Positions 1-64,000 of a stretch of DNA of 64,000 bases are shown here, in pieces. The notes beneath the pieces are model-generated. The model ran no database searches, was not told where the DNA came from, and saw only the letters and a program-made list of their open reading frames with translations. The position numbers and the translations under genes are program-made. Every line of letters starts with the position of its first letter. Position 1 is the first letter of the stretch. This stretch comes from Dehalococcoidia bacterium (lineage in GTDB: Bacteria; Chloroflexota; Dehalococcoidia; Bin125). The stretch is taken from positions 1,408,001 through 1,472,000 of the forward strand of contig CAXXSR010000001.1 of the NCBI GenBank assembly GCA_963662615.2, written 5' to 3'.

Positions 1-106
1 CGGCCCCGCCGTCGGTCGCGTCACACACGCCACTGCAGGCCCAGTGACCACTCCGTATACTGCGGCTGCGCCCCCATTTCACCTGCTGCACGGAAACGGA
101 TGCGTC

Positions 107-436
107 ATGGCAACCCCTCCCACAGAGACAGAGATTCCCCTCGGCTTCGGCGGCAGCACCGCTGCGGTGGGCGATCACATTGCGCACTTCTACCGCGGCG
201 AAGCCGAAATGTTCAGCGTCCTCGGACCCTACATCGCCGCGGGGTTGGAGCGCGACGAACGCTGCGCCGTGATCTGCAGCCCCGACAGCGCCGTCAACTT
301 CCGCGCCTGGCTCGACGCGCGCGGCCTGGACGCCATCCGCTCCCACCCGCTCTGTATCATGGGTGAAGTTCTCGTGCATAACGCCCTGCATACGGACCCC
401 ACTGAGCTCTTGGAGGAGCTTGCGGAGCGGATCTAG
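107..436 (+). pseudogene. MEDS-domain sensor protein, internally deleted
   Basis: N-terminal GDHIAHFYRGEAE..PYIAAGLERDERCAVI and C-terminal IRSHPLCI..N are MEDS-like, but only ~109 aa; the central part appears missing. Confidence 0.6.
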
Positions 437-2779
437 ATGCCGCAATCGCGTCGAGCCCGCGCCTCAACCAAGCGCAAGCAGGCCAATCCGGCCAAACCAA
501 CCAAGCCGGCTCGCACGGCTGCGCCCACCCGTCCCCTCTCGGATCCGTTCACGCTGCTTGACCTGGCCACCGCTATCACGCTCGTCCACCGTGAGGAGGA
601 CGTCGCCCGCTTGGTCGCCTCTGCCGTCACCTCCGCTCTCGCCCTTCCCCTCGGCGCTATGGGCGTCCGCGGCGCCAACGGCGACCTCAGCCTCGTCCTC
701 GGGCAGCTCGGCTCCGACCCCCTCGACCCCGCGCTCATCGAGGAGCTCCGCGACTACTTCGACCGTGCCGCCGCCGATCGCGTCGAACAGAGCCGGCCCT
801 CCTGTTCGCAGCTGACGCCGGACGACGACGTCCTCCCCGGCCTCCGCGCCGCCGGTATCAAGCGACTTCTCGTCGCGCTGCTCCGCACCGTCGACGGCGA
901 CTTCGGCGGCATCATCGCCGGCACCCGCCGGGACCAGCCCTTCGAGCGCCAGCACCAGGCGGTCTTGGAGACGCTCGCCGGCCAGAGCATGGTCGCCATC
1001 CGCCACATCCGCGCCGACGCCGAACGGGCTCGCCTCGCAGAGCGCGTCCAGATCCTCGACCAGCTGATGCGCGTCGCCGCCTCCAGCCTCAACATCGACG
1101 ATGTCTTTGAAGGCGTCTCCACGCAGGTCAAGCGCCTCATCGACTTCGACGCGATGACCGTCGCCCTCCACCGCGCCGGCGACGACGCCCTTCAGGTCCA
1201 TGCGACCGCCGTCCCCGCCGGCGGACCGCTGCGGCCCGGCCTCCGCCTTGGCTTGGATGACGCCCCGCAGGGCGAGGTCATTCGCACCGGGCGACCCGTC
1301 GTCCGCCGCGATGTGCGCACGGACGGCAAATACCCCATCGAGTTTCAGGTCGCTGAGGCCTACGGCACCCGCTCGTCCATGTTCATCCCCCTAACCTCAC
1401 GCGGCCGCGTCTTTGGCTCCCTCAATTTCGCCTCCGCGACGCCCGGACGCTATGGCGACGAACAGGTGCAGCTCGCCCAAGAGATCGCCGACCACCTCGC
1501 CATCGTCGTGGAGCACGGTGTCCTCTATGAAGAAGCCAAGCAAACGGCCACGTTGGAGGAGCGCACACGCCTGGCGCGGGAGATCCACGACACCCTGGCC
1601 CAATCGCTGACCGGCATCGCCATGCAGCTTGAGGCCGCCGAGGACGAACTCGGCGGCGCCGCCCCTTCCGCCGGCGCCTTCATCCAGACCGCCCGCCACC
1701 AGGCTCGCGAAAGCCTGGAAGAGGCGCGTCGCTCCGTCTGGGACCTGCAACCCGCCGCGCTCGAGTCCGGCGCCTTGACCGACGCGCTTCGCCGTGAGGC
1801 CGCCCGCCTCGCCGACGCCGGCCTCGATGTCGCCTTCGACGTCGTCGGCGCTCCCGCCGACCGCATCGACCGCCGCTGCGAGCAGGCGCTCCTCCGCATC
1901 GCCCAGGAGACCTTCAACAACATCCGCCAACACGCCCAGGCCCGCTCCGTCCGCGCCGTCCTCGAATACCGGCCCAGCGAGATTCGGCTGCGCGTCTCCG
2001 ACGACGGTGTCGGCTTCGACCCGGACCGCTCCGTCGGCCTGCTCTCGGCCGGCGGCGGCTTCGGCCTCTCCAGCATGCAGGAGCGCGCCCGCCTCGTGGA
2101 CGGGCAGGTCGAGATTCGCAGCACCCCTGGGGTGGGAACCGAGATCGTCGCCGTCGTTCCCGCCCGCCCTGCCGCCGACGAGCCCCCCGTGCTCACCCAG
2201 ACCTCCGTCACCGCCAACGTCCCCGCCGAGCCCGCCCACCGCATTCGTGTCCTCATCGCCGACGACCACGAGTTGGTGCGCCGGGGCATCCGTCACATGC
2301 TCGAGCAGGTCGCCGACATCGAAGTCGTCGGCGAGGCCGCCGACGGCGAAGAGGCCATCCGTCAGGTGCAGGCCCTCTCGCCGCACGTCCTCCTGCTCGA
2401 CCTGCAGATGCCCACGCTCGACGGCGTCGGCACCCTCCGCCGCCTGCGTGAGATCGGCACCAGCGCGCGCACCATCCTCTTCTCCGTCTTCGCCAAGGAC
2501 GAACAGATCTATGAGGGCGACTCCCTCATCCCCCCCGTCATCGCCGACCGCCTCGTCGAGCGCATCGACTCCGCCACCGGCGCCCATCTCACCGCGCGCG
2601 AGCGCGACATCCTGAACCAGCTCGCCACCGGTGCGCGCAACAAGGAGATCGCCACGGCGCTCTCCCTCAGCGCCGGCACCGTCAAGTGGCACATCAGCAA
2701 CCTCTATCAAAAGCTCAACGTCACCACCCGCACGGAGGCCGTTCGCGTCGCCAGCGACCGCGGCTTCCTCAACACCTAG
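437..2779 (+). CDS. Hybrid GAF-GAF/HisKA_3/HATPase/REC/LuxR-HTH sensor-regulator (REC partly deleted)
   Basis: ERTRLAREIHDTLAQ H-box, QETFNNI N-box, DDGVGFD and GFGL G-boxes, VLIADDH..LLLDLQMP receiver, LTARERDIL..TVKWHISNLYQKL HTH. Confidence 0.9.
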   Translation: MPQSRRARASTKRKQANPAKPTKPARTAAPTRPLSDPFTLLDLATAITLVHREEDVARLVASAVTSALALPLGAMGVRGANGDLSLVLGQLGSDPLDPALIEELRDYFDRAAADRVEQSRPSCSQLTPDDDVLPGLRAAGIKRLLVALLRTVDGDFGGIIAGTRRDQPFERQHQAVLETLAGQSMVAIRHIRADAERARLAERVQILDQLMRVAASSLNIDDVFEGVSTQVKRLIDFDAMTVALHRAGDDALQVHATAVPAGGPLRPGLRLGLDDAPQGEVIRTGRPVVRRDVRTDGKYPIEFQVAEAYGTRSSMFIPLTSRGRVFGSLNFASATPGRYGDEQVQLAQEIADHLAIVVEHGVLYEEAKQTATLEERTRLAREIHDTLAQSLTGIAMQLEAAEDELGGAAPSAGAFIQTARHQARESLEEARRSVWDLQPAALESGALTDALRREAARLADAGLDVAFDVVGAPADRIDRRCEQALLRIAQETFNNIRQHAQARSVRAVLEYRPSEIRLRVSDDGVGFDPDRSVGLLSAGGGFGLSSMQERARLVDGQVEIRSTPGVGTEIVAVVPARPAADEPPVLTQTSVTANVPAEPAHRIRVLIADDHELVRRGIRHMLEQVADIEVVGEAADGEEAIRQVQALSPHVLLLDLQMPTLDGVGTLRRLREIGTSARTILFSVFAKDEQIYEGDSLIPPVIADRLVERIDSATGAHLTARERDILNQLATGARNKEIATALSLSAGTVKWHISNLYQKLNVTTRTEAVRVASDRGFLNT

Positions 2780-2931
2780 TCGCTCCCCCCTCCCAAACGG
2801 GAGGGCACGCTCCCTCTCCAATTGCCTGCGGCAAAACCGCCCGAGCAGGAGGCGCGATCAGCCCTCGCCCCTGGCACGCTGGGGGAGAAGAAAGACATCG
2901 CAGGGTGCCGAGAGGAGAGCAGCCGTGCCGA
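2778..2931 (+). promoter_or_regulatory. Conserved LuxR/NarL-associated promoter element (copy 1)
   Basis: Palindrome CCCTCCC-AAAC-GGGAGGG at 2788-2805; 33-bp core 2810-2842 identical to reverse complement of 58818-58850. Confidence 0.6.
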
Positions 2932-3116
2932 ACTTCAATTCCAGCCTCCGAGCATTCCGCCTCGGCGCCTGTGAGCGCTGCGGCGGCAATGCTCACTTTG
3001 ACGCCCAGGATGAGGAATGGCGCTGCCTCCAGTGCGGTCGCCCGGCGCAGCCGCCGGTCGCGCTCGCCCTTCCTCCAGAAGGATCCACGCCGCCCGCTGC
3101 GGCTCGCGCCGCCTAG
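2925..3116 (+). CDS. Small zinc-ribbon protein
   Basis: GAGAGGAG RBS, GTG start, CERCGG..WRCLQCGR. Confidence 0.65.
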   Translation: MPNFNSSLRAFRLGACERCGGNAHFDAQDEEWRCLQCGRPAQPPVALALPPEGSTPPAAARAA

Positions 3117-3145
3117 CAAGCTGCCCGCTTTGGAAGGAGAACCCC

Positions 3146-3346
3146 ATGCCGCCACTCCGAGACCTCGTCCACATGCAGCAAGAACCGGTCCGGCGGATCC
3201 GCCGCCGCGCCCTCCAGCGCCGCGAGCACTGGCCTCAGTTCGCCGCTCTGGCGGACGAGCTCGAGGCGTTCGAGCTCGTGACCGTGCCGGTGCCGATACC
3301 CGCGCAGACGCCGGACCCCTGGGTCGGGCCCTCGCGCGCTGCCTAG
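3146..3346 (+). CDS. Small hypothetical protein
   Basis: AAGGAGA RBS before ATG; 66 aa. Confidence 0.5.
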   Translation: MPPLRDLVHMQQEPVRRIRRRALQRREHWPQFAALADELEAFELVTVPVPIPAQTPDPWVGPSRAA

Positions 3347-3427
3347 CTCCCAGCACCGGCCGCGCCGCGGAACGGGGCGCCATGACGAGACGGTACGAAA
3401 CCGCATGGAGACAAGGACACATTTGAA

Positions 3428-4189
3428 ATGGTGACCTTGGTCCACCGAACGCGAACGTCCACCGACGCCGCCAGCGCCTACCGCTTTGAGCGCCTCAGGA
3501 CCGGCCTTGTCCTGCGGGACATGTACTTCACCGCCCGCGATCCCCGGCCCGGGGACCCGGTCCCGGAATTTGATCTCCGCACGCTCGACGGCGGCCGCTT
3601 TCGCTCCGCCGACCTCGCCACCAGCGGTCCCGCGCTCCTGGTCTTCGGCTCCTACACCTGCCCCGTGACGGACAGCTCCGCCCCGGGGCTGCGAGAGCTG
3701 CACGCGCGCTTTGGCGATCACGTGCGATTCGTCATGGTGGCGGTGCGCGAGGCACACCCCGGCGAAAACGCCCCCCAACCCCACGGCTTCGACGAGAAGT
3801 GGGAGCACGCCGCCATGCTGCGCGACCTCCACGGCTTCGACTTCGAGGTCGCCGTCGACGATATCGACGGCTCGCTGCACCGCGCCTTCAGTCCCAAGCC
3901 GAACTCGGCCTACTTGCTGGGATCCGATGGCACGATCCTCTTCCGCGCCCACTGGGCCAATGACACGAAGGCGATCGGAGAGGCGCTGGCCGCGGTCACC
4001 GTGGGACAGCCCCTTCGCCGCACGCGCAGCGGCGGCCTTCGGCCCGTCCTCCGCACGATCCCCCACATCGCCCCGGTCCTGGATCGCGCCGGCCGTCGCG
4101 CCTGGTGGGACATGTGGCGCGCGGCACCGCCAATGGCCGCCGCCGCCGCGCTGTTGCGGCTGCTTCGCCTCACTCCAGGGAGAAACTGA
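3428..4189 (+). CDS. Iodothyronine-deiodinase-like thioredoxin-fold protein (Cys form)
   Basis: LLVFGSYTCP and VREAHP match deiodinase-family FGSxT(U/C)P and YIxEAH motifs. Confidence 0.75.
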   Translation: MVTLVHRTRTSTDAASAYRFERLRTGLVLRDMYFTARDPRPGDPVPEFDLRTLDGGRFRSADLATSGPALLVFGSYTCPVTDSSAPGLRELHARFGDHVRFVMVAVREAHPGENAPQPHGFDEKWEHAAMLRDLHGFDFEVAVDDIDGSLHRAFSPKPNSAYLLGSDGTILFRAHWANDTKAIGEALAAVTVGQPLRRTRSGGLRPVLRTIPHIAPVLDRAGRRAWWDMWRAAPPMAAAAALLRLLRLTPGRN

Positions 4190-4296
4190 CAGGGCCGGCG
4201 CGCGCCCCGGCTCCCGCCTCATCACGATCCGCAGCCGCATCGAAGACGGCACGCTCTTCTACGGCAACGGCGAAGCGGAGTAAGGAGAGAACGGTA

Positions 4297-4644
4297 ATGA
4301 GTAAACCGCAGCCGCTCACGGACGCGACCTTTGACCACGAGGTTCTGGAGAACGACTTGCCCGTCTTGGTCGATTTCTGGGCGCCCTGGTGCGGCCCCTG
4401 CCGTCTCGTCGGACCGATCGTCGAAGAGCTGGCCGCCCACTACGACGGTCGCGTCGCCTTCTACAAGCTCGACACCGATGAGAACCGTGAAACGGCCCGT
4501 CGCTACTCCGTCCGCAGCATTCCCGCCCTCCTCATCTTCAGGGAAGGGGAGCTGGTGAAGCAGATCGTGGGCCTCCGCGCCAAGAACGTGCTCAAGGAAG
4601 CGATCGATTCCGTCCTGACGCAGTCACCAACAGTGCCCGCCTGA
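4297..4644 (+). CDS. trxA: Thioredoxin
   Basis: VLVDFWAPWCGPC, SIP cis-Pro motif, AAGGAG RBS. Confidence 0.95.
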   Translation: MSKPQPLTDATFDHEVLENDLPVLVDFWAPWCGPCRLVGPIVEELAAHYDGRVAFYKLDTDENRETARRYSVRSIPALLIFREGELVKQIVGLRAKNVLKEAIDSVLTQSPTVPA

Positions 4645-4675
4645 CCAATCGCCAAGAAGGGAAAGAGGACCACCA

Positions 4676-5527
4676 ATGCAGATGCTTGCCGCCCGCACCA
4701 TCATCGCCTCCGCCAGCGTCGCCCTCGCCGCCGGTGTGGCGGGGGCGTTCATCGCCCTCGCCGTCGACGACGGCGACACCACTATCATTCAGGGCCAGCC
4801 GCCTCCCGTCGCCGACGCGACGGGCGCGCTCGCGTCGCCGCCCGCCGCCGCGCCGGCGGTGGCCCTCGACCCGCCGCCCATGCTCATGATCTCCGGCCCG
4901 ACCGGCACCGCTTACCCCACGCGCATCTTTGAGCAGGTGGCGCCCTCCGTCGTCCTCGTCCAGACCCCTACCGGCGGCGGCACCGGCTTCTTCGTCGACA
5001 CGCAGGGACACCTCATCACGAACTAACACGTCGTCCAGGGCAACGACGAGGTCATAATCGACCTCGGGGACGGCAACCGCGTCCGCGGCGAAGTGGTCGG
5101 CGCCTCGCCCGATAACGACCTCGCCGTCGTCAAGATCGACCCCAGCGGCCTCCGCATCGTTCCCGTCCGCCTCGGCGACTCTGACGCCTTGGTCGTGGGC
5201 GAGGCCGTCGCCGCCATCGGCAACCCCTTCGGCTTGGAGCGCACCCTCACCACTGGCATCGTCTCCGCCTTGGACCGCGAACTCCCGCCACTCGAGCCGG
5301 GCCTGGCCCCTCAGCGCGGCGCCATCCAGACCGACACCTCCGTCAACCCCGGCAACTCCGGGGGGCCGCTCATCAACATGGCCGGCGAAGTGGTCGGCGT
5401 GACCTCCGCCGCCATTGGCCCCATCGCCGGTTCGGTCGGGCTCAACTTCGCCATCCCGGTCAACACCGTCGCGCGCCTGCTGCCCGAACTCATCGGCAGC
5501 GCAGTGGCCACGACGCCCGCCCGATAG
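4676..5527 (+). pseudogene. PDZ-less HtrA/S1C serine protease with in-frame TAA
   Basis: GTGFF..LITN*HVV..DLAV..IQTDTSVNPGNSGGPL in one frame; TAA at 5024-5026. Confidence 0.85.
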
Positions 5528-5599
5528 CTGTCCCCTCCGAAACCCAGGGAGCCGGTCCCCGCCGCCACCCGCTACTCTCCCAGCCGAGGAGCTAGCCCC

Positions 5600-6487
5600 A
5601 TGCCCGAAACCGACGTCTCCGCGCTCGACCCGTATGCACGACACCGCGTCACTCTGCTCGATAGCGAGATGGCCTATGTCGACACTGGCGGCAACGGCGA
5701 CGCCGTCGTCTTCCTGCACGGCAACCCCACCTCGTCGTATCTGTGGCGCAACATCATCCCCCACCTCGCCCCCTTGGCCCGCTGCCTGGCCCCCGATCTG
5801 ATCGGCATGGGCGACTCTGGGCCAGCGGGCGACGGCTCCTACCGCTTCGTCGATCACCGCCGCTACCTGGATGCCTGGTTCAATGCCCTCCTGCCCCACG
5901 AGCGGCTCACCTTCGTGATCCACGACTGGGGCTCGGCCCTCGGCTTCGACTGGGCCCGGCGCCACCCCCACCGCGTCAAAGGGTTGGCCTTCATGGAGGC
6001 GATCGTGCAGGAGTTGAGCTGGGACGACTTCCCCGAGGCCGCGCGTGGCCTCTTCTCGGGCTTCCGCTCCCCGGCGGGTGAGGACATGGTGCTGGAGAAG
6101 AACGTGTTCGTGGAAAACGTGCTGCCCGGGAGCATCCTGCGCGACCTTACGGAGGCCGAGATGGCGGCCTACCGCAAGCCCTACATCAAGCCGGGCGAGT
6201 CTCGTCGCCCGACCCTGACCTGGCCGCGCGAGATCCCGCTCGAGGGCGAGCCCGCGGATGTCGTGCGCATCGTCACGGACAACGCCGCTTGGCTCCGCAC
6301 GAGCGACGTGCCCAAGCTGCTGATCGCCGCCAAGCCCGGCGCCATCCTGACCGGCCGCCCCCTGGAGGCTGCGCGGAACTGGCCCAATACGACGGAGGTC
6401 GCCGTGGCAGGCGTGCACTTTGTCCAGGAGGACTCGCCCCGGGCGATCGGCGAGTCGATCGCGGACTGGTACCGCGCTCTCCCCTGA
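5600..6487 (+). CDS. dhaA: Haloalkane dehalogenase (DhaA/LinB type)
   Basis: HGNPTSSYLWRN, HDWG nucleophile, FMEA, GVHFVQED. Confidence 0.92.
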   Translation: MPETDVSALDPYARHRVTLLDSEMAYVDTGGNGDAVVFLHGNPTSSYLWRNIIPHLAPLARCLAPDLIGMGDSGPAGDGSYRFVDHRRYLDAWFNALLPHERLTFVIHDWGSALGFDWARRHPHRVKGLAFMEAIVQELSWDDFPEAARGLFSGFRSPAGEDMVLEKNVFVENVLPGSILRDLTEAEMAAYRKPYIKPGESRRPTLTWPREIPLEGEPADVVRIVTDNAAWLRTSDVPKLLIAAKPGAILTGRPLEAARNWPNTTEVAVAGVHFVQEDSPRAIGESIADWYRALP

Positions 6488-6594
6488 AGAGGGCCGGTCA
6501 GAAGCTCCGGCCACAACTCCGATCCGACCCGCTCACCCGACTCGGCCGCGGACCCGCGGCCGTCGGCGATGACCAGGTTTCAGCGGTCGCTACC

Positions 6595-8301
6595 TCACCC
6601 GCCGTCGGAGCCTTTGGCGGATCCCACGGCGTCGTAGGCGTCGTAGACCTCGATCTTCTGCCGTCGTTGTTTCTCTTGGCGAACCATGTTGATCGTCCCG
6701 CCTTCACCGAAGCGGTTGCTCTCTGCGAAGTTCACCTCGTTGAGCGCGTAGTCGAACTTGTACTCCTTGGCAACGACACGATCGGCGTACTCGCGCAGGT
6801 GAATGAAGTAAGCCAGGTAGGCGATCGTCTGGTGCAGTGTGAGCGGCGCCCGGCGCAGCGTTCCCCAGATCATGCGCAGCGCAAAACGCCGATGCTGGCT
6901 GCCGCCGGTCAGGTAGTAGCGCAAGATCATCATGGTCTGCTTGATCAGAAACGGGCGATACCGCCCCAGTGGCTTCTGGATGAATGGACGGTCCCGGTGC
7001 TTGCCCCATTGCTCCACGTTCGCCAGCCACCGATCTCCCACCGCGTCCCACGTGTAGATCCGCTGGAAGAGTTCGCGGTATCCGCTGATCAGCTCCTCGT
7101 ACGACATCTGCAACGGTTCGATGTTCGTGTAGCTGAGCGTATTATTCCCCTGGGCTGCCGACCGCAGCCGCCCTGCCTTCTCCAGCCGCTCGTACAGCGG
7201 CGTCCGGGGGATCGCTTGCAGGATGCCGAGCATCACGATCGGCGCGCCCGCGAGCTGCAGGAACTCGTACTGGTCCTCGAAGATCCCTGCATCATCGCTG
7301 TCGAAACCGACGATCATCCCGGCCACGGTGACCATGCCGTAACTCTGTATGGTCTTGATGTCTTCAACCAGATTCGCCGCCACGTTCTGGAACTTTTTGG
7401 TCTCAATCAGGCTCTCTTTGCGCGGCGACTCGATGCCGAGGAAGGCCTCGGTGACGTTCGCCTGGCGCATCAGCTCCAAAAGCTCCGGGTCGCGCACACA
7501 ATCGACGCTCATCTCCACGTACAGGCTCAGAGGCGTTCGGCGGGCTCGGTTCCAGTCGCCCACTGCCTTCAGCATCTGCTTGGCGTACTTGCGGTTGCCC
7601 ACCAGGTTGTCGTCCACGAGCGTGACGAAATCCAGGCCGGCATCAGCCCAGGCCTGTAGCTCCCGCAGCACGTTCTCGATCGGTTTCATGCGGACCTTGC
7701 GACCGTACGTCACGATGATGTCGCAGAACTCGCAGCTGAACGGACAGCCGCGCGTGGTCTGAACGGCGCCGACTCGGTAGGCCTTCGCGTCGAGGAGATC
7801 GAGTCGGGGTGCCGGACTGTCCCTCATGTCGATCTTCTCGGTCTGGACGTAGCGATCCTCGTGCTCGCCCCGCTCCCACGCGTCCAGGAACGCTTTCCAC
7901 GTGTACTCGCCCTCCCCCTCGAAGAGAATGTCGCAGTGCGGGCGGCAGCGCTCGGGCAACACGTTGCAGATCGGGCCACCCATGCAGACGGTGTAGCCGT
8001 TCGACCGGAAGCGGTCGGCCACCTCGAATAGACGCTGCTCTTGAATGCCCATGGCCGACAGAACGATCAAGTCCGCCGCGACCTCGAAGTCGATGGGCTC
8101 GATGTTCTCGTCGACGATCGCAACGTCGTATCGGTCGGGCGTCAGCGCTGCCACCGTGGCCAGCCCCAGCGGCGGCATGACCGTCTTGAAACCGCCGATC
8201 TCCTTAATGAACCCGAAGCTCCAGAAGGAGGGCGGGAACTTCGGGTGGACCATGACGATTCGCTTGCGCTGGCTCCGCCCATTGACGTCTGCTTGCTTCA
8301 T
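6595..8301 (-). CDS. Cobalamin-binding radical SAM protein (HpnP/DUF4070-like)
   Basis: PPLGLATVAAL B12 domain, RGCPFSCEFC, GIES, GMIVGFDSD. Confidence 0.88.
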   Translation of the reverse strand: MKQADVNGRSQRKRIVMVHPKFPPSFWSFGFIKEIGGFKTVMPPLGLATVAALTPDRYDVAIVDENIEPIDFEVAADLIVLSAMGIQEQRLFEVADRFRSNGYTVCMGGPICNVLPERCRPHCDILFEGEGEYTWKAFLDAWERGEHEDRYVQTEKIDMRDSPAPRLDLLDAKAYRVGAVQTTRGCPFSCEFCDIIVTYGRKVRMKPIENVLRELQAWADAGLDFVTLVDDNLVGNRKYAKQMLKAVGDWNRARRTPLSLYVEMSVDCVRDPELLELMRQANVTEAFLGIESPRKESLIETKKFQNVAANLVEDIKTIQSYGMVTVAGMIVGFDSDDAGIFEDQYEFLQLAGAPIVMLGILQAIPRTPLYERLEKAGRLRSAAQGNNTLSYTNIEPLQMSYEELISGYRELFQRIYTWDAVGDRWLANVEQWGKHRDRPFIQKPLGRYRPFLIKQTMMILRYYLTGGSQHRRFALRMIWGTLRRAPLTLHQTIAYLAYFIHLREYADRVVAKEYKFDYALNEVNFAESNRFGEGGTINMVRQEKQRRQKIEVYDAYDAVGSAKGSDGG

Positions 8302-8726
8302 CGCGCCCAGCCTTCCAGCGGCCACAACTCCGCCGATCCTGACTCGAGTCACCTTTAGCGCCAGTGATGCCGTTTGCCACCTGCACGTATCCTATGACCC
8401 AGAGCAGATCCACGCTCGCAGCGCCGCCACAACCCCTACCCGACTCGATTACCCGACCCGATCGCCGACCCGCGGCTGATCATCGACGACGTGCCGGCTC
8501 CGCTTGACGAAGCCGCCCCCACCTCCGAGCGGACCCTCCCTGTCTCCCCGGTGGGGGAGGCAGGCCCAACCCGCTCCCCATCCCCCTCCCCCCTGTTCGG
8601 CAGGACCGCGCCCCCCACCGATCTCGCCCTACGCTCGCCGCGCCGCGGACCGCAACGGGTTGATGACGGTCCTATAGTGCGCCGGAACCGTCTGGGCAGC
8701 GCCGCCGTCTGGCTACAGAGAGGGTC

Positions 8727-9983
8727 TTGAGTATACGCGTCGCTTTGCGGAGGCGGGCGATGGTTCTTGGGCTGCTGTCCTTTGCGGCCCTGGCGGCGGT
8801 TGCGGCCCTATTCGCCCCTGCGAACGCGGACGACGGCGAGAAATCGTACACGATCACGCAGATCCTGGATGCCTCCGGTGATGGGACCCACCCGCTCGAT
8901 TATCCGGCCGACATCGCGGTCGATGGGGACGGGAACGTCTACGTGCCAGGAGGAACGAGCGATAACGTCTTCAAGATCATGCCTTCCGGTGCCATCACGC
9001 AAATCCTCGATGCGAGCGGCGATGGGACCAACGCCCTCGAGGCGCCCGATGGGATCGCGGTCGACAGGCACGGCAACGTGTACGTCACAGGGGGCCTCAG
9101 TCACAACGTATTTCGGATAACGCCAGCGGGGGAAGTGACCGAGATCCTCGACCGCCGCGGCGATGGGACCCACGCACTGGCACTTCCCTCAAGCGTCGTC
9201 ATCGGTCATGACGGCGATGTATACGTAACAGGGCTCGGACACATCAACGTCTTTCGGATTGCGCCCGACGGCGCGATTACTCAGATCCTCGACCGCCACG
9301 GCGACGGCACGCACGAGCTCAGGGATCCCTACGGCATCGCCATCGACGACGACGGTCACGTCTATGTGACCGGGACCAATGCGGGGAAAGTCTTCCGGGT
9401 GGCGCCGGACGGTACGGTCGTGCGGTACCTTGGTGGCATTGGCGACGGCACTCACGTACTCGACGCGCCCCAACAGCTCGCAATCGACGCGAGCGGAAAC
9501 CTGTACGTCACTGACGACACGTCGAACGCCGTGTTCCGCCGCACACCCGGCGGCGCGGTTACCCGAATCCTCGACGCAGGTGGCGACGGCGCCAATCGCC
9601 TTGCGGGACCTTTCGGCGTTGCCGTCGATGTCGCCGAAAATGTCTACGTGACGGGTCACAGAAGCGACAACGTTTTTCGGATCTCGCCGGGCGGCACCGT
9701 CACGCAGATCCTGGGTGCCAGCGGCGACGGGATCCACGCGCTCGAGAACCCATGGAGAATCGCGGTCGATGAGGACGGGCACATCTACGTGACTAGCGTC
9801 ACGAGTGACAACGTCTTTCGGCTCACGCCGACACCCGCCGCCGTGCCCGGCACCGGCAGCGGCAGATTAGCCGATCCCGGCGGATCTTCCGTACCCGCAC
9901 GGGTTTGGGCCCTCATGGCCACGCTCAGCGTTCTCGTGGTCGGCATCGGCATTCGCCTGGCGCGCATCCGCTTGACATCCTGA
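8727..9983 (+). CDS. Secreted 7-repeat NHL/SBBP beta-propeller with C-terminal PxTG sorting signal
   Basis: Signal peptide; seven ~47-aa TQILD..GDG..P..IAVD..GNVYVTG repeats; VPGTG + TM helix + basic tail. Confidence 0.85.
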   Translation: MSIRVALRRRAMVLGLLSFAALAAVAALFAPANADDGEKSYTITQILDASGDGTHPLDYPADIAVDGDGNVYVPGGTSDNVFKIMPSGAITQILDASGDGTNALEAPDGIAVDRHGNVYVTGGLSHNVFRITPAGEVTEILDRRGDGTHALALPSSVVIGHDGDVYVTGLGHINVFRIAPDGAITQILDRHGDGTHELRDPYGIAIDDDGHVYVTGTNAGKVFRVAPDGTVVRYLGGIGDGTHVLDAPQQLAIDASGNLYVTDDTSNAVFRRTPGGAVTRILDAGGDGANRLAGPFGVAVDVAENVYVTGHRSDNVFRISPGGTVTQILGASGDGIHALENPWRIAVDEDGHIYVTSVTSDNVFRLTPTPAAVPGTGSGRLADPGGSSVPARVWALMATLSVLVVGIGIRLARIRLTS

Positions 9984-10078
9984 TACGAGCCCCGCGCACG
10001 GGAAGCGTCCCGCTCCGCGCGAGACCGCCCCGGTGCTGAACGAGTCCGCCAACCCCAGCCCCCGCAGCCGCCCGACGA

Positions 10079-11788
10079 TTACCTCCGGTACTCCTGCCGG
10101 CGCTGCGCTTGCGCCATCCGGATCTCGGCGTACGGCACTCCGTAGCGGGAGAGCGTGTGGCGGGCGATCTCCAACCCCACCTCCAGATTCGGGTGCACCA
10201 CCTCGGCGGCGCCGGCCGCCAGCAGGCGCCCGTGGCTCATCGCGCCCGCACCGCGCACGACGATTTGCACGCGGGGAAACTCTGCCCTGACCCGGCGGAC
10301 CACGGCCTCCGTCACCACCGGGTCGGGGATGGTCAGCGCCAGAACGCGGGCGTCCCCCAGGCTCGCGCCGTCCAGGGTGGCGGGGTTGGCCAAATCGCCC
10401 CAGATGTAGGGCGTCTCGGTCCCTCCAAGCTCCTCTGGCAGATTCGGGTCGGAGTCCACGATCAGGAAACGGAAGTCGCGGCGTCTCAGCGCCCGAGCCA
10501 GCTCCCGGCCCGTCTCGCCGTAGCCCGCAATGACCGTGTGCTGCCGCAGCGCCGGGCCGGGCAGCTCCGCCTCCGGCTCGAACGTCCAACGGGCGGCGAC
10601 CCTGGGCACTCTCAGGAGAACGCGCTCAATCCGATCGCCGAAACGGATGATGGCCGCCGAAACGCCCATGCTGACCGCGCCCAACGCGATGATGATCGAC
10701 CCGGCCTCCTCAGCCGGGCCCTCCGCCGCGGCTTCCGCGAACAGGAAGGAGAACTCGCCAACCTGCCCCAGGAGAAGTCCCATGCGCAGGGCACGGGAGT
10801 AGTCGAAGTGGGCCCAGCGGGCGAGGGCGAAGATGAGCAGAATCTTCCCCAGCGCTCCCCACGCCAGGATGCTCAGGAAGAGGCCCCATTCGTCCCCGAC
10901 GACCCCCACATCCAGCAGCACGCCGATGCTCACGAAGAACGTGGCGGCGAAGAGATCGCGCAGCGGCACCAGTTCGTGCAACGCACGCGACGCGTACACG
11001 GATTGCGCCGTGACGAGTCCGGCCAGAAACGCGCCGAATGCCAAAGACAGACCGACGGCAAAACTGCCTAAGGCCACTCCGCTCGCGAGCGCGAAGACGC
11101 TCATCAGGAACAGCTCACGAGAACGCACCGCCAGCGCCCGCCGCAGCACCCAAGGCACAATCACCGGCCCCAGCACCAGCACGGCCACGACGAGACCAAC
11201 GCCCTTGGCCGCTGCGATCAGGATCTCTTCCATGAGTTCGGTCCCAGTACCTTCGCCCAATTGTGGAAGCACCACGAGCAGCGGCACCGCCACCAGGTCC
11301 TGGACGAGTGCGACGCCGAGCACCCACCGTCCGTCTGCACGGCGGCGGCTGCCCTCCTCCGAGAGGAGACGGACCAGGAGCGCGGTACTGGAGAAGGCGG
11401 TGGCTCCGGCGACCAGTGTGGCCCCAGCGTCGGACAGTCCAAAGCTACTCGCCACGGCGTACCCCACCAAGCCGAGGACGGCGATCTGGATCGTGGCTGC
11501 GACGAAGAGGCGGTAGCCCAGGCGCCGGAACTGCTCCAGCGGAAACTCCAGGCCAATGGAGAAGAGGAGCAGCGCGACCCCGAGTTCGCCCACGAACGCG
11601 ACGTCGTCAATGTCCGTCACCAGGTTGCTCACCGAGGGCCCGACGATCAGTCCCCCAACGATGTAGCCCACCACCAGGGGCATTCGGATCAGGTGAGCGA
11701 CGTAGCCTCCCACGACCGCAGCGATGACCAGCGCCACCAGGTCGCCGGCGATTTCGGTACTCGAAGCAGCCGCGAAAATGGGATCCAT
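10079..11788 (-). CDS. CPA2 cation:proton antiporter with TrkA-N (KefB-like)
   Basis: GVALLLFSIGLEF, FSST, QDL, GQVGEFSF, IAGYGETG. Confidence 0.92.
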   Translation of the reverse strand: MDPIFAAASSTEIAGDLVALVIAAVVGGYVAHLIRMPLVVGYIVGGLIVGPSVSNLVTDIDDVAFVGELGVALLLFSIGLEFPLEQFRRLGYRLFVAATIQIAVLGLVGYAVASSFGLSDAGATLVAGATAFSSTALLVRLLSEEGSRRRADGRWVLGVALVQDLVAVPLLVVLPQLGEGTGTELMEEILIAAAKGVGLVVAVLVLGPVIVPWVLRRALAVRSRELFLMSVFALASGVALGSFAVGLSLAFGAFLAGLVTAQSVYASRALHELVPLRDLFAATFFVSIGVLLDVGVVGDEWGLFLSILAWGALGKILLIFALARWAHFDYSRALRMGLLLGQVGEFSFLFAEAAAEGPAEEAGSIIIALGAVSMGVSAAIIRFGDRIERVLLRVPRVAARWTFEPEAELPGPALRQHTVIAGYGETGRELARALRRRDFRFLIVDSDPNLPEELGGTETPYIWGDLANPATLDGASLGDARVLALTIPDPVVTEAVVRRVRAEFPRVQIVVRGAGAMSHGRLLAAGAAEVVHPNLEVGLEIARHTLSRYGVPYAEIRMAQAQRRQEYRR

Positions 11789-12114
11789 GAACCGTCAAAC
11801 CCTGCCCCACGAGCGCGCCCACAGACCGCGAACGTGACAACGGCGGCCGCGCATCGGCATGGCATCGCAAGGGACCGCCGGGCAGCGCCGCTTCACCGGA
11901 CACATGCCGCCGCCAAGACGCTCGTGCCATCGAGCGGCTCGGGCCCGCACGAGCGACCAGTGCGCCACCGTGGCCCAGGATAATCGCCGCACCAAGGCGA
12001 GGCCAGGGCAAGAAGATCGGGCCGTCATTGCGCCGCCCCCTACGCCTTGATCCGGGAACGCCCCGCTTCACTCCCCTCAGCGTTTCGCGCGGCCTACCAC
12101 CGCAGCCCCGCAAG

Positions 12115-12159
12115 CAGCTCCTCCGCCTGATCTTCACCTGCTGCCACCCAGCGCTCGCC
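12115..12159 (+). pseudogene. Fragment of ECF42-type sigma factor
   Basis: Encodes QLLRLIFTCCHPALA, the ECF42 hallmark, with no surrounding gene. Confidence 0.55.
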
Positions 12160-12251
12160 CTTCGACCCTTCGGCGCGCTCCTTCCCGGGGAGGGAAGGAC
12201 AGGTCGGACAAGGCAGGCTCGGGGCGAACGGCCGGCGATCGCGCTGCCGGA

Positions 12252-12503
12252 TCATCCAGCTGTGGACGGCGGTGATTGCTCGCTTGAGCGCGCCGCTTTC
12301 AAGGCGCCAACTCTTGCGGCCACATGCGCCCGGTTGGCGCAATCCCACTTGATCATGACGTTGCTCAGGTGACGTTTGACCGTCGTTGCGGACACCGCGA
12401 GCGCCTCCGCGATCTCCGCATTACTGCGGCCCTGCGCTACCAGTTCAGCGACGGTAACCTCGCGAACGCTCAGCTTGCTCCGGTCCCTGGCAGGTTTCTT
12501 CAC
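12252..12503 (-). CDS. Stand-alone LuxR-family HTH protein
   Basis: GGAGG RBS, GTG start; LSVREVTVAELVAQGRSNAEIAEALAVSATTVKRHLSNV. Confidence 0.8.
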   Translation of the reverse strand: MKKPARDRSKLSVREVTVAELVAQGRSNAEIAEALAVSATTVKRHLSNVMIKWDCANRAHVAARVGALKAARSSEQSPPSTAG

Positions 12504-12729
12504 CGAATTCCTCCACCCAATGACGTTGTGTGCTTGCGCGGTCGTCCAACGCCTCTTCGTCTGGCCCCTCGCCGACGATCTCCAGCAGCTCACCCTCTTC
12601 CGCGAGAAGGTGACCTCGCTCGTCCCGACCACTGCCTAGGATGCGTGCCTAGAATGCGCGGGCCCTTGACACGGTGCCCGTCCGCGGCGGCCGGGCGCTC
12701 ATGCAGCTCAACGAAGGCGAATCACTGAA

Positions 12730-12827
12730 CCGCTCCAGCCCCGTCGACTGCGAACGCACCCGCCAGGCCGCCAAGAATGCGGCCTGATCGCTACACGCGA
12801 ACTGTCCGGGAAACCGGGGCAGGCTCA
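12730..12827 (+). mobile_element. Solo right end of an IS3-family element
   Basis: GAACTGTCCGGGAAACCGGGGCAGGCTCA terminus; near-identical end at 61207-61236. Confidence 0.6.
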
Positions 12828-12892
12828 CCCGGGTCTACGGGTGATCCTGTCCCGAGGCGCTCTTCAATCCCCATTCACCTGCGGGCGCCGTC

Positions 12893-13999
12893 CTACTGCA
12901 GCGATGCAACGGCGAAGGTGACAGAGAACGCTTTGCAGTAGATCACGGCGGCGCGGAACCGCGACGCGTCAACGCCCGCCGGAACCTCGTAATTGACAAA
13001 GCCCTGCGTGGCTCTGATCTCCCCGAGGTCGACCGCGCCCTCCGCGTGCACATCGCCGTCTGGATCCGGCGTCAAGTAGACGAAGAGGTCCGGCCCGTTG
13101 CGAACCGCGTAGTCTTGGAAGCGCAGGATCAGGTTGCCGTCAGGGTCGCTCACGAGCAGCACCTCGCCGCTCCCGGTGTGGAACGCATCCGTGCCCATCA
13201 GCTCGCCGCGAGCGATGAGCGTACCGCTGCGAGCGGCCGGCGTATCGGGCGCGGCTGGCTCAACAGTGGTGGCCGCGGCCATCTCGACCGGGGCCGACGA
13301 GACAGCTGCCTCCATCTCGGCCGGCGCAGCCTCGGCTGGCGCGGTGACCTCATCTCTGGGTACAGCTGGCTCAGCCGGCGAGACAGCTGCAGTCACCGAT
13401 TCGGTCTCGCCCATCGCTGCGGCTGGCTCGATCACGTCTGGCTGCACTACACCGGCCACCTCGAAGTCCAGCATCTCGTTGAGCGTCGTGCCCTCATCGA
13501 ACAGCGGGCCCACGAGCCAGATCGATACCAACACCAGGCCGGCCACGGATGCCGCACTGATCACCCCACCGCCCACCCACACGACCGGGAGTCGAATCAC
13601 CTTCTGAACACGCTCCCGCGGGAGGTGTCCCAAGAAGTCGGCGGCAAGAGCGAGTCCCACCAGAACGACTGCTGGCATCAGCAACACGTGGATGAGAAAG
13701 AGGCCACCCGCCAGTGCGGGCGCGGCGACAGCGAAGCGCGCAGGCTGTACGCGTGGCCACAGGGCGCCGACGGCGATGCCGGTGGCGGCCAGAGCACCGA
13801 GCCCTAGCACGACTCGGAGCGTTTCGCCCTCCAGGCCCGTGAAACGAACGGGCCCTTCTCGTAAGAAGTCGGCGGCGACCTGCGAGCTGAGCACGTACGC
13901 GCTTGCGGCCAGGCCGGCGAGAGCGGCTAGCACGAGCAACAGGTGTCGCAGGGCGTCCGCCCGTTGAGGGGTGACGACTAGGTTCGAGTTCATTTCCAT
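12893..13999 (-). CDS. Membrane protein with C-terminal DM13 domain
   Basis: N-terminal TM helices, Ala/Pro linker, HTGSG..NGPDLFVYL..VDLG..NY..VIYCKAFSVTF. Confidence 0.85.
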   Translation of the reverse strand: MEMNSNLVVTPQRADALRHLLLVLAALAGLAASAYVLSSQVAADFLREGPVRFTGLEGETLRVVLGLGALAATGIAVGALWPRVQPARFAVAAPALAGGLFLIHVLLMPAVVLVGLALAADFLGHLPRERVQKVIRLPVVWVGGGVISAASVAGLVLVSIWLVGPLFDEGTTLNEMLDFEVAGVVQPDVIEPAAAMGETESVTAAVSPAEPAVPRDEVTAPAEAAPAEMEAAVSSAPVEMAAATTVEPAAPDTPAARSGTLIARGELMGTDAFHTGSGEVLLVSDPDGNLILRFQDYAVRNGPDLFVYLTPDPDGDVHAEGAVDLGEIRATQGFVNYEVPAGVDASRFRAAVIYCKAFSVTFAVASLQ

Positions 14000-14307
14000 C
14001 ACTTCCTTCCTTCATGCTTCCCCATTGCGACAAGGCTCAACGCGCCTTGCTGCGTCGGCGCTGTTTGTGGCGCATCCGTGCGCTGGCCACGGACGGCGAA
14101 GAGGAGCGAGAACTTGGGGAGGCCAATCCCCAGACGGTGCGTTATCGCGGGCCGAGCGGCAGCGCTCATCACGGTGATGGACATCGCTGAAGCCTCCCTC
14201 CTCTTGTCTTTACGCCTTGTAAACTACGCGCGACTTTACATTGACCTGCCCCCCCAAAACCGGTCCAGATCCTATGCGAGGATCCGGGCTGGGAGGAGGG
14301 AGTCGGC

Positions 14308-14586
14308 ATGGCGCGGAAGCGGTACACGGCAGAGCAGATCATCGGGAAACTGCGGGAGGCGGAGGTGGCCCTGGCGCAGGGCGAGAGTGTGGCCAAAGTG
14401 GCACGACGGCTCGGCGTCGCCGAGCAGACCTACTACCGCTGGCGGCGGGAGTACGGCGGCCTGCGGCTGGATCAGGCGAAGCGGTTCAAGGAGCTGGAGC
14501 AGGAGAACGCGCGGCTGAAGCGGCTGGTGGCCGATCAGGCGCTGGACCACGCCATCCTCAAAGAGGTGGCGTCGGGAAACTTCTGA
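14308..14586 (+). CDS. IS3 transposase OrfA
   Basis: YTAEQIIGKLREAE..TYYRWRREYGG..LEQENARLKRLVAD. Confidence 0.93.
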   Translation: MARKRYTAEQIIGKLREAEVALAQGESVAKVARRLGVAEQTYYRWRREYGGLRLDQAKRFKELEQENARLKRLVADQALDHAILKEVASGNF

Positions 14587-15461
14587 GCCCGGCGCGCCGG
14601 CGGCAGGCGGTTGCGCACGTGCGAACCGCGCTGGCCGTCTCGGAGCGTCGGGCCTGCCGGGCCCTCGCCCAGCCGCGCAGCACGCAGCGGCACCCCGTGC
14701 AGGTGCCCGCGGACGAGCCGGCTCTGATCGCCCGGATCATCGCCCTTGCCCGCCGCTTCGGGCGCTACGGCTCCCGGCGCATCACGGCGCTGCTGCGGGC
14801 CGAGGGCTGGCGGGTGAACCACAAGCGGGTGGAGCGGCTCTGGCGGCAGGAAGGGCTGCGGGTGCCCCGGAAAGCCCCGCGCCGGCGGCGGCTTTGGGCG
14901 GCCGATGGATCCTGCACGCGGCGCCGGGCGGAGCGCCCGAACCACGTCTGGTCCTACGACTTCGTCAGCGAGCGGACCCACGACGGCCGGCCCCTGCGCC
15001 TGCTGACCATCGTCGACGAGTACACGCGGGAGTGCCTCAGCATTGACGTGGCCCGGCGCCTGCGGTCCGACGACGTCCTCGCCCGGCTGACGGCGCTCTT
15101 CGTGCAGCGGGGCCCGCCCACCTACGTCCGCTCCGACAACGGCCCCGAGTTCACGGCGACGGCGGTGCGTTCCTGGCTGCGTCGCCTCGGCGTGACGACA
15201 CTCTTCATCGAGCCCGGCAGCCCCTGGGAGAACGGCTATGTGGAATCCTTCAACGGCAAGCTGCGCGACGAGTGCCTCAACCCCGAGATCTTCACCACGC
15301 TCACGGAAGCGCAGATCCTGGTCGATCGCTGGCGCCGGGAGTACAACCAAGTCCGGCCTCACAGCGCCCTCGGCTACCGCCCCCCCGCCCCAGAGACCCT
15401 GGAGGTCGGACCTCCCCACCCCACCCCTTTGGCAGACCGGATGGTTCTGGCACTAACTTAA
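14583..15461 (+). CDS. IS3 transposase OrfB (DDE; probable -1 frameshift fusion with OrfA)
   Basis: WSYDF, RSDNGPEF, PWENGYVESFNG, YNQVRPHSALGY; 5' boundary approximate. Confidence 0.92.
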   Translation: MSPARRRQAVAHVRTALAVSERRACRALAQPRSTQRHPVQVPADEPALIARIIALARRFGRYGSRRITALLRAEGWRVNHKRVERLWRQEGLRVPRKAPRRRRLWAADGSCTRRRAERPNHVWSYDFVSERTHDGRPLRLLTIVDEYTRECLSIDVARRLRSDDVLARLTALFVQRGPPTYVRSDNGPEFTATAVRSWLRRLGVTTLFIEPGSPWENGYVESFNGKLRDECLNPEIFTTLTEAQILVDRWRREYNQVRPHSALGYRPPAPETLEVGPPHPTPLADRMVLALT

Positions 15462-15490
15462 GCCCTGGTACAACAATCGGGGGCAGGTCA

Positions 15491-16500
15491 GTGGTGGCGT
15501 ACGCGACGATTCCCCCCGCGAGCCCGAACAGGGCCCCTTTGACTAGCACTTCGCGGGCCCACACCCGTCGCGCCGATGCAGGCGTCCCGTCGCTTGCCCG
15601 CAGGAGGTACAGGCCCAGAAGCTGCATCCCCGGAGTCCGCGAGCGGCGGGCGGCGAAGCCGACCCAGGTCAGCCAGACGATCGCCGCACCCCCCAATGCC
15701 AACAGACTACCGGCGAAGATCTCGGCGGCGCCGTCCCGCGAGATGGTGAAGGCGAGACCCAGCAGCGAGAGCATGAAGACCGGCGTCCACCAGAGGAAGA
15801 ACGCATCCAGGACCCCGCCGGCGAGCCGCCGCTTGCGGCTGGGCAGTTCCGCAGCGCAGTCGGAGCCGCCGGCCACCAGGCCGCAGGCGTGGCAGAACCG
15901 CCCTTGATCTCGCAGTGCGCGACATCTGGGGCAGCGCAAGTGCTTGTCGACTGCTTCAGCTCGCCCCGCGCCCCTCTTCGCGACGAACTCCGCTCCGACC
16001 TCCACGCGGCTCTCGCCCGCGGGCGCCGCCCCCCCTAGCGCGACACGGCCGGGCCGAAGCAGTCTCGTTTGCGCGTCGTGCGTCTCGCCGAGAGGAGGAG
16101 TCGATGCGCGACGAGCCACACGATCGGGCCCCGCTGCCACGATCCGGTTAACCGCCCCCAGCAGCTCCACGGGATGGACCGGGCGCAGCAGGAGTTCGCT
16201 CACGCCGATCGCCCTGATCTCGCTCACGATCTTCGGGTCCACCATGTTGGAGTAGACGATGACGCGGCTGCTCGGCAGAAGCTCCGACACCGCACGGACG
16301 GTCTCCAGGGCCGGCGCGGTCGGCTCCTCGACGGCGGCGACGATCAACTCGGGTCGGGTATTCACGGCCAGCGCGCGTGCCTCCCTATCGGAGCCACAGC
16401 TGCCGACCACGGCGACTGGCGCCGGCTCCAGCAGCGCCTCGACCTCCTCGCGCGATTCGACATTCTCGTCGATCAGCATCACCCGCCACATACGTCCCAT
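15491..16500 (-). pseudogene. Pseudo-receiver + zinc ribbon + RDD fusion, 3'-truncated by IS3
   Basis: REC-like N-terminus lacking the phospho-Asp, CPRC..FCHACG, RRLAGGVLD..TPGMQLLGL; frame runs into the IS IRR. Confidence 0.7.
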
Positions 16501-16590
16501 TCTCTGCCTCCCGTCCCTTCAGTGCGGCGGCGCGCCCGCGTTCCGCCGCGCCGCGACCAATGCTGCGGTCGCTCTACTCCACGATCTGAA

Positions 16591-16755
16591 TCACGCCGGC
16601 GACCGCGAACTCGTTCCAATTGACGAGCGCAGCGCCGGACCAGCCAGACTCCAGCACGGCCTGGCCAGGAAGGCGACGATGGCGGGCATTAGGAGCGCAA
16701 CAAGGAGGAGCGTGACGCCGCTCTCACTCCCGTGGAGAATCCGCAGACCGCGCAC
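16591..16755 (-). pseudogene. Truncated Tad/TadG-like pseudopilin N-terminus
   Basis: MRGLRILHGSESGVTLLLVALLMPAIVAFLA, then similarity is lost. Confidence 0.45.
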
Positions 16756-17069
16756 GAACGCCTCTCGCCCTTCCGCCGCCTTAGCGGGAGCGTCCCTGCT
16801 GTCACTGTGTGTGACCGACTGCGTTCCTGCCTCCCAGAGGCTGCCTTGCGCCCGGGAGGTCACGCTGTCGTCGAGCGAGCCGTCCGAGCCTGCTTCCAGC
16901 CTCGAACTGGCCCTCAATAGGAGAAACGACTGGCACGCCATCCTTGTGACGCGCGCCGCCGGAATCCAGGGGGAGAGCGCCTTAGGAACCCGAGAAGGAG
17001 CAGCGCTCCGGCCCTCCCTGGACGGGGGCCATGCTCCGGCATGCTGGAGCAGCTCCTTGGCCCGCTCGA

Positions 17070-17161
17070 CCCCCGCGCGTTCGCTACCATCCCCCTGAAG
17101 CGACGCTGACCGCAGAGCCGATTCGGTGGCATCAATGGCCGGCCCCTTCCCATACATCTCG
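17070..17161 (+). repeat. Diverged copy of the OsmC promoter, RBS and first codons
   Basis: CCCCGCGCGTTCGCTACCATCCCCCTGAAGCGACGC..ATGGC matches 20632-20722; MAGPFPYIS vs MADPFQYIS. Confidence 0.85.
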
Positions 17162-17288
17162 GCTGAGCGAGGTCTCGCGATCGAGGCCCCCCCCCGTGAG
17201 GGAGCCGGACCACGGCCCGGCTCCCTCTCAACTCCTCCTCATGCCCCTGCGGCCCGCGGCGAAGCGCCGCCGCCTCCCGTCGCAGCGG

Positions 17289-18098
17289 TTAGGACAAGCT
17301 CTTGCGCCCGAAGACCTTCACGGCCCCAGTCAGCGTCACGACCGCGAACACCGCCAGCACCAGCAGACTCAATCCCGCCATCAGCGGCTCCGAGTCCAGC
17401 CCCCAGATGTCCGCCAGCCCCGCGTCCGATCCCTCCACCAGGCCGTACCGGATCACCGCCAACGCGTGCGTCCACGGCAACACCATTGCGACTTGCTGCA
17501 GCGGCGCCGGCAACACCTCGATTGAGAACAACGAGCCGGCGAAGAACCACGGCACGATCGCCACCGCCGGGATCATCGCGATGTACTCGTCCGCTTTCCC
17601 GATCGCCAGCGCCAGCATCTCCGCCAGCCCGTACGTCACCAGCGACAGCAGCGCGACCCCGCCAAGTAGCCACAGCACCCCCGTCCCCGACGTATCGAAC
17701 TCCGCGCCCCGTGCCGCCGCCGCCAGGAACAGCACAGCCGCTTGCAACAGCGCCAAGGTGAGAATGCTCAATGCGTTGGCCAGCGGAATCGTCGTGCGCG
17801 GGATCGGCGCCGCCAGCAGCTCCTTCGTAATCCCGAACTTCGCATCGGTAATGACGCTGAGCCCGTTGAACATCGACGTCAGCGGGACCAGCAACACCGC
17901 TGCTGCCACCGCCACGTACGTCATGTAGTCAATGTCCGGACTGAATCCGCCCAGCGCCTCGGCCAGGGCGGGCGCCACCACCAGCGCAAAGATGAGGGGC
18001 GCGGTCAGCGGCACAATGACCCCACGCCGCGTCTTGAACGCCAGCGCCAGCCGCCGCTGGTAGAGCGTTGACATGCCCATCGTTGTTGCCTGAATCAT
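17289..18098 (-). CDS. ABC-2 transporter permease
   Basis: Multiple TM helices, KELLAAPIPR, FAGSLF..LP; AGGAGG RBS. Confidence 0.88.
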   Translation of the reverse strand: MIQATTMGMSTLYQRRLALAFKTRRGVIVPLTAPLIFALVVAPALAEALGGFSPDIDYMTYVAVAAAVLLVPLTSMFNGLSVITDAKFGITKELLAAPIPRTTIPLANALSILTLALLQAAVLFLAAAARGAEFDTSGTGVLWLLGGVALLSLVTYGLAEMLALAIGKADEYIAMIPAVAIVPWFFAGSLFSIEVLPAPLQQVAMVLPWTHALAVIRYGLVEGSDAGLADIWGLDSEPLMAGLSLLVLAVFAVVTLTGAVKVFGRKSLS

Positions 18099-18108
18099 CA
18101 GGGACCTC

Positions 18109-19164
18109 CTATGCTGCCTTCCCGTTCTCAATGCGACGGCCCGTCACCCGCAGGAAGACGTCGTCCAGGGTGGTACGACGCACGGAGATCCCCTCCACCG
18201 CGATCCCGGCGTCCCGAACCGCCTCCATGACCTGGGCCCCGTTCCCGCCGCCCCTCTTCAGCGGCACCGTCACCGTGTTGCCAATGACGAACGGCTCGCC
18301 GACCGCCAACGGCAGCGCCGCCACCGCACCGACCGCCTCCTCCGCGTCGGCCCGCACGCGCAACTCCAGCACCTCCTCGCCCAACGACGCGATCAGCCGC
18401 TCCGGCGCGTCCAGCGCCACGATCCGCCCCTCATGAACGATGGCGACGCGGTCACAGAGCCGTTCGGCCTCGTCCAGGTAGTGCGTGGTCAGCACGATGC
18501 TCACCGCGTATCGCCGCCGTGTCTCCTGGATCAGATCCCAGAGTCCGTGCCGCGACGCCGGATCCAACCCCACCGTCGGCTCGTCCAGGAACAGCACGTC
18601 GGGCTCGCTGAGCAGCGCCCGCGCGATCTCCAGCCGCCGGCGTTGCCCCCCGCTGTAGGTCCGCACCCCGCGGTCGAGGATGCCCTCCAGGCCGATCGCG
18701 TCCGCAACTTCCGCGATCCGTCGTTCCCCCTCGGCCCGGGTCATTCCCCACAGCCGAGCATGCAGGCGCAGATTCGCGCGCCCCGAAAACTCGTTGTCTA
18801 AGACGCTCTCCTGGTACACGACCCCCATCCTGCGACGGGCGCGCAGCGAATTCGCCCGCACGTCCTCCCCGCCCAGGCAGGCTTCCCCACCCGACGGTCG
18901 CACCGTCGTCGTCAGGATGCCGATGGTCGTGCTCTTGCCGGCGCCGTTCGGCCCCAGCAGCCCGAACAGCTCCCCCTCATGCACGTCGAAGCTGATCCCC
19001 TTCAGCGCCTCAACGCCGCCGGCGTACGTCTTGCGCAGCTCCCGCACTGACACGACCGGCTCGCCAGCCGCGACCGGCGTCCCCTCCCGGCCCTCCGGCT
19101 GCTCGGCCGCCCGTTCGCCGCGGTTCGCGGCTGTGCGCGGACTCTTGAATCGCACCGCTGTCAT
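18109..19164 (-). CDS. ABC transporter ATP-binding protein (DrrA-like)
   Basis: GPNGAGKST, YSGGQRRR, LFLDEPT, TTH. Confidence 0.93.
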   Translation of the reverse strand: MTAVRFKSPRTAANRGERAAEQPEGREGTPVAAGEPVVSVRELRKTYAGGVEALKGISFDVHEGELFGLLGPNGAGKSTTIGILTTTVRPSGGEACLGGEDVRANSLRARRRMGVVYQESVLDNEFSGRANLRLHARLWGMTRAEGERRIAEVADAIGLEGILDRGVRTYSGGQRRRLEIARALLSEPDVLFLDEPTVGLDPASRHGLWDLIQETRRRYAVSIVLTTHYLDEAERLCDRVAIVHEGRIVALDAPERLIASLGEEVLELRVRADAEEAVGAVAALPLAVGEPFVIGNTVTVPLKRGGGNGAQVMEAVRDAGIAVEGISVRRTTLDDVFLRVTGRRIENGKAA

Positions 19165-19368
19165 CGCATCCCCCTTCCCTGAATCCCGCTGAAGCCCGCA
19201 ACACTCCCTATAGCTCTCCGGTGTTGCGCGCATGCCTCTTACACGCACGGTAAGCAGCGCCCCCGCGCGACGGCTCCCTCGAAGGGTGGAACGCTGGGTG
19301 GAAAAAGGAGGCTGCCGACTCAACCTTTTGGCCGAGTCGCGGCGTTGGAACCGACGCAGCGGCGGGCG

Positions 19369-20406
19369 CTAGTCCAGCAGGGCCAGATCGCGGCCGCGGG
19401 CCACCGCCCGCGTCCGGTTGCCCACGCTCAGCTTGCTGAAGATGTTGTTGATGTGCGTCTTCACCGTGCCCACCGACACGACCAGCCGCTCCGCGATCTC
19501 CTGGTTCGTCAGCCCCGTGGCGATCAGCCGCAGCACCTCCAGCTCGCGGGCGCTCAGCGGTTCAACGCCGCCGTCAGCTGGAGCCGGGACCGGCCGCGCA
19601 TCGTCAAGGAAATCGTCGATCACCGCGATCACGCCGTCGACCTCGCCGAGCCACGGCGCGATCGAACTTCCCGGCAACAACGCCAGGCGCGCATCCGGGA
19701 TCGCGGCGGCCAGCTCCCGCGCCACGGCTACATCGATCACGGGCATCTCGGTGCGATGAAGAATAAGCGTGGGCGCGCGCACATCCGGCAGCAGCGCCCC
19801 CAGGTCCCGTTTTGCGAACTCCGCGAAGGCCGCCTGCGCCACCTCCGGTGTGACCGCCGCCCGTATCATCGCCGCGAACCGCTGCGCCGACTCCCCGTCG
19901 CTCCAGCCGAACCCGGCCAGCGCGATCGTCTCCGTGAACAGCTCCCAGTCTCGCTCAAGCAGCATGTGAATTGTCTGCGCTCGCGGCTGCCCCACCATGT
20001 GGAAGACCTGCGAGTACGTATGCCACAACACCAGCGCTCGGACCCGTTCGGGGTGCGCCGCCGCGTACGCCACGGCGGTCGGCCCCGCGTGGATCGCCGC
20101 AATCAGGGCAAACGCCTCCAGCCCCAACCGATCGACCACCGCCTCCAGATCGCGCATCTGCGCCTCTAACGAGAAGTCCGCTGCCTCCCGTTCGGAGAGC
20201 CCCGTCCCCCGGCTGTCGAACCGCACCAGCAGCCGCCCCTCGGCCAGCCGCTCATGCCAGCGTCGCCACTCGGGGATCTCCCACTCCCGCTGGAGATGAC
20301 AGCACGGCACCGTCGGCAGGCAGACCAGCGGGCTCCCCTCGCCCAGCGTGCAATAGGCGATGCTCACCCCGTCCGACGTCGGCGCGTAGCGAATCATCGG
20401 CTCCAT
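19369..20406 (-). CDS. Alpha/beta-hydrolase-fold sensor + LuxR HTH regulator
   Basis: [16 protein letters not shown]; C-terminal [24 protein letters not shown]. Confidence 0.88.
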
Positions 20407-20449
20407 GATGCCGCGATCCTAGGCGATCGCAGCAGCCCGCGGCGGCCAA

Positions 20450-20612
20450 CCGCTCACCCTGACCTGTCCTTCCCTCCTGGGTAGAAGCCTCTCGAAGGGC
20501 CGCCGAACCAACCACCCTCTCCGCTCCGTCCTCCCCCTCTCCATCGCTCACCGATGGAGAGGGGGCCAGTGGGTGAGGTCATCCGCTCACCCTGAGCCTG
20601 TCGAATGACGAA
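20450..20612. repeat. Mosaic REP-like palindrome cluster
   Basis: GCTCACCCTGA..GCCTGTCGAA and CCCCTCTCCATCG..CGATGGAGAGGGG modules. Confidence 0.8.
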
Positions 20613-20695
20613 CCGCCTCCTCCACTCCACGCCCCGCGCGTTCGCTACCATCCCCCTGAAGCGACGCAGATCGCAGAACCGATTCGGAGGCAACA

Positions 20696-21163
20696 ATGGC
20701 TGACCCCTTCCAATACATCTCGCAGACCAGGATCGTGCTGAAAGACGGCGTCCGCCACGCCTACCTGGGCGACGTGCCGGAGCCCGTCCGCTACGGCGTC
20801 CAAGGCGCCCTGCGCGACTACTACGGCGTCGGCCCCGGCGAGCCCGTCGCCGCCACCCTCGACCACATTGTCGCCGCCGTCGGCGGTTGAATGTTCGGCA
20901 CCCTAGCGCGGGCGCTGGCCGCCCGCGAGGTCGAGTTCGACCGCTCCACCTACTCCGCGGACGTCGCGGGCACCATCGAAGGGCCCGATAAGAAGACCAT
21001 CCGCATCACCAAGATCCACGTGACCTTCCATCTCAGCCTCCCCGCGGCTCAGCGCACGGCCGCCGAGCGCGCTGTGGCCGTACACGCCGCCGGCTGTCCG
21101 GCGCATGAGAGCGTCAAAGACACCATCGACATCACGTCGTCGGCCGAGATCGAGGAGCGCTGA
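20696..21163 (+). CDS. OsmC-like protein, probable selenoprotein (UGA at 20888-20890)
   Basis: Two adjacent ORFs join in frame: HIVAAVGG-UGA-MFGTL..GCPAHES; UGA at the OsmC peroxidatic Cys position; hairpin immediately downstream. Confidence 0.82.
20902..20930 (+). promoter_or_regulatory. Putative bacterial SECIS element
   Basis: Stem CGCGGGCG/CGCCCGCG (20907-14 / 20920-27), G-containing loop CTGGC, lower CCT/AGG pairs; stem begins 16 nt after UGA. Confidence 0.65.
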
Positions 21164-21175
21164 GCGAACCCGGTC

Positions 21176-22279
21176 ATGCCCGCAGACCTCCGCATCACAC
21201 TCCTGCACGACCGCCACGTCGCCCTCGGCGCTCGCATGGTCCCCTTCGCCGGCTGGACCATGCCGCTCCAGTACGTCGGCATCCTGGAGGAGCACGCCGC
21301 CGTGCGCGAGCGCGTCGGCCTCTTCGATGTCTCGCATCTCGCCCGTGTCACTGTCCGCGGGCGCGACGCCGCCGACCAGATCCGCTCCATCACCACCTAC
21401 GACGTCCGACGGCTCGCCCCGGGCACGGCGCACTACTCGCTCTACTGCAACGACGACGGCGGCATCGCTGACGACGTCTTCATCTACCGCCTCCAGCAGG
21501 ACCGCTGGCTCATCGTTCACAACGCCGCCTTCGCCGGCCCCGACCTCCAGCGCGTGCAACGCGCCGCCGGCGACGCCGCCCAAGACGTGACCGCGGAGAC
21601 GGTCATGCTCGCCCTCCAGGGCCCGCTCGCCCTGGCGATGCTCCGCGACACGCTTGGCCCCGCCGTTGACGGCCTGAAACTCCACGCCTGCGCCGAATTG
21701 GCCTGGCGCGGCGCAACCGTCCTCATCGCCCGCACCGGCTACACCGGCGAGGACGGAGCGGAATGCATCGCCAATGGGGTCACCGGCGCAACCCTCTGGG
21801 ACGCGCTCCACGCCGCCGGTGCCAAGCCGGCCGGATTGGGCGCCCGCGACACGCTCCGACTGGAGGCTGCGCTCCCTCTGGCCGGCCACGACATCGACGC
21901 CACCACCCACCCCTATGAGGCCGGCCTAGGCTGGACCGTCACCCTCGACGACGCCCGTGCCTTTACCGACCGCCCCTTCACCGGCCACGACGCCCTCGTC
22001 GCGCTCCAGGCCGCAACGCCGGTCCGCCGCCTCACCCATCTGAAGGCGTCGCAGCGCGGGGTGCTCCGGGCGGGCCAGGCGGTTCGCACGGAAGATGGCG
22101 GCCGTACGCTCGGCGCCTTGACCAGCGGCGCCTTCAGCCCCACGCTACGTGTGGGAATCGGCATGGCCTATCTCCCCCCGGATCTCGCCCGCCCCGGCAC
22201 GCGCCTCCAGGTCGATGTCCGCGGTCGGGCCCTCCCAGTCGAAGTCGTGCGCCGCCCCTTCTACCGGCGGCCCCTCTAG
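21176..22279 (+). CDS. gcvT: Glycine cleavage T protein
   Basis: FAGWTMPLQY, GLFDVSH, ARTGYTGEDG, GLGARDTLRLEA. Confidence 0.96.
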   Translation: MPADLRITLLHDRHVALGARMVPFAGWTMPLQYVGILEEHAAVRERVGLFDVSHLARVTVRGRDAADQIRSITTYDVRRLAPGTAHYSLYCNDDGGIADDVFIYRLQQDRWLIVHNAAFAGPDLQRVQRAAGDAAQDVTAETVMLALQGPLALAMLRDTLGPAVDGLKLHACAELAWRGATVLIARTGYTGEDGAECIANGVTGATLWDALHAAGAKPAGLGARDTLRLEAALPLAGHDIDATTHPYEAGLGWTVTLDDARAFTDRPFTGHDALVALQAATPVRRLTHLKASQRGVLRAGQAVRTEDGGRTLGALTSGAFSPTLRVGIGMAYLPPDLARPGTRLQVDVRGRALPVEVVRRPFYRRPL

Positions 22280-22290
22280 AGAAAAGCCTC

Positions 22291-22686
22291 ATGGCCCCAG
22301 AAACGCTCATCCCGGCCGACCGCCACTACACCTCCGAGCACGAATGGCTCCTCGTCGATGGTGACGAAGCCACCATCGGCATCACCGACTTCGCCCAGGA
22401 CGAACTTGGCGACATCGTCTACGTCGAGCTGCCCGCGGTCGGCACTTCCGTCACCAAGGGCGAGGCGTTCGGCGTCGTCGAGTCCGTCAAGGCCGTCTCC
22501 GATCTCTTCACCCCCGCCGCCGGCGAGGTCATCGCTCGCAACGACAAGCTGGAAGACGCGCCGGAGCTGCTGAATCAGTCGCCCTACGATGCCGGCTGGT
22601 TGATCCGCCTGCGCCTCGCCGACCCCGCTGAGCTGGCTGACCTCCTCGACGCCGACGCCTACCGGCGCGAGTTCCCGGACGCCTGA
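22291..22686 (+). CDS. gcvH: Glycine cleavage H protein
   Basis: HEW..GITDFAQDELGDIVYVELP, VESVKA lipoyl-Lys. Confidence 0.97.
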   Translation: MAPETLIPADRHYTSEHEWLLVDGDEATIGITDFAQDELGDIVYVELPAVGTSVTKGEAFGVVESVKAVSDLFTPAAGEVIARNDKLEDAPELLNQSPYDAGWLIRLRLADPAELADLLDADAYRREFPDA

Positions 22687-22700
22687 GGGGGATCGGCCCG

Positions 22701-24113
22701 GTGGAATCCGCCTCCACGGACGCCCCCACGCCCTACATCGCCAACACCGCCGCTGATCGCGCCGCCATGCTCGCCCGCATCGGCGTCAGGGATCTGGAGG
22801 ACCTCTTCGCCGAACTGCCGGCGCGGTTCCGCGACCCGCCTCTCCCCCTCGACCCCCCCCTCGCCGAGGCGGACCTCCAGCAGCACTTCCGCCGCCTCGC
22901 GGCTGAGAACGCCGATCTCGCCCAGCGCCCTTCCTTTCTCGGCGCCGGCGCCTACCGGCGAGCGCTGCCGGCCGTCACCGCCGCTTTGGCCTCCCGCTCC
23001 GAGTTCGTCACCGCCTACACCCCCTATCAACCGGAGATCAGTCAGGGCACGCTCCAGAGCGCCTTCGAGTTCCAGTCCGTCGTCTGCGAACTCACCGGCA
23101 TGGACGTCTCCAACACCGGCCTCTACGACGTTGCCAGCGCCAGCGCGGAGGCCACCCTGCTCGCCGCCCGCGTCACCGAGCGCCACCGCGTCACCAAGCG
23201 CCACCGCGTCGCCGTGCTGGAGCCGTTCCACCCCCACACCCTCGATGTTGTTCGCTCCTACGCCTACGGCGCCGACCTCGCCATTGATGCTGTGCCGAGC
23301 GCCGACGACCTGGGCACCGACCACGCCTGCCTCCTCATCCAGCAGCCCGACTTCCTCGGAACCATTCACGACGTCGAACCCCTGGCGGCCGCGGCGCACG
23401 CGGCCGGCGCCCTGCTCGTCGTGGTCGCCGATCCTTTCGCCCTCGGCCTGCTCCGCGCCCCCGGCGACGCCGGCGCCGACGTCGTCACCGGCGAGGGACG
23501 CGACCTCGCGGGGCCACCCTCGTTTGGCGGGCCCTCGCTCGGACTCTTCGCCGCCAAGGAGGCGCATCTGCGCCAGATGCCCGGCCGCATCGTCGGGCGG
23601 ACCAAGGAGCTGCACGGCCCCACCCGCACCGACGGCAGCACCGCCGATCCCCGCACCGGCTACGTCCTCACCCTCCAGGCGCGCGAACAGTTCATCCGCC
23701 GCGAGCGCGCCACCTCCAACTTCTCCACCGGCCAGTCGCTCTTGGCCCTCGCCTTCACCGTGACCGTCCAGGCGCTCGGACCACACGGCCTCCGCCGCCA
23801 GGCCGATCGCTGCTACCAGACCGCCCACGACGCCGCCGCCCGCATCGCCGCGCTGCCCGGCTACGCCGTCGTCGATCGTGGCCCCTGGTTCCAAGAGTTC
23901 CTGCTTCGCGGTCCCCTCCCCGCCCCCCAGCTGCTCCAACGCCTCGCCGACGCCGGCATCGTCGGCGGCCTCGACGTTTCAGATCGGCCCGAGCCCGAAG
24001 CCGCGGGCGCCATCCTCACCTGCGTCACCGAGAGCACCCCCCCGGACCACGTCGACCGCCTCATCGCCGCCCTCTCTTCCCTGGAGCAGGCGTCCTTGGA
24101 GAAGACCCCGTGA
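22701..24113 (+). CDS. gcvPA: Glycine dehydrogenase subunit 1
   Basis: FLGAGAY, TAYTPYQPEISQG, LTLQAREQFIRRERATSN. Confidence 0.95.
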   Translation: MESASTDAPTPYIANTAADRAAMLARIGVRDLEDLFAELPARFRDPPLPLDPPLAEADLQQHFRRLAAENADLAQRPSFLGAGAYRRALPAVTAALASRSEFVTAYTPYQPEISQGTLQSAFEFQSVVCELTGMDVSNTGLYDVASASAEATLLAARVTERHRVTKRHRVAVLEPFHPHTLDVVRSYAYGADLAIDAVPSADDLGTDHACLLIQQPDFLGTIHDVEPLAAAAHAAGALLVVVADPFALGLLRAPGDAGADVVTGEGRDLAGPPSFGGPSLGLFAAKEAHLRQMPGRIVGRTKELHGPTRTDGSTADPRTGYVLTLQAREQFIRRERATSNFSTGQSLLALAFTVTVQALGPHGLRRQADRCYQTAHDAAARIAALPGYAVVDRGPWFQEFLLRGPLPAPQLLQRLADAGIVGGLDVSDRPEPEAAGAILTCVTESTPPDHVDRLIAALSSLEQASLEKTP

Positions 24114-25633
24114 GCGCACCGCAACCGGAAGACGTGGGCGCTCGCCTCGCCTTCGACCGCGGCGCCCCCGGCCGTTCGGCCGTCGCCGTCTCTGCCTGGG
24201 AGGGCGAGCGGCGTCCCCTGCCCCCTGCCTCCCTCCTCCGCGATTCTCTCCGGCTGCCGGAGCTGAGCCAGCCCGAGCTCGTCCGCTACTACATCGCCCT
24301 TTCGCGGCGCAACTACGGCGTCGACAGCGGCTCCTACCCGCTCGGGTCCTGCACCATGAAGTACAACCCCAAGCTGCACGATGCCCTCGCCGGCCTGCCC
24401 GGCTTCGCCGATGCGCACCCGCTCGCCCCTCCCCACGACGTCCAGGGCACGCTGCGGCTGCTCTGGGAGCTGCAGCAGGCGCTCGGCCTGATCACGGGGC
24501 TGCCCGCCGTCAGCTTGGCGCCCGCCGCCGGCGCCCAGGGCGAACTCTCGGGCATGCTGATGATCAAGAGCGCCCTCCAGGATCGCGGCGAATTGGCGCA
24601 GCGCCGGCGTGTCCTCGTGCCGGACAGCGCCCACGGCACCAACCCGGCCTCCGCCGCCATGGCCGGCTTCACCGTCACCCAGCTCCCCACCAGCGCCACC
24701 GGCTCCATCGACCGCGCCGCCCTCCAGCGAGAGTTGGACGGCAGCGTCGCGGCGCTCATGGTCACGCTGCCCAACACCCTGGGCCTGTGGGAGGAGTCCA
24801 TTGAAGAGGTGACGGCGTTGGTCCACCAGGCGGGCGGCTTCGTCTACGGCGACGGCGCCAACCTCAACGCTGTCGCCGGCCGCATCCGCTACGGCGACCT
24901 CGGCGTCGACGTCGCCCACTTCAACCTGCACAAGACCTTCAGCACCCCGCACGGGGGAGGCGGCCCCGGCGCCGGCCCCGTCTGCGCCCGCCCCGACCTC
25001 GCCCCGCTGCTGCCTGCTCCCGTCGTGCAGCGCACCGAAGCAGGAGGGGAGCGCACGCAAGAAGACGCCTTCTCTCTGGCGCGCCCCGCCCACAGCATCG
25101 GACGCGTGCAGCAGTTCCACGGCAGCATCGGCGTGCTCATCCGCGCCTACGCCTATATCCGCAGCCTCGGCGCCCCTGGGCTCCGCGCCGTCTCCGCCAA
25201 CGCCGTCCTCAACGCGAACTACCTCCGCTCCCTCCTCCGCGACGACTATGACCTCCCCTTCGACCGTCCCGTCCTGCACGAAGTGATCTTCTCCGGCTCC
25301 CGCCAGCGCCGCGAATCCGACGTCCGCACCTACGACATCGCCAAGCGCCTGATCGACTACGGCTTCCATCCCCCCACGGTCTACTTCCCCCTGATCGTGG
25401 AGGAGGCGTTGATGATCGAGCCCACCGAGACCGAGCCCCGCGAGGAGTTGGAGCGCTTCGCCGACGCCCTCATCGCCATCGCCCGGGAGGCTCGTGAGCA
25501 GCCCGACCTCGTCCGTTCGGCGCCCCACGCCGCCCCCCTTGGCCGCCTCGACGAGGTCACGGCCGCCCGCCGCCCCGACCTCCGCTGGCGCCCCCCATCC
25601 GCTCACCCTGAGCCTGTCGAAAGGTCACCCTGA
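24110..25633 (+). CDS. gcvPB: Glycine dehydrogenase subunit 2
   Basis: YPLGSCTMKYNP, AHGTNPAS, NLHKTFSTPHGGGGPG. Confidence 0.96.
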   Translation: MSAPQPEDVGARLAFDRGAPGRSAVAVSAWEGERRPLPPASLLRDSLRLPELSQPELVRYYIALSRRNYGVDSGSYPLGSCTMKYNPKLHDALAGLPGFADAHPLAPPHDVQGTLRLLWELQQALGLITGLPAVSLAPAAGAQGELSGMLMIKSALQDRGELAQRRRVLVPDSAHGTNPASAAMAGFTVTQLPTSATGSIDRAALQRELDGSVAALMVTLPNTLGLWEESIEEVTALVHQAGGFVYGDGANLNAVAGRIRYGDLGVDVAHFNLHKTFSTPHGGGGPGAGPVCARPDLAPLLPAPVVQRTEAGGERTQEDAFSLARPAHSIGRVQQFHGSIGVLIRAYAYIRSLGAPGLRAVSANAVLNANYLRSLLRDDYDLPFDRPVLHEVIFSGSRQRRESDVRTYDIAKRLIDYGFHPPTVYFPLIVEEALMIEPTETEPREELERFADALIAIAREAREQPDLVRSAPHAAPLGRLDEVTAARRPDLRWRPPSAHPEPVERSP

Positions 25634-25750
25634 GCCTGCCTGACCTGTCCTTCCCTCCCGGGAAGGAGCCCGTCCAAGGGTCGAAGGACGAACGGGCCTT
25701 CCTCCCCCTCTCCATCGCTTCGGGATGGAGAGGGAGCCAGGGGGTGAGGC
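25599..25750. repeat. Mosaic REP-like cluster overlapping the gcvPB stop
   Basis: GCTCACCCTGAGCCTGTCGAA, nested CCTGACCTGTCCTTCCCTCCCGGGAAGGAG, CCCTCTCCATC..GATGGAGAGGG. Confidence 0.85.
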
Positions 25751-26001
25751 CCCGCCCAACGACTGATCCGCGTGGGGAGGGGCATCTGCGGGAAGGACCC
25801 CCCACCTGCGAGCGCGCGCGAAAGAAACCGCTCCACCAACCGAAGACAAAACGCGCGCATCGGTCACGTTGACACAGCGGAGACAGGACTGGACCGTGTA
25901 TTGGGCCCGTCTACCGACGAACAGCGCGCAGAGAGACGACGCATGCAGGCGCAGCCGCTCACCCCAACAGCCGCCCGCGACGCCGTGAAGGGCGCCCCCA
26001 A

Positions 26002-27321
26002 TTGATCCGCGCGGCGCGCCGGGAAGCTACGTTCGGGCGCACCTGCCTGTGGGCGCTGCTGCTACTCATACTCGCCGTCGCAGCCCTGCTCTGGCAGGCG
26101 GCCTCCCCCCCATCGCCCGCCGCCGCCGCCGATGTCGGCCCCGTCGCCGCGCCGGCGGACGCGGCCATCACCTACGATCCCCTGCCCGACTTCGTCCCCG
26201 CCTTCGACGAAGACAGCCTTACCCTTGGCGGCAACGACTCCCGCGGCTCCATGCTCCGCTCCCACACCATCGTCGCCAGCACCGGCCCCGAGCATCGCAC
26301 CAACTGGGAGCTGCTCATTCCCGCCGCCCAGGTCAAGGCCGACGTGGCCCGCACCGGCTTGACCGATGTTGGCGCGCTCGGCGCCCCCGACAATCCCGAC
26401 GTCATCGGCTGGTGGGGAGAGGGACCGGCCTTCTACCAGCGCGGCAACGTGCTCCTCAGCGGCCACCGCGACTACACGGATACCGAAGGCAACACCGGCA
26501 TCGGCGTGAACTGGAAGCTCGACAACACCCGCCCCGGCGATTTCATCATCGTCCGCGACAAGAGGAGCGGTGACGTCTACGTCTATGAGATCACGGAGTC
26601 CATCTCACTCCCCTGGGACGCCCCCGACGGCCTCGACTATCTCCAGCCCTCTTCAGAGCCCATCCTCACCCTCATCACCTGCGAGGGCTCCTTCGACCAC
26701 AACGAGCACAACTACTCCCAGCGCCGCATCGTCGTCGCCACGCTGGTCCACCCCTTGCCCACCGTCCCGGTCCCGGTGGAGCCCGCCATCCGCCATGTCA
26801 GCCTTGAGCCGGGCTGGAATCTAGTCGGCTGGACCCAAGCCGCCGTCGCCTCAAGCGCCCTGCCCGTTGCCGGCAGCTTCCTCTCCCTCTTCACCTGGGA
26901 CGCGGTCGGAGAAGCGTTCCGCTCCTACTGGCCGGGAGTACCGTCCGCCCTCAACACGGCCACGGAGGTCCGCCTCGGCGACGGCGTCTGGCTCTACGTC
27001 GCCGCTCCGCAAGGGGCGGTGCTCGAACTCCAGGAGCACCTTGGCGGCCGCTGGGTTCCCCTCCAGCGCCCCAGCGATGGCCATTCCGGCTTCAACCTCG
27101 TCACCTGGACGGGGCCGGATGGCACGCCCATCCCTGTCGCCGTGTCAAGCCTCGGCGGCGCCTTCGCCGACCTCTACATTTGGAACGCCGGCGCGCAGCG
27201 CTTCTCCTCCTACCACGCCGGCCGGCCGGCCCTCCTCAACACAGCCACCGTTCTCAACCACGGCGACGCCCTCTGGCTCAAGGTGAGCCAGCCTACCTTC
27301 TGGTGGCAGCCGCCGCCCTAG
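26002..27321 (+). CDS. Class F-like sortase with two C-terminal PGWN-type modules
   Basis: N-terminal TM; GNVLLSGHRD (His), LTLITCEG (Cys), QRRIVV (Arg). Confidence 0.85.
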   Translation: MIRAARREATFGRTCLWALLLLILAVAALLWQAASPPSPAAAADVGPVAAPADAAITYDPLPDFVPAFDEDSLTLGGNDSRGSMLRSHTIVASTGPEHRTNWELLIPAAQVKADVARTGLTDVGALGAPDNPDVIGWWGEGPAFYQRGNVLLSGHRDYTDTEGNTGIGVNWKLDNTRPGDFIIVRDKRSGDVYVYEITESISLPWDAPDGLDYLQPSSEPILTLITCEGSFDHNEHNYSQRRIVVATLVHPLPTVPVPVEPAIRHVSLEPGWNLVGWTQAAVASSALPVAGSFLSLFTWDAVGEAFRSYWPGVPSALNTATEVRLGDGVWLYVAAPQGAVLELQEHLGGRWVPLQRPSDGHSGFNLVTWTGPDGTPIPVAVSSLGGAFADLYIWNAGAQRFSSYHAGRPALLNTATVLNHGDALWLKVSQPTFWWQPPP

Positions 27322-27342
27322 CTTCTGGTGGCAGCCGCCGCC

Positions 27343-28587
27343 CTAGCCCGCCACCGGCGCGCGCTCCTCCTCCGGCGTGGCCAACAAGCTCACCGGCGAC
27401 TCGACCTCAAAGGGGCTCTTGAGTCCCAGCTCCTCGCCCAAGTCTCGCAGCGCTGGCATCACTTCCTTGCCCAGCAGCTCAATGCAGCGCATCGAGTCCT
27501 TGTGCGATACGCCACCGTCGTTGCCCCACAGCGCCATGATCCCCGGCCGCGTCCTCGATATCTTTGACCGCAGTTGCGCCACGACCTGGTCCGGCGTGCC
27601 GGCGACGATCTGCATGATCTCAAGCTGCTTCTCAAACGAGTTGCCCCGGTCCAGACGCGGGTTGCTGCGGCGCCCGTTGGCGAACTCCACCAGCTCCCGA
27701 CGCCGCGCCGGGGCCCCGTAGCCTGCCGGGTTGCTCCAGACCGGGTGGCCCAGCCCCGTGAACTCGCCCATCATCCACATGAACTGCCGCGCGTTTTCCA
27801 GCGCCTTCTCTTCTGTGTCCTGCACGTGCACGCGCTGCAAATAGCCCAGGTTCTCAGTGCCCGGCCTGTAGCCCACACGGGCCGCTGTCTCCGTGTACGT
27901 CTCCCAGATCTTCTCGGTCGCCTCGGCGGTCGTGTTCAAGCACATGTAGGGATAACGATGCTCCGCCGCCCACACGATCGTCTCCCGGCTCAACACCCCC
28001 GGGACCCAGATCCGCGGATGCGGCTGTTGCAGCGGCAGCACCCACGGGTTCACCACCCGATGCTGATAATGCTTCCCCTCCCAGCGGAACGGCCCCGGCT
28101 CCGTCCACGTCTTCACGATCAGGTCGTGCGCCTCCTCAAACCGCTCGCGGTTGTACGCCGGATTGACCCCCGCGGCCAGCTGCTCCTGCCCGCCCCCGCG
28201 CACAATGCCCGCCACCAGCCGTCCCCGCGAGACCATGTCAATCATCGCCAGCTCTTCCGCCAACCGCACCGGGTTGTCCTCCAACGGCAGCGGATTGCCC
28301 AACAGGACAATCTTCACCCGCTCCGTTGTCGCGGCCAGGATGGCGGCGAAGATGTTCGTCTTCGCCTGCATGCAGAACGGCGCGTTGTGGTGCTCGTTCA
28401 GCATGATCCCGTCTACCCCAACCTCTTCCGCGAACTGGTATTCCTCAATCCGCTCGTTGTACAGGCGGCTACCCGCCACGGAATCGAAGTGACGGTTGGA
28501 GAACAACAACGCCGTGTACCCCTCATCCAGCCCAATCTCGGCCGGATACGTGGACATCGGCTGCTCGGTGAAATACATCAAGTGCAT
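27343..28587 (-). CDS. LLM-class flavin-dependent oxidoreductase
   Basis: LNEHH, PVRLAEELAMIDMVSRGRL, PLQQPHP. Confidence 0.92.
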   Translation of the reverse strand: MHLMYFTEQPMSTYPAEIGLDEGYTALLFSNRHFDSVAGSRLYNERIEEYQFAEEVGVDGIMLNEHHNAPFCMQAKTNIFAAILAATTERVKIVLLGNPLPLEDNPVRLAEELAMIDMVSRGRLVAGIVRGGGQEQLAAGVNPAYNRERFEEAHDLIVKTWTEPGPFRWEGKHYQHRVVNPWVLPLQQPHPRIWVPGVLSRETIVWAAEHRYPYMCLNTTAEATEKIWETYTETAARVGYRPGTENLGYLQRVHVQDTEEKALENARQFMWMMGEFTGLGHPVWSNPAGYGAPARRRELVEFANGRRSNPRLDRGNSFEKQLEIMQIVAGTPDQVVAQLRSKISRTRPGIMALWGNDGGVSHKDSMRCIELLGKEVMPALRDLGEELGLKSPFEVESPVSLLATPEEERAPVAG

Positions 28588-28650
28588 ACGTGTCGCCCTC
28601 TCTCGAGCCCGGGCGCGCCCACCACTGCGAACGCCCCTCCCGCTCGACCG

Positions 28651-29811
28651 CTAGTGCGCCCGCGCGTGGTGCTGGGCAAGGATCTCGGCGCCAAAGTCGC
28701 CGTCCGGATCGCGCCAGACGGAATGGATATGGTTCGCGTCGTTCTGCGTGTTGTCGTACTCCACCAAAAACCGCGACCCCTGCAGCCGGTAGTAGTGTGG
28801 CTCGCCGCGCTCCACGCCTCCCGCCCAGGCGAAGTGCACCTCGTCCAACGCCTGCCCCGTCAGCTTCGACGCCTCAACCGCCGCGATCTCCTCCGGCATC
28901 CGCTCAACGTATTGCTGAATCAGCGCCCGCAGCAGATCCCGCTGCGACTCCCTCATCGTCGCGGCCGGTTGCCCCTTCGGCCGCCGCTCGTAGCGCAGCG
29001 CCGCCCGCTCCGCCTCACCGAAGCCCAGCGCCTCCTCCTCCCCCGGCCGCGACCCCCGCATCCGCTCCGCCCACGATTCCGAGATCGCATCGCCCATGAT
29101 CCGCCTCAACGGCAGCGGCAGCGCCCCCTCTTCCACGCGCGATCGGTTCGACTGCACGATGTCCGGCGGCGCCGCCGCCGAGATCACCGCCGTCGTACGC
29201 TGCTCCTCGTCCAGCGACCGCAGCAGCTCACGCGCCAGATCCTCTTCCCGTCCCAACGGCCGCAGCCGCGCCCCACCCACAAACGACGACTCCGCCGGGT
29301 TCGCCCCGAAGAAGGTCGGCGTCGGCGTGATCATCGCGCCATCGACGATCGTGTAGTGCAGAGAAACGTGATGGCCCCCGAAGCGCCACCCCCAATGCGG
29401 TCCGCCGGGCTCGCCGAACACGCTCAGGAAGTACATCATCGGGTCCCGCCAGCGGCTCGGCCCCTCCCGCCCGGGATACCCCAGCGCGCGCCCGCCCTCC
29501 CGCGCATCCAGCGTGTTCTCCAACCCCATGATCGTCGACGCCGTCACTTGGGCGGCGGCGCTGAGCCCGCTCGCCACCAGGCGCTGCGCCAGGCGCTGCT
29601 GATTCGCGTCCATGTCGGCCAGCGCCAACCCCCCGTGCTGCGTCGGCGTGTAGTACCAGCGCCTCAGCTCCGCTTCATCCCCAAGGGCGAACATCGCCGT
29701 CGCCCGCTGATCGGACGCCAGCGCCTCCATAAACTCGCTGGCCGCCGCCGCCATCCGCGCGGCCACCGCCCCGATCCCCGTCGCTCCCTGTTCGGCCCTG
29801 GTCGTAGTCAT
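28651..29811 (-). CDS. DUF3500 protein
   Basis: WGWRFGGHHVSL, PTFFGANP, YYRLQG..EYDNTQNDANHIHSVWRDPDGDFG. Confidence 0.9.
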   Translation of the reverse strand: MTTTRAEQGATGIGAVAARMAAAASEFMEALASDQRATAMFALGDEAELRRWYYTPTQHGGLALADMDANQQRLAQRLVASGLSAAAQVTASTIMGLENTLDAREGGRALGYPGREGPSRWRDPMMYFLSVFGEPGGPHWGWRFGGHHVSLHYTIVDGAMITPTPTFFGANPAESSFVGGARLRPLGREEDLARELLRSLDEEQRTTAVISAAAPPDIVQSNRSRVEEGALPLPLRRIMGDAISESWAERMRGSRPGEEEALGFGEAERAALRYERRPKGQPAATMRESQRDLLRALIQQYVERMPEEIAAVEASKLTGQALDEVHFAWAGGVERGEPHYYRLQGSRFLVEYDNTQNDANHIHSVWRDPDGDFGAEILAQHHARAH

Positions 29812-29834
29812 CGCTGCCCCCGCGCCTCGTCGGC

Positions 29835-30320
29835 GTTTGCCTCTCCGGACCTGTCCTTCCCTCCCGGGAAGGAGCTTGCCTGTCCCGCGCCCGCCCTTGC
29901 TGAGCTGTCCTTGCCTCCTGGGAAGGAGCCTGTCGAGCATTCCCAAGGCCCTCAACCGGCGCGACCCGCATGATACCGCAGGCCGCCCGCGCGCCCCGAC
30001 CTGTCCGGAGCGTGCCCGCCCTAATCCTTCCCCTCGGGGAGGACGAAGGGGCGCAGCGCGAACAGCGGCCGCCCCGCCCGTTCGTCCTGAGCTTGTCGAA
30101 GGGCCGAAGGGGCGAACGCGACGACCGCCCGCTCATCAACCGCCGGCGCGAGCCGCCACCAACACCGCGCCAGCCCGGATGACGCGCGAGCGCGCGTCGA
30201 AACATCCGCTCACCCTGAGCCTGTCGAAGGGTCGTCCTGATCTTGTCGAAGGACGAACGCACCTCCCCCTCTCCATCCTTCCCGCGGAAGGATGGAGAGG
30301 GGGCCGGGGGGTGAGGTCAC
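29835..30320. repeat. Large mosaic REP-like cluster
   Basis: Several (GT)CCTGAG(C/T)TTGTCGAAGG copies, CGGCGCGAGCCGCCACCAAC module and CCCCTCTCC..GGAGAGGGG hairpins. Confidence 0.85.
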
Positions 30321-30363
30321 CCGCTCGCCTGACCAGCGATGCTCGCCACAACCCTCGTCGCGC

Positions 30364-30618
30364 TTACGAAAAAACCTTGTAGACGTGGTCGCCCTTGCGG
30401 CAGCGCTCCCCCACCTTGATCCCCACCGACGCGCCCGCCCCAGCCTCCTCGACCTCCGCATTGTCGACCTGCATCGACTCCACAGTCTGTGTGAGATCGG
30501 TCGTGTGCCCGTGGATGTGAATCGTGTCCTGCAGCCGCAGCTCGCCCGTCAAGTCGATCCCCGCCACTCCGATCTTCGCAAAGTAGCCCCCTACGCGGCC
30601 AATCTCCTCTTCCGGCAC
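30364..30618 (-). CDS. Small translation-factor-like beta-barrel protein (U32 C-terminal-like)
   Basis: IGRVGGYFAKIGVA..GHTTDLTQTVESMQ..VGIKV..VYKV; AGGAGG RBS. Confidence 0.8.
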   Translation of the reverse strand: MPEEEIGRVGGYFAKIGVAGIDLTGELRLQDTIHIHGHTTDLTQTVESMQVDNAEVEEAGAGASVGIKVGERCRKGDHVYKVFS

Positions 30619-30746
30619 AACCCCCTCCTGTCCGTCGCGCCGTACCGATCCGGCGGCCCTGCTCAAGACGCGGACAGTCTACCCGGCCCGGGCCGGATCG
30701 CGTCAGCCGCGCTCGTATGGCCTGCGTGTCCCCGGACAAAGAGGGG

Positions 30747-30980
30747 TTAGACCAGCTCCGCGTCGTAGTAGGAGGGGTACCGCTCAGGCGGACCCACCAG
30801 CGCCCGCCCGCCACAGCGAGTGCAGTTCAGCGCCCCGCTGGCGTTCGCCTGCACCATCGCCGTGCTGGGCAGTGTCGGCGGCGCCACGTACCGCACCCGC
30901 CCGTCACGACGCTCCACTCGCCCCAGCTCGCGACTGCAGAGCAAGTAACGGATGGGGGCCGTCATGTAGGCCACCGTCAC
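30747..30980 (-). CDS. Small zinc-ribbon-like protein
   Basis: YLLCSRELG..CTRCGG; first Cys apparently replaced by Tyr; start uncertain. Confidence 0.5.
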   Translation of the reverse strand: MTVAYMTAPIRYLLCSRELGRVERRDGRVRYVAPPTLPSTAMVQANASGALNCTRCGGRALVGPPERYPSYYDAELV

Positions 30981-31254
30981 ACCTCGTCCCCGCTCGGCGT
31001 CTCCCGCCGACGCCATCCCATTGTGGAGGGGCGCCGCCTCATCGGCGCCCCTGATGGGGCAGTTCTCCTCTGATATAGGAGCCGCCGGCCGCCAAGAGTG
31101 GGGGCAACCCTCACCCATCCCCACCCTGCCAAGGCATCCCCCTCGTCCGAAACGTCAGACGGTATTGTTCTGCCACCGTTAAGCCTTTGTTAAGCACTTC
31201 GACCGACACTGCTCAGCGGACTAGACTCTCGGCGCACAACAAGGAGGCTCCTGC

Positions 31255-32979
31255 ATGAAATCCTCGCTCCTCGGACCAATGCTCGGCGGCCTGGCGATCG
31301 TCGCCGCCGTCGCCGCTCTGGGTGCCGCGCTCCTCGCCGCTTCAGCGAGCGCGCAAAATCCCACCACGTTCCGTGTCACCATCACCAACCAGAGCAACCC
31401 GGAAATGAACATCACGCCGGGCGCCTACGTCATCCACACGACCGCCAACGCATTCTGGTCGGCCGGATCGCAGGCCGATCTTGGCCTAGAGCGCATCGCC
31501 GAGATCGGCGATCCCGCGGAGGCCGTGTCCTCCTTGGGGGCCGGGGCGCTCGATGCCGCGCCCGGCAACGGCGACACCGTCGTCATCGAGTTCACCGCTT
31601 CCCCCGGCGACCACCTCTCCTTCGCACAGATGCTGATCGCCACCAACGACGCCTTCGTCGGCCTCAACTCCATGCCGCTGTTCCAAGGCAGCCAGCCCAC
31701 CGCCGGCACCTTCGGGCTCATCGCTTGGGACGCCGGCACGGAGGAGAACGCGGAGATCGGAAGCGGCTTCGACTTCGGCCAGCCCGACCCGGCCCGCGGC
31801 GCCGACAACGTGGACAACGGCACGACCACCACCGACCCTATCGTCGCCAGCGATCAGTTCGACGGCATTCAGGCCACCGTCTCCATCCTTCCCATCGTCG
31901 AGACACTCTCCGTGCCCGCCGGCCTCAACCTGATCGGCTGGACCGGAGCCGACGTTTCAACGGCCGACTTCCTCGCCGCCAACCCGGACGTGCAGCAGCT
32001 CTTCTGGTGGGATCAGGCGGCCGGGGCTTGGATTAGTGACTTAACCATCCTGCCGGATATCCTCCGCCCCAATCTCATCCTCTCGCGCGGCATGGCGATC
32101 TTCATCATCACGACGCGCGCCACCGACGTCCGCATCGACCTCGTGCCCGCCTTGCCAACGCCGGAGCCCGCCATCGCCTCACGCCTGCGTCTCGACCTCG
32201 ACGGCCTCGAGCCGCTCGCCAGCGGGCACTACGAAGGCTGGGCTATCTTCGGCGACGACAAGCTCTCCACCGGCAAGTTCAACCTCGCCGACGACGGATC
32301 GAAACTCACGCTGAGCGGCGAAGCGATTGACCTCTTCGAGACCGGCGTCGACCTCGCCGGCGCCGACGCGATCGTCATCACCATCGAGGCCGAGGACGAC
32401 ATCGACGACGTCCCCAGCGGCATCGTCGTCCTCGCCGGCGACCTCGCCGGCGCCACCGCCTCGCTCGCCTTCCCCACCAACTTCTCAACCATCGCCGGCG
32501 GCTACATCCTCGCCACCCCCACCGACGACGACTCCACCAACGACACGGCCGGCGTCTGGTTCCTGATCCCGGGCGGCACCCCGGCTCTGACGCTGCCAGC
32601 GCTCCCCGACGGCTGGGTCTATGAGGGCTGGGGCGTGACCCAGGGAACGCCGCTCACCACCGGCCGCTTCCTGGAGGCCAGCGGCACCGACTTCGCCGCC
32701 CCCTTCTCCGGCCCCAACTCCGGGCCGCCCTTCCCCGGCGAGGACTTCGTCACCAACCTCCCCGACGCAATCGCGCCCCCCGTCGATCTGGCCGACGGCG
32801 CTTCCACCATCGTGCTCTCGGTCGAGCCTGACCTCGACGGCGCTGACCCCACCGGCGACGCCCCCTTCTCCATCAAGCCGCTGGTCGGCCCCGTCGCCGC
32901 GGGCCTCGCCGACCACACCCTGGCGGACATGGACCAGAACCTCGCCACCGTTCCCACCGGCCTCGCCACCATCGAATAG
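31255..32979 (+). CDS. Secreted protein: spondin_N-like + PGWN module + YEGW-motif domain
   Basis: Signal peptide; MLIATNDAFVG..WDAGTEEN (spondin); HYEGW, WVYEGW, PFPGEDF; AGGAGG RBS. Confidence 0.8.
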   Translation: MKSSLLGPMLGGLAIVAAVAALGAALLAASASAQNPTTFRVTITNQSNPEMNITPGAYVIHTTANAFWSAGSQADLGLERIAEIGDPAEAVSSLGAGALDAAPGNGDTVVIEFTASPGDHLSFAQMLIATNDAFVGLNSMPLFQGSQPTAGTFGLIAWDAGTEENAEIGSGFDFGQPDPARGADNVDNGTTTTDPIVASDQFDGIQATVSILPIVETLSVPAGLNLIGWTGADVSTADFLAANPDVQQLFWWDQAAGAWISDLTILPDILRPNLILSRGMAIFIITTRATDVRIDLVPALPTPEPAIASRLRLDLDGLEPLASGHYEGWAIFGDDKLSTGKFNLADDGSKLTLSGEAIDLFETGVDLAGADAIVITIEAEDDIDDVPSGIVVLAGDLAGATASLAFPTNFSTIAGGYILATPTDDDSTNDTAGVWFLIPGGTPALTLPALPDGWVYEGWGVTQGTPLTTGRFLEASGTDFAAPFSGPNSGPPFPGEDFVTNLPDAIAPPVDLADGASTIVLSVEPDLDGADPTGDAPFSIKPLVGPVAAGLADHTLADMDQNLATVPTGLATIE

Positions 32980-33025
32980 GATTGGCACCATCGAATAGGA
33001 AGGCGCCCCGTCAACTCGCACGCAC

Positions 33026-33051
33026 AGAGGCCCGGCTCCCGCCGGGCCTCT
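33026..33051 (+). terminator. Probable intrinsic terminator
   Basis: AGAGGCCCGGC-TCCC-GCCGGGCCTCT followed by TCCTT. Confidence 0.65.
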
Positions 33052-33123
33052 TCCTTAAGGAACTATATACTTGACTCCCTCGTCATGGTAGGCTAGTATC
33101 TCCCTGAAGGCAGGGAGACGGCC

Positions 33124-34053
33124 ATGAGCCACGGTGATGTGACAGTCAGCACATTTGAACTCTTCCAGATGATCCCGGACGCCGAGGCTGCCCGGCTCTA
33201 CCTCGAAGCGCGACGTTGGCACGGTGAGCCGGCCTGCCCGCTCTGTGGTGCCTACGAGCACATCACCGCCCGCACCGGTAAGCGAGTGGGCTATTACCGA
33301 TGCCGCGACTGCGGCGGCGAGTTCACTGTCCGCACCGGCACGATCTTCGAGCGCTCGCACGTTCCGCTCAACAAGTGGGTCTACGCCATGTACCAGTTGG
33401 TCACGGCCCGTAAGGGTATCTCTTCACTTCAGCTATCCAAAGAGATCGGCGTCACGCAGAAGACGGCGTGGTTCATGCTGGGTCGCCTTCGCGAAGCGTG
33501 CGGCGACGACACTAGCTCGCTCAGCGGGATCGTCGAGGTGGACGAGACGTTCATCGGTGGCAAGGAGCACAACAAGCACGCCAACAAGAAGCTCCACGCC
33601 GGACGTGGTACTGTCGGCAAGCAGCCGGTGATCGGGATGCGTCAGCGCGGCGGCAAGTCGATCGCGAAGCCGATCGGCGGCACGGATGGGGCGACGCTCC
33701 GCTCGGCCATCGAACAGCACGTGCGCCCCGGCTCCACGGTCTACACGGACGAGCACAGCGGCTATCACGCCCTCGCGCTCTACGCGCGCGGAACCGTCAA
33801 CCATGGCGCCGGCGAGTACGTCGGCGCGGGAGACATCCACATCAACTCGGTCGAGTCGATGTGGGCCGTGCTCAAGCGCAGCATCTACGGCACTTGGCAT
33901 CAGGTCAGCGTGAAGCACCTCGCCCGGTACGTGAACGAGGCGACGTTCCGGCTCAACGAGGGCAGCGTTCAGCGCCACACACTGGATCGGCTCGCGTCCT
34001 TCGCCGAGCACGCGTTCCACCACCGGATCACGTACCGGGAGTTGACGGCATGA
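33124..34053 (+). CDS. IS1595 transposase
   Basis: CPLC..CRDC zinc ribbon, VEVDETF, YTDEH, NSVESMW, YVNEATFR. Confidence 0.95.
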   Translation: MSHGDVTVSTFELFQMIPDAEAARLYLEARRWHGEPACPLCGAYEHITARTGKRVGYYRCRDCGGEFTVRTGTIFERSHVPLNKWVYAMYQLVTARKGISSLQLSKEIGVTQKTAWFMLGRLREACGDDTSSLSGIVEVDETFIGGKEHNKHANKKLHAGRGTVGKQPVIGMRQRGGKSIAKPIGGTDGATLRSAIEQHVRPGSTVYTDEHSGYHALALYARGTVNHGAGEYVGAGDIHINSVESMWAVLKRSIYGTWHQVSVKHLARYVNEATFRLNEGSVQRHTLDRLASFAEHAFHHRITYRELTA

Positions 34054-34994
34054 CCGAGCAGGCTCTCAACGCCATCACGGACAAGGTGTTCTCGCACCGC
34101 TACCAGCCCGGCCCGCTCAAGGTCATCGCCGGAACGTCTGACGCGCCGCTGCGCATCGGTGATATCGAGATTCCCTGCTACGTGCTGGAAGACGAGACGC
34201 GTGTCCTGAGTCAGCGCGGGGTCTTCGAGGCGCTCGGCGTGAGTCGGGGTGGAGGTTCAAACGGCGGCGCACAGACCCCCCGTTTCGCGGCCTCTAAGTC
34301 CCTGCAACCATTTGTGCGCAACGATTTAACGGCGGCGCTCAGCTCGCCCATTCTGTTCCAGCCGCCGCAAGGAGGTCGCACCGCCTACGGCTACCCGGCA
34401 GAGGTACTCGTGGACATCTGCAAGGCGGTGCTTCAAGCGCGCGACGCTGGTGCGCTGGATCGTCAGCAGGCCACCCTTGCGCGTCGCGCCGACATGCTGA
34501 TTCAAGGCTTCGCCACCGTCGGCGTGATCGCGCTCGTGGACGAAGCCACGGGCTACCAGCGCATCCGCGAAGAGCACGCGCTCGCAACTATCCTTGAGCG
34601 CTTTATCGCCGCTGAGCTCCAGTCGTGGACACGGACATTCGACTATGAGTTCTACGAACAGATATTCCGGCTCAAGGGTTGGGGCAGTCCCGATGGCGTC
34701 AAGCGACCTCGCGTGATCGGTACCTACACGAACGATATCGTCTATGAGCGGATCGCACCGGGAGTGCTCGACGAACTGCGTCAGGTCAATCCAACCCTAC
34801 CGCAAGGTTGGCGGAAGAATCGACATCACCAGTGGTTCACGCCGGAGTTCGGGCACCCCAAGCTCAAGGAGCACCTCGCCGCAGTCATCGCGCTCATGCG
34901 CGCAGCACCAAGCTGGGACGCCTTCAAGCGCAGTCTTGATCGCGCGCTCCCGAAGATTGGGAACACGATCCCACTGGCGCTGTACGACGAATAG
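34050..34994 (+). CDS. P63C-domain protein (IS cargo)
   Basis: IPCYVLED..RVLS, VGVIALVDEATGYQ, FY..IFRLKGW, HHQW; ATGA overlap with the transposase stop. Confidence 0.85.
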   Translation: MTEQALNAITDKVFSHRYQPGPLKVIAGTSDAPLRIGDIEIPCYVLEDETRVLSQRGVFEALGVSRGGGSNGGAQTPRFAASKSLQPFVRNDLTAALSSPILFQPPQGGRTAYGYPAEVLVDICKAVLQARDAGALDRQQATLARRADMLIQGFATVGVIALVDEATGYQRIREEHALATILERFIAAELQSWTRTFDYEFYEQIFRLKGWGSPDGVKRPRVIGTYTNDIVYERIAPGVLDELRQVNPTLPQGWRKNRHHQWFTPEFGHPKLKEHLAAVIALMRAAPSWDAFKRSLDRALPKIGNTIPLALYDE

Positions 34995-34996
34995 CC

Positions 34997-35705
34997 TTAC
35001 TCGACGAGCAGGATGCGCACGGGGTCGGTGAAACTGCTGGGCGCGTAACGGAGTTCCACCGGTCGGGCCTCGGTCGTGATCGTGAAGTACAGTGATCGAT
35101 CTACTGTGGTGTTCCCGAACAGCTGGAACGTACCCTCCTTGAACATGTTCTCTGGGCAGTCACTGCAGAACGTGTCGGCGTTATGCCCGACACCGTCAGA
35201 GTCGATCACCGTGAATGTTGACCTTCCACTGAACGTGTAGGACTCGCCCTTGAGCTTGCGCATCCTCACCACCAACCGCCAGTTGCTATCGTCGAACTGC
35301 GAGGCCGAGGTGTGCAACGCTACGGACACAGCAGTGAGTTCAAGGCTGCCGACCACTACAGGATCACCGAATGCGGGCGGCGTAGGTGCGGGCGGAGGAG
35401 GCGGAGGAGTAGGCGTGAGTTTTAAGTGTCTCCGTTGAAGCGGTCGGTTCAGGTTCGGTGGTGTCCGACGCCACAGTAGCCGTCACGACAGTCGTCGGTT
35501 TTGCAGTCGCGGCGCCGTCGTCAGTCGGTACCGCGATCCAAGCCACCAGCAGAATCACTGAGACCACGCCGACCCATGGCATCCAGGTCATGCGCAGACG
35601 CGCTGAGAACAGCAGCGGGATCGTGACGATCCAGACTCCGCTCACGACCAGCGTGACGATGCGTAGCCAGTTCGGCCAGTTGCGCGGTGCTAGCTTGTCG
35701 GGCAT
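34997..35705 (-). pseudogene. Membrane-anchored Ig-like (DUF4352-like) protein, frameshifted near 35420
   Basis: TM + Thr/Pro linker in one frame continues as LTPTPPPPP..GDPVVVGSLELT..FTVIDSDG in another. Confidence 0.6.
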
Positions 35706-35839
35706 GGACTTGACCTTCTTACGGAGAGAGGTCTCCCGTACTATACCCTAGACGCGCGTCGGGAGTCAAGTATATAGTTCCCCTTCCTTAGCCCCATTGC
35801 GACGCGCCGTGCCGAGATCAATAAGCGACGCAGTCCCAA

Positions 35840-36000
35840 CGGTTCGTCCTGACCTGGCCTTGCCTCCTGGAAAAGAGCCAGTCGAAGGGCGAACGCCCCA
35901 AATATCGCCCAGAGCATCAAGCCTCGGCGCGAGCCGCCACCAACACCGCGCTCGCCTGGACGACCCGCGAGCGCGTGTGGAAAACGAGCGCGCGGAAAAA
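35840..36000. repeat. Mosaic REP-like cluster
   Basis: GTTCGTCCTGACCTGG..GTCGAAGGGCGAACG and CGGCGCGAGCCGCCACCAAC modules. Confidence 0.8.
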
Positions 36001-36008
36001 AACGCGCC

Positions 36009-37607
36009 CTACGGACCGCCCGTCGCTACCTCCGCCGATACAATCGGCCGGAACGTGTCGAAGTTGTCACGGAACAACGCCGCCAGATCCCTGTAGCTGC
36101 GGTCGTACGATTTCGTATCCTGCCACTGCTCGCGCGGGTTCAGCACGCCATCGTCAAGGCCGGGGCAGGACACGGGCACGTCGAACCCAAAGATCGCATC
36201 GGCCCGATACGCGCCGGCCCCCAGCCGGTCATTCAGGATCGCATGCACCATCCGCCGCGTGTCCTGAATCGCAACCCGATGCCCCACCCCGTACGCGCCG
36301 CCAACCCACCCCGTGTTGATCAGCCAGACCTGCGCGCCCGTCATCTCCAGCCGCTGCTGCAGCATCTCGGCGTACACCGTGGGGTTCAGCGCCATGAAGG
36401 GCGCCCCAAAGCAGGCGCTGAACGTCGCTTGCGGCTCGTCGATGCCCGTCTCCGTCCCCGCCAGCTTCGACGTGTAGCCGCTCAGGAAGTGGTACAGCGC
36501 CTGCGGGTACGTCAGCCGCGCCATCGGCGGCAACACGCCAAAGGCGTCCGCCGTCAGCAGGATCACATGCGACGGATGCGGCGCCAGCCCGTCCTGATAC
36601 GCATTCGCCAGCATCGACAGCGGGTACGACCCCCGCGTGTTCTCCGTCAGCGAGTCATCGTCCAGGTCCACCCGCCGACTGTCCTCGGGAAAGACCACGT
36701 TCTCCAGGATGGTGCCAAAGTCCCGCATGGTCTCAAAGATCACCGGCTCCGCCTCTTGCGAGAGACGGATCACCTTCGCGTAGCAGCCCCCTTCAATGTT
36801 GAAGATCCCGGACTCCGACCAGGCGTGCTCGTCGTCGCCGATCAAGATGCGATCGGGATCGGTGCTCAGCGTCGTCTTGCCCGTCCCCGACAGGCCAAAG
36901 AAGAACGCCGTCTTCCCCGTCTCCGGGTCCATGTTCGCCGCCGAGTGCAGCGTCAGCACTCCGGTCAACGGCAGGTAGTAGTTCATCGCTGTAAAGACGG
37001 CCTTCTTCATCTCGCCCGCGTAGGCCGTCCCCGCAATCAGCACCACCCCCTCCTCTAGGTGCAGCGCGACCACGGCATCGCTGTTGACGCCGTCCGCGTC
37101 GCCCTCCAGCTCCAAGAAGGGGGCGTGCAGAATGGTGATGTCGGCCCGCTCCCCCTCCGGCAGCGCCGTCCCCGTTTCGTCGTTGGGGATGAACATCGTC
37201 CGGGCGAAGATGCTGTGATAGGCCTGCTCCGTGATCACCTGCACCGTCCGCCGCTGCTCACGGTCCTGGGAGACCGTGCAGTCCTGCACGTAGAGGCTCT
37301 TCCCGGCGAAGTAGTCCAGCACCCGGCCCTGCAAGTGCGCAAACGTCTCCGGCTCCATAGGCTGATTGTGCGCGCCCCACCAGACGTGCTCCGCCGTCTC
37401 CGGCGTGCGCACCACGAACTTGTCCTGCGGGCTCCGACCGGTCCGCCGCCCCGTCCGCACCGCGAAGCTGCCGCCCTCCAGCAGCTTGCCCTCCCCCGCA
37501 CGCACGGAGTGCTCGTAGAGCACCGGCGTCGTCAGATTGCGGTACACCGTCTCCGCCTTCGCGAGGACGCGCTTGCTGATCTCGCCTGAGCCCGCGGTTC
37601 GCGGCAT
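36009..37607 (-). CDS. pckA: Phosphoenolpyruvate carboxykinase (ATP)
   Basis: TGRSPQDKF, YAGEMKK, GLSGTGKTT, IGDDEH, NIEGGCYAK. Confidence 0.96.
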   Translation of the reverse strand: MPRTAGSGEISKRVLAKAETVYRNLTTPVLYEHSVRAGEGKLLEGGSFAVRTGRRTGRSPQDKFVVRTPETAEHVWWGAHNQPMEPETFAHLQGRVLDYFAGKSLYVQDCTVSQDREQRRTVQVITEQAYHSIFARTMFIPNDETGTALPEGERADITILHAPFLELEGDADGVNSDAVVALHLEEGVVLIAGTAYAGEMKKAVFTAMNYYLPLTGVLTLHSAANMDPETGKTAFFFGLSGTGKTTLSTDPDRILIGDDEHAWSESGIFNIEGGCYAKVIRLSQEAEPVIFETMRDFGTILENVVFPEDSRRVDLDDDSLTENTRGSYPLSMLANAYQDGLAPHPSHVILLTADAFGVLPPMARLTYPQALYHFLSGYTSKLAGTETGIDEPQATFSACFGAPFMALNPTVYAEMLQQRLEMTGAQVWLINTGWVGGAYGVGHRVAIQDTRRMVHAILNDRLGAGAYRADAIFGFDVPVSCPGLDDGVLNPREQWQDTKSYDRSYRDLAALFRDNFDTFRPIVSAEVATGGP

Positions 37608-37734
37608 TCGCCCAGATTCCGTTCTTGCCACAACAGCCCATTCTTGCCAACGGCCGAAAGCGCCAGAGACGGACTCGCCCAACGTGCTCCAACAACCATC
37701 ATCCACCACCGCCACCGGCGCCGCCACCCGCCCC

Positions 37735-38260
37735 GCTCATCAACCCTCGGCGCGAGCCGCCACCAACGCCGCGTGAGCCCGGACGACCCGCGAGCGCGCG
37801 TCGAAAAACCCGTTCGTCCTGAACCTGTCGAAGGGCGAACGAGTCCTGCACCCCCTCTCCATCGCTCACCGATGGAGAGGGGGCTGGGGGGTGAGGTCCT
37901 CCCGTCACCCTGCACCCGCCCGTCCTGACCGGTCCTTCGCGCAGCAGAAGGAGCCTGCCTGTCCTGAGCTTGCCGAAGGGCCGAACGGTCGAACGGTGAC
38001 GGGGGGCGACATCGTCCTGATCATGAAGTCCCGGCGCGAGCCGCCACCAACCCCGCGCGAGCCCGCATGACCCGCGAGCGCGCGTCAAAAAACCGCCCCG
38101 ACCATCAACCGCCGGCGCGAGCCGCCACCAACCCCGCGCGAGCCCGCATGACCCGCGAGCGCGCGTCAAAAAACCGCCCCGCTCATCAACCGCCGGCGCG
38201 AGCCGCCACCAACCCCGCGCGAGCCCGCATGACCCGCGAGCGCGCGTCAAAAACCGCCCC
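37735..38260. repeat. REP cluster plus three tandem 81-bp units
   Basis: Unit CCGGCGCGAGCCGCCACCAACCCCGCGCGAGCCCGCATGACCCGCGAGCGCGCGTCAAAAA.. starts at 38031, 38112, 38193. Confidence 0.9.
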
Positions 38261-38369
38261 CGCTTGCCGACTGCCCCCCGCGTCTGTTAGCCAGAAGGCT
38301 CGAAACGCGTTGGGCACTGGACGGGTCGCGGACTCGTCGCCAGCCCAGACGGACGGCGCCAGCGAGATC

Positions 38370-39878
38370 ATGACACGTCAAGTTCGACACCGCAGGGGGC
38401 TACTTCTTTCGATCCTCTTGATCTTCGCCGCGCTCGCTCTCGCCCTCGCCGCCGCCTGCAGCGATGACGACAATGATCCGCAGACGCAGCCGGCCGCAAC
38501 CGCCGCCCCCGCCCAGCAGCCCGCGCCGGCGCCGGAACCCGCCGCCCAGCCGGAACCCGCCGCCAGACCGGAGCCCGCGCCGCCCCCGGCGCCGGAACCG
38601 GCGCCCCAGCCCGAACCGGCACCAGAGCCGGAACCGCCCCCGGAGCCCGAACCAGCTCCAGAGCTGCAACCGCCCCCCGAGCTCGAACCGCCCCCAGAGC
38701 CGGAACTCAAGACTGGCACCGTGAAGGTTGGCTTGCCCGTCCCGCTCAGCGGCGCCGCCGCCGTCTTCGGCCAGATCTGGTCCGCCGGCGTCAATCTCGC
38801 CGTCAACGAGATCAACAGCGGCGACCTCGACGCCTGCAGCTTCTGCGAGCCCGGCGGCGGCGTCCTTGTGGGCGACACCGTCTACTCCATCGATCTGCTT
38901 GAGACCGACACCGGCACTGAGATCCAGGCTGCGCTCGCCTCGACCGTCGAACTCATCCGAGACGAAGAGGTCCAGTACTTTTTCGGCCCCATCCTCAACG
39001 ACCACGTCATCGTCGCCCAGGCGCTAACCAACCCCGAGAGGGTCATCCTCTTCGGTGCCACCACCGACATCGACGCTGTCCTCACCCCGGAGTCGGCCGG
39101 ACCCGGCGGCGAACAGCGTTACCTCTTCAAGACCCGAATCGGCGAAGCCGGCCGCCAGGTCATGATGACGCGCGTCACCCGCCAGCTCTTCCCCGAGGCC
39201 CAGAGGATGCAGCTCTTGATCAACGACGACACGCTCGGGAAGTTCATCGCGCCGCTCTTTGAGCAGGCCTACAACGCCGCTGGCTATGAGGTCCTGGAGA
39301 CCATCTTCTTCCCGACCGGGACCACGGAGTTCGGGCCCTCTCTGACCCGCATCAAGCGCCGCAACCCGGACCTCCTCCACATCTGGTGGCCCGCCGACGA
39401 AGTCTCGACCGCCCTCCAGCAATCGTTCGAGCTTGAAGTCGCGCCCGCCTACGAGGCCAACTTCGTCGACCCCGGCTTCTTCAAGGAGCTATTCCCCGAC
39501 GGCGTGGAGGCCCCGGTAGCCCTCCTCTGTGTCCCCCTCTGCTGGGGTGAACCGTCCAGCCGGCGTGCCGCCGACTTCTTCGCCCGGCTCGAGGCCGCCG
39601 GCACGGAACTGACCCCCGCAGCCGGCCTCAGCCTGCTCATCTACGACTTCGTCTTCATGCTCGCCAAAGCCTGGCAAGTGGTCGGCACCGTCACCCACAC
39701 CGGCGCCGTCGTCGCCGCGCTGGGAGCCATCCAGTACGATGGCGTCGCCGGCGCGCTCGCGTTCAATGATCGCCACGTCGCCGGCAACGGCTGGGACGTC
39801 TGCATTACCAGCGGCGACCTCCAGTTTGACTGCGAGCTCTTCCAGGCCTCGGAGGAAGAACTGACGCTGCTCGACTAG
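38370..39878 (+). CDS. LivJ-type ABC substrate-binding lipoprotein with Pro/Glu linker
   Basis: LAAAC lipobox, PEP repeats, VKVGLPVPLSGAAA..AVNEIN. Confidence 0.85.
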   Translation: MTRQVRHRRGLLLSILLIFAALALALAAACSDDDNDPQTQPAATAAPAQQPAPAPEPAAQPEPAARPEPAPPPAPEPAPQPEPAPEPEPPPEPEPAPELQPPPELEPPPEPELKTGTVKVGLPVPLSGAAAVFGQIWSAGVNLAVNEINSGDLDACSFCEPGGGVLVGDTVYSIDLLETDTGTEIQAALASTVELIRDEEVQYFFGPILNDHVIVAQALTNPERVILFGATTDIDAVLTPESAGPGGEQRYLFKTRIGEAGRQVMMTRVTRQLFPEAQRMQLLINDDTLGKFIAPLFEQAYNAAGYEVLETIFFPTGTTEFGPSLTRIKRRNPDLLHIWWPADEVSTALQQSFELEVAPAYEANFVDPGFFKELFPDGVEAPVALLCVPLCWGEPSSRRAADFFARLEAAGTELTPAAGLSLLIYDFVFMLAKAWQVVGTVTHTGAVVAALGAIQYDGVAGALAFNDRHVAGNGWDVCITSGDLQFDCELFQASEEELTLLD

Positions 39879-39953
39879 CCACAACGCGCGACGGTACGCG
39901 GCCCGAACGCCGCGACGCGCGACACCGCTTGGACAACGGAAACGATTGGACCA

Positions 39954-40790
39954 GTGGCGACCACTGCCCAGATCTGGAGCGAGCGCACGGAGACCATCGC
40001 CGGGCTCTCGCTCCACCTCCTCCAGGGCGGCGACGGCCCGCCTGCCGTCGTTCTCCACCACTCCACCGGCAGCCTCGGCTGGCTCCCCTTCTACGACGCG
40101 CTCGCCGAGCACTTCCTCGTCCTCGCACCCGATCTTCCGGGTTGGGGAGAATCCGAACGCCCCGCCTGGGCCCGCGAGCCGCGTGACGTCGCCATCCTCA
40201 TCAACCGCTTGCTGGATGGACTGCTGCTTGAGGGCGTCACCCTCATCGGGACCGGCTTCGGCGGCTTCGTCGCCGCCGAGATGGCCACCATGACGCAGAG
40301 CCGCCTGCGCGCGCTCATCCTCGTCGGCGCGGCCGGCCTCCAGCCCCCGCAGGGCGAGATCCTGGACCAGATCATGCTCGACCACGAGGAATACGTGCGC
40401 GTCGGCTTCCGCGACGACGACGCCTACCGCGCCATCTTCGACGAGGAGGCGGCGCAGGAGCTGCGGCCGGTCTGGGATTTCGGCCGCGAAATGGCCGCCC
40501 GCCTCACCTGGCGGCCCTACATGTTCAACCCCCGCCTGCCGCACCTGCTCCCCGAAGTCCAGACGCCCTGCCTGCTCGTCTGGGGCGAAAACGACCGCGT
40601 CGTGCCGCTGAGCTGCGGCGAGCGCTACGCGCAGTCGATGCCCAACGCCCGCTTGGAGATCGTCCCCCAGGCGGGCCACCTGGTGGAGCTGGAGGAACCG
40701 CAAACCCTCGCGACGATGATCGGGGAGTACGTCAAGACCGTTCGTCCGGACGTGTCCTTCGCGCAGCAGAAGGAGCCTGTCGAAGGATGA
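39954..40790 (+). CDS. Alpha/beta-hydrolase-fold protein
   Basis: APDLPGWGES, GTGFGG elbow, WGENDRVVP, AGH. Confidence 0.85.
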   Translation: MATTAQIWSERTETIAGLSLHLLQGGDGPPAVVLHHSTGSLGWLPFYDALAEHFLVLAPDLPGWGESERPAWAREPRDVAILINRLLDGLLLEGVTLIGTGFGGFVAAEMATMTQSRLRALILVGAAGLQPPQGEILDQIMLDHEEYVRVGFRDDDAYRAIFDEEAAQELRPVWDFGREMAARLTWRPYMFNPRLPHLLPEVQTPCLLVWGENDRVVPLSCGERYAQSMPNARLEIVPQAGHLVELEEPQTLATMIGEYVKTVRPDVSFAQQKEPVEG

Positions 40791-41386
40791 CCAACGATCA
40801 CCCCTCGCCGTCCGCCAATGCTGGCGGCACGAACGCCGGCGGGACCAAGCCGGCTTCGACGGGAACCATCGCCCAGATCAACGCCTCGGGGGGCGGCGTC
40901 CCCAAGCTGCCCGTCCCCGAGGCGCTTGTCGACGAGCGCGGCATCACCACCGACGCCTCCGCCGACAAGCTCCATCACGGCCTCCCCCACCAGGCCCTCT
41001 GCCTCTTCCCCCGCGAGCTCATCGCCCAGCTCCAGGCCGAGGGCCACCCCATCGACGCCGGCAGCATCGGCGAGAACATCACCACCGCCGGCCTCGACTG
41101 GCGCCGCGTCGTCCCTGGCGCCCGTCTGCGGCTGGGCGCAACCGTGCTCATCGAAGTCACCGACTACACCGCCCCCTGCTGGAAAAATGCGCGCTGGTTC
41201 GCCGACGGCGACTTCAACCGCATCAACCAGAAAACCCATCCCGGCGCCAGCCGCGTCTACGCTCGCGTCCTCCACGGCGGCGCCATCCGCCCCGGCGACC
41301 CCATCGAGCTGATCGACGACAGCGCCGCCGATCGCACCGACCGCCTCCGCATCCCCACCGTCCGCTGGCCCACCGACCCGCAATAG
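40787..41386 (+). CDS. MOSC domain protein
   Basis: GGVPK, HHG, GENITT, PCWK, YARVL.GG.I..GD. Confidence 0.9.
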   Translation: MTNDHPSPSANAGGTNAGGTKPASTGTIAQINASGGGVPKLPVPEALVDERGITTDASADKLHHGLPHQALCLFPRELIAQLQAEGHPIDAGSIGENITTAGLDWRRVVPGARLRLGATVLIEVTDYTAPCWKNARWFADGDFNRINQKTHPGASRVYARVLHGGAIRPGDPIELIDDSAADRTDRLRIPTVRWPTDPQ

Positions 41387-41549
41387 CCGCTCGCCGTAAC
41401 CAACGCCGAAATCAACGTCGCGACTCGATCTGCTTCACGCGCCCGACCCGCCCGCGCTGCTGGCCGGGATCGCGCGCCAGCTCGCGATGCGCCCGAGCCT
41501 GTGTCATGGTTACTTGAGTATTGCGCTCGTCAGATCACCCGGGGACCCC

Positions 41550-41640
41550 TTGACGAATCTCGGAATCGGTCGATAATAGAGATCGATGCTCCCCGCCGTC
41601 CACAGGTTTCGGCCTGTGAACTGGCGGGGTTATTTATTAT
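41550..41640 (+). promoter_or_regulatory. Sigma70-like promoter plus leader hairpin/U-tract before the NYN gene
   Basis: TTGACG-N16-GATAAT; hairpin 41591-41629 with TTCG loop followed by TTATTTATT. Confidence 0.6.
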
Positions 41641-41646
41641 GCGTCG

Positions 41647-42255
41647 ATGACCGATCGAGTCGTCCTCTACATCGATGCACAGAACTTGTACAAGGGAGCC
41701 CGCGAATCCTTCCTTGCGGATGTCTCGGACCTTCGGCCGAGCGACGGGAACACCAGCCCCATGGCCATCGGAGAACTGATCGGCAGTCGCCCTCCTCCGG
41801 GGTTTTCGAGAACTCTCCATGAAGTCCGAGTCTACGTTGGCCGTCCCGACGCAACGAGAAACCCTAGGGGCTACGGCGCGAACATGCGCCAATCCGCTGC
41901 TTGGGAGAAGGAAGGCGCAACGGTCATTGCGCGAAGTCTTCGTTACCCACCACAAGGCGGGAAACCACAAGAGAAAGGCATCGACGTTCAGTTGGCGATC
42001 GACTTCGTGACCGGAGCCATTGACGGACGCTACGACGTCGGAATCATCTTTTCAACGGACACAGACCTGCGTCCCGCTCTCGAGTACGTGGCCCAGAAAT
42101 TTGATGTGACGCCTCGCGCTGAAGTCGCAGCCTGGACGAGCCCTCAGAGCAATCGGCGCATCACGTTCAAAGCGCCATACAGGACGTGGTGTCATTACCT
42201 GGACAGCCAAGACTTCCAGTCGGTGCGGGATTTGACCATCTACGGGCGTCCGTAG
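41647..42255 (+). CDS. NYN (LabA/DUF88, PIN-like) ribonuclease
   Basis: YIDAQN, EKGIDVQLAID, STDTDL acidic motifs. Confidence 0.9.
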   Translation: MTDRVVLYIDAQNLYKGARESFLADVSDLRPSDGNTSPMAIGELIGSRPPPGFSRTLHEVRVYVGRPDATRNPRGYGANMRQSAAWEKEGATVIARSLRYPPQGGKPQEKGIDVQLAIDFVTGAIDGRYDVGIIFSTDTDLRPALEYVAQKFDVTPRAEVAAWTSPQSNRRITFKAPYRTWCHYLDSQDFQSVRDLTIYGRP

Positions 42256-42378
42256 AGCTTCGCCCTCCCTCTCGACCTAGTAGATCACGCGGTAGTCGCC
42301 GGAGACCAAGCGCCCCCCGTTGCTGCTGTCCGCGCGCCAGACTTCATACTCGTGATCGCTGGGGGTCACGAGTCCCCT

Positions 42379-42795
42379 CTACGCCCACGGCCCCATCTTC
42401 GGCCCCATCCCGCCAATCCGCTCCACCCCCATCCGCACGATCAGCCGCTCCTCGTCCGCGCGACGGAACGGATAGGAGTCCACCCCCATAAACCGTTTCG
42501 CGAGCTTGTCAATATGCCCGTCGGCGCCATCCGGGCTCACCGTCGCATTGCCGTACAGCAACATGTACGCCTGCGGATCCGCGCGGCCCTGGACGGAGAT
42601 GATGATGCGCGAGTCGCGCTCCAGATTGCGCGGCTTCAACCGGCCCCGCGCTGTATTGAAGAGGACCTCGTCCCCTTCCACGTCCATCCACACCATCGTC
42701 AGTTGCGGACTGCCATCGGGATTGAACGTCAAAACGTGCCCGTACGCCTTGTCCTCCAGTACGCGCTTGACCGACTGTGGAAGTGAGATCGACAC
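42379..42795 (-). CDS. PPOX-class F420-dependent oxidoreductase
   Basis: NPDGSPQLTMVW..FNT..GRLK.RNL.RD. Confidence 0.88.
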   Translation of the reverse strand: MSISLPQSVKRVLEDKAYGHVLTFNPDGSPQLTMVWMDVEGDEVLFNTARGRLKPRNLERDSRIIISVQGRADPQAYMLLYGNATVSPDGADGHIDKLAKRFMGVDSYPFRRADEERLIVRMGVERIGGMGPKMGPWA

Positions 42796-42917
42796 GGCTC
42801 CTCCCTCCGGAATCATTGCTGCGCCTTGGGATTCGCATTCTACGCGGGCGCGCTCACCCTCGCCTCGACCGCCTCACCGCGCTACGATGCCTCCAGGTCG
42901 GCGACGGGATAACGCCG

Positions 42918-44042
42918 GTGTCTACCCCCACCGCCGACGGCGCCGTCACCGTTCGCGGCCGCCCCGCACCGTACCGCATTCGCTTCTCCGCTCGCGCCCG
43001 CCGCGCCGCGCTCCACCTCCACCCCCGTCGCGGGATCGAGGTCGTCCTCCCGGCCGGCTCCCCTCGCCGCCTCGCCTCGGAACTGCTGCAAGAGAAAGCC
43101 GCCTGGCTCGAGCGCCACGCCGCCGACGTCCATCGCGCCCGCCGCTCTCCGCCCCTGCGCACCGGCGCCCGCCTCCCCTTCCGCGGCCACTGGCTCTTCC
43201 TCGTTCTCTGCGCAGCCTCCCGCCCCCGCGTCGCCCTCGACGCCGCCCTCACCGATTCCGCCGACCCTGAACCTGCCCCGAGCTTGTCGAGGGAGCCCGT
43301 CGAAGAGCGAACGCCCCCAAGATCGCCCCGATCAGCAACCCTCGGCGCGAGCGGCCACCAACGCAGCGCTCACCCAGACAAGCTGCGAGCGCGCGCGAAC
43401 GAAGCCGCACCCCCTCTCCATCGCTCACCGATGGAGAGGGGGACGGGGGGTGAGGTTCCGACGCGCGTCGCCCTCGGCATCGACGCCGCCCTCGACCACA
43501 CCGAATCCGTTCGTCCTGACCTGTCCTTCCCTCCTGGGAAGGAGCCTGTCGTAGGGCGAGCGGCGCTGCTCATAGAGCCCTCCGCCCAAGCGCACAGCGC
43601 CCGACACGGACTCTCCGCCCTCGAACGGTCAGACGGCCTCTTCGCGCCTGCGAGAACAATTACGGTGGACGCCCCCGCGCCGGACGACGAGACGGCCGTG
43701 CGGGCACAGCTGGAGCGCTGGTACCGCGCCCGCGCCCGCGCCATCGTCCCTGCCCGCGTCGCGGCGCTCCACCGCGCAGCCGACGGCCCCATCGCCCGCG
43801 TCCACATCCGCGATCAGGAAAGCTGTTGGGGCAGCTGCTCGGACGCCGGCGCCCTCAGCTTCAACTGGCGTCTCGTCATGGCGCCGCCCCCCGTCCTCGA
43901 CGCCATCGTCGCGCACGAACTCGTGCACCTGCGCGTCCCCGATCACTCCGAACGGTTCTGGTCCGCCCTCGACGCCCGCATGCCCCGCCACCGCGCTTGC
44001 CGCCGCTGGCTCGACGCCAACGCCTACCGCCTCGGCCTGTAA
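42918..44042 (+). CDS. YgjP/DUF45-like metallopeptidase with in-frame REP insertion
   Basis: WGSCS..LSFNWRL..HELVH..HSERFW; repeat-derived insert ~43260-43640. Confidence 0.82.
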   Translation: MSTPTADGAVTVRGRPAPYRIRFSARARRAALHLHPRRGIEVVLPAGSPRRLASELLQEKAAWLERHAADVHRARRSPPLRTGARLPFRGHWLFLVLCAASRPRVALDAALTDSADPEPAPSLSREPVEERTPPRSPRSATLGASGHQRSAHPDKLRARANEAAPPLHRSPMERGTGGEVPTRVALGIDAALDHTESVRPDLSFPPGKEPVVGRAALLIEPSAQAHSARHGLSALERSDGLFAPARTITVDAPAPDDETAVRAQLERWYRARARAIVPARVAALHRAADGPIARVHIRDQESCWGSCSDAGALSFNWRLVMAPPPVLDAIVAHELVHLRVPDHSERFWSALDARMPRHRACRRWLDANAYRLGL

Positions 44043-44235
44043 TGGATGATGGTGCATCCTCGTAGCGCGTCGCGGGGCATACTCATCGCCCCGTGCGGGC
44101 CCGCCCCGCTTGAGCGCCCCTACCGCCCCGGCGCGCCCGCCGAAGCGCAACTCCCGCGCGACGAACTGAGACATCGACGCGGGCAACCTGCGCCCGAACA
44201 ATCCGAAGACCCCGACGCGATCGTCAAGAAAATCG

Positions 44236-47200
44236 TCAAAAAACCAGCGGCTGCTCCCAACGCACCGGCTCCTCACCCGTCACGAACAGCCACAGCGCCT
44301 GCCCCCGTTGCAGCATCGACAGCGTGTTCAGGAACGACGGCGCCGCCACAATGAAGCTGTCGTAGACCTGCCGCTCCGGATCCCAAGCGAAGACCCGGTC
44401 CACCCGCCCGGCCAGCGCATTGATCGACGCCGTCACCGGCGTCGGCGCCCCGGCCCAGCTCACGTTGTTCCAGCCCGGCTGCAACGTCAGCACCCGCGCC
44501 GTCACGTATCGGAACGCGCCCTCCAGCGTGAAGGACCGGCCCTGCGGGTTCACCACCGTCACCGACGCGGGCCCCACGGCGCCCGCCGGCGTCCGCACCT
44601 CCAGCGCCGTCGCCTCCGCCGACACCACGACCGCGTCCACCCCGTTGAAGAGCACGCGCGCATCCGCGGCGAAGCCCGTCCCTTCCAGCCTGATCGGCGT
44701 TCCGCCCCCGCTCGCGCCCGACGCCGGCGACACCGTCGAAATCAGCGGCGCCGCATCGATCTCCACATTCTGCGCGAACTCCGACGTGTTCCCGCTGCCA
44801 TCGGTTGCCAGCGCCGTCAGCGCCGTCACATCTCCCACCGCCAGATCGCTGATCGTGAAGCGGCTGCCCGTCACGACCGTCGTCGCCAGCAACCGCACCG
44901 CCCCGCCCGCGCCTCCGCTGCCGGTCGCGCCGTTCGCGATCGCCGCCGGTTCGACCACCGCGTACAGATCGACCGTCGTGCCCGGCTCTGCCGCCCCTTC
45001 CACGGTCGCTACGTCCCCCTCGAAGCTCACTCGGTCAATGCTCACTCGGTTCAGCAGGTCGTTCGGCCCGTCATCCAGGTCGGCCGTGTCGTTTGGCGTC
45101 ACCCCCGACGCGGGATCGCCCGGCGATACGAGGTCAATCGCCAGCGCACCGTTGCTGTGGATCGCATTGCCGCGGAACGTGTTGCGCAGACTCGTCGCCC
45201 CCTCCACCCGGATCCCGTTCCCCGCGTTGAAGGCGATCACGTTCGCTCCCGGCAGTTGCGGCAAGTCGTCCACCGGCGCCACCGGAGCCACCGCACTGCT
45301 GACCGCCAGCGCGACGATCGTCACGGCGCCCGGCTCGAATTCGACCACTGGATCCACGGCCACCCCGTCCACCTCGAACGTCACCGTCTCGCCCGGGCCC
45401 GAGATCGTCAGCACGAAGCCGGCGCCGCCAATCGCCTCCACCAACCCCACCACGGTCGCGCCCGCCGCAGCGCCGTCCAAAAACGCCTCCACCACCGTCC
45501 CCGCCGGCGCTGCAAGACCGTTCACCGTCGCGGTCCCTTGAATCGTGTGCACCACCTCGCCCACCTGCGAGGCCGCCAGACCGGGCGTGTCCGCCAATCC
45601 CGCACCGATGGTGTTCCCCGCAGCGCCCGCGGCGATCCGCACCCCTGCCCCGCCGTTCCCCCGCGCCACTCCTCCTTCATCCACGCCGATCAAGCTGTTC
45701 CGCACCACCACCCCGCCCGTCTCCTCGCCCGCGATCACGACCCCGTCGCCTGCGTTGCCGGCGGCGACCACGCCCCGCACCTCCCCCGGACCTACGGTGA
45801 CGTCCGTCGCGCCGTTGTCGATCAACAGTCCCGTCCCGTTGCCCTCCACTCGCGCGCCCATCAGCGTCGCGCCCGCCGCTCCGTCCAGGTGGAGGCCGCT
45901 GCCCGCGAAGTTGGACAGCGACAGATCGCCGATTAGCGCGCGCGCGCCGCTTATCGCCAGCCCATCGACGCCCTCCTCCACGAGCGCGGATCCGTCAACC
46001 ACCGACCCGGCCCCATCGATCGTCGCATCATCCGCTCTCAGCGCCGGCAACGGGGATGCCAGCGCAATCTGCAGGGCCGACTCGAACAGGATCGCGAAGC
46101 CGGCGCCGCCGTCCCCGTCACCCTCCATCGACGCGATATCGTTGGCCGCCTCGATCGCCGCGCGAAAGCTGTCCGGGCCGGCGTCCTCGTCGCTGCTCAC
46201 GCTGACGACTCGACTCAGCGCTTGCTCCACCGCCAGCACGGCATCCAGCCGGCCCGCCCCGTACGTGTTGTCCGCTCCCGCTTCCCCCAGATCGACGGCG
46301 CTCTCCGTCAGCAGCGCCCGCAGCACCGCTCGCGCCGCAATCGGATTGCCGCCGCTCGCCGCCAGCAGCGACGGCCGCGCCTCCAGCAACAGCGCCGCCA
46401 CTGCCGCCACATGGGGCGCCGCCGCGCTGGTCCCGAAGAACGTCGTGCCAAAGCCGCCGTGGCCGGTCACCGAGACCCCGTCCACGGCGGTCAGGTCCGG
46501 CTTCATCGCCCCGTTGTTCGTCGGACCCCGGCTGCTGGGCGGCTGAATCTCGTCCAGGCCGGGCTCCCCGTGGTAAATCGCGCCCACCGAGATCACCCCG
46601 CCGCCCGCGTCGCTCTGCGCCAGCATGCTGCTGCCGGCGCTATTGAAGTTCAGCGCCGTCGCTTCGCCCGGCAAGACCGGCGCGAAAAAGGCGAACAGCT
46701 CCAGCTCCCGCGCCGCTGCCCCATCTTGGAAGTTCTGCACCACGATGCGGAACCGTCCCGCCGGCCCCTCGTTCCTGAAGGTCAGACGCTCGCGCGGAAG
46801 ATCGTTCGTTACCCCTTGAACTTCTCTGCTGGCTGCTACCCGCACGTTCTGTGAGTTGAGCAGGTACAGATCGTAGTTGTTGCTGGACTCGCCCCAGGAG
46901 TCGTCCCAGAACAGCACCACGAACGCCGTATCGCCCTGGTCCAAGAAGATCTCGTTAGCGGGCGCCGGACCCTCGCCTTGGGCATCCGTGGTCCCCTGTG
47001 CGGCCCGGAACCGGTGCACCGCCCCCGCAGACTCCAGCCCCATCGTTCGGCCGTCCGGTCCCGCTTCGAACGCGCCCGTATAGTGCCGGCGCGCCCAGTT
47101 CCCTACCGCCGTCATGTAGGCCCGGATCGGCCAGGCCGCGTTGCTCAGCGCCGCCGTCGTGTTCACGGACACGGCGCTCTGCTGGTCGTCCGGAAACACG

Positions 47201-48033
47201 AACCCCAGATCATCTACAACGATGTCGTTCCGCGCCGCCAGGTAATTGACGGCCTCGATCATCTCCAGGTCCGTCGCCGCATTCGCGAACGAGATCGCTG
47301 CGTCCGGGGCCAGATCATGGACGATCTCGATCATCGCCGTGCCCTCCGACCCGGCCTCCAACCCGTCCCCGTCGAAGGCGCGCTGGTCCGCGAGAACGGG
47401 CGCGTCGCCGCTCGCCTGCGACTCCGCCAACCCCCGCACCCCATTCGAGATCACGCCGATGCGAACGCCCGCCCCCGTCAGCTCCCAGTTGCTCCGCACC
47501 GCGTCCGCCCGCAGCGCCGCGTCACCCTCGCTGAGCGTCGATCCCGTCGTCGTCCGGGCGTAGGTGGGCAGCCGCACGAATCGGACGCCGGGCAGTCGAG
47601 CCAGCGCGCCCAGCGACGTCGCCGGCGCTTGGTACTGCGCCCGCCCCAGATCCGGCCGATGACGCTCCACCACCACGCCCAGCGCCGCCAGCGCCTCGGC
47701 ATCCGGCCCCGCGCCGGCAATGGCGACGTCCACCTGCACCATGCCCCCCGCGCCGATCCGCAGCGTCCGTGCGGCAATGGCGTCCGCCAGCCACTTCGAC
47801 CCCTCAGCCAGGCTGGACGGTGTCAGCGTCGCGTCGCTCGCGCGAAGCCGCGTCGCCTGCGCGAACAGCTCGGCCAGCGGACCCTCCAGGCGCGCGCTCA
47901 CGCCGTCCGACGACGCCTGCGCCGGCGCGCCCGTCAGCAGCACCGGTGACGCCGCCAGCAGCGACGCCGTCACCGCCAGCGCGATCACCCCGAGCAGCAG
48001 GCGACGTCCGGAACTCACACCGTTGCTTCGCAT
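44236..48033 (-). CDS. Secreted S8 peptidase + beta-helix + IPT/TIG + PGWN module
   Basis: EGTAMIEIVHD, KPDLTA, FFGTSAAAPH; GN..G beta-helix repeats; ISTVSPASG..GGT. Confidence 0.88.
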   Translation of the reverse strand: MRSNGVSSGRRLLLGVIALAVTASLLAASPVLLTGAPAQASSDGVSARLEGPLAELFAQATRLRASDATLTPSSLAEGSKWLADAIAARTLRIGAGGMVQVDVAIAGAGPDAEALAALGVVVERHRPDLGRAQYQAPATSLGALARLPGVRFVRLPTYARTTTGSTLSEGDAALRADAVRSNWELTGAGVRIGVISNGVRGLAESQASGDAPVLADQRAFDGDGLEAGSEGTAMIEIVHDLAPDAAISFANAATDLEMIEAVNYLAARNDIVVDDLGFVFPDDQQSAVSVNTTAALSNAAWPIRAYMTAVGNWARRHYTGAFEAGPDGRTMGLESAGAVHRFRAAQGTTDAQGEGPAPANEIFLDQGDTAFVVLFWDDSWGESSNNYDLYLLNSQNVRVAASREVQGVTNDLPRERLTFRNEGPAGRFRIVVQNFQDGAAARELELFAFFAPVLPGEATALNFNSAGSSMLAQSDAGGGVISVGAIYHGEPGLDEIQPPSSRGPTNNGAMKPDLTAVDGVSVTGHGGFGTTFFGTSAAAPHVAAVAALLLEARPSLLAASGGNPIAARAVLRALLTESAVDLGEAGADNTYGAGRLDAVLAVEQALSRVVSVSSDEDAGPDSFRAAIEAANDIASMEGDGDGGAGFAILFESALQIALASPLPALRADDATIDGAGSVVDGSALVEEGVDGLAISGARALIGDLSLSNFAGSGLHLDGAAGATLMGARVEGNGTGLLIDNGATDVTVGPGEVRGVVAAGNAGDGVVIAGEETGGVVVRNSLIGVDEGGVARGNGGAGVRIAAGAAGNTIGAGLADTPGLAASQVGEVVHTIQGTATVNGLAAPAGTVVEAFLDGAAAGATVVGLVEAIGGAGFVLTISGPGETVTFEVDGVAVDPVVEFEPGAVTIVALAVSSAVAPVAPVDDLPQLPGANVIAFNAGNGIRVEGATSLRNTFRGNAIHSNGALAIDLVSPGDPASGVTPNDTADLDDGPNDLLNRVSIDRVSFEGDVATVEGAAEPGTTVDLYAVVEPAAIANGATGSGGAGGAVRLLATTVVTGSRFTISDLAVGDVTALTALATDGSGNTSEFAQNVEIDAAPLISTVSPASGASGGGTPIRLEGTGFAADARVLFNGVDAVVVSAEATALEVRTPAGAVGPASVTVVNPQGRSFTLEGAFRYVTARVLTLQPGWNNVSWAGAPTPVTASINALAGRVDRVFAWDPERQVYDSFIVAAPSFLNTLSMLQRGQALWLFVTGEEPVRWEQPLVF

Positions 48034-48199
48034 GGAGTGTTGAGGCTACCCCGGCGCGCCCCACTCGGCCATCACCCAGCCTCCACTCACTCCCAGTGCG
48101 GATGAAAGCGCGACGGGTCGCATCGCCACCCCATCGATCCGCCCGCCCTCGCTCCCCCCAGCCCTGCCCGCTCGCGCACTCTGGACTAGACTCGCAGCA

Positions 48200-49735
48200 A
48201 TGGCCGTTCCTTCTTCGCTCCCACCTCCCCCGCCTCTCACGCATTCCCTGGCGGCCCCGCGGCCTCCCCTCCTAGGAACCACCGGCTTCCTCTGGTGGTT
48301 GCCGCTGCTGGCCGCCATCGCCGCGGGCTTTGTCGCCTTCCTCCTCAGCGAAGCCAATGATGACATCTTCGAGGCCGAGGCCCTGCTGCTCGCCCCCGCC
48401 GACTCCGCCCTGCCGCCCGAGACCTACGCCGCCCTCGCCACCGATGCCTCCATCCTCCGCGAGTCCATCCGCACGCTGCGCATTCCCGTGACGGTCGAGG
48501 AACTCCGCGCCGCCATCGACGTCACCGTCGACGGTGCCCTCATCTCCCTGCGCGTGCGCGCCACCGACCCCGACGCCGCCGAAGATCTCACCCGCCAAGT
48601 GGCCAATCGGGTGATCGCCGGCAGCTCCGACATCCTCGCCGGCGCCCCCCAACCGTCCGTCCTCCGCCCCCCCTCGACCCCCACCAGCAGCATCAATGAT
48701 CACACCGCCCGCAACACGGCCTTCGCCGTGGCGGCGGCGCTCGCCGGCGGCATCGCCCTCGCCGCCCTCGTCTCCCGACGCGAACTCCCGCCGCCCCCAC
48801 CCGCTCCCATCCCAGCGGGAGCAGGCGTCCCCGTCTTGACCCAGATCCCGCGCGAACTCCGTGCAACGACACCGGCCCTCATCGACCGGGTCGATTCCCC
48901 CGAGGCCCACGCCTACCGCCTGCTGCAGCGCACGCTTGAGAGCGAACGGGACCGGACCGGCTTCCGCACGCTTCTCGTCGCGGGACTGGAGGACGGCTTC
49001 GGCGCCAGCACCGCGGCCCTCAATCTGGCCCTCGCCTCAGCCGAGAGCGGCGTCTCCACCCTCCTCGTCGACGCCGACCTGCGGCGGCCGGCCGTGCACC
49101 GGCTCCTCCACCTCGCCAACAGCCGCGGCTTCGCCGACGCCCTCGCCGGGGAAGCCGCCGAAGCGCAGGAGCCCCACGTCCTCTCCCAAGGAACCCTCTG
49201 GGTCCTCACCAGCGGCCTCCTCCCCATTGAGCCCGCGCACCTCTTCCGCTCCGCCCGCGCCGCCACCGTCCTCGCGGAACTTGCCGTTGGGGCGGACCTC
49301 ACCATCCTCGACGGCCCCTCGCTGCAGCATCCAGAGACACCTGCCCTCGCCGCCCTCTGCGACGCCACCCTGCTGGTCGTCGAGGCGCGCCGCCTCGACG
49401 ACACCTCGCTGGCAACGACCGCAGCATGGCTGGACGCGGCCGGCGCGCACGTCCTCGGCGCCGTCGTGACCAAAGCCGCCCCGGAGGACGGCGGACGCTT
49501 CCGCGCCGGTGTCGATACCCTGCAACCCGTCTCCTCCACCGGCGTCCCCGCCACGGCGCCGCTCTCCCCGCTCGACCCCGCCCCTGAACCGAACCCGCCC
49601 GCCCGACCCCGTCCCGGACCCCCCGCCCGACCCCTAGCCACCGCGACGGCGCCCCGCCCCGCCACGATAGTCGTGCTGCGGCTGGCTCAGTTTTCGGGGG
49701 GGCAGGTCAACCGAACCGGCGCGCAAGCGGGCTAG
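48200..49735 (+). CDS. Wzc/CpsCD-like polysaccharide co-polymerase-kinase, degenerate
   Basis: Two TM helices, LLVDADLRRP, ILDGP; Walker A reads GFGAST; no Tyr cluster. Confidence 0.75.
   Translation: MAVPSSLPPPPPLTHSLAAPRPPLLGTTGFLWWLPLLAAIAAGFVAFLLSEANDDIFEAEALLLAPADSALPPETYAALATDASILRESIRTLRIPVTVEELRAAIDVTVDGALISLRVRATDPDAAEDLTRQVANRVIAGSSDILAGAPQPSVLRPPSTPTSSINDHTARNTAFAVAAALAGGIALAALVSRRELPPPPPAPIPAGAGVPVLTQIPRELRATTPALIDRVDSPEAHAYRLLQRTLESERDRTGFRTLLVAGLEDGFGASTAALNLALASAESGVSTLLVDADLRRPAVHRLLHLANSRGFADALAGEAAEAQEPHVLSQGTLWVLTSGLLPIEPAHLFRSARAATVLAELAVGADLTILDGPSLQHPETPALAALCDATLLVVEARRLDDTSLATTAAWLDAAGAHVLGAVVTKAAPEDGGRFRAGVDTLQPVSSTGVPATAPLSPLDPAPEPNPPARPRPGPPARPLATATAPRPATIVVLRLAQFSGGQVNRTGAQAG
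49682..49709 (+). mobile_element. Solo IS3 (IS407-like) right IR
   Basis: CTGGCTCAGTTTTCGGGGGGGCAGGTCA resembles the IRR at 15466-15490. Confidence 0.65.
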
Positions 49736-50343
49736 GGCTCTTCGTCGAGCCCTGCGAGGCCCTCCGCGAGGACGCTGAACGTGGCGTCCAGCAATTGGTC
49801 CAGGTCGTCTGCGCCGCCGCTGCTCACCCAAGCGCGTTCGGCCGCCCGCATGGCCCCGGCCACCGCACCCGCGACCAGCCGCGCCCGCAGCTCGGCGTCC
49901 GGGCCTGGGGCATGCGCGGCAACGACCTCAGCGATCGCCTCCTCGAAGTCGATGTCCAGCTCGAGCTGTCGCCCCGTCAGTGCGGGCACCGAGGCTACGA
50001 TCTGCTGAAGAGTGACCGCTTCACGCGAATCGTCGCCGATTAGGTCCGCGACCACGGCGCCCGCGGCGCGGCGCAAGAGCTTAGCCAGCGTCTCGCCCTC
50101 GCGACGACTGGCGAGCAGCTGACGGAAGGCCGCCACGTATTCATCATGCCGGCAGAAGAGCACGTCATCCTTGGTTCCGAAGTAGCGGAAGAACGTACGC
50201 GGCGAGGCCTCGGCGGCTTCCGCGATCTGCTCAACGGTCGTGGCCTCGTACCCTTGCTCGAGGAACAGCCGAGCGGCTGCGGCGAAGAGCACGTCGCGGG
50301 TCCGGCGCTTCTTCCGCTCACGGAGCGGCTCGCGTTCCTGCAT
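49732..50343 (-). CDS. TetR-family regulator
   Basis: LRERKKRRTR..TTVEQIA..RTFFRYFGTKDD. Confidence 0.93.
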   Translation of the reverse strand: MQEREPLRERKKRRTRDVLFAAAARLFLEQGYEATTVEQIAEAAEASPRTFFRYFGTKDDVLFCRHDEYVAAFRQLLASRREGETLAKLLRRAAGAVVADLIGDDSREAVTLQQIVASVPALTGRQLELDIDFEEAIAEVVAAHAPGPDAELRARLVAGAVAGAMRAAERAWVSSGGADDLDQLLDATFSVLAEGLAGLDEEP

Positions 50344-50354
50344 TCATGCATCTT

Positions 50355-50417
50355 ATGCCAGTAGGCGTGTAGCAGCACACACTATTTGTTGCCAAATGGC
50401 ATATAATGCCAGTAGGC
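50355..50417. promoter_or_regulatory. Putative TetR operators in the divergent promoter
   Basis: ATGCCAGTAGGC at 50355 and 50406; palindrome TGCCA-AA-TGGCA at 50390-50401; TATAAT at 50402. Confidence 0.6.
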
Positions 50418-50448
50418 TCTCTACGCCAGTACACGGCGGAGGTGGCAC

Positions 50449-51039
50449 ATGACTATCGAACAGGGTGAAGGTGGGCGTGACAGCTCAGGCTCTTCTTGGA
50501 TCCCTGTGCAACACCTCTGGCGACCACCCAGCGAAGGCGGGCAGCAGCGAAGCGTGTCCGAGCCAGATGCGGCGTCGGCTCACGCCCTCACCAGGCTCCT
50601 CTTGACCGCGGCAGGAGCGATGAGCCTGGCGGTCGCCCTGCTGCACCTCGCCATCATTTTCATCGGGGCGCCCGGATATCGCTACTTCGGGGCACCGGAG
50701 ACGTTCGCGCGACAGGCCGAAGCAGGGTCCATGCTCCCTGCCGTCTTGACCCTCGGCCTCACCGCTCTGTTCGCCACGTTCGGGCTCTACGGCCTCGGAG
50801 GGGCAGAGCGCTTCAGAGCACTGCCGCTCCTGCGCCCTGCGCTCGTGGCGATCGGCTGCATCTACACATTGAGGGGGCTCCCCGTTTTCCCCCAGGCGTG
50901 GTTGCTGCTCTGGTCGCCCGGTTCTCGCCCGCCGCGGGAGGTCGTCTTCTCGCTCGTCTCGCTCATCACCGGGCTTCTGTACCTCGAGGGAACGAGGCGT
51001 GGCTGGCGGCGACTGGGCTGGCTCCTGCAGGGCACGTAG
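50449..51039 (+). CDS. Membrane protein
   Basis: About four hydrophobic helices; GGAGG RBS. Confidence 0.65.
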   Translation: MTIEQGEGGRDSSGSSWIPVQHLWRPPSEGGQQRSVSEPDAASAHALTRLLLTAAGAMSLAVALLHLAIIFIGAPGYRYFGAPETFARQAEAGSMLPAVLTLGLTALFATFGLYGLGGAERFRALPLLRPALVAIGCIYTLRGLPVFPQAWLLLWSPGSRPPREVVFSLVSLITGLLYLEGTRRGWRRLGWLLQGT

Positions 51040-51084
51040 GGTGCCGAGCACTCGCGGCATCGACCCAAAAGGGAGGGATTTCCG

Positions 51085-52143
51085 ATGAGCGATGAGACCC
51101 GGCGGATAGAGAGCAGCGTCGACTACGGGTGGCACGATGTGTGGCCGCGACGACCCCGGCGGGGAGAGTCGCTGCCCCCGGGGCAGTGGGTCCTGCGGGT
51201 CTTTCCGCGCTTTGCCGACAAGCCACGGACTCCTCCACCCGCTGTGCCGGCGACCCCCACGCTCAAGATACGGGGAGCCGTCGGCGATGAGCTCTCGCTC
51301 GAGTTCGGTCGGCTCCAACAACTCCAGCGCCGTGAGCTGCTCGCGGATTTTCACTGCGTCACGACGTGGAGCGTTTTCGGTCTTCGCTGGAGCGGCTGGC
51401 GCCTCGCCGATCTGTGGCGCGAAGTCATCTGCCGGGACGCGCGACCGAGCAGCGAAGCATCGCACATCGTCGCGGTCGGCCTCGACGGGCACCGCGCGAT
51501 CCTCCACCTCGACGACGCGTTGGCAGAGGACGTCTTCGTCGTGGACACCCTCGCCGGTGCTCCGCTCGACCTGGTCCACGGGGCACCGCTTCGACTGGTC
51601 AGCCCCCAGCAGTACGCCTACAAGAGCGTCAAGCACCTGACCGCCATCGAAGTGCATACCAGTGAGCCCACCCGGCAGCTCGGCAACAAGGAGCATCCCC
51701 GAGCCCGGGTCGATCGCGAAGAACGCCACGCTACCCTCCCAGCGTGGCTCGTCCGCTGGCCGTATCGAGCCGTCGTCCCCATGACAGCCATGATGGCCCG
51801 GCATAGCGCGCGCGGTGCTCCGCGAGGGAAGCGACTCAGGACACCGTGGCGCGACGCAACGCTGAGCCCGCCGAATGTGGTAGGCCTGAAAGCAGGCAAA
51901 CGGCTCCGGGTCGTGATCGTCGGCGGTAGGTTCGGCGGACTCGCCGCCGCGCGCCCCCCGAAGCCGGGCACCGGCCGGCCCCAGTACGCCTCATCGCGGA
52001 ACGCCGCGCACTTCTCGCGGGCCACGGTCCACCGACGGCGCACCGCCGCGGAGGAATCGTCCGCGCGCTACTCCCCAACCAGTTCGCGCCCTTCCGGCAA
52101 AGAGGCAGCGCGCCTAATCACTTGCTTGGCCGCGGAAGTTTGA
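51085..52143 (+). CDS. Molybdopterin-dependent oxidoreductase (MsrP/sulfite-oxidase-like); C-terminus is read-through
   Basis: DFHCVTTWS, HGAPLRLVSP..YAYKSVKHL; then an Ndh-like fragment VVIVGGRFGGLAAAR. Confidence 0.75.
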   Translation: MSDETRRIESSVDYGWHDVWPRRPRRGESLPPGQWVLRVFPRFADKPRTPPPAVPATPTLKIRGAVGDELSLEFGRLQQLQRRELLADFHCVTTWSVFGLRWSGWRLADLWREVICRDARPSSEASHIVAVGLDGHRAILHLDDALAEDVFVVDTLAGAPLDLVHGAPLRLVSPQQYAYKSVKHLTAIEVHTSEPTRQLGNKEHPRARVDREERHATLPAWLVRWPYRAVVPMTAMMARHSARGAPRGKRLRTPWRDATLSPPNVVGLKAGKRLRVVIVGGRFGGLAAARPPKPGTGRPQYASSRNAAHFSRATVHRRRTAAEESSARYSPTSSRPSGKEAARLITCLAAEV

Positions 52144-52230
52144 TCTCGCATCACTCCCCAACGAGTTCGTGTCCAAGTAAAAAAACGCCGCGCCATGAAG
52201 GCACGCCGCCGCGGCGGAATGGTCCGCCCG

Positions 52231-53388
52231 CTACTCCCCAACCAGCTCGCGACCAATAAGCAAACGACGGATCTCGCTGGTCCCCGCGCCGATCTCCAGC
52301 AGCTTCGCGTCGCGCAGGTAGCGCGATACCGCACTGTCGTTCATGTAGCCGTAGCCGCCGTGGATCTGCACCGCCTGGTTCGCCACCCGCGTCGCCATCT
52401 CGGCCGCGTACAGGATCGCCGCCGCCGCCTCTTTGTCCACCCGCTCCCCCTCCCCCTTCGACGCCCGCTCGGCCACGACCGCCGTCCGGTACACCAGCCA
52501 GCGCGCCGCCTCGATCTCCGTGTACATGTCGGCCAGCTTCGCCTGGATCAGCTGAAAATCGCCAATGCGCTGTCCGAACTGCCGCCGCTCTCGCGCATAG
52601 GCGATGCTCGCCTCCAGCGCCGCCTCGGCAATGCCCACCGACTCCCCCGCCAGGAACACCCGCTCCACCACCAGCCCCTGCATCATCACCGTCACGCCCC
52701 GGTCCACCTCGCCCAGCACGTTCGCCGACGGCACCTCGCAGTCTTCGAGAATCAGCTCCGCCGTCGGCGACCCCCGATGCCCCAGCTTGTCCAGCTTCTG
52801 TCCCACACTGAAGCCGGGAAAATCGCTCTCGACAATGAACGCTGTGATCCCCTCCGACCCTGCCTCCGGCGCCGTCTTCGCGTACAGCACCAGCGTGTCC
52901 GCCACCGACCCGTTGGTGATGAACATCTTGGTCCCGTTGAGGAGATAGACGTCCCCCTCCCGACGCGCCGTCATGCGAATCCCCACCGCATCCGACCCCG
53001 CCTCCGGCTCGGTCAGCGCCAGCGCCCCGATCGCCTCCCCCCGGCACAGCGGCGGCAGGTATGTGCGCTTCTGCGCCTCGTCGCCGTTGACCGCAATGTT
53101 GTTCGCGCAGAGGTTGGCGTGCGCCCCGTACGACAGCGCCACCGACGCGCTCACCTTCCCCAGCTCCTCGATCACCAGCACGCCCGAGAGCAGGTCCGCG
53201 CCCGCGCCCCCGTACTCCTCGGGGATCGTCACGCCCAGCACCCCCAGCTCGCCCAGCTTCGGCCACAGCTCCGCCGGAAAGCGGTCCTCCCGATCGATCG
53301 CCGCCGCCATCGGCGCGATCTCCCTTCGCGCGAACTCACGCACCGTGTCCTGGAGAAGACGTTGCACTTCGCTCAGTGCAAAGTCCAT
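52231..53388 (-). CDS. Acyl-CoA dehydrogenase (isovaleryl-CoA DH-like)
   Basis: LSYGAHANLC, ALTEPEAGSD, GTKMFITNG, RDAKLLEIGAGTSEIRR. Confidence 0.93.
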   Translation of the reverse strand: MDFALSEVQRLLQDTVREFARREIAPMAAAIDREDRFPAELWPKLGELGVLGVTIPEEYGGAGADLLSGVLVIEELGKVSASVALSYGAHANLCANNIAVNGDEAQKRTYLPPLCRGEAIGALALTEPEAGSDAVGIRMTARREGDVYLLNGTKMFITNGSVADTLVLYAKTAPEAGSEGITAFIVESDFPGFSVGQKLDKLGHRGSPTAELILEDCEVPSANVLGEVDRGVTVMMQGLVVERVFLAGESVGIAEAALEASIAYARERRQFGQRIGDFQLIQAKLADMYTEIEAARWLVYRTAVVAERASKGEGERVDKEAAAAILYAAEMATRVANQAVQIHGGYGYMNDSAVSRYLRDAKLLEIGAGTSEIRRLLIGRELVGE

Positions 53389-53429
53389 GGGCTCCAACCC
53401 CCGCTGGCGGCAGTCTACAGCCGCTCGAC

Positions 53430-54033
53430 GGCGCCTCCGCCCTCCGCTCCCCCCAGCCTGGCTACACTCCCCAACAACCAGCGAAGGGAGCGCAAAATCC
53501 CGGGAGACACCGCTGCACCACAGTGCCTCCGCCCTCCGCTCGCGCAAACCCCGCTACACACCCAGCGCCCTGCGGAGGGTGAACAAAAAGGCGCCCTGCG
53601 GAGGGAGAGCAAAAAGCCCTCCGCTGCCCCCAGCCTTGCTACACTCCCCCGCGCCTTGCGGAGGGAGAGCAAAAAGCCCTCGCGGCACGACGGCGCCTCC
53701 GCCTTTCCCCGCCCTGCGAGTGCCACAAGACCCCCCACGGTCAGCGGAACGAATAACGAAATCCTTCACGACACCGCTGCACCACAGTGCCTCCACCCTC
53801 CGCTCACCCGAACGCCGCTCAACCTCCCAGCGCACTGCGGAGGGAGAGCAAAAAGGCGACCCGCGGAGGGAGAGCAAAATCCTTCAGGCTACCGCTGCAA
53901 CGCTGCGCCTCCGCCCTCCGCTCACCCCAACCTCGCTCAACTCTCCAACGCCCTGCGGAGGGTGCACAAAAAGCCCTCCGCTGCCACCAGCCTTGCTACA
54001 CTCCCCAGCGATCTGCGGAGGGAGAGCAAAAAG
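53430..54033 (+). repeat. Modular repeat array of the downstream gene's promoter/RBS
   Basis: About eight GCGGAGGGAGAGCAAAAAG-like units, CCCTCCGC complements and GCTACACTCCCC copies. Confidence 0.8.
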
Positions 54034-55008
54034 ATGGTGAATACTGCCCGCGGCCCCATCGACGCCGCCGACCTCGGCCGCACCCTCATCCACGAGCACA
54101 TCGCCATCCGCACCCCCGGCATCGCCGAGAACTGGCCCGAGTTAGCCGATGACGCCTGTCTCAGCAGCGCCGAGGAAAAGCTGCGAGCGCTGGCCCAGCG
54201 GGGCATCGGCGCCATCGTCGAGCTGACCACCGCCGACATGGGCCGCGACGCCCGCTACCTCCAGGACGTCGCCGCCCGCACCAGCATCCACATCATCGTC
54301 TGCACGGGCATCTACTGGGTCGTGCCGCGATATTGGTGGCGCCGCGACGCCGAAGAGCTGGCCGCGGTCTTCGTCAAAGACATCACCGAGGGCATCCAGG
54401 GCACCGACCTCAAGGCCGGCGTGATCAAGCTCGCCAGCGACCAGGCCCCCACCGACGCCTTCGGGCGCGCCATCGTCCATCAGGGCGACGCGGCCTTGCA
54501 GGAGATGTGCCTCCGTGCCGGCGCCCGCGCCCATCGACGCACCGGCGTCCCCATCGCCACCCACAACAACCCGCCCACCCTCGGCCGCGAGCAGCAGCGC
54601 ATCTTCGCCGATGAGGGCGTCGACCTCAGCCGCGTCGTCATCGGCCACGTCGGCGACACCACCGACACCGGCTACCTCAAGGAACTCATGGAGCGCGGCA
54701 GCTGCGTCGGCATGGACCGCTTCGGCCTTGATGCGATCCTCTCCTTCGAGGATCGCGTCGACACCGTCGCCGCCCTCTGCCGCGACGGCTACACCGACCG
54801 CGTCGTCCTCAGCCACGACGCCGCCTGCTGCCTCGACTGGCTGCCGAACCATCAGAACATCGCCGAGCATCTCCCCAACTGGCACTTCAACCACATCCCC
54901 GACGACGTCCTCCCCGCCCTCCGCCAGCGCGGCGTCTCCGACCGCCAGATCGACCAGATGCTGATCGACAACCCCCGCCGCCTCTTCGACGCCCAGGACC
55001 CCTACTGA
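54034..55008 (+). CDS. Phosphotriesterase-related amidohydrolase
   Basis: TLIHEH, GVIK, PIATH, IGH, LSHD. Confidence 0.92.
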   Translation: MVNTARGPIDAADLGRTLIHEHIAIRTPGIAENWPELADDACLSSAEEKLRALAQRGIGAIVELTTADMGRDARYLQDVAARTSIHIIVCTGIYWVVPRYWWRRDAEELAAVFVKDITEGIQGTDLKAGVIKLASDQAPTDAFGRAIVHQGDAALQEMCLRAGARAHRRTGVPIATHNNPPTLGREQQRIFADEGVDLSRVVIGHVGDTTDTGYLKELMERGSCVGMDRFGLDAILSFEDRVDTVAALCRDGYTDRVVLSHDAACCLDWLPNHQNIAEHLPNWHFNHIPDDVLPALRQRGVSDRQIDQMLIDNPRRLFDAQDPY

Positions 55009-55175
55009 TTTCGCTCGCCTCGCCGATCGCCATCTGCTGGGTGCGCGAATCCGAGTGCAGCGACCGCTGTGCGTGACTTGATCGAAGCGCTCTGCCCTGC
55101 AACAGCATTCCCCGTCTACTTGCCTTCACCGCCACTGGAGTGGAGCCTTGGCAGTGCGGAGTGGCGAGCTACGAC

Positions 55176-56015
55176 TTAGGCATTCGCAGTATGCCGACGG
55201 TCTGCCGCATCTACATAGACGTGCGCCGCTTCGTAGAGGGCAGCGAAGACCCTCAAGAGTGAAGCCAGTAGCACTAAGGCGCGATCAATCGCGGCGTTCA
55301 TGTCTGCCGTCGGGGCGACGTTGGAGTTGGTTGCCAAACTGCGAAAGAACGAGGCTGTTCCGCTGAGCGCCCCCAGTATGCCCTCTTCAGCAAAGGCTAA
55401 CGATTGATCCCGTAGGGATCTAGGATGTCCAGCCTCGTATCGCTCAGCCATGTTCAAAAGGAGCGCGGCAGTCTGTTTTTGCTGCCGGCACAATTCGGGC
55501 AAGCGTCGTTCAATCTGCGTGGAATATCGATTGAGATCTCTCGATGCACCGCTAACCAATCGCCGCATCTTCTTCGGTCCTGAGTTAGGATCGGACTGCA
55601 GAGCAGTAAGTTGATTTGCGTGGAAAGTGAACCGCTCGCCGATCCATCGGGTGTCCCGATTCAACTTTCTCAACTCCTTAGACATTTCACCGATGGCTGC
55701 CTCACCCTCGATCCTCAGATCGAGCCACCCTTTCCTTGCGGTCGGTGGCTCTGGTACGTAAGGATTTGCAATGCGATATGCACCTTCTAGAGCGCCCAAT
55801 CCAATCAGACCCATCAAGATCAGTGCCCACGCCCATAGCGGCATCACATCCAAAATGTCCGCGACAACAGGGATGTCTTCGTCGGGTAGGAACTGCGCCC
55901 GAAGAAGATCGAAAATGCCGATGACGCCGATTACGACCGCACCCCAGCGCATCCATGGACCGATGACGGCGCGCCAGACTGTGACCCTGCGCCGAACCAT
56001 TCGCAGCATTCCCAC
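55176..56015 (-). CDS. Hypothetical membrane protein (atypical composition)
   Basis: Two N-terminal TM helices, helical C-terminus; visibly lower GC. Confidence 0.6.
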   Translation of the reverse strand: MGMLRMVRRRVTVWRAVIGPWMRWGAVVIGVIGIFDLLRAQFLPDEDIPVVADILDVMPLWAWALILMGLIGLGALEGAYRIANPYVPEPPTARKGWLDLRIEGEAAIGEMSKELRKLNRDTRWIGERFTFHANQLTALQSDPNSGPKKMRRLVSGASRDLNRYSTQIERRLPELCRQQKQTAALLLNMAERYEAGHPRSLRDQSLAFAEEGILGALSGTASFFRSLATNSNVAPTADMNAAIDRALVLLASLLRVFAALYEAAHVYVDAADRRHTANA

Positions 56016-56167
56016 ATGCTACGCCAGACAATCTCGGCTGGACTGCACATGCTCGGTGGCTCATGAGCCCGCGCGGCTCCACCAACGCCAGTCTCAGCAA
56101 CCGCCGCACCGCCGGCAAGACTGTGCGTTGGGGCGAGTGCTACGCCGTCTCTATACTGGACGCACAG

Positions 56168-56791
56168 GTGGCATCTACTGACGACGCCGAAGGCGACGCG
56201 ACCTTTTCAGAATGCACACAGTGCGGGAAGCCGGCCGTCGTGAATCACGGGGGGCATCCCCTGTGCGTGGATCATCACCTCCGTATGCAGCAGGCTGGTT
56301 ATCTTGCAGGCAGCATGATCACCGCCCAACTGAACCGGATAAGCGAGGAAATTTCACACGCAATGGGCGGCCTCGTCCGGCCGATCAAAATGGAGATCCC
56401 TCGTCCGCCGTTCGTAGGAGATACTTTTACGCTCAATAACATCAATGTCTCGAACAGCACGATCGGCGCGATCAATACGGGAACCGTTCAGAATTTGGAC
56501 GCATCGATCACGTTGCTTGAGAGCGTTGAAAAGCGTGCGCTGGCATCCGCCGTCAAGGACTTCGCGCAGGAGCTCATCGACAACCCTGAGCTTGCCGCAT
56601 CCATCAAAGATGAAGTGGCCGAGCAGTTAGAGCTCGTTCTCTCCCAGGTCCAAGCGAAAGCCGACGAGAGGCGTGCGGGCACGATCAAGAGCGTGTTGTC
56701 GGGCATACGCTCGTCCGTCGGGGCAGTGGCGTCGCTTGTCGCAACTTGGGACAAGCTCGAGCCCCTTCTTAGGAGCGAAGTCCTTGGGTAA
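56168..56791 (+). CDS. Hypothetical protein with N-terminal CxxC..CxxH
   Basis: CTQCGKP..LCVDHH, NNINVSNSTIGAINTG; start uncertain (ORF opens at 56063). Confidence 0.65.
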   Translation: MASTDDAEGDATFSECTQCGKPAVVNHGGHPLCVDHHLRMQQAGYLAGSMITAQLNRISEEISHAMGGLVRPIKMEIPRPPFVGDTFTLNNINVSNSTIGAINTGTVQNLDASITLLESVEKRALASAVKDFAQELIDNPELAASIKDEVAEQLELVLSQVQAKADERRAGTIKSVLSGIRSSVGAVASLVATWDKLEPLLRSEVLG

Positions 56792-57116
56792 CAGCTTCGT
56801 AATCAACCGCCACGCCGTCCCCGCCATCTTCGCGACCCTCGCCAACCCCACCACCCAGGTCAAAGGGCTCGTCGAACCCGGGCTGAGTTCGCCGCCCTAG
56901 CCGCGCCCCCCCACCAACCCCAGCCCCGCAGCCGGCGCCCCGCCGCGCCCGCTATTCGCGCGGACGCGATGTCGGCCAGATCGATGCGAGGGAGAACCGA
57001 ACGTTGCGAGTCCCCCGGCGTCCCCGCCCCCGCACAAACGAGACATCATCGGCACACCTGAACAGCGGCCGCTCGGGGCGGCAACGAGCGTCAGTGCTCC
57101 GTACGCGATCGACTTC

Positions 57117-57611
57117 TCAGGCGACGTTCGCCAACTGGAGGTCGACATCGGTGGTGGCGATGGAGCCGGTCTCGATGTGATATTTGAGGCCGGCGAGGGC
57201 GAGTCGTATCTCCTTGCGCATCATCCGTTTGAGCATCATCGATTCCACGAGCAATCCAAGGGGTCCCAGCTTCGTGCTGAATTCCTGATGCAGTGTGACC
57301 TCGGTGCTCGCCCCCCGTTCATGCACGCTCCAACGGTTGCGGAGCGCCTGCATGGGGAACGGCAGCCCGGCGGTCACGTCGTAGCTGTACGCTTCGCCCT
57401 CAGACCAAGAAACAATGGTCTCCTCGAGCGTGCCCATTTTCACGTGCTCGCAGGTGCGTACCGCGCCGACACCTTCCTTGACATCTCCCACGATCGCCGA
57501 GTCGGTGATGGTCGGCGCCCATCTGGAGACAGTGCCGAAATCGGCGAGAACTGCCCAAACCTTATCTCTGGCTGCGTCGATCACGACGCCGCTTGTCAAC
57601 GAAGACATCAT
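57117..57611 (-). CDS. SRPBCC/polyketide-cyclase-like protein
   Basis: IDAARDKVWAVLADF..W.P..GVGAVR..LAGLK; AAGGAG RBS. Confidence 0.88.
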   Translation of the reverse strand: MMSSLTSGVVIDAARDKVWAVLADFGTVSRWAPTITDSAIVGDVKEGVGAVRTCEHVKMGTLEETIVSWSEGEAYSYDVTAGLPFPMQALRNRWSVHERGASTEVTLHQEFSTKLGPLGLLVESMMLKRMMRKEIRLALAGLKYHIETGSIATTDVDLQLANVA

Positions 57612-57708
57612 TGTTCTCCTTTTCAATCCAAAGCCGGCTAGCTGCCGGCCTCGAGCCGGGTGACGATGAAGTCGCTGGTCCCTTCTGCGGGGCCTCCATC
57701 CCGTCCGC

Positions 57709-58592
57709 TTAGGCCATGCCCAGCGAGCTGAACAGTTGCTGGCGGCTCTTGTCGTATTGCTCGTTGAGTTCCCGCACACCCGCGGTCACCAGGGTTCCCA
57801 CGACGGTGCGCAGCGGCCGCTGCCCTGCGGGCAGGTCGACCAGGTTGGCAATGGCGTCCGCGACCTCTTGAGGGTCGGGGGCGTCGGGCCCGCTGAAGGC
57901 CTGACCGAAGCCGTCGAACATCTCCTGGGGCTTCGTGGCCATCTCGCCATACTGGGTGGGGATCTCCTCGTCGGCGGGGAAGGCGATAGCCGAACCGCTG
58001 GCCAACCCTTCGGTGAGGAAGCCGCCCGCTTCGAGGATGATCGATTCGATCCCGAAGGGGGCCAGTTCGAACGAGAACTCTTCGGCGAAGGCTTCCAATG
58101 CGGCCTTGCCTGCCGAATACGGGCTCACGAAGGGGACGATGATCCGGCCGCCGGTGCTGGAGACATGGATCAACAGCCCGGAGCGTTGCTGGCGCATCGT
58201 CGGGAGTACCGCCTTGTCCACTCGGAGCGCCCCGAAGGCGACGGTCTCGAAGGACGCTCGTACTTCGTCGAGGCTGAAGGCTTCCAGGAGCCCGGCGGTT
58301 GCGGAGGCGGCGTTGTTGAGACTACATCGATGCGACCGGCGGATGCCAGGACGTGTCGTATGGCTTCGTCGATGGTTGCCTGGTCGGTGATGTCGAGTTC
58401 AACGACCTCCAGATGGGCGTTCTCCGTGGCGGCCCACCGCCGCATGGTTTCTGCGGCTTCGGCGTTCTTGCCATCGATGCCTCGCATCGACGCGAAGACA
58501 TGGTGACCGCGCCGGGCCAGCGTTTGAGCGGTGCGGCGTCCAAAGCCGCTGCTCGAGCCGGTGACGAGGACGGCAAGGGGTGAGCTGGTCAT
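57709..58592 (-). pseudogene. SDR oxidoreductase, frameshifted near 58320
   Basis: TGSSSGFG..GRIDVV in one frame; NNA..YSAGK in another. Confidence 0.85.
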
Positions 58593-58730
58593 CGGTCTGT
58601 TTCCTTTGCCTGAGGCCGCGGCGTGCGACCCGCTGAACGAATGTCGAAAGTCATCCCCTGTCTTTGGCTGCGTCGATCACACGCTACGTGTCAACGAAGA
58701 CATCGTTGTTCTCCTTTCGGATCCAAAGCC

Positions 58731-58884
58731 GGCACGGCTGCTGTCCTCTCGCCTCCGTCTGAAGTCCCTCTCTTCTCTTAGCTTTCCAGGAGCGGCGGCC
58801 GATCGCGCCTCCTCTTTGGGCGGTTTTGCCGCAGGCAATTGGAGAGGGAGGCGGCCCTGTCGTTTGGGAGGGGTGGCGCGGCTA
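58731..58884 (-). promoter_or_regulatory. Conserved LuxR-associated element (copy 2)
   Basis: Reverse complement aligns with 2778-2931; preceded by a LuxR-like 3' relic (VEFAGLLGS*). Confidence 0.65.
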
Positions 58885-58934
58885 CGAGCCGAGGAGGCCG
58901 GCGAACTCGACCCGACGCGCGGATCGGGCAAGGG

Positions 58935-59225
58935 GGGCACTTTGAAGGTACGCCCTCCTGGACCCAAGACGGCGCTCGTCTCGTCATCAGAGAAGGCTAC
59001 CAGGCGGCCTCGGCATCCCGGGAGTGGATCACGATCGATAGCGCCACTGGCGCGGTGTTGCCGCCGGACGAGCCTGATCCCACGCCGCGCGTTCCCTTGG
59101 AAGGCACCGAACACGACCTCGTCGCGGGCGGTTCGCTCTTCAGCCCTACTGCTTCGCCAAACTTCGCGTTTGACGTCAGTGCGTCACCGGACGGGACCCG
59201 GGTCGCCACGATCTTGGAGAGGTGA
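58935..59225 (+). pseudogene. TolB/PD40-like propeller fragment
   Basis: PSWTQDG and SASPDGTRVA motifs; no clear start. Confidence 0.4.
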
Positions 59226-59328
59226 AACGCTGCCCCGAATCGAACCCATCATCGGAGCGCGCCAACGCGGTGGCATGGGTGCCTCTCCCTGATGTTCCCG
59301 CTCCCCGCGATACAGCCTAGCTCCTGAA

Positions 59329-59805
59329 CTACCCCACCAACCCCAGCCCCCGCAGCCGACGCACCGCCGCCGCCGCCGACACGTCAAACCGGCCCGCCAT
59401 CGCCCCCGCGCTCGCCCGCCCCTCCCGACGCAGCCGCCGCCACTCCGTCCGCACCAGCAACGCCGGCATCAGCAGCTCCGCCGCGAACGCATCGCACAGC
59501 GCCTCTCGCACCGGCGCCCCGAACACAGCGCGGCCATCCAACCCCGCATCGATCAGGACCATATGCCCCAGCTCATGCGCCAGCGTGAACCGCGCCCGAC
59601 GCCGCCCATCGCCACCGTTGAGAATGATCACCCAGCGCCCGCCGATGCGCTGCAGCCCCCCGCGCAGCCCCGAGTGCAGCGCGTCCTCCAGCACTACAAC
59701 GTCGCGCGGCCCCAGCCGCTGCGCGCAGTCCAGCACCGACACCGGCGCGACTGCCCCCACCGGCGCCGCCAGCTGCGCCGCCAGCCGCCGCATCGACTGC
59801 AGCAT
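59329..59805 (-). CDS. ImmA/IrrE-family metallopeptidase
   Basis: RARFTLAHELGH, EALCDAFAAELLMP, FDVS. Confidence 0.88.
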   Translation of the reverse strand: MLQSMRRLAAQLAAPVGAVAPVSVLDCAQRLGPRDVVVLEDALHSGLRGGLQRIGGRWVIILNGGDGRRRARFTLAHELGHMVLIDAGLDGRAVFGAPVREALCDAFAAELLMPALLVRTEWRRLRREGRASAGAMAGRFDVSAAAAVRRLRGLGLVG

Positions 59806-59854
59806 CGGCAACGCTTCCAGCTTGAACTTCCGGCTTGAAACGGTCGGCAAACGG

Positions 59855-60295
59855 TCAGGCGTCCGGCTCGGCCTCGGCCTCGCTCGACTCCAGGAGGCGG
59901 CGGGCGCCCTCGAACGCGTCGTCGATCGATGCGTGGGCGGCGGCGCGCTCCGGCTCGCCCGCATATAGCAGTTCCCAGTCCTCGCGCGTGGCTGGGCGCG
60001 GCAGCATCTCGCGACGCTTCCGCTCAAAGCCAGGGTTGGTGAAGTACTCAATGCTCCGCCCGGTCAGATCGGCAACGCGCTGGAGCGTATGGACGTCTAT
60101 GCCCCGACGCCCGCGCTCAATGTCGGACAGCCAGTTCTTCTTCCGCCCCACCTGCCCGGCCAGCTCCTCCTGCGTCAGACCGGCTCGCTGGCGTGCCTCC
60201 CGCAGCCGGCGCCCCAGCGCGGCGCGGCTCGCGGATGTCACCCGCGCATCCAGCTCCTCGCTGTCGTTCTCGGGCTCCGGCGCCGACGTCGTCAT
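59855..60295 (-). CDS. XRE-family HTH repressor (ImmR-like)
   Basis: LGRRLREARQRAGLTQEELA..LSDIERG. Confidence 0.9.
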   Translation of the reverse strand: MTTSAPEPENDSEELDARVTSASRAALGRRLREARQRAGLTQEELAGQVGRKKNWLSDIERGRRGIDVHTLQRVADLTGRSIEYFTNPGFERKRREMLPRPATREDWELLYAGEPERAAAHASIDDAFEGARRLLESSEAEAEPDA

Positions 60296-60496
60296 CGCGC
60301 TCCGTCCTCCCCGCTCTCACGGACACGGCTCGCACCTGCAACCGCACCGCGCATCCCCGTCGATCCGCGCCCGCTTGCGGTCCGGTCTCGTGAATGCTAC
60401 CATACATCCGCGATGCGCGAACTCGCAAGCGCCTCGCCCTAGCCCCTGATTCCAGCATTGCCATCGACTCACGATGCGCGCAGACCGGAGCGCCTC

Positions 60497-60814
60497 GTGA
60501 GTCAACCGTCATTCGACCCTGCCCCTCGCCATCCCCCAGCCCGCCCAGCCGCCACCCCAGCCTCCCTCGCGGCGGCCCATCCGCGAACGACGGCGGCGAC
60601 CCCCTGCCGCCACCGCTGGCATGTCGCCGCCGAGCCCCAAGCCAACGGCTATCCCGCCGCCTGTCGCCGCTGCGGTCGCACCCGCACCTTCCCCCTCGCC
60701 GACGACCTCTACGACTTCAACGAACCGCTGCCGCGCTGGGACGAACTCCCCGGCCTCGGCTGGAGCAGCCCCGACCCCACCGACGCCCTCCACGATCACT
60801 TCGACGTCGCCTAG
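60497..60814 (+). CDS. Small Zn-binding protein divergent from XRE
   Basis: GGAG RBS + GTG; CRHRW..CRRCGRTRTF. Confidence 0.6.
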   Translation: MSQPSFDPAPRHPPARPAATPASLAAAHPRTTAATPCRHRWHVAAEPQANGYPAACRRCGRTRTFPLADDLYDFNEPLPRWDELPGLGWSSPDPTDALHDHFDVA

Positions 60815-60878
60815 CGGCGATATCCCCGAGCGACCATGTCCCGAGCGACGATGTCCCCTAGCAACAGCCCCGCACCTG

Positions 60879-61088
60879 CTAGCCGTACGCCCAGCCCTCC
60901 TTGACCAGCAACCGACGACGGATCACGCGCAGCCGCAGATGCGCCCGGCACACCGCCACCCGCACGTCCGCCACCCCCTCACCCCGGCGCCGGCCCTCCC
61001 GCACCGCCCAGCGCCGCACCCACAGCCGCCGCTCTGCCTCCCGCTCGCAGAAATGGCAGCGCCCATCGCCGTCGATGATAAAGAACAT
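60879..61088 (-). CDS. Small CxxC..CxxH protein
   Basis: CHFC..VCRAH; start uncertain. Confidence 0.5.
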   Translation of the reverse strand: MFFIIDGDGRCHFCEREAERRLWVRRWAVREGRRRGEGVADVRVAVCRAHLRLRVIRRRLLVKEGWAYG

Positions 61089-61104
61089 CTGTTCTGCGCG
61101 TCAA
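61075..61104 (-). promoter_or_regulatory. Sigma70 promoter with LexA-type box
   Basis: TTGACG-N18-TATCAT with GAAC-N4-GTTC (61083-61094) in the spacer. Confidence 0.65.
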
Positions 61105-61183
61105 TCAACCAGGGGCAGCTCGTCTTGGTCGCGTCTTCTCAGCGCCATGTCGGCGAGAGCCACGACCCGTTCCGAGAGCGGAG

Positions 61184-61236
61184 CAAGAAGCCGGTCTGGA
61201 GTCACGTGAACTGTCCGGAAAACCGGGGCAGGCTCA
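61184..61236 (+). mobile_element. Solo IS3 right end
   Basis: TGAACTGTCCGGAAAACCGGGGCAGGCTCA, homologous to 12799-12827. Confidence 0.6.
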
Positions 61237-61323
61237 AACGATTCCGACCTCGTTGAACCGATCAGGATGGTTCGAGAACGCCTCGATAAGGCAATTAGGT
61301 GTCGCCTTGCCAGCGCTCCCCCC

Positions 61324-62223
61324 TCAACCCCGCACCGATGGCCACACCTCCCGAAACACCACCTCCAACTGCCGCAAATATTCGTCCACCGCCAACTTGG
61401 CCCCCGGGTCGTAGCTCGGCATCGACACCCCCAGCCGGCTCGCCCCCGCCTCCCGATAGCCCTTGAACGTGGCGATCAGCCCTCCCACGTCCTCCCGCAG
61501 CGGCGTCGTCCACTGGATCGGAAACGCGTCGGCGTCCCGACCGTTCTTGGCGAGGTGCGCCCTGATCCGCCCGACCGACTCCCTCGCCCCCTCGGGGGAG
61601 ACGCGGCTCAGCCCAATCCAGCCGTCCCCCAGCCGCGCCGCCCGCTCCTCCGCCGCCGGCACGGCCCCGCCAAATAGGATCGGCGGCCCCCCCGGCGTCA
61701 CCGGCTTGGGCAACATGCTCATCTCCCGCACCGTCGTGTACCGACCCTCGAAGCGCACCGGCTCCTCCGACCAACACGCCCGCAACACCGCCACCGCCTC
61801 CTCCATCCGCGACGGCCGCTGCCGGAACGGCGTCCCCAACGACTCGAACTCCGCTTCCTGCCAGCCCATCCCCACCCCCAGCCGGAAGCGACCTCCGCTG
61901 AGGATGTCCAGCTCCGCCGCCTGCTTCGCCACCAGCACCGGCTGCCGCTGCGGCAGCACCAGCACGCTCGACGTTAAAATCAGCCGGCTGCTGCACGCGG
62001 CCAGATACGCCAGCGTCGTCAGCACCTCATGTTGGATCGTGGCGCCCACGTACGGCCCCGCCGCCGGCCGCTCCGCCGACTCGTACGCGTACATCACGTG
62101 GTCGGTGGCCGCGATCCAGTCGTAGCCAATCGCCTCCACACCCTGCACCCAATCGCGCAGCTCGCTCACGTCCAGATCCCAGTGCCAGGCCGGAACCTGC
62201 GCCCCCAACTCCATCGACGCCAT
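61324..62223 (-). CDS. LLM-class F420-dependent oxidoreductase
   Basis: TDHV, LPQRQPVLVAKQAAELDILSGGRFRLGVGMGW. Confidence 0.92.
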   Translation of the reverse strand: MASMELGAQVPAWHWDLDVSELRDWVQGVEAIGYDWIAATDHVMYAYESAERPAAGPYVGATIQHEVLTTLAYLAACSSRLILTSSVLVLPQRQPVLVAKQAAELDILSGGRFRLGVGMGWQEAEFESLGTPFRQRPSRMEEAVAVLRACWSEEPVRFEGRYTTVREMSMLPKPVTPGGPPILFGGAVPAAEERAARLGDGWIGLSRVSPEGARESVGRIRAHLAKNGRDADAFPIQWTTPLREDVGGLIATFKGYREAGASRLGVSMPSYDPGAKLAVDEYLRQLEVVFREVWPSVRG

Positions 62224-62390
62224 CCGCTGCCTTCCCTCCCCTGCCATTCGGCCGCCTCCCCACGGACCGCCCGATGCTACCAGCGCCCCGCCCCGCCCGC
62301 GCCTACCCACGGCGCTGGCCCAGCCGCTATGCTCAATGCGGACCCGTCCTTTGCGGGAAGGACCGGCCACCCCATCACAACGAGGGCGTC

Positions 62391-62660
62391 ATGCAACTCG
62401 ACGAGCGACATGCTGGCGAAGAAGGTGTCATCCGCAGCGATCTCGCGGAAATGATCGACCGCGCATCGACCATGTCGGCCTACGCCTTCAACGCCTTCAA
62501 CGCCTTCAACGCCGTCGGCGACGCCGGCGGCAAAGGCGCCCGTCCCTTCCCCGACGGCCTCGCCGAACGTCTCGCCGAGCAGACCTACATCGACATCCTC
62601 CGCTACTCCCTAGACGAGTGCTCCTGCCCCTGCCATCAGGACCATCCCTCCCAGCCCTAA
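62391..62660 (+). CDS. Small hypothetical protein
   Basis: GAGGG RBS; (AFN)x3 from a 9-bp tandem; CSCPCH end. Confidence 0.5.
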   Translation: MQLDERHAGEEGVIRSDLAEMIDRASTMSAYAFNAFNAFNAVGDAGGKGARPFPDGLAERLAEQTYIDILRYSLDECSCPCHQDHPSQP

Positions 62661-62694
62661 CGGTTCCACCACCACCCCTCGCATCCGCCGCTCC

Positions 62695-62860
62695 CGCTCA
62701 CCCTGACCTGTCCTTCGCGCAGCAGAAGGAGCCTGTCGAAGGGCCTGAGCTTGCCTGTCCTGAGCCCCGCCGAAGGGCGAACCGCAACACCCCCTCTCCC
62801 TCCCCCCCCGATGGAGAGGGGGCCAGAGCCTGTCGTGAGCCTGCCGAACGAGGGTGAGGT
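62695..62860. repeat. Mosaic REP-like cluster
   Basis: GCTCACCCTGACCTGTCCTTCGCGCAGCAGAAGGAGCCTGTCGAAGG; CCCTCTCC..GGAGAGGG. Confidence 0.85.
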
Positions 62861-63241
62861 CTTAACCCCTCACCGACCTCCTCCGTCTTCGTCGCCCGCC
62901 CCATCGCCTCCGTCACCTCCCTCCGCGAGGGCGATCGCATCCAGCCGGCCACCCCAGCACTGACTTTGGATGAAGACTTCCGGGTTTGGCCGGCGGAGGC
63001 CCGCATCGAGCGGCTCCCCGCCGGCGCCGCCTTCGCCGACCTAGTCGAGGTCGTCTACACCCCCCTCGACGACACGGACCGGCGGCGGCGCGTCCTCCTG
63101 GAGCTCGTCCGCCTCGACCTCGCTCAGAGTGGCCGCGCGGCCGAGGCCGTGGGCAGCGACTACCGCTACCGCGGCTTCAACTACACCCAGCACCGCGAAG
63201 CGCTCCTGCGCGAGGTTCGCCCCTTCCTCACCCTGGAGTAG
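62861..63241 (+). pseudogene. Phage head-tail connector-like gene, 5'-truncated
   Basis: In-frame VARPIASVTSL..VEVVYTP..E.VG.DY.Y; no start upstream of the REP cluster. Confidence 0.5.
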
Positions 63242-63403
63242 CCGCAATCTATCGCGCCCCTCCCCGGCCATTCGCTCTGGGGCGGGCGGGAACAACAAAG
63301 AAAGCAGCCCCGCACCCACCCGTGACGCCCGGCGCGACAGCGCCGCCGACCACCGCCGTCCCCGAGCAGCAGCTGACTGGGGCGGGTGAGCGGGACAAAG
63401 AAC

Positions 63404-63739
63404 ATGATCACCGGCTTAGTTCACCGTTGCACCATCTGGCAGCCGCAGGGCGCCGCCACCGACGCCTACGGCCAGCCGGCGCTAACGGCCTTCGCCCAGA
63501 CCGCCACCGACGTCCGTTGCCGCTTCGATGGCAAGGAGCAGGACGCGCCGCAGTTGCTGGTCACGGCCACGGCCCCAATCGCCCTCAACGATCGCATCAC
63601 CAACGTGCAGGACCGACGCGGCGCCACCATCGATGCCGGCCCCTTCGCCGTCCAGGAGATCGTCGCGCCCACCGGCCGCGCCGAAGTCGCCTACCGGCGC
63701 CTCACGCTCCGCCGCCTCATCTCCATCGATCAGACCTAA
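63404..63739 (+). CDS. Phage head-closure-like protein
   Basis: HRCTIWQ..TDAYGQP..DVRCRF..DRI pattern. Confidence 0.55.
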   Translation: MITGLVHRCTIWQPQGAATDAYGQPALTAFAQTATDVRCRFDGKEQDAPQLLVTATAPIALNDRITNVQDRRGATIDAGPFAVQEIVAPTGRAEVAYRRLTLRRLISIDQT

Positions 63740-63750
63740 CGCCCCCACCG

Positions 63751-64000
63751 CGGACACTCCCGCTTCCCGATGACGACGACTACGCAAGCATCCCCTGCGG
63801 GAGCGAGATCGAAAAAGACGAAGGCCTGCCCGAACCCTCGGGGCGGACGCTCCCGCCCCCGATGACGACGACCACGCAGGCACCCCCTGCGGGAGCGAGA
63901 ACGAAAAAGACGAAGGCCTGCCCGAACCCTCGGGGCGGACGCTCCCGCCCCCGATGACGACGACTACGCAGGGACCCCCTGCGGGAGCGAGAACAAAAAA
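63751..64000 (+). repeat. Tandem 92-93-bp palindromic repeat, runs off the window
   Basis: Units start at 63751, 63844, 63936; internal CTCCCGC/GCGGGAG arms. Confidence 0.9.

What the first reader, a model, noticed from the sequence alone, without database searches (positions are those of the whole stretch)
20696..25633. Sec-OsmC heads a gcvT-H-PA-PB operon without lpd: candidate glycine-fuelled selenoperoxidase system
Seen: only 12 nt separate OsmC from gcvT, the genes are tightly packed, and no L-protein or glycine riboswitch is present. Known: Ohr/OsmC peroxidases are reduced by dihydrolipoyl groups on lipoylated proteins, and GcvH is such a carrier left reduced after each cycle. Inference: Sec-OsmC re-oxidises dihydrolipoyl-GcvH while reducing peroxides or another acceptor, linking glycine oxidation to redox defence. 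Caveat: lpd is often encoded elsewhere.
Basis: partly seen in the sequence, partly recalled or inferred. Interest (0 to 1): 0.8.

Follow-up and report, generated by a model that had tools for sequence, protein, structure and literature searches.

The report
Selenocysteine OsmC peroxidase heading glycine-cleavage operon

Summary
Window 20696-21163 (+) encodes a 155-residue OsmC/Ohr-fold protein with an in-frame TGA at codon 65. gcvT follows after 12 nt, then gcvH, gcvPA and gcvPB. The window holds no lpd and no glycine riboswitch.

The TGA is selenocysteine. It lies where the first redox cysteine of E. coli OsmC aligns. It is kept in 21 of 21 related genomes and 80 of 80 further loci. The genome has selA, selB, selD and tRNA-Sec.

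The protein falls below the cut-offs of the OsmC and known Sec-OsmC models and gave no Ohr hit. Public databases mostly hold it as roughly 90-residue fragments.

Linkage to gcvH recurs in 18 of 80 loci, all Chloroflexota, in four gene orders. Five genomes showed no gcvT or P-protein, kept Lpd, and carry their only full-length GcvH directly after Sec-OsmC.

So the link is to the lipoyl carrier rather than to glycine oxidation. This matches the Trichomonas L-H-OsmC peroxide relay and a noted Hyphomicrobium GcvH-like/OsmC pair. "Without lpd" means little, because Lpd sits beside an E2 gene on the other contig.

The glycine-fuelled cycle stays possible but untested. Earlier scan notes report GcvH-like/OsmC modules on other DNA. 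Verdict: a new variant of a known kind.

The parts
20458..20578 (.). Dispersed intergenic repeat (REP-like) with a palindromic hairpin at 20535-20565, upstream of the cluster
   Evidence: A direct copy lies at 25639-25749. blastn of the element against the genome gave 100 hits. It is a genome-wide element and not specific to this operon.
20686..20690 (+). GGAGG ribosome-binding site, 5 nt before the osmC ATG
   Evidence: Read directly from the sequence.
20696..21163 (+). Sec-OsmC: a 155-residue OsmC/Ohr-fold selenoprotein with U65 and C134
   Evidence: Translation with TGA=U. Pfam OsmC. AlphaFold model with pLDDT 85 and pTM 0.80. Foldseek places it among OsmC/Ohr structures at probability 1.0.
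20888..20890 (+). In-frame TGA read as selenocysteine, at the first redox-cysteine position
   Evidence: It aligns with the Cys of the 'AACFS' stretch of E. coli OsmC 1qwi. The TGA is kept in 21 of 21 genomes and 80 of 80 loci. One Cys-form homologue, P0003, exists.
20907..20927 (+). GC-rich hairpin (8-bp stem, loop CUGGC) starting 17 nt after the UGA; candidate bacterial SECIS
   Evidence: Fold, with a z-score of only -1.40. A similar hairpin appears in most of 71 distinct homologous sequences, but in shifting register. RNAalifold finds no consensus structure. In the pair count, 79.5% of cells are paired and one pair covaries. The result is inconclusive.
21176..22279 (+). gcvT (aminomethyltransferase)
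   Evidence: Pfam GCV_T at 4.1e-82 plus GCV_T_C.
22291..22686 (+). gcvH (lipoyl carrier); lipoyl-lysine K67 at 22489-22491
   Evidence: Pfam GCV_H at 2.4e-43. NCBIfam GcvH above the cut-off. E64, S65 and K67 are invariant in the alignment.
22701..24113 (+). gcvPA (P-protein subunit 1)
   Evidence: Pfam GDC-P at 2.3e-99.
24110..25633 (+). gcvPB (P-protein subunit 2)
   Evidence: Pfam GcvP2_C at 1.3e-28.
25639..25749 (.). Second copy of the dispersed intergenic repeat, directly after gcvPB

Best explanation
The cluster encodes a selenocysteine-containing OsmC/Ohr-fold hydroperoxide reductase, probably co-expressed with the glycine cleavage proteins T, H, PA and PB.

Proposed cycle:
1. The selenolate of Sec65 attacks a hydroperoxide.
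2. Cys134 resolves the selenenic acid to an intramolecular selenenylsulfide.
3. The dihydrolipoyl arm on Lys67 of GcvH reduces it back.
4. Oxidised GcvH is recharged by lipoamide dehydrogenase with NADH. Lpd is encoded elsewhere in the genome.
5. In this genome, GcvH can in principle also be recharged by each turnover of the P and T proteins on glycine.

Shown: the gene anatomy, Sec at the catalytic position, the fold, the Sec machinery, and recurrent linkage to gcvH.

Inferred: peroxidase activity, GcvH as the reductant, and co-transcription.
For: Sec at the catalytic site:
- The TGA aligns with the first redox Cys of E. coli OsmC, and C134 aligns with its 'AGCP' Cys.
- The fold is OsmC/Ohr.
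- selB, selA, selD (itself with one TGA) and tRNA-Sec are all present.

Linkage to gcvH:
- 11 of the 21 genomes with the gene have gcvH or the gcv operon near it, within about 8 kb.
- 18 of 80 loci do.
- There are four gene orders: osmC>gcvTH-PA(-PB), gcvTHPAPB>SnoaL>osmC, osmC>gcvH and gcvH>osmC.
- The linked loci sit at six or more places on the OsmC tree.

Genomes with an incomplete glycine cleavage system:
- In 4 g7 genomes and 1 g8 genome (95-99% complete), gcvT was found in 0 of 5, P-protein in 0 of 5 and Lpd in 5 of 5.
- The sole full-length GcvH in each follows Sec-OsmC.
- In the 4 of these 5 that were searched, and in the window's genome, there is only one LplA/LipB-type gene. This argues against a LipM/LipL relay as the reason GcvH is kept.

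Other support:
- All OsmC-adjacent GcvH keep the lipoyl lysine.
- In L059 a lipoyl ligase/transferase gene lies between osmC and gcvT.
- In 6 loci, mostly Rokubacteria/Methylomirabilota, the gene in front clusters as an AhpC/TSA-type fragment. In the one read through (L123) it is a Prx-like WUPYC selenoprotein. This fits an antioxidant role.

Precedent in papers:
- Trichomonas OsmC takes electrons from lipoate through the L and H proteins (passages in PMC7946386 and PMC5384416).
Against: - 62 of 80 homologous loci have no gcvH within 8 kb, and none of the loci outside Chloroflexota does. GcvH adjacency is therefore not a family-wide trait. 15 of the 80 loci have under 3 kb of flank on one side.
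- In G024, P-protein was not found, yet its gcvH is far from osmC.
- There is no expression data: no RNA holder is listed.
- The SECIS-like hairpin is not statistically distinct.
- The catalytic Arg and Glu of the Ohr and OsmC subfamilies could not be mapped.
- The protein scores far below the cut-offs of the curated OsmC and Sec-OsmC models and gave no Ohr hit, so peroxidase activity is an extrapolation from the fold.
- Related genomes are not independent samples.
Confidence: 0.55

Rival explanations
1. One reading: the operon runs glycine cleavage with peroxide as the terminal oxidant. Sec-OsmC replaces the L-protein in re-oxidising dihydrolipoyl-GcvH, so glycine directly fuels peroxide removal without Lpd or NAD+.
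For: osmC lies 12 nt before gcvT with no promoter-like or terminator-like site between them. The same osmC-first order occurs in L060, and in L059 with a lipoyl ligase gene in between. The chemistry is feasible, because T-protein turnover leaves GcvH reduced; this comes from general knowledge of the glycine cleavage system.
Against: Lpd is present in the genome beside an E2. The OsmC-GcvH pairing persists in 5 genomes where neither gcvT nor P-protein was found, so glycine is not needed for the partnership. Only 3 loci (the window, L059, L060) have the osmC-first order.
Confidence: 0.15
2. The neighbourhood carries no coupling. Sec-OsmC is a stand-alone peroxidase reduced by other dithiols, such as E2 lipoyl domains or thioredoxin. 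Its position next to the gcv genes reflects gene-order drift within one bacterial class.
For: Most homologous loci (62 of 80) lack gcvH nearby. The commonest context is aminotransferase > osmC > RibD_C, and in Rokubacteria a Prx-like selenoprotein and an ECF sigma factor. From recall, bacterial Ohr was shown to work with lipoylated E2 proteins (Cussiol 2010, seen here only in reference lists).
Against: 18 of 80 loci is far above the roughly 0.5% expected for a random gene lying within 8 kb of one gcvH in a 3-Mb genome (my own estimate). There are four different gene orders at six or more places on the tree. In 5 genomes the only full-length GcvH follows osmC.
Confidence: 0.2
3. Sec-OsmC is not a peroxidase. 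It is a redox chaperone for the lipoyl arm of GcvH, for example keeping it in the right redox state or repairing oxidised lipoyl.
For: The protein is not a member of the curated OsmC or Sec-OsmC subfamily models and gave no Ohr hit. It has a strongly conserved N-terminal segment of its own, with Y7, R20, G25, Y33, G34, Q36 and G37 invariant. The OsmC-adjacent GcvH form a fast-evolving clade.
Against: Both redox positions of OsmC peroxidases are kept. In Rokubacteria the gene is paired with a Prx-like selenoprotein. No precedent turned up in the four paper searches made.
Confidence: 0.08
4. The TGA is a true stop, and the locus holds two small ORFs or a pseudogene.
For: Public databases mostly hold roughly 90-residue fragments that start after the TGA, or N-terminal fragments that end at it. 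The hairpin after the TGA is not significant.
Against: Both halves are conserved in one frame with the TGA at the same codon in 101 loci. A Cys-form homologue exists. The full Sec machinery is present. The joined protein folds as one OsmC domain.
Confidence: 0.02

Closest known systems
Trichomonas vaginalis hydrogenosomal OsmC with the incomplete glycine decarboxylase complex (L and H proteins); Nyvltova et al. 2016, pmid 26794804. The paper itself was not held. It was seen as cited and described in PMC7946386, PMC5384416 and PMC12440151.
   Same: It combines an OsmC-family protein, the lipoyl H-protein and the L-protein as a peroxide-reducing relay. The five g7/g8 genomes mirror the 'incomplete' set: H and L were found, P and T were not.
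   Different: Here the system is bacterial. The first redox residue is selenocysteine. The genes are physically linked. In the window itself the full T-H-PA-PB set is present in the same cluster.
Lipoyl-dependent Ohr/OsmC peroxidases of bacteria (Cussiol et al. 2010; E. coli OsmC structure 1qwi).
   Same: The fold is the same and both redox positions align with those of E. coli OsmC. A dithiol or lipoyl reductant is expected.
   Different: Sequence similarity is marginal (E 0.04 to 1qwi). The protein is below the TIGR03562 cut-off and has no Ohr model hit. It has Sec instead of Cys, and its own conserved N-terminal segment.
Known Sec-containing OsmC-like family (Sargasso Sea selenoproteome, PMC1088965, tables and legends seen; NCBIfam NF041052 'OsmC-related (seleno)protein').
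   Same: It is an OsmC-fold selenoprotein with Sec at the first redox position.
   Different: The window protein scores 22.6 bits against the NF041052 cut-off of 95. Its motif is U-M-F/Y-G-T (UxxxT), while the paper lists UxxT. It appears to be a separate Sec-OsmC lineage. I could not compare it with the paper's sequences.
Hyphomicrobium denitrificans GcvH-like Hden_1299 beside OsmC Hden_1301 (bioRxiv 10.64898/2026.10.01.755906, passages seen).
   Same: It is a bacterial gene neighbourhood of a GcvH-type lipoyl carrier and OsmC, read by the authors as an electron donor and acceptor pair.
   Different: That carrier is a GcvH-like paralogue apart from the classical GcvH, and no Sec is mentioned. 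Here the classical gcvH, or the genome's only gcvH, is the neighbour.
Mycobacterium tuberculosis Lpd-DlaT-AhpD-AhpC relay (as summarised in PMC12440151).
   Same: It uses protein-bound lipoate as the electron source for a peroxidase.
   Different: It has a different peroxidase fold and an AhpD adaptor, and its lipoyl carrier is an E2 rather than GcvH.

Membership tests
OsmC/Ohr superfamily (Pfam PF02566) | Profile match above the gathering score | tested here: met
   40.5 bits against 27.5, E 3.8e-10, residues 56-148.
OsmC/Ohr superfamily (Pfam PF02566) | OsmC alpha/beta fold | tested here: met
   Model with pLDDT 85 and pTM 0.80. The top Foldseek hits are 2onf, 1lql, Ohr and OsmC chains at probability 1.0 and TM 0.44-0.61.
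OsmC/Ohr superfamily (Pfam PF02566) | Two conserved redox cysteines, peroxidatic and resolving | tested here: met
   U65 aligns with the Cys of 'AACFS' and C134 with the Cys of 'AGCP' in E. coli OsmC 1qwi. Both are invariant in 35 sequences. Which Cys is peroxidatic is recalled, not tested.
OsmC/Ohr superfamily (Pfam PF02566) | Catalytic Arg and Glu near the peroxidatic Cys | tested here: inconclusive
   R20, R77, R125 and E138 are invariant or nearly so. I could not map them onto the active site.
OsmC/Ohr superfamily (Pfam PF02566) | Thiol-dependent or lipoyl-dependent hydroperoxide reductase activity | not testable with these tools
   This needs an enzyme assay.
OsmC subfamily (TIGR03562) and Ohr subfamily | Score above the curated cut-off | tested here: not met
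   TIGR03562 scores 17.8 bits against 85.8. No Ohr model appears at E up to 0.01.
NCBIfam NF041052 OsmC-related (seleno)protein | Score above the curated cut-off | tested here: not met
   22.6 bits against 95.
Bacterial selenoprotein | In-frame UGA conserved at a redox position, with Cys-form homologues | tested here: met
   21 of 21 genomes, 80 of 80 loci, and the Cys form P0003.
Bacterial selenoprotein | selA, selB, selC and selD in the genome | tested here: met
   All score above their cut-offs, and tRNA-Sec was found by ARAGORN.
Bacterial selenoprotein | SECIS hairpin just downstream of the UGA | tested here: inconclusive
   The hairpin at 20907-20927 has a z-score of -1.40. There is no alifold consensus, and only one pair covaries.
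Glycine cleavage system | T, H, P (split into PA and PB) and the lipoyl lysine | tested here: met
   Pfam, NCBIfam GcvH and K67.
Glycine cleavage system | L-protein available | tested here: met
   TIGR01350 scores 540.9 bits at C2:262003-263385, beside an E2 and a lipoyl transferase. It is not in the window.
L-H-OsmC peroxide relay (Trichomonas type) | OsmC-family protein, H-protein and L-protein present together | tested here: met
   for the window's genome. for the g7/g8 genomes.
L-H-OsmC peroxide relay (Trichomonas type) | P and T proteins absent (incomplete complex) | tested here: not met
   The window has gcvT, gcvPA and gcvPB. The feature is met only in relatives G006, G014, G019, G022 and G007.
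L-H-OsmC peroxide relay (Trichomonas type) | Electron transfer NADH > L > H > OsmC > peroxide | not testable with these tools
   This needs reconstitution. A complex prediction could not be run.

The most novel reading that the evidence does not exclude
In this organism glycine cleavage and peroxide removal form one machine. Sec-OsmC takes the place of the L-protein as the oxidant of dihydrolipoyl-GcvH. Each glycine split then detoxifies one hydroperoxide without passing through NAD+, and the selenium makes the step fast enough to compete with Lpd. The osmC-gcvH pairs in genomes that lack P and T would be the stripped-down, Lpd-driven form of the same module.
Probability: 0.15. Interest if true: 0.75.

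Novelty: new variant of a known kind. Interest (0 to 1): 0.5.

Why it matters
- It flags a widespread selenoprotein lineage that public databases mostly hold as truncated pieces. 318 loci in the species-level genome collection encode a relative. Of 113 database hits, nearly all are roughly 90-residue C-terminal pieces or N-terminal pieces that end at the TGA.
- It gives a genetically compact bacterial counterpart of the Trichomonas L-H-OsmC relay. This includes free-living bacteria that keep GcvH and Lpd but show no P or T, which points to a role for GcvH outside glycine catabolism.
- It sets up a simple reconstitution that could show whether glycine oxidation can be coupled to peroxide reduction.

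Tried and rejected
- In the RNA evidence search, no RNA holder was listed. I did not lay reads, because only DNA contigs were on offer.
- RNAalifold on 32 post-UGA segments gave no consensus structure. The hairpin's register shifts between lineages, so I do not claim a defined SECIS.
- Glycine riboswitch: none was found in the window or in 9 related loci. Its absence looks lineage-wide and says nothing about osmC.
- I considered that the repeats flanking the operon might mark a mobile cassette. I rejected this because the element gave 100 blastn hits across the genome.
- I considered a GcvH lipoyl relay (LipM/LipL type) as the reason the genomes without P and T keep GcvH. This is weakened, not excluded, by finding one PF21948 gene in each of the 4 such genomes searched and in the window's genome.
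- The first tree script got no answer and was redone with FastTree.
- Cussiol 2010 (PMC2903379) is not held. Nyvltova 2016 was seen only through citing papers. Supplements were not consulted.
Full report
**Anatomy.** Between a divergently transcribed LuxR/alpha-beta-hydrolase gene (19369-20406, minus strand) and a sortase-domain gene (26002 onward) lie five same-strand genes.

The first runs from 20696 to 21163 and has a GGAGG 5 nt before its ATG. It is interrupted only by TGA at 20888-20890. Read through, it gives 155 residues with the motif VGG-U-MFGT and a second cysteine in AAGCPAHESVK. It matches Pfam OsmC above the gathering score.

Twelve nucleotides after its stop comes gcvT, then gcvH, gcvPA and gcvPB. 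The gaps are 11 and 14 nt, and the last two genes overlap by 4 nt. The pattern scan found no promoter-like site, and no terminator-like site on the + strand, inside the cluster.

**The TGA encodes selenocysteine.** The genome (2.66 Mb, two contigs) has selB at 341 bits, selA at 538 bits and selD at 369 bits, and selD itself contains one TGA. It also has a tRNA-Sec.

A search of 41 genomes (the window's own plus 40 relatives) found the gene in 21. Within the same family it was found in 19 of 24 genomes. Every copy has exactly one in-frame TGA.

A scan of the species-level genome collection found 318 loci that encode a relative. All 80 loci returned have TGA at the same codon.

In the protein database, 113 hits came back. 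Nearly all are C-terminal pieces of about 88-107 residues that begin right after the TGA, or N-terminal pieces that end at it. I saw only one full-length Cys form, P0003 with VAGCMYGT. The family is therefore essentially always Sec-containing and is stored mostly in truncated form.

A profile of 35 members aligns U65 with the cysteine of 'AACFS' and C134 with the cysteine of 'AGCP' in E. coli OsmC (E 0.04). From recall, the first of these is the peroxidatic cysteine.

The AlphaFold model (pLDDT 85, pTM 0.80) matches OsmC and Ohr crystal structures at probability 1.0. The best matches are Ta0195 and the M. pneumoniae OsmC-like protein.

The SECIS evidence is weak. A GC-rich hairpin follows the UGA by 17-22 nt in most sequences, but its register shifts between lineages. 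The window's own hairpin has a z-score of only -1.40. RNAalifold finds no consensus, and only one pair covaries.

**Which OsmC family?** The protein is far below the curated cut-offs of the OsmC subfamily (17.8 against 85.8 bits) and of NCBI's 'OsmC-related (seleno)protein' model (22.6 against 95). It gives no Ohr hit.

Sec-containing OsmC-like proteins have been known since the Sargasso Sea selenoproteome, where they are listed with the motif UxxT (tables and legends). A 2026 review still lists them (one passage). The window's lineage has U-x-x-x-T and its own invariant N-terminal segment. I read it as a second Sec-OsmC lineage. I could not compare it with the paper's sequences.

**Is the link to glycine cleavage conserved?** Partly, and in an instructive way. 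The gene orders found are:
- osmC > gcvT-H-PA(-PB): the window, L060 and L059;
- gcvT-H-PA-PB > SnoaL-like gene > osmC: three g4 genomes, and G009 at about 4.7 kb from gcvPB;
- osmC > gcvH directly: 13 loci;
- gcvH > osmC: one locus.

Within 8 kb, 18 of 80 loci have gcvH and 62 do not. All linked loci come from Chloroflexota or Dehalococcoidia-labelled MAGs. On the OsmC tree they sit in at least six places within one half of the tree. The other half has none; it holds 23 loci, among them Rokubacteria, Bacillota, Actinomycetota and Gemmatimonadales. Fifteen loci have short flanks.

In L059 a lipoyl ligase/transferase-domain gene lies between osmC and gcvT.

**The key result.** In four g7 genomes and one g8 genome (95-99% complete, four of them single contigs):
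- the P-protein family was not found (0 of 5);
- gcvT was not found (0 of 5);
- Lpd is present (5 of 5);
- the only full-length GcvH of the genome lies directly after Sec-OsmC.

G001 shows the same pairing without a P-protein hit. These GcvH keep the lipoyl lysine. Together with L068 they form one long-branched clade with support 0.89.

The window's genome and the four of these genomes that were searched each have a single LplA/LipB-type gene. A LipM/LipL relay is therefore an unlikely reason for keeping GcvH.

Counter-examples:
- G024 has no P-protein hit, yet its gcvH is far from osmC.
- G020 has the gcv genes but no Sec-OsmC hit.
- The two g3 genomes lack all three.

**Interpretation.** The recurrent partner is the lipoyl carrier and not glycine oxidation. 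[quoted passage not shown] Meireles et al. note that TvOsmC may need the L and H proteins (PMC5384416). The original paper was not held.

A 2026 preprint reads a Hyphomicrobium GcvH-like/OsmC gene pair the same way. Bacterial Ohr as a lipoyl-dependent peroxidase (Cussiol 2010) was seen only in reference lists.

In 6 loci, mostly Rokubacteria/Methylomirabilota, the gene in front of Sec-OsmC clusters as an AhpC/TSA-type fragment. In the one read through (L123) it is a Prx-like WUPYC selenoprotein. An ECF sigma factor gene lies beside it. This context independently fits an antioxidant role.

**'Without lpd' and 'no riboswitch'.** Lpd is on contig 2, in an E2 > Lpd > lipoyl-transferase cluster. 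This is the ordinary arrangement, so its absence from the gcv cluster says nothing. No glycine riboswitch was found in the window or in nine related loci.

**Mechanism and odds.**
- Most likely (0.55): a lipoyl-GcvH-dependent selenoperoxidase. GcvH would be recharged by Lpd and NADH and, in this genome, possibly also by P and T turnover.
- Neighbourhood without coupling: 0.2.
- A non-peroxidase lipoyl chaperone: 0.08.
- A true stop codon: 0.02.

Co-transcription, Sec insertion, peroxidase activity and electron transfer from GcvH are all inferred.

**Novelty.** The parts and the idea are known: Sec-OsmC-like proteins, lipoyl-dependent OsmC/Ohr, and the L-H-OsmC relay. New here are:
- a distinct Sec-OsmC lineage that databases mostly hold truncated;
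- its repeated genetic linkage to the genuine gcv operon or to the genome's sole GcvH;
- bacteria that reproduce the 'incomplete glycine decarboxylase plus OsmC' set.

Four paper searches found no description of a Sec-OsmC linked to the gcv genes. Earlier notes of this scan report GcvH-like/OsmC modules on other genomes, one of them with a TGA-OsmC. I did not test those notes.

Noticed in passing
window 20458-20578, 25639-25749, 29845-29953: A dispersed intergenic repeat of about 120 nt with a palindromic core (CCCTCTCCATCGC...GATGGAGAGGG). Copies bracket the osmC-gcv cluster in direct orientation. blastn gave 100 hits across the genome, 8 of them 80 nt or longer.
   Followed up: partly
L129:8001-8462: One Dehalococcoidia-labelled homologue has two in-frame TGAs two codons apart (AAV-U-G-U-MYG). 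This could be a double-Sec active site or a sequencing error.
   Followed up: no
L123:7390-7989 (also L116, L117, L121, L122): In Rokubacteria/Methylomirabilota MAGs the gene immediately upstream of Sec-OsmC clusters as an AhpC/TSA-type fragment. In L123, the one read through, it is a Prx-like thioredoxin-fold selenoprotein (WUPYC with an in-frame TGA). These are tandem selenoprotein genes next to an ECF sigma factor and a DUF2063 gene.
   Followed up: partly
L065:7381-7656: A UGSC-family (PF24696) ORF covers only the first half of the profile and lies just upstream of Sec-OsmC > gcvH. It may be another selenoprotein truncated at a TGA.
   Followed up: no
G000:C1:19276-20211: The genome's selD itself contains one in-frame TGA, so it is a Sec-containing selenophosphate synthetase.
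   Followed up: no
L059:8461-9285: A lipoyl protein ligase/transferase-domain gene overlaps the end of Sec-OsmC and precedes gcvT-H-PA in one Dehalococcoidia MAG.
   Followed up: partly
loci L069-L134 (gcvH next to osmC): The OsmC-adjacent GcvH replace the usual Y-T/S-x-E-H-E-W motif near the N-terminus with Y-S/T-D-D-D-L-W, and they sit on long branches. This may reflect release from P and T protein constraints.
   Followed up: no
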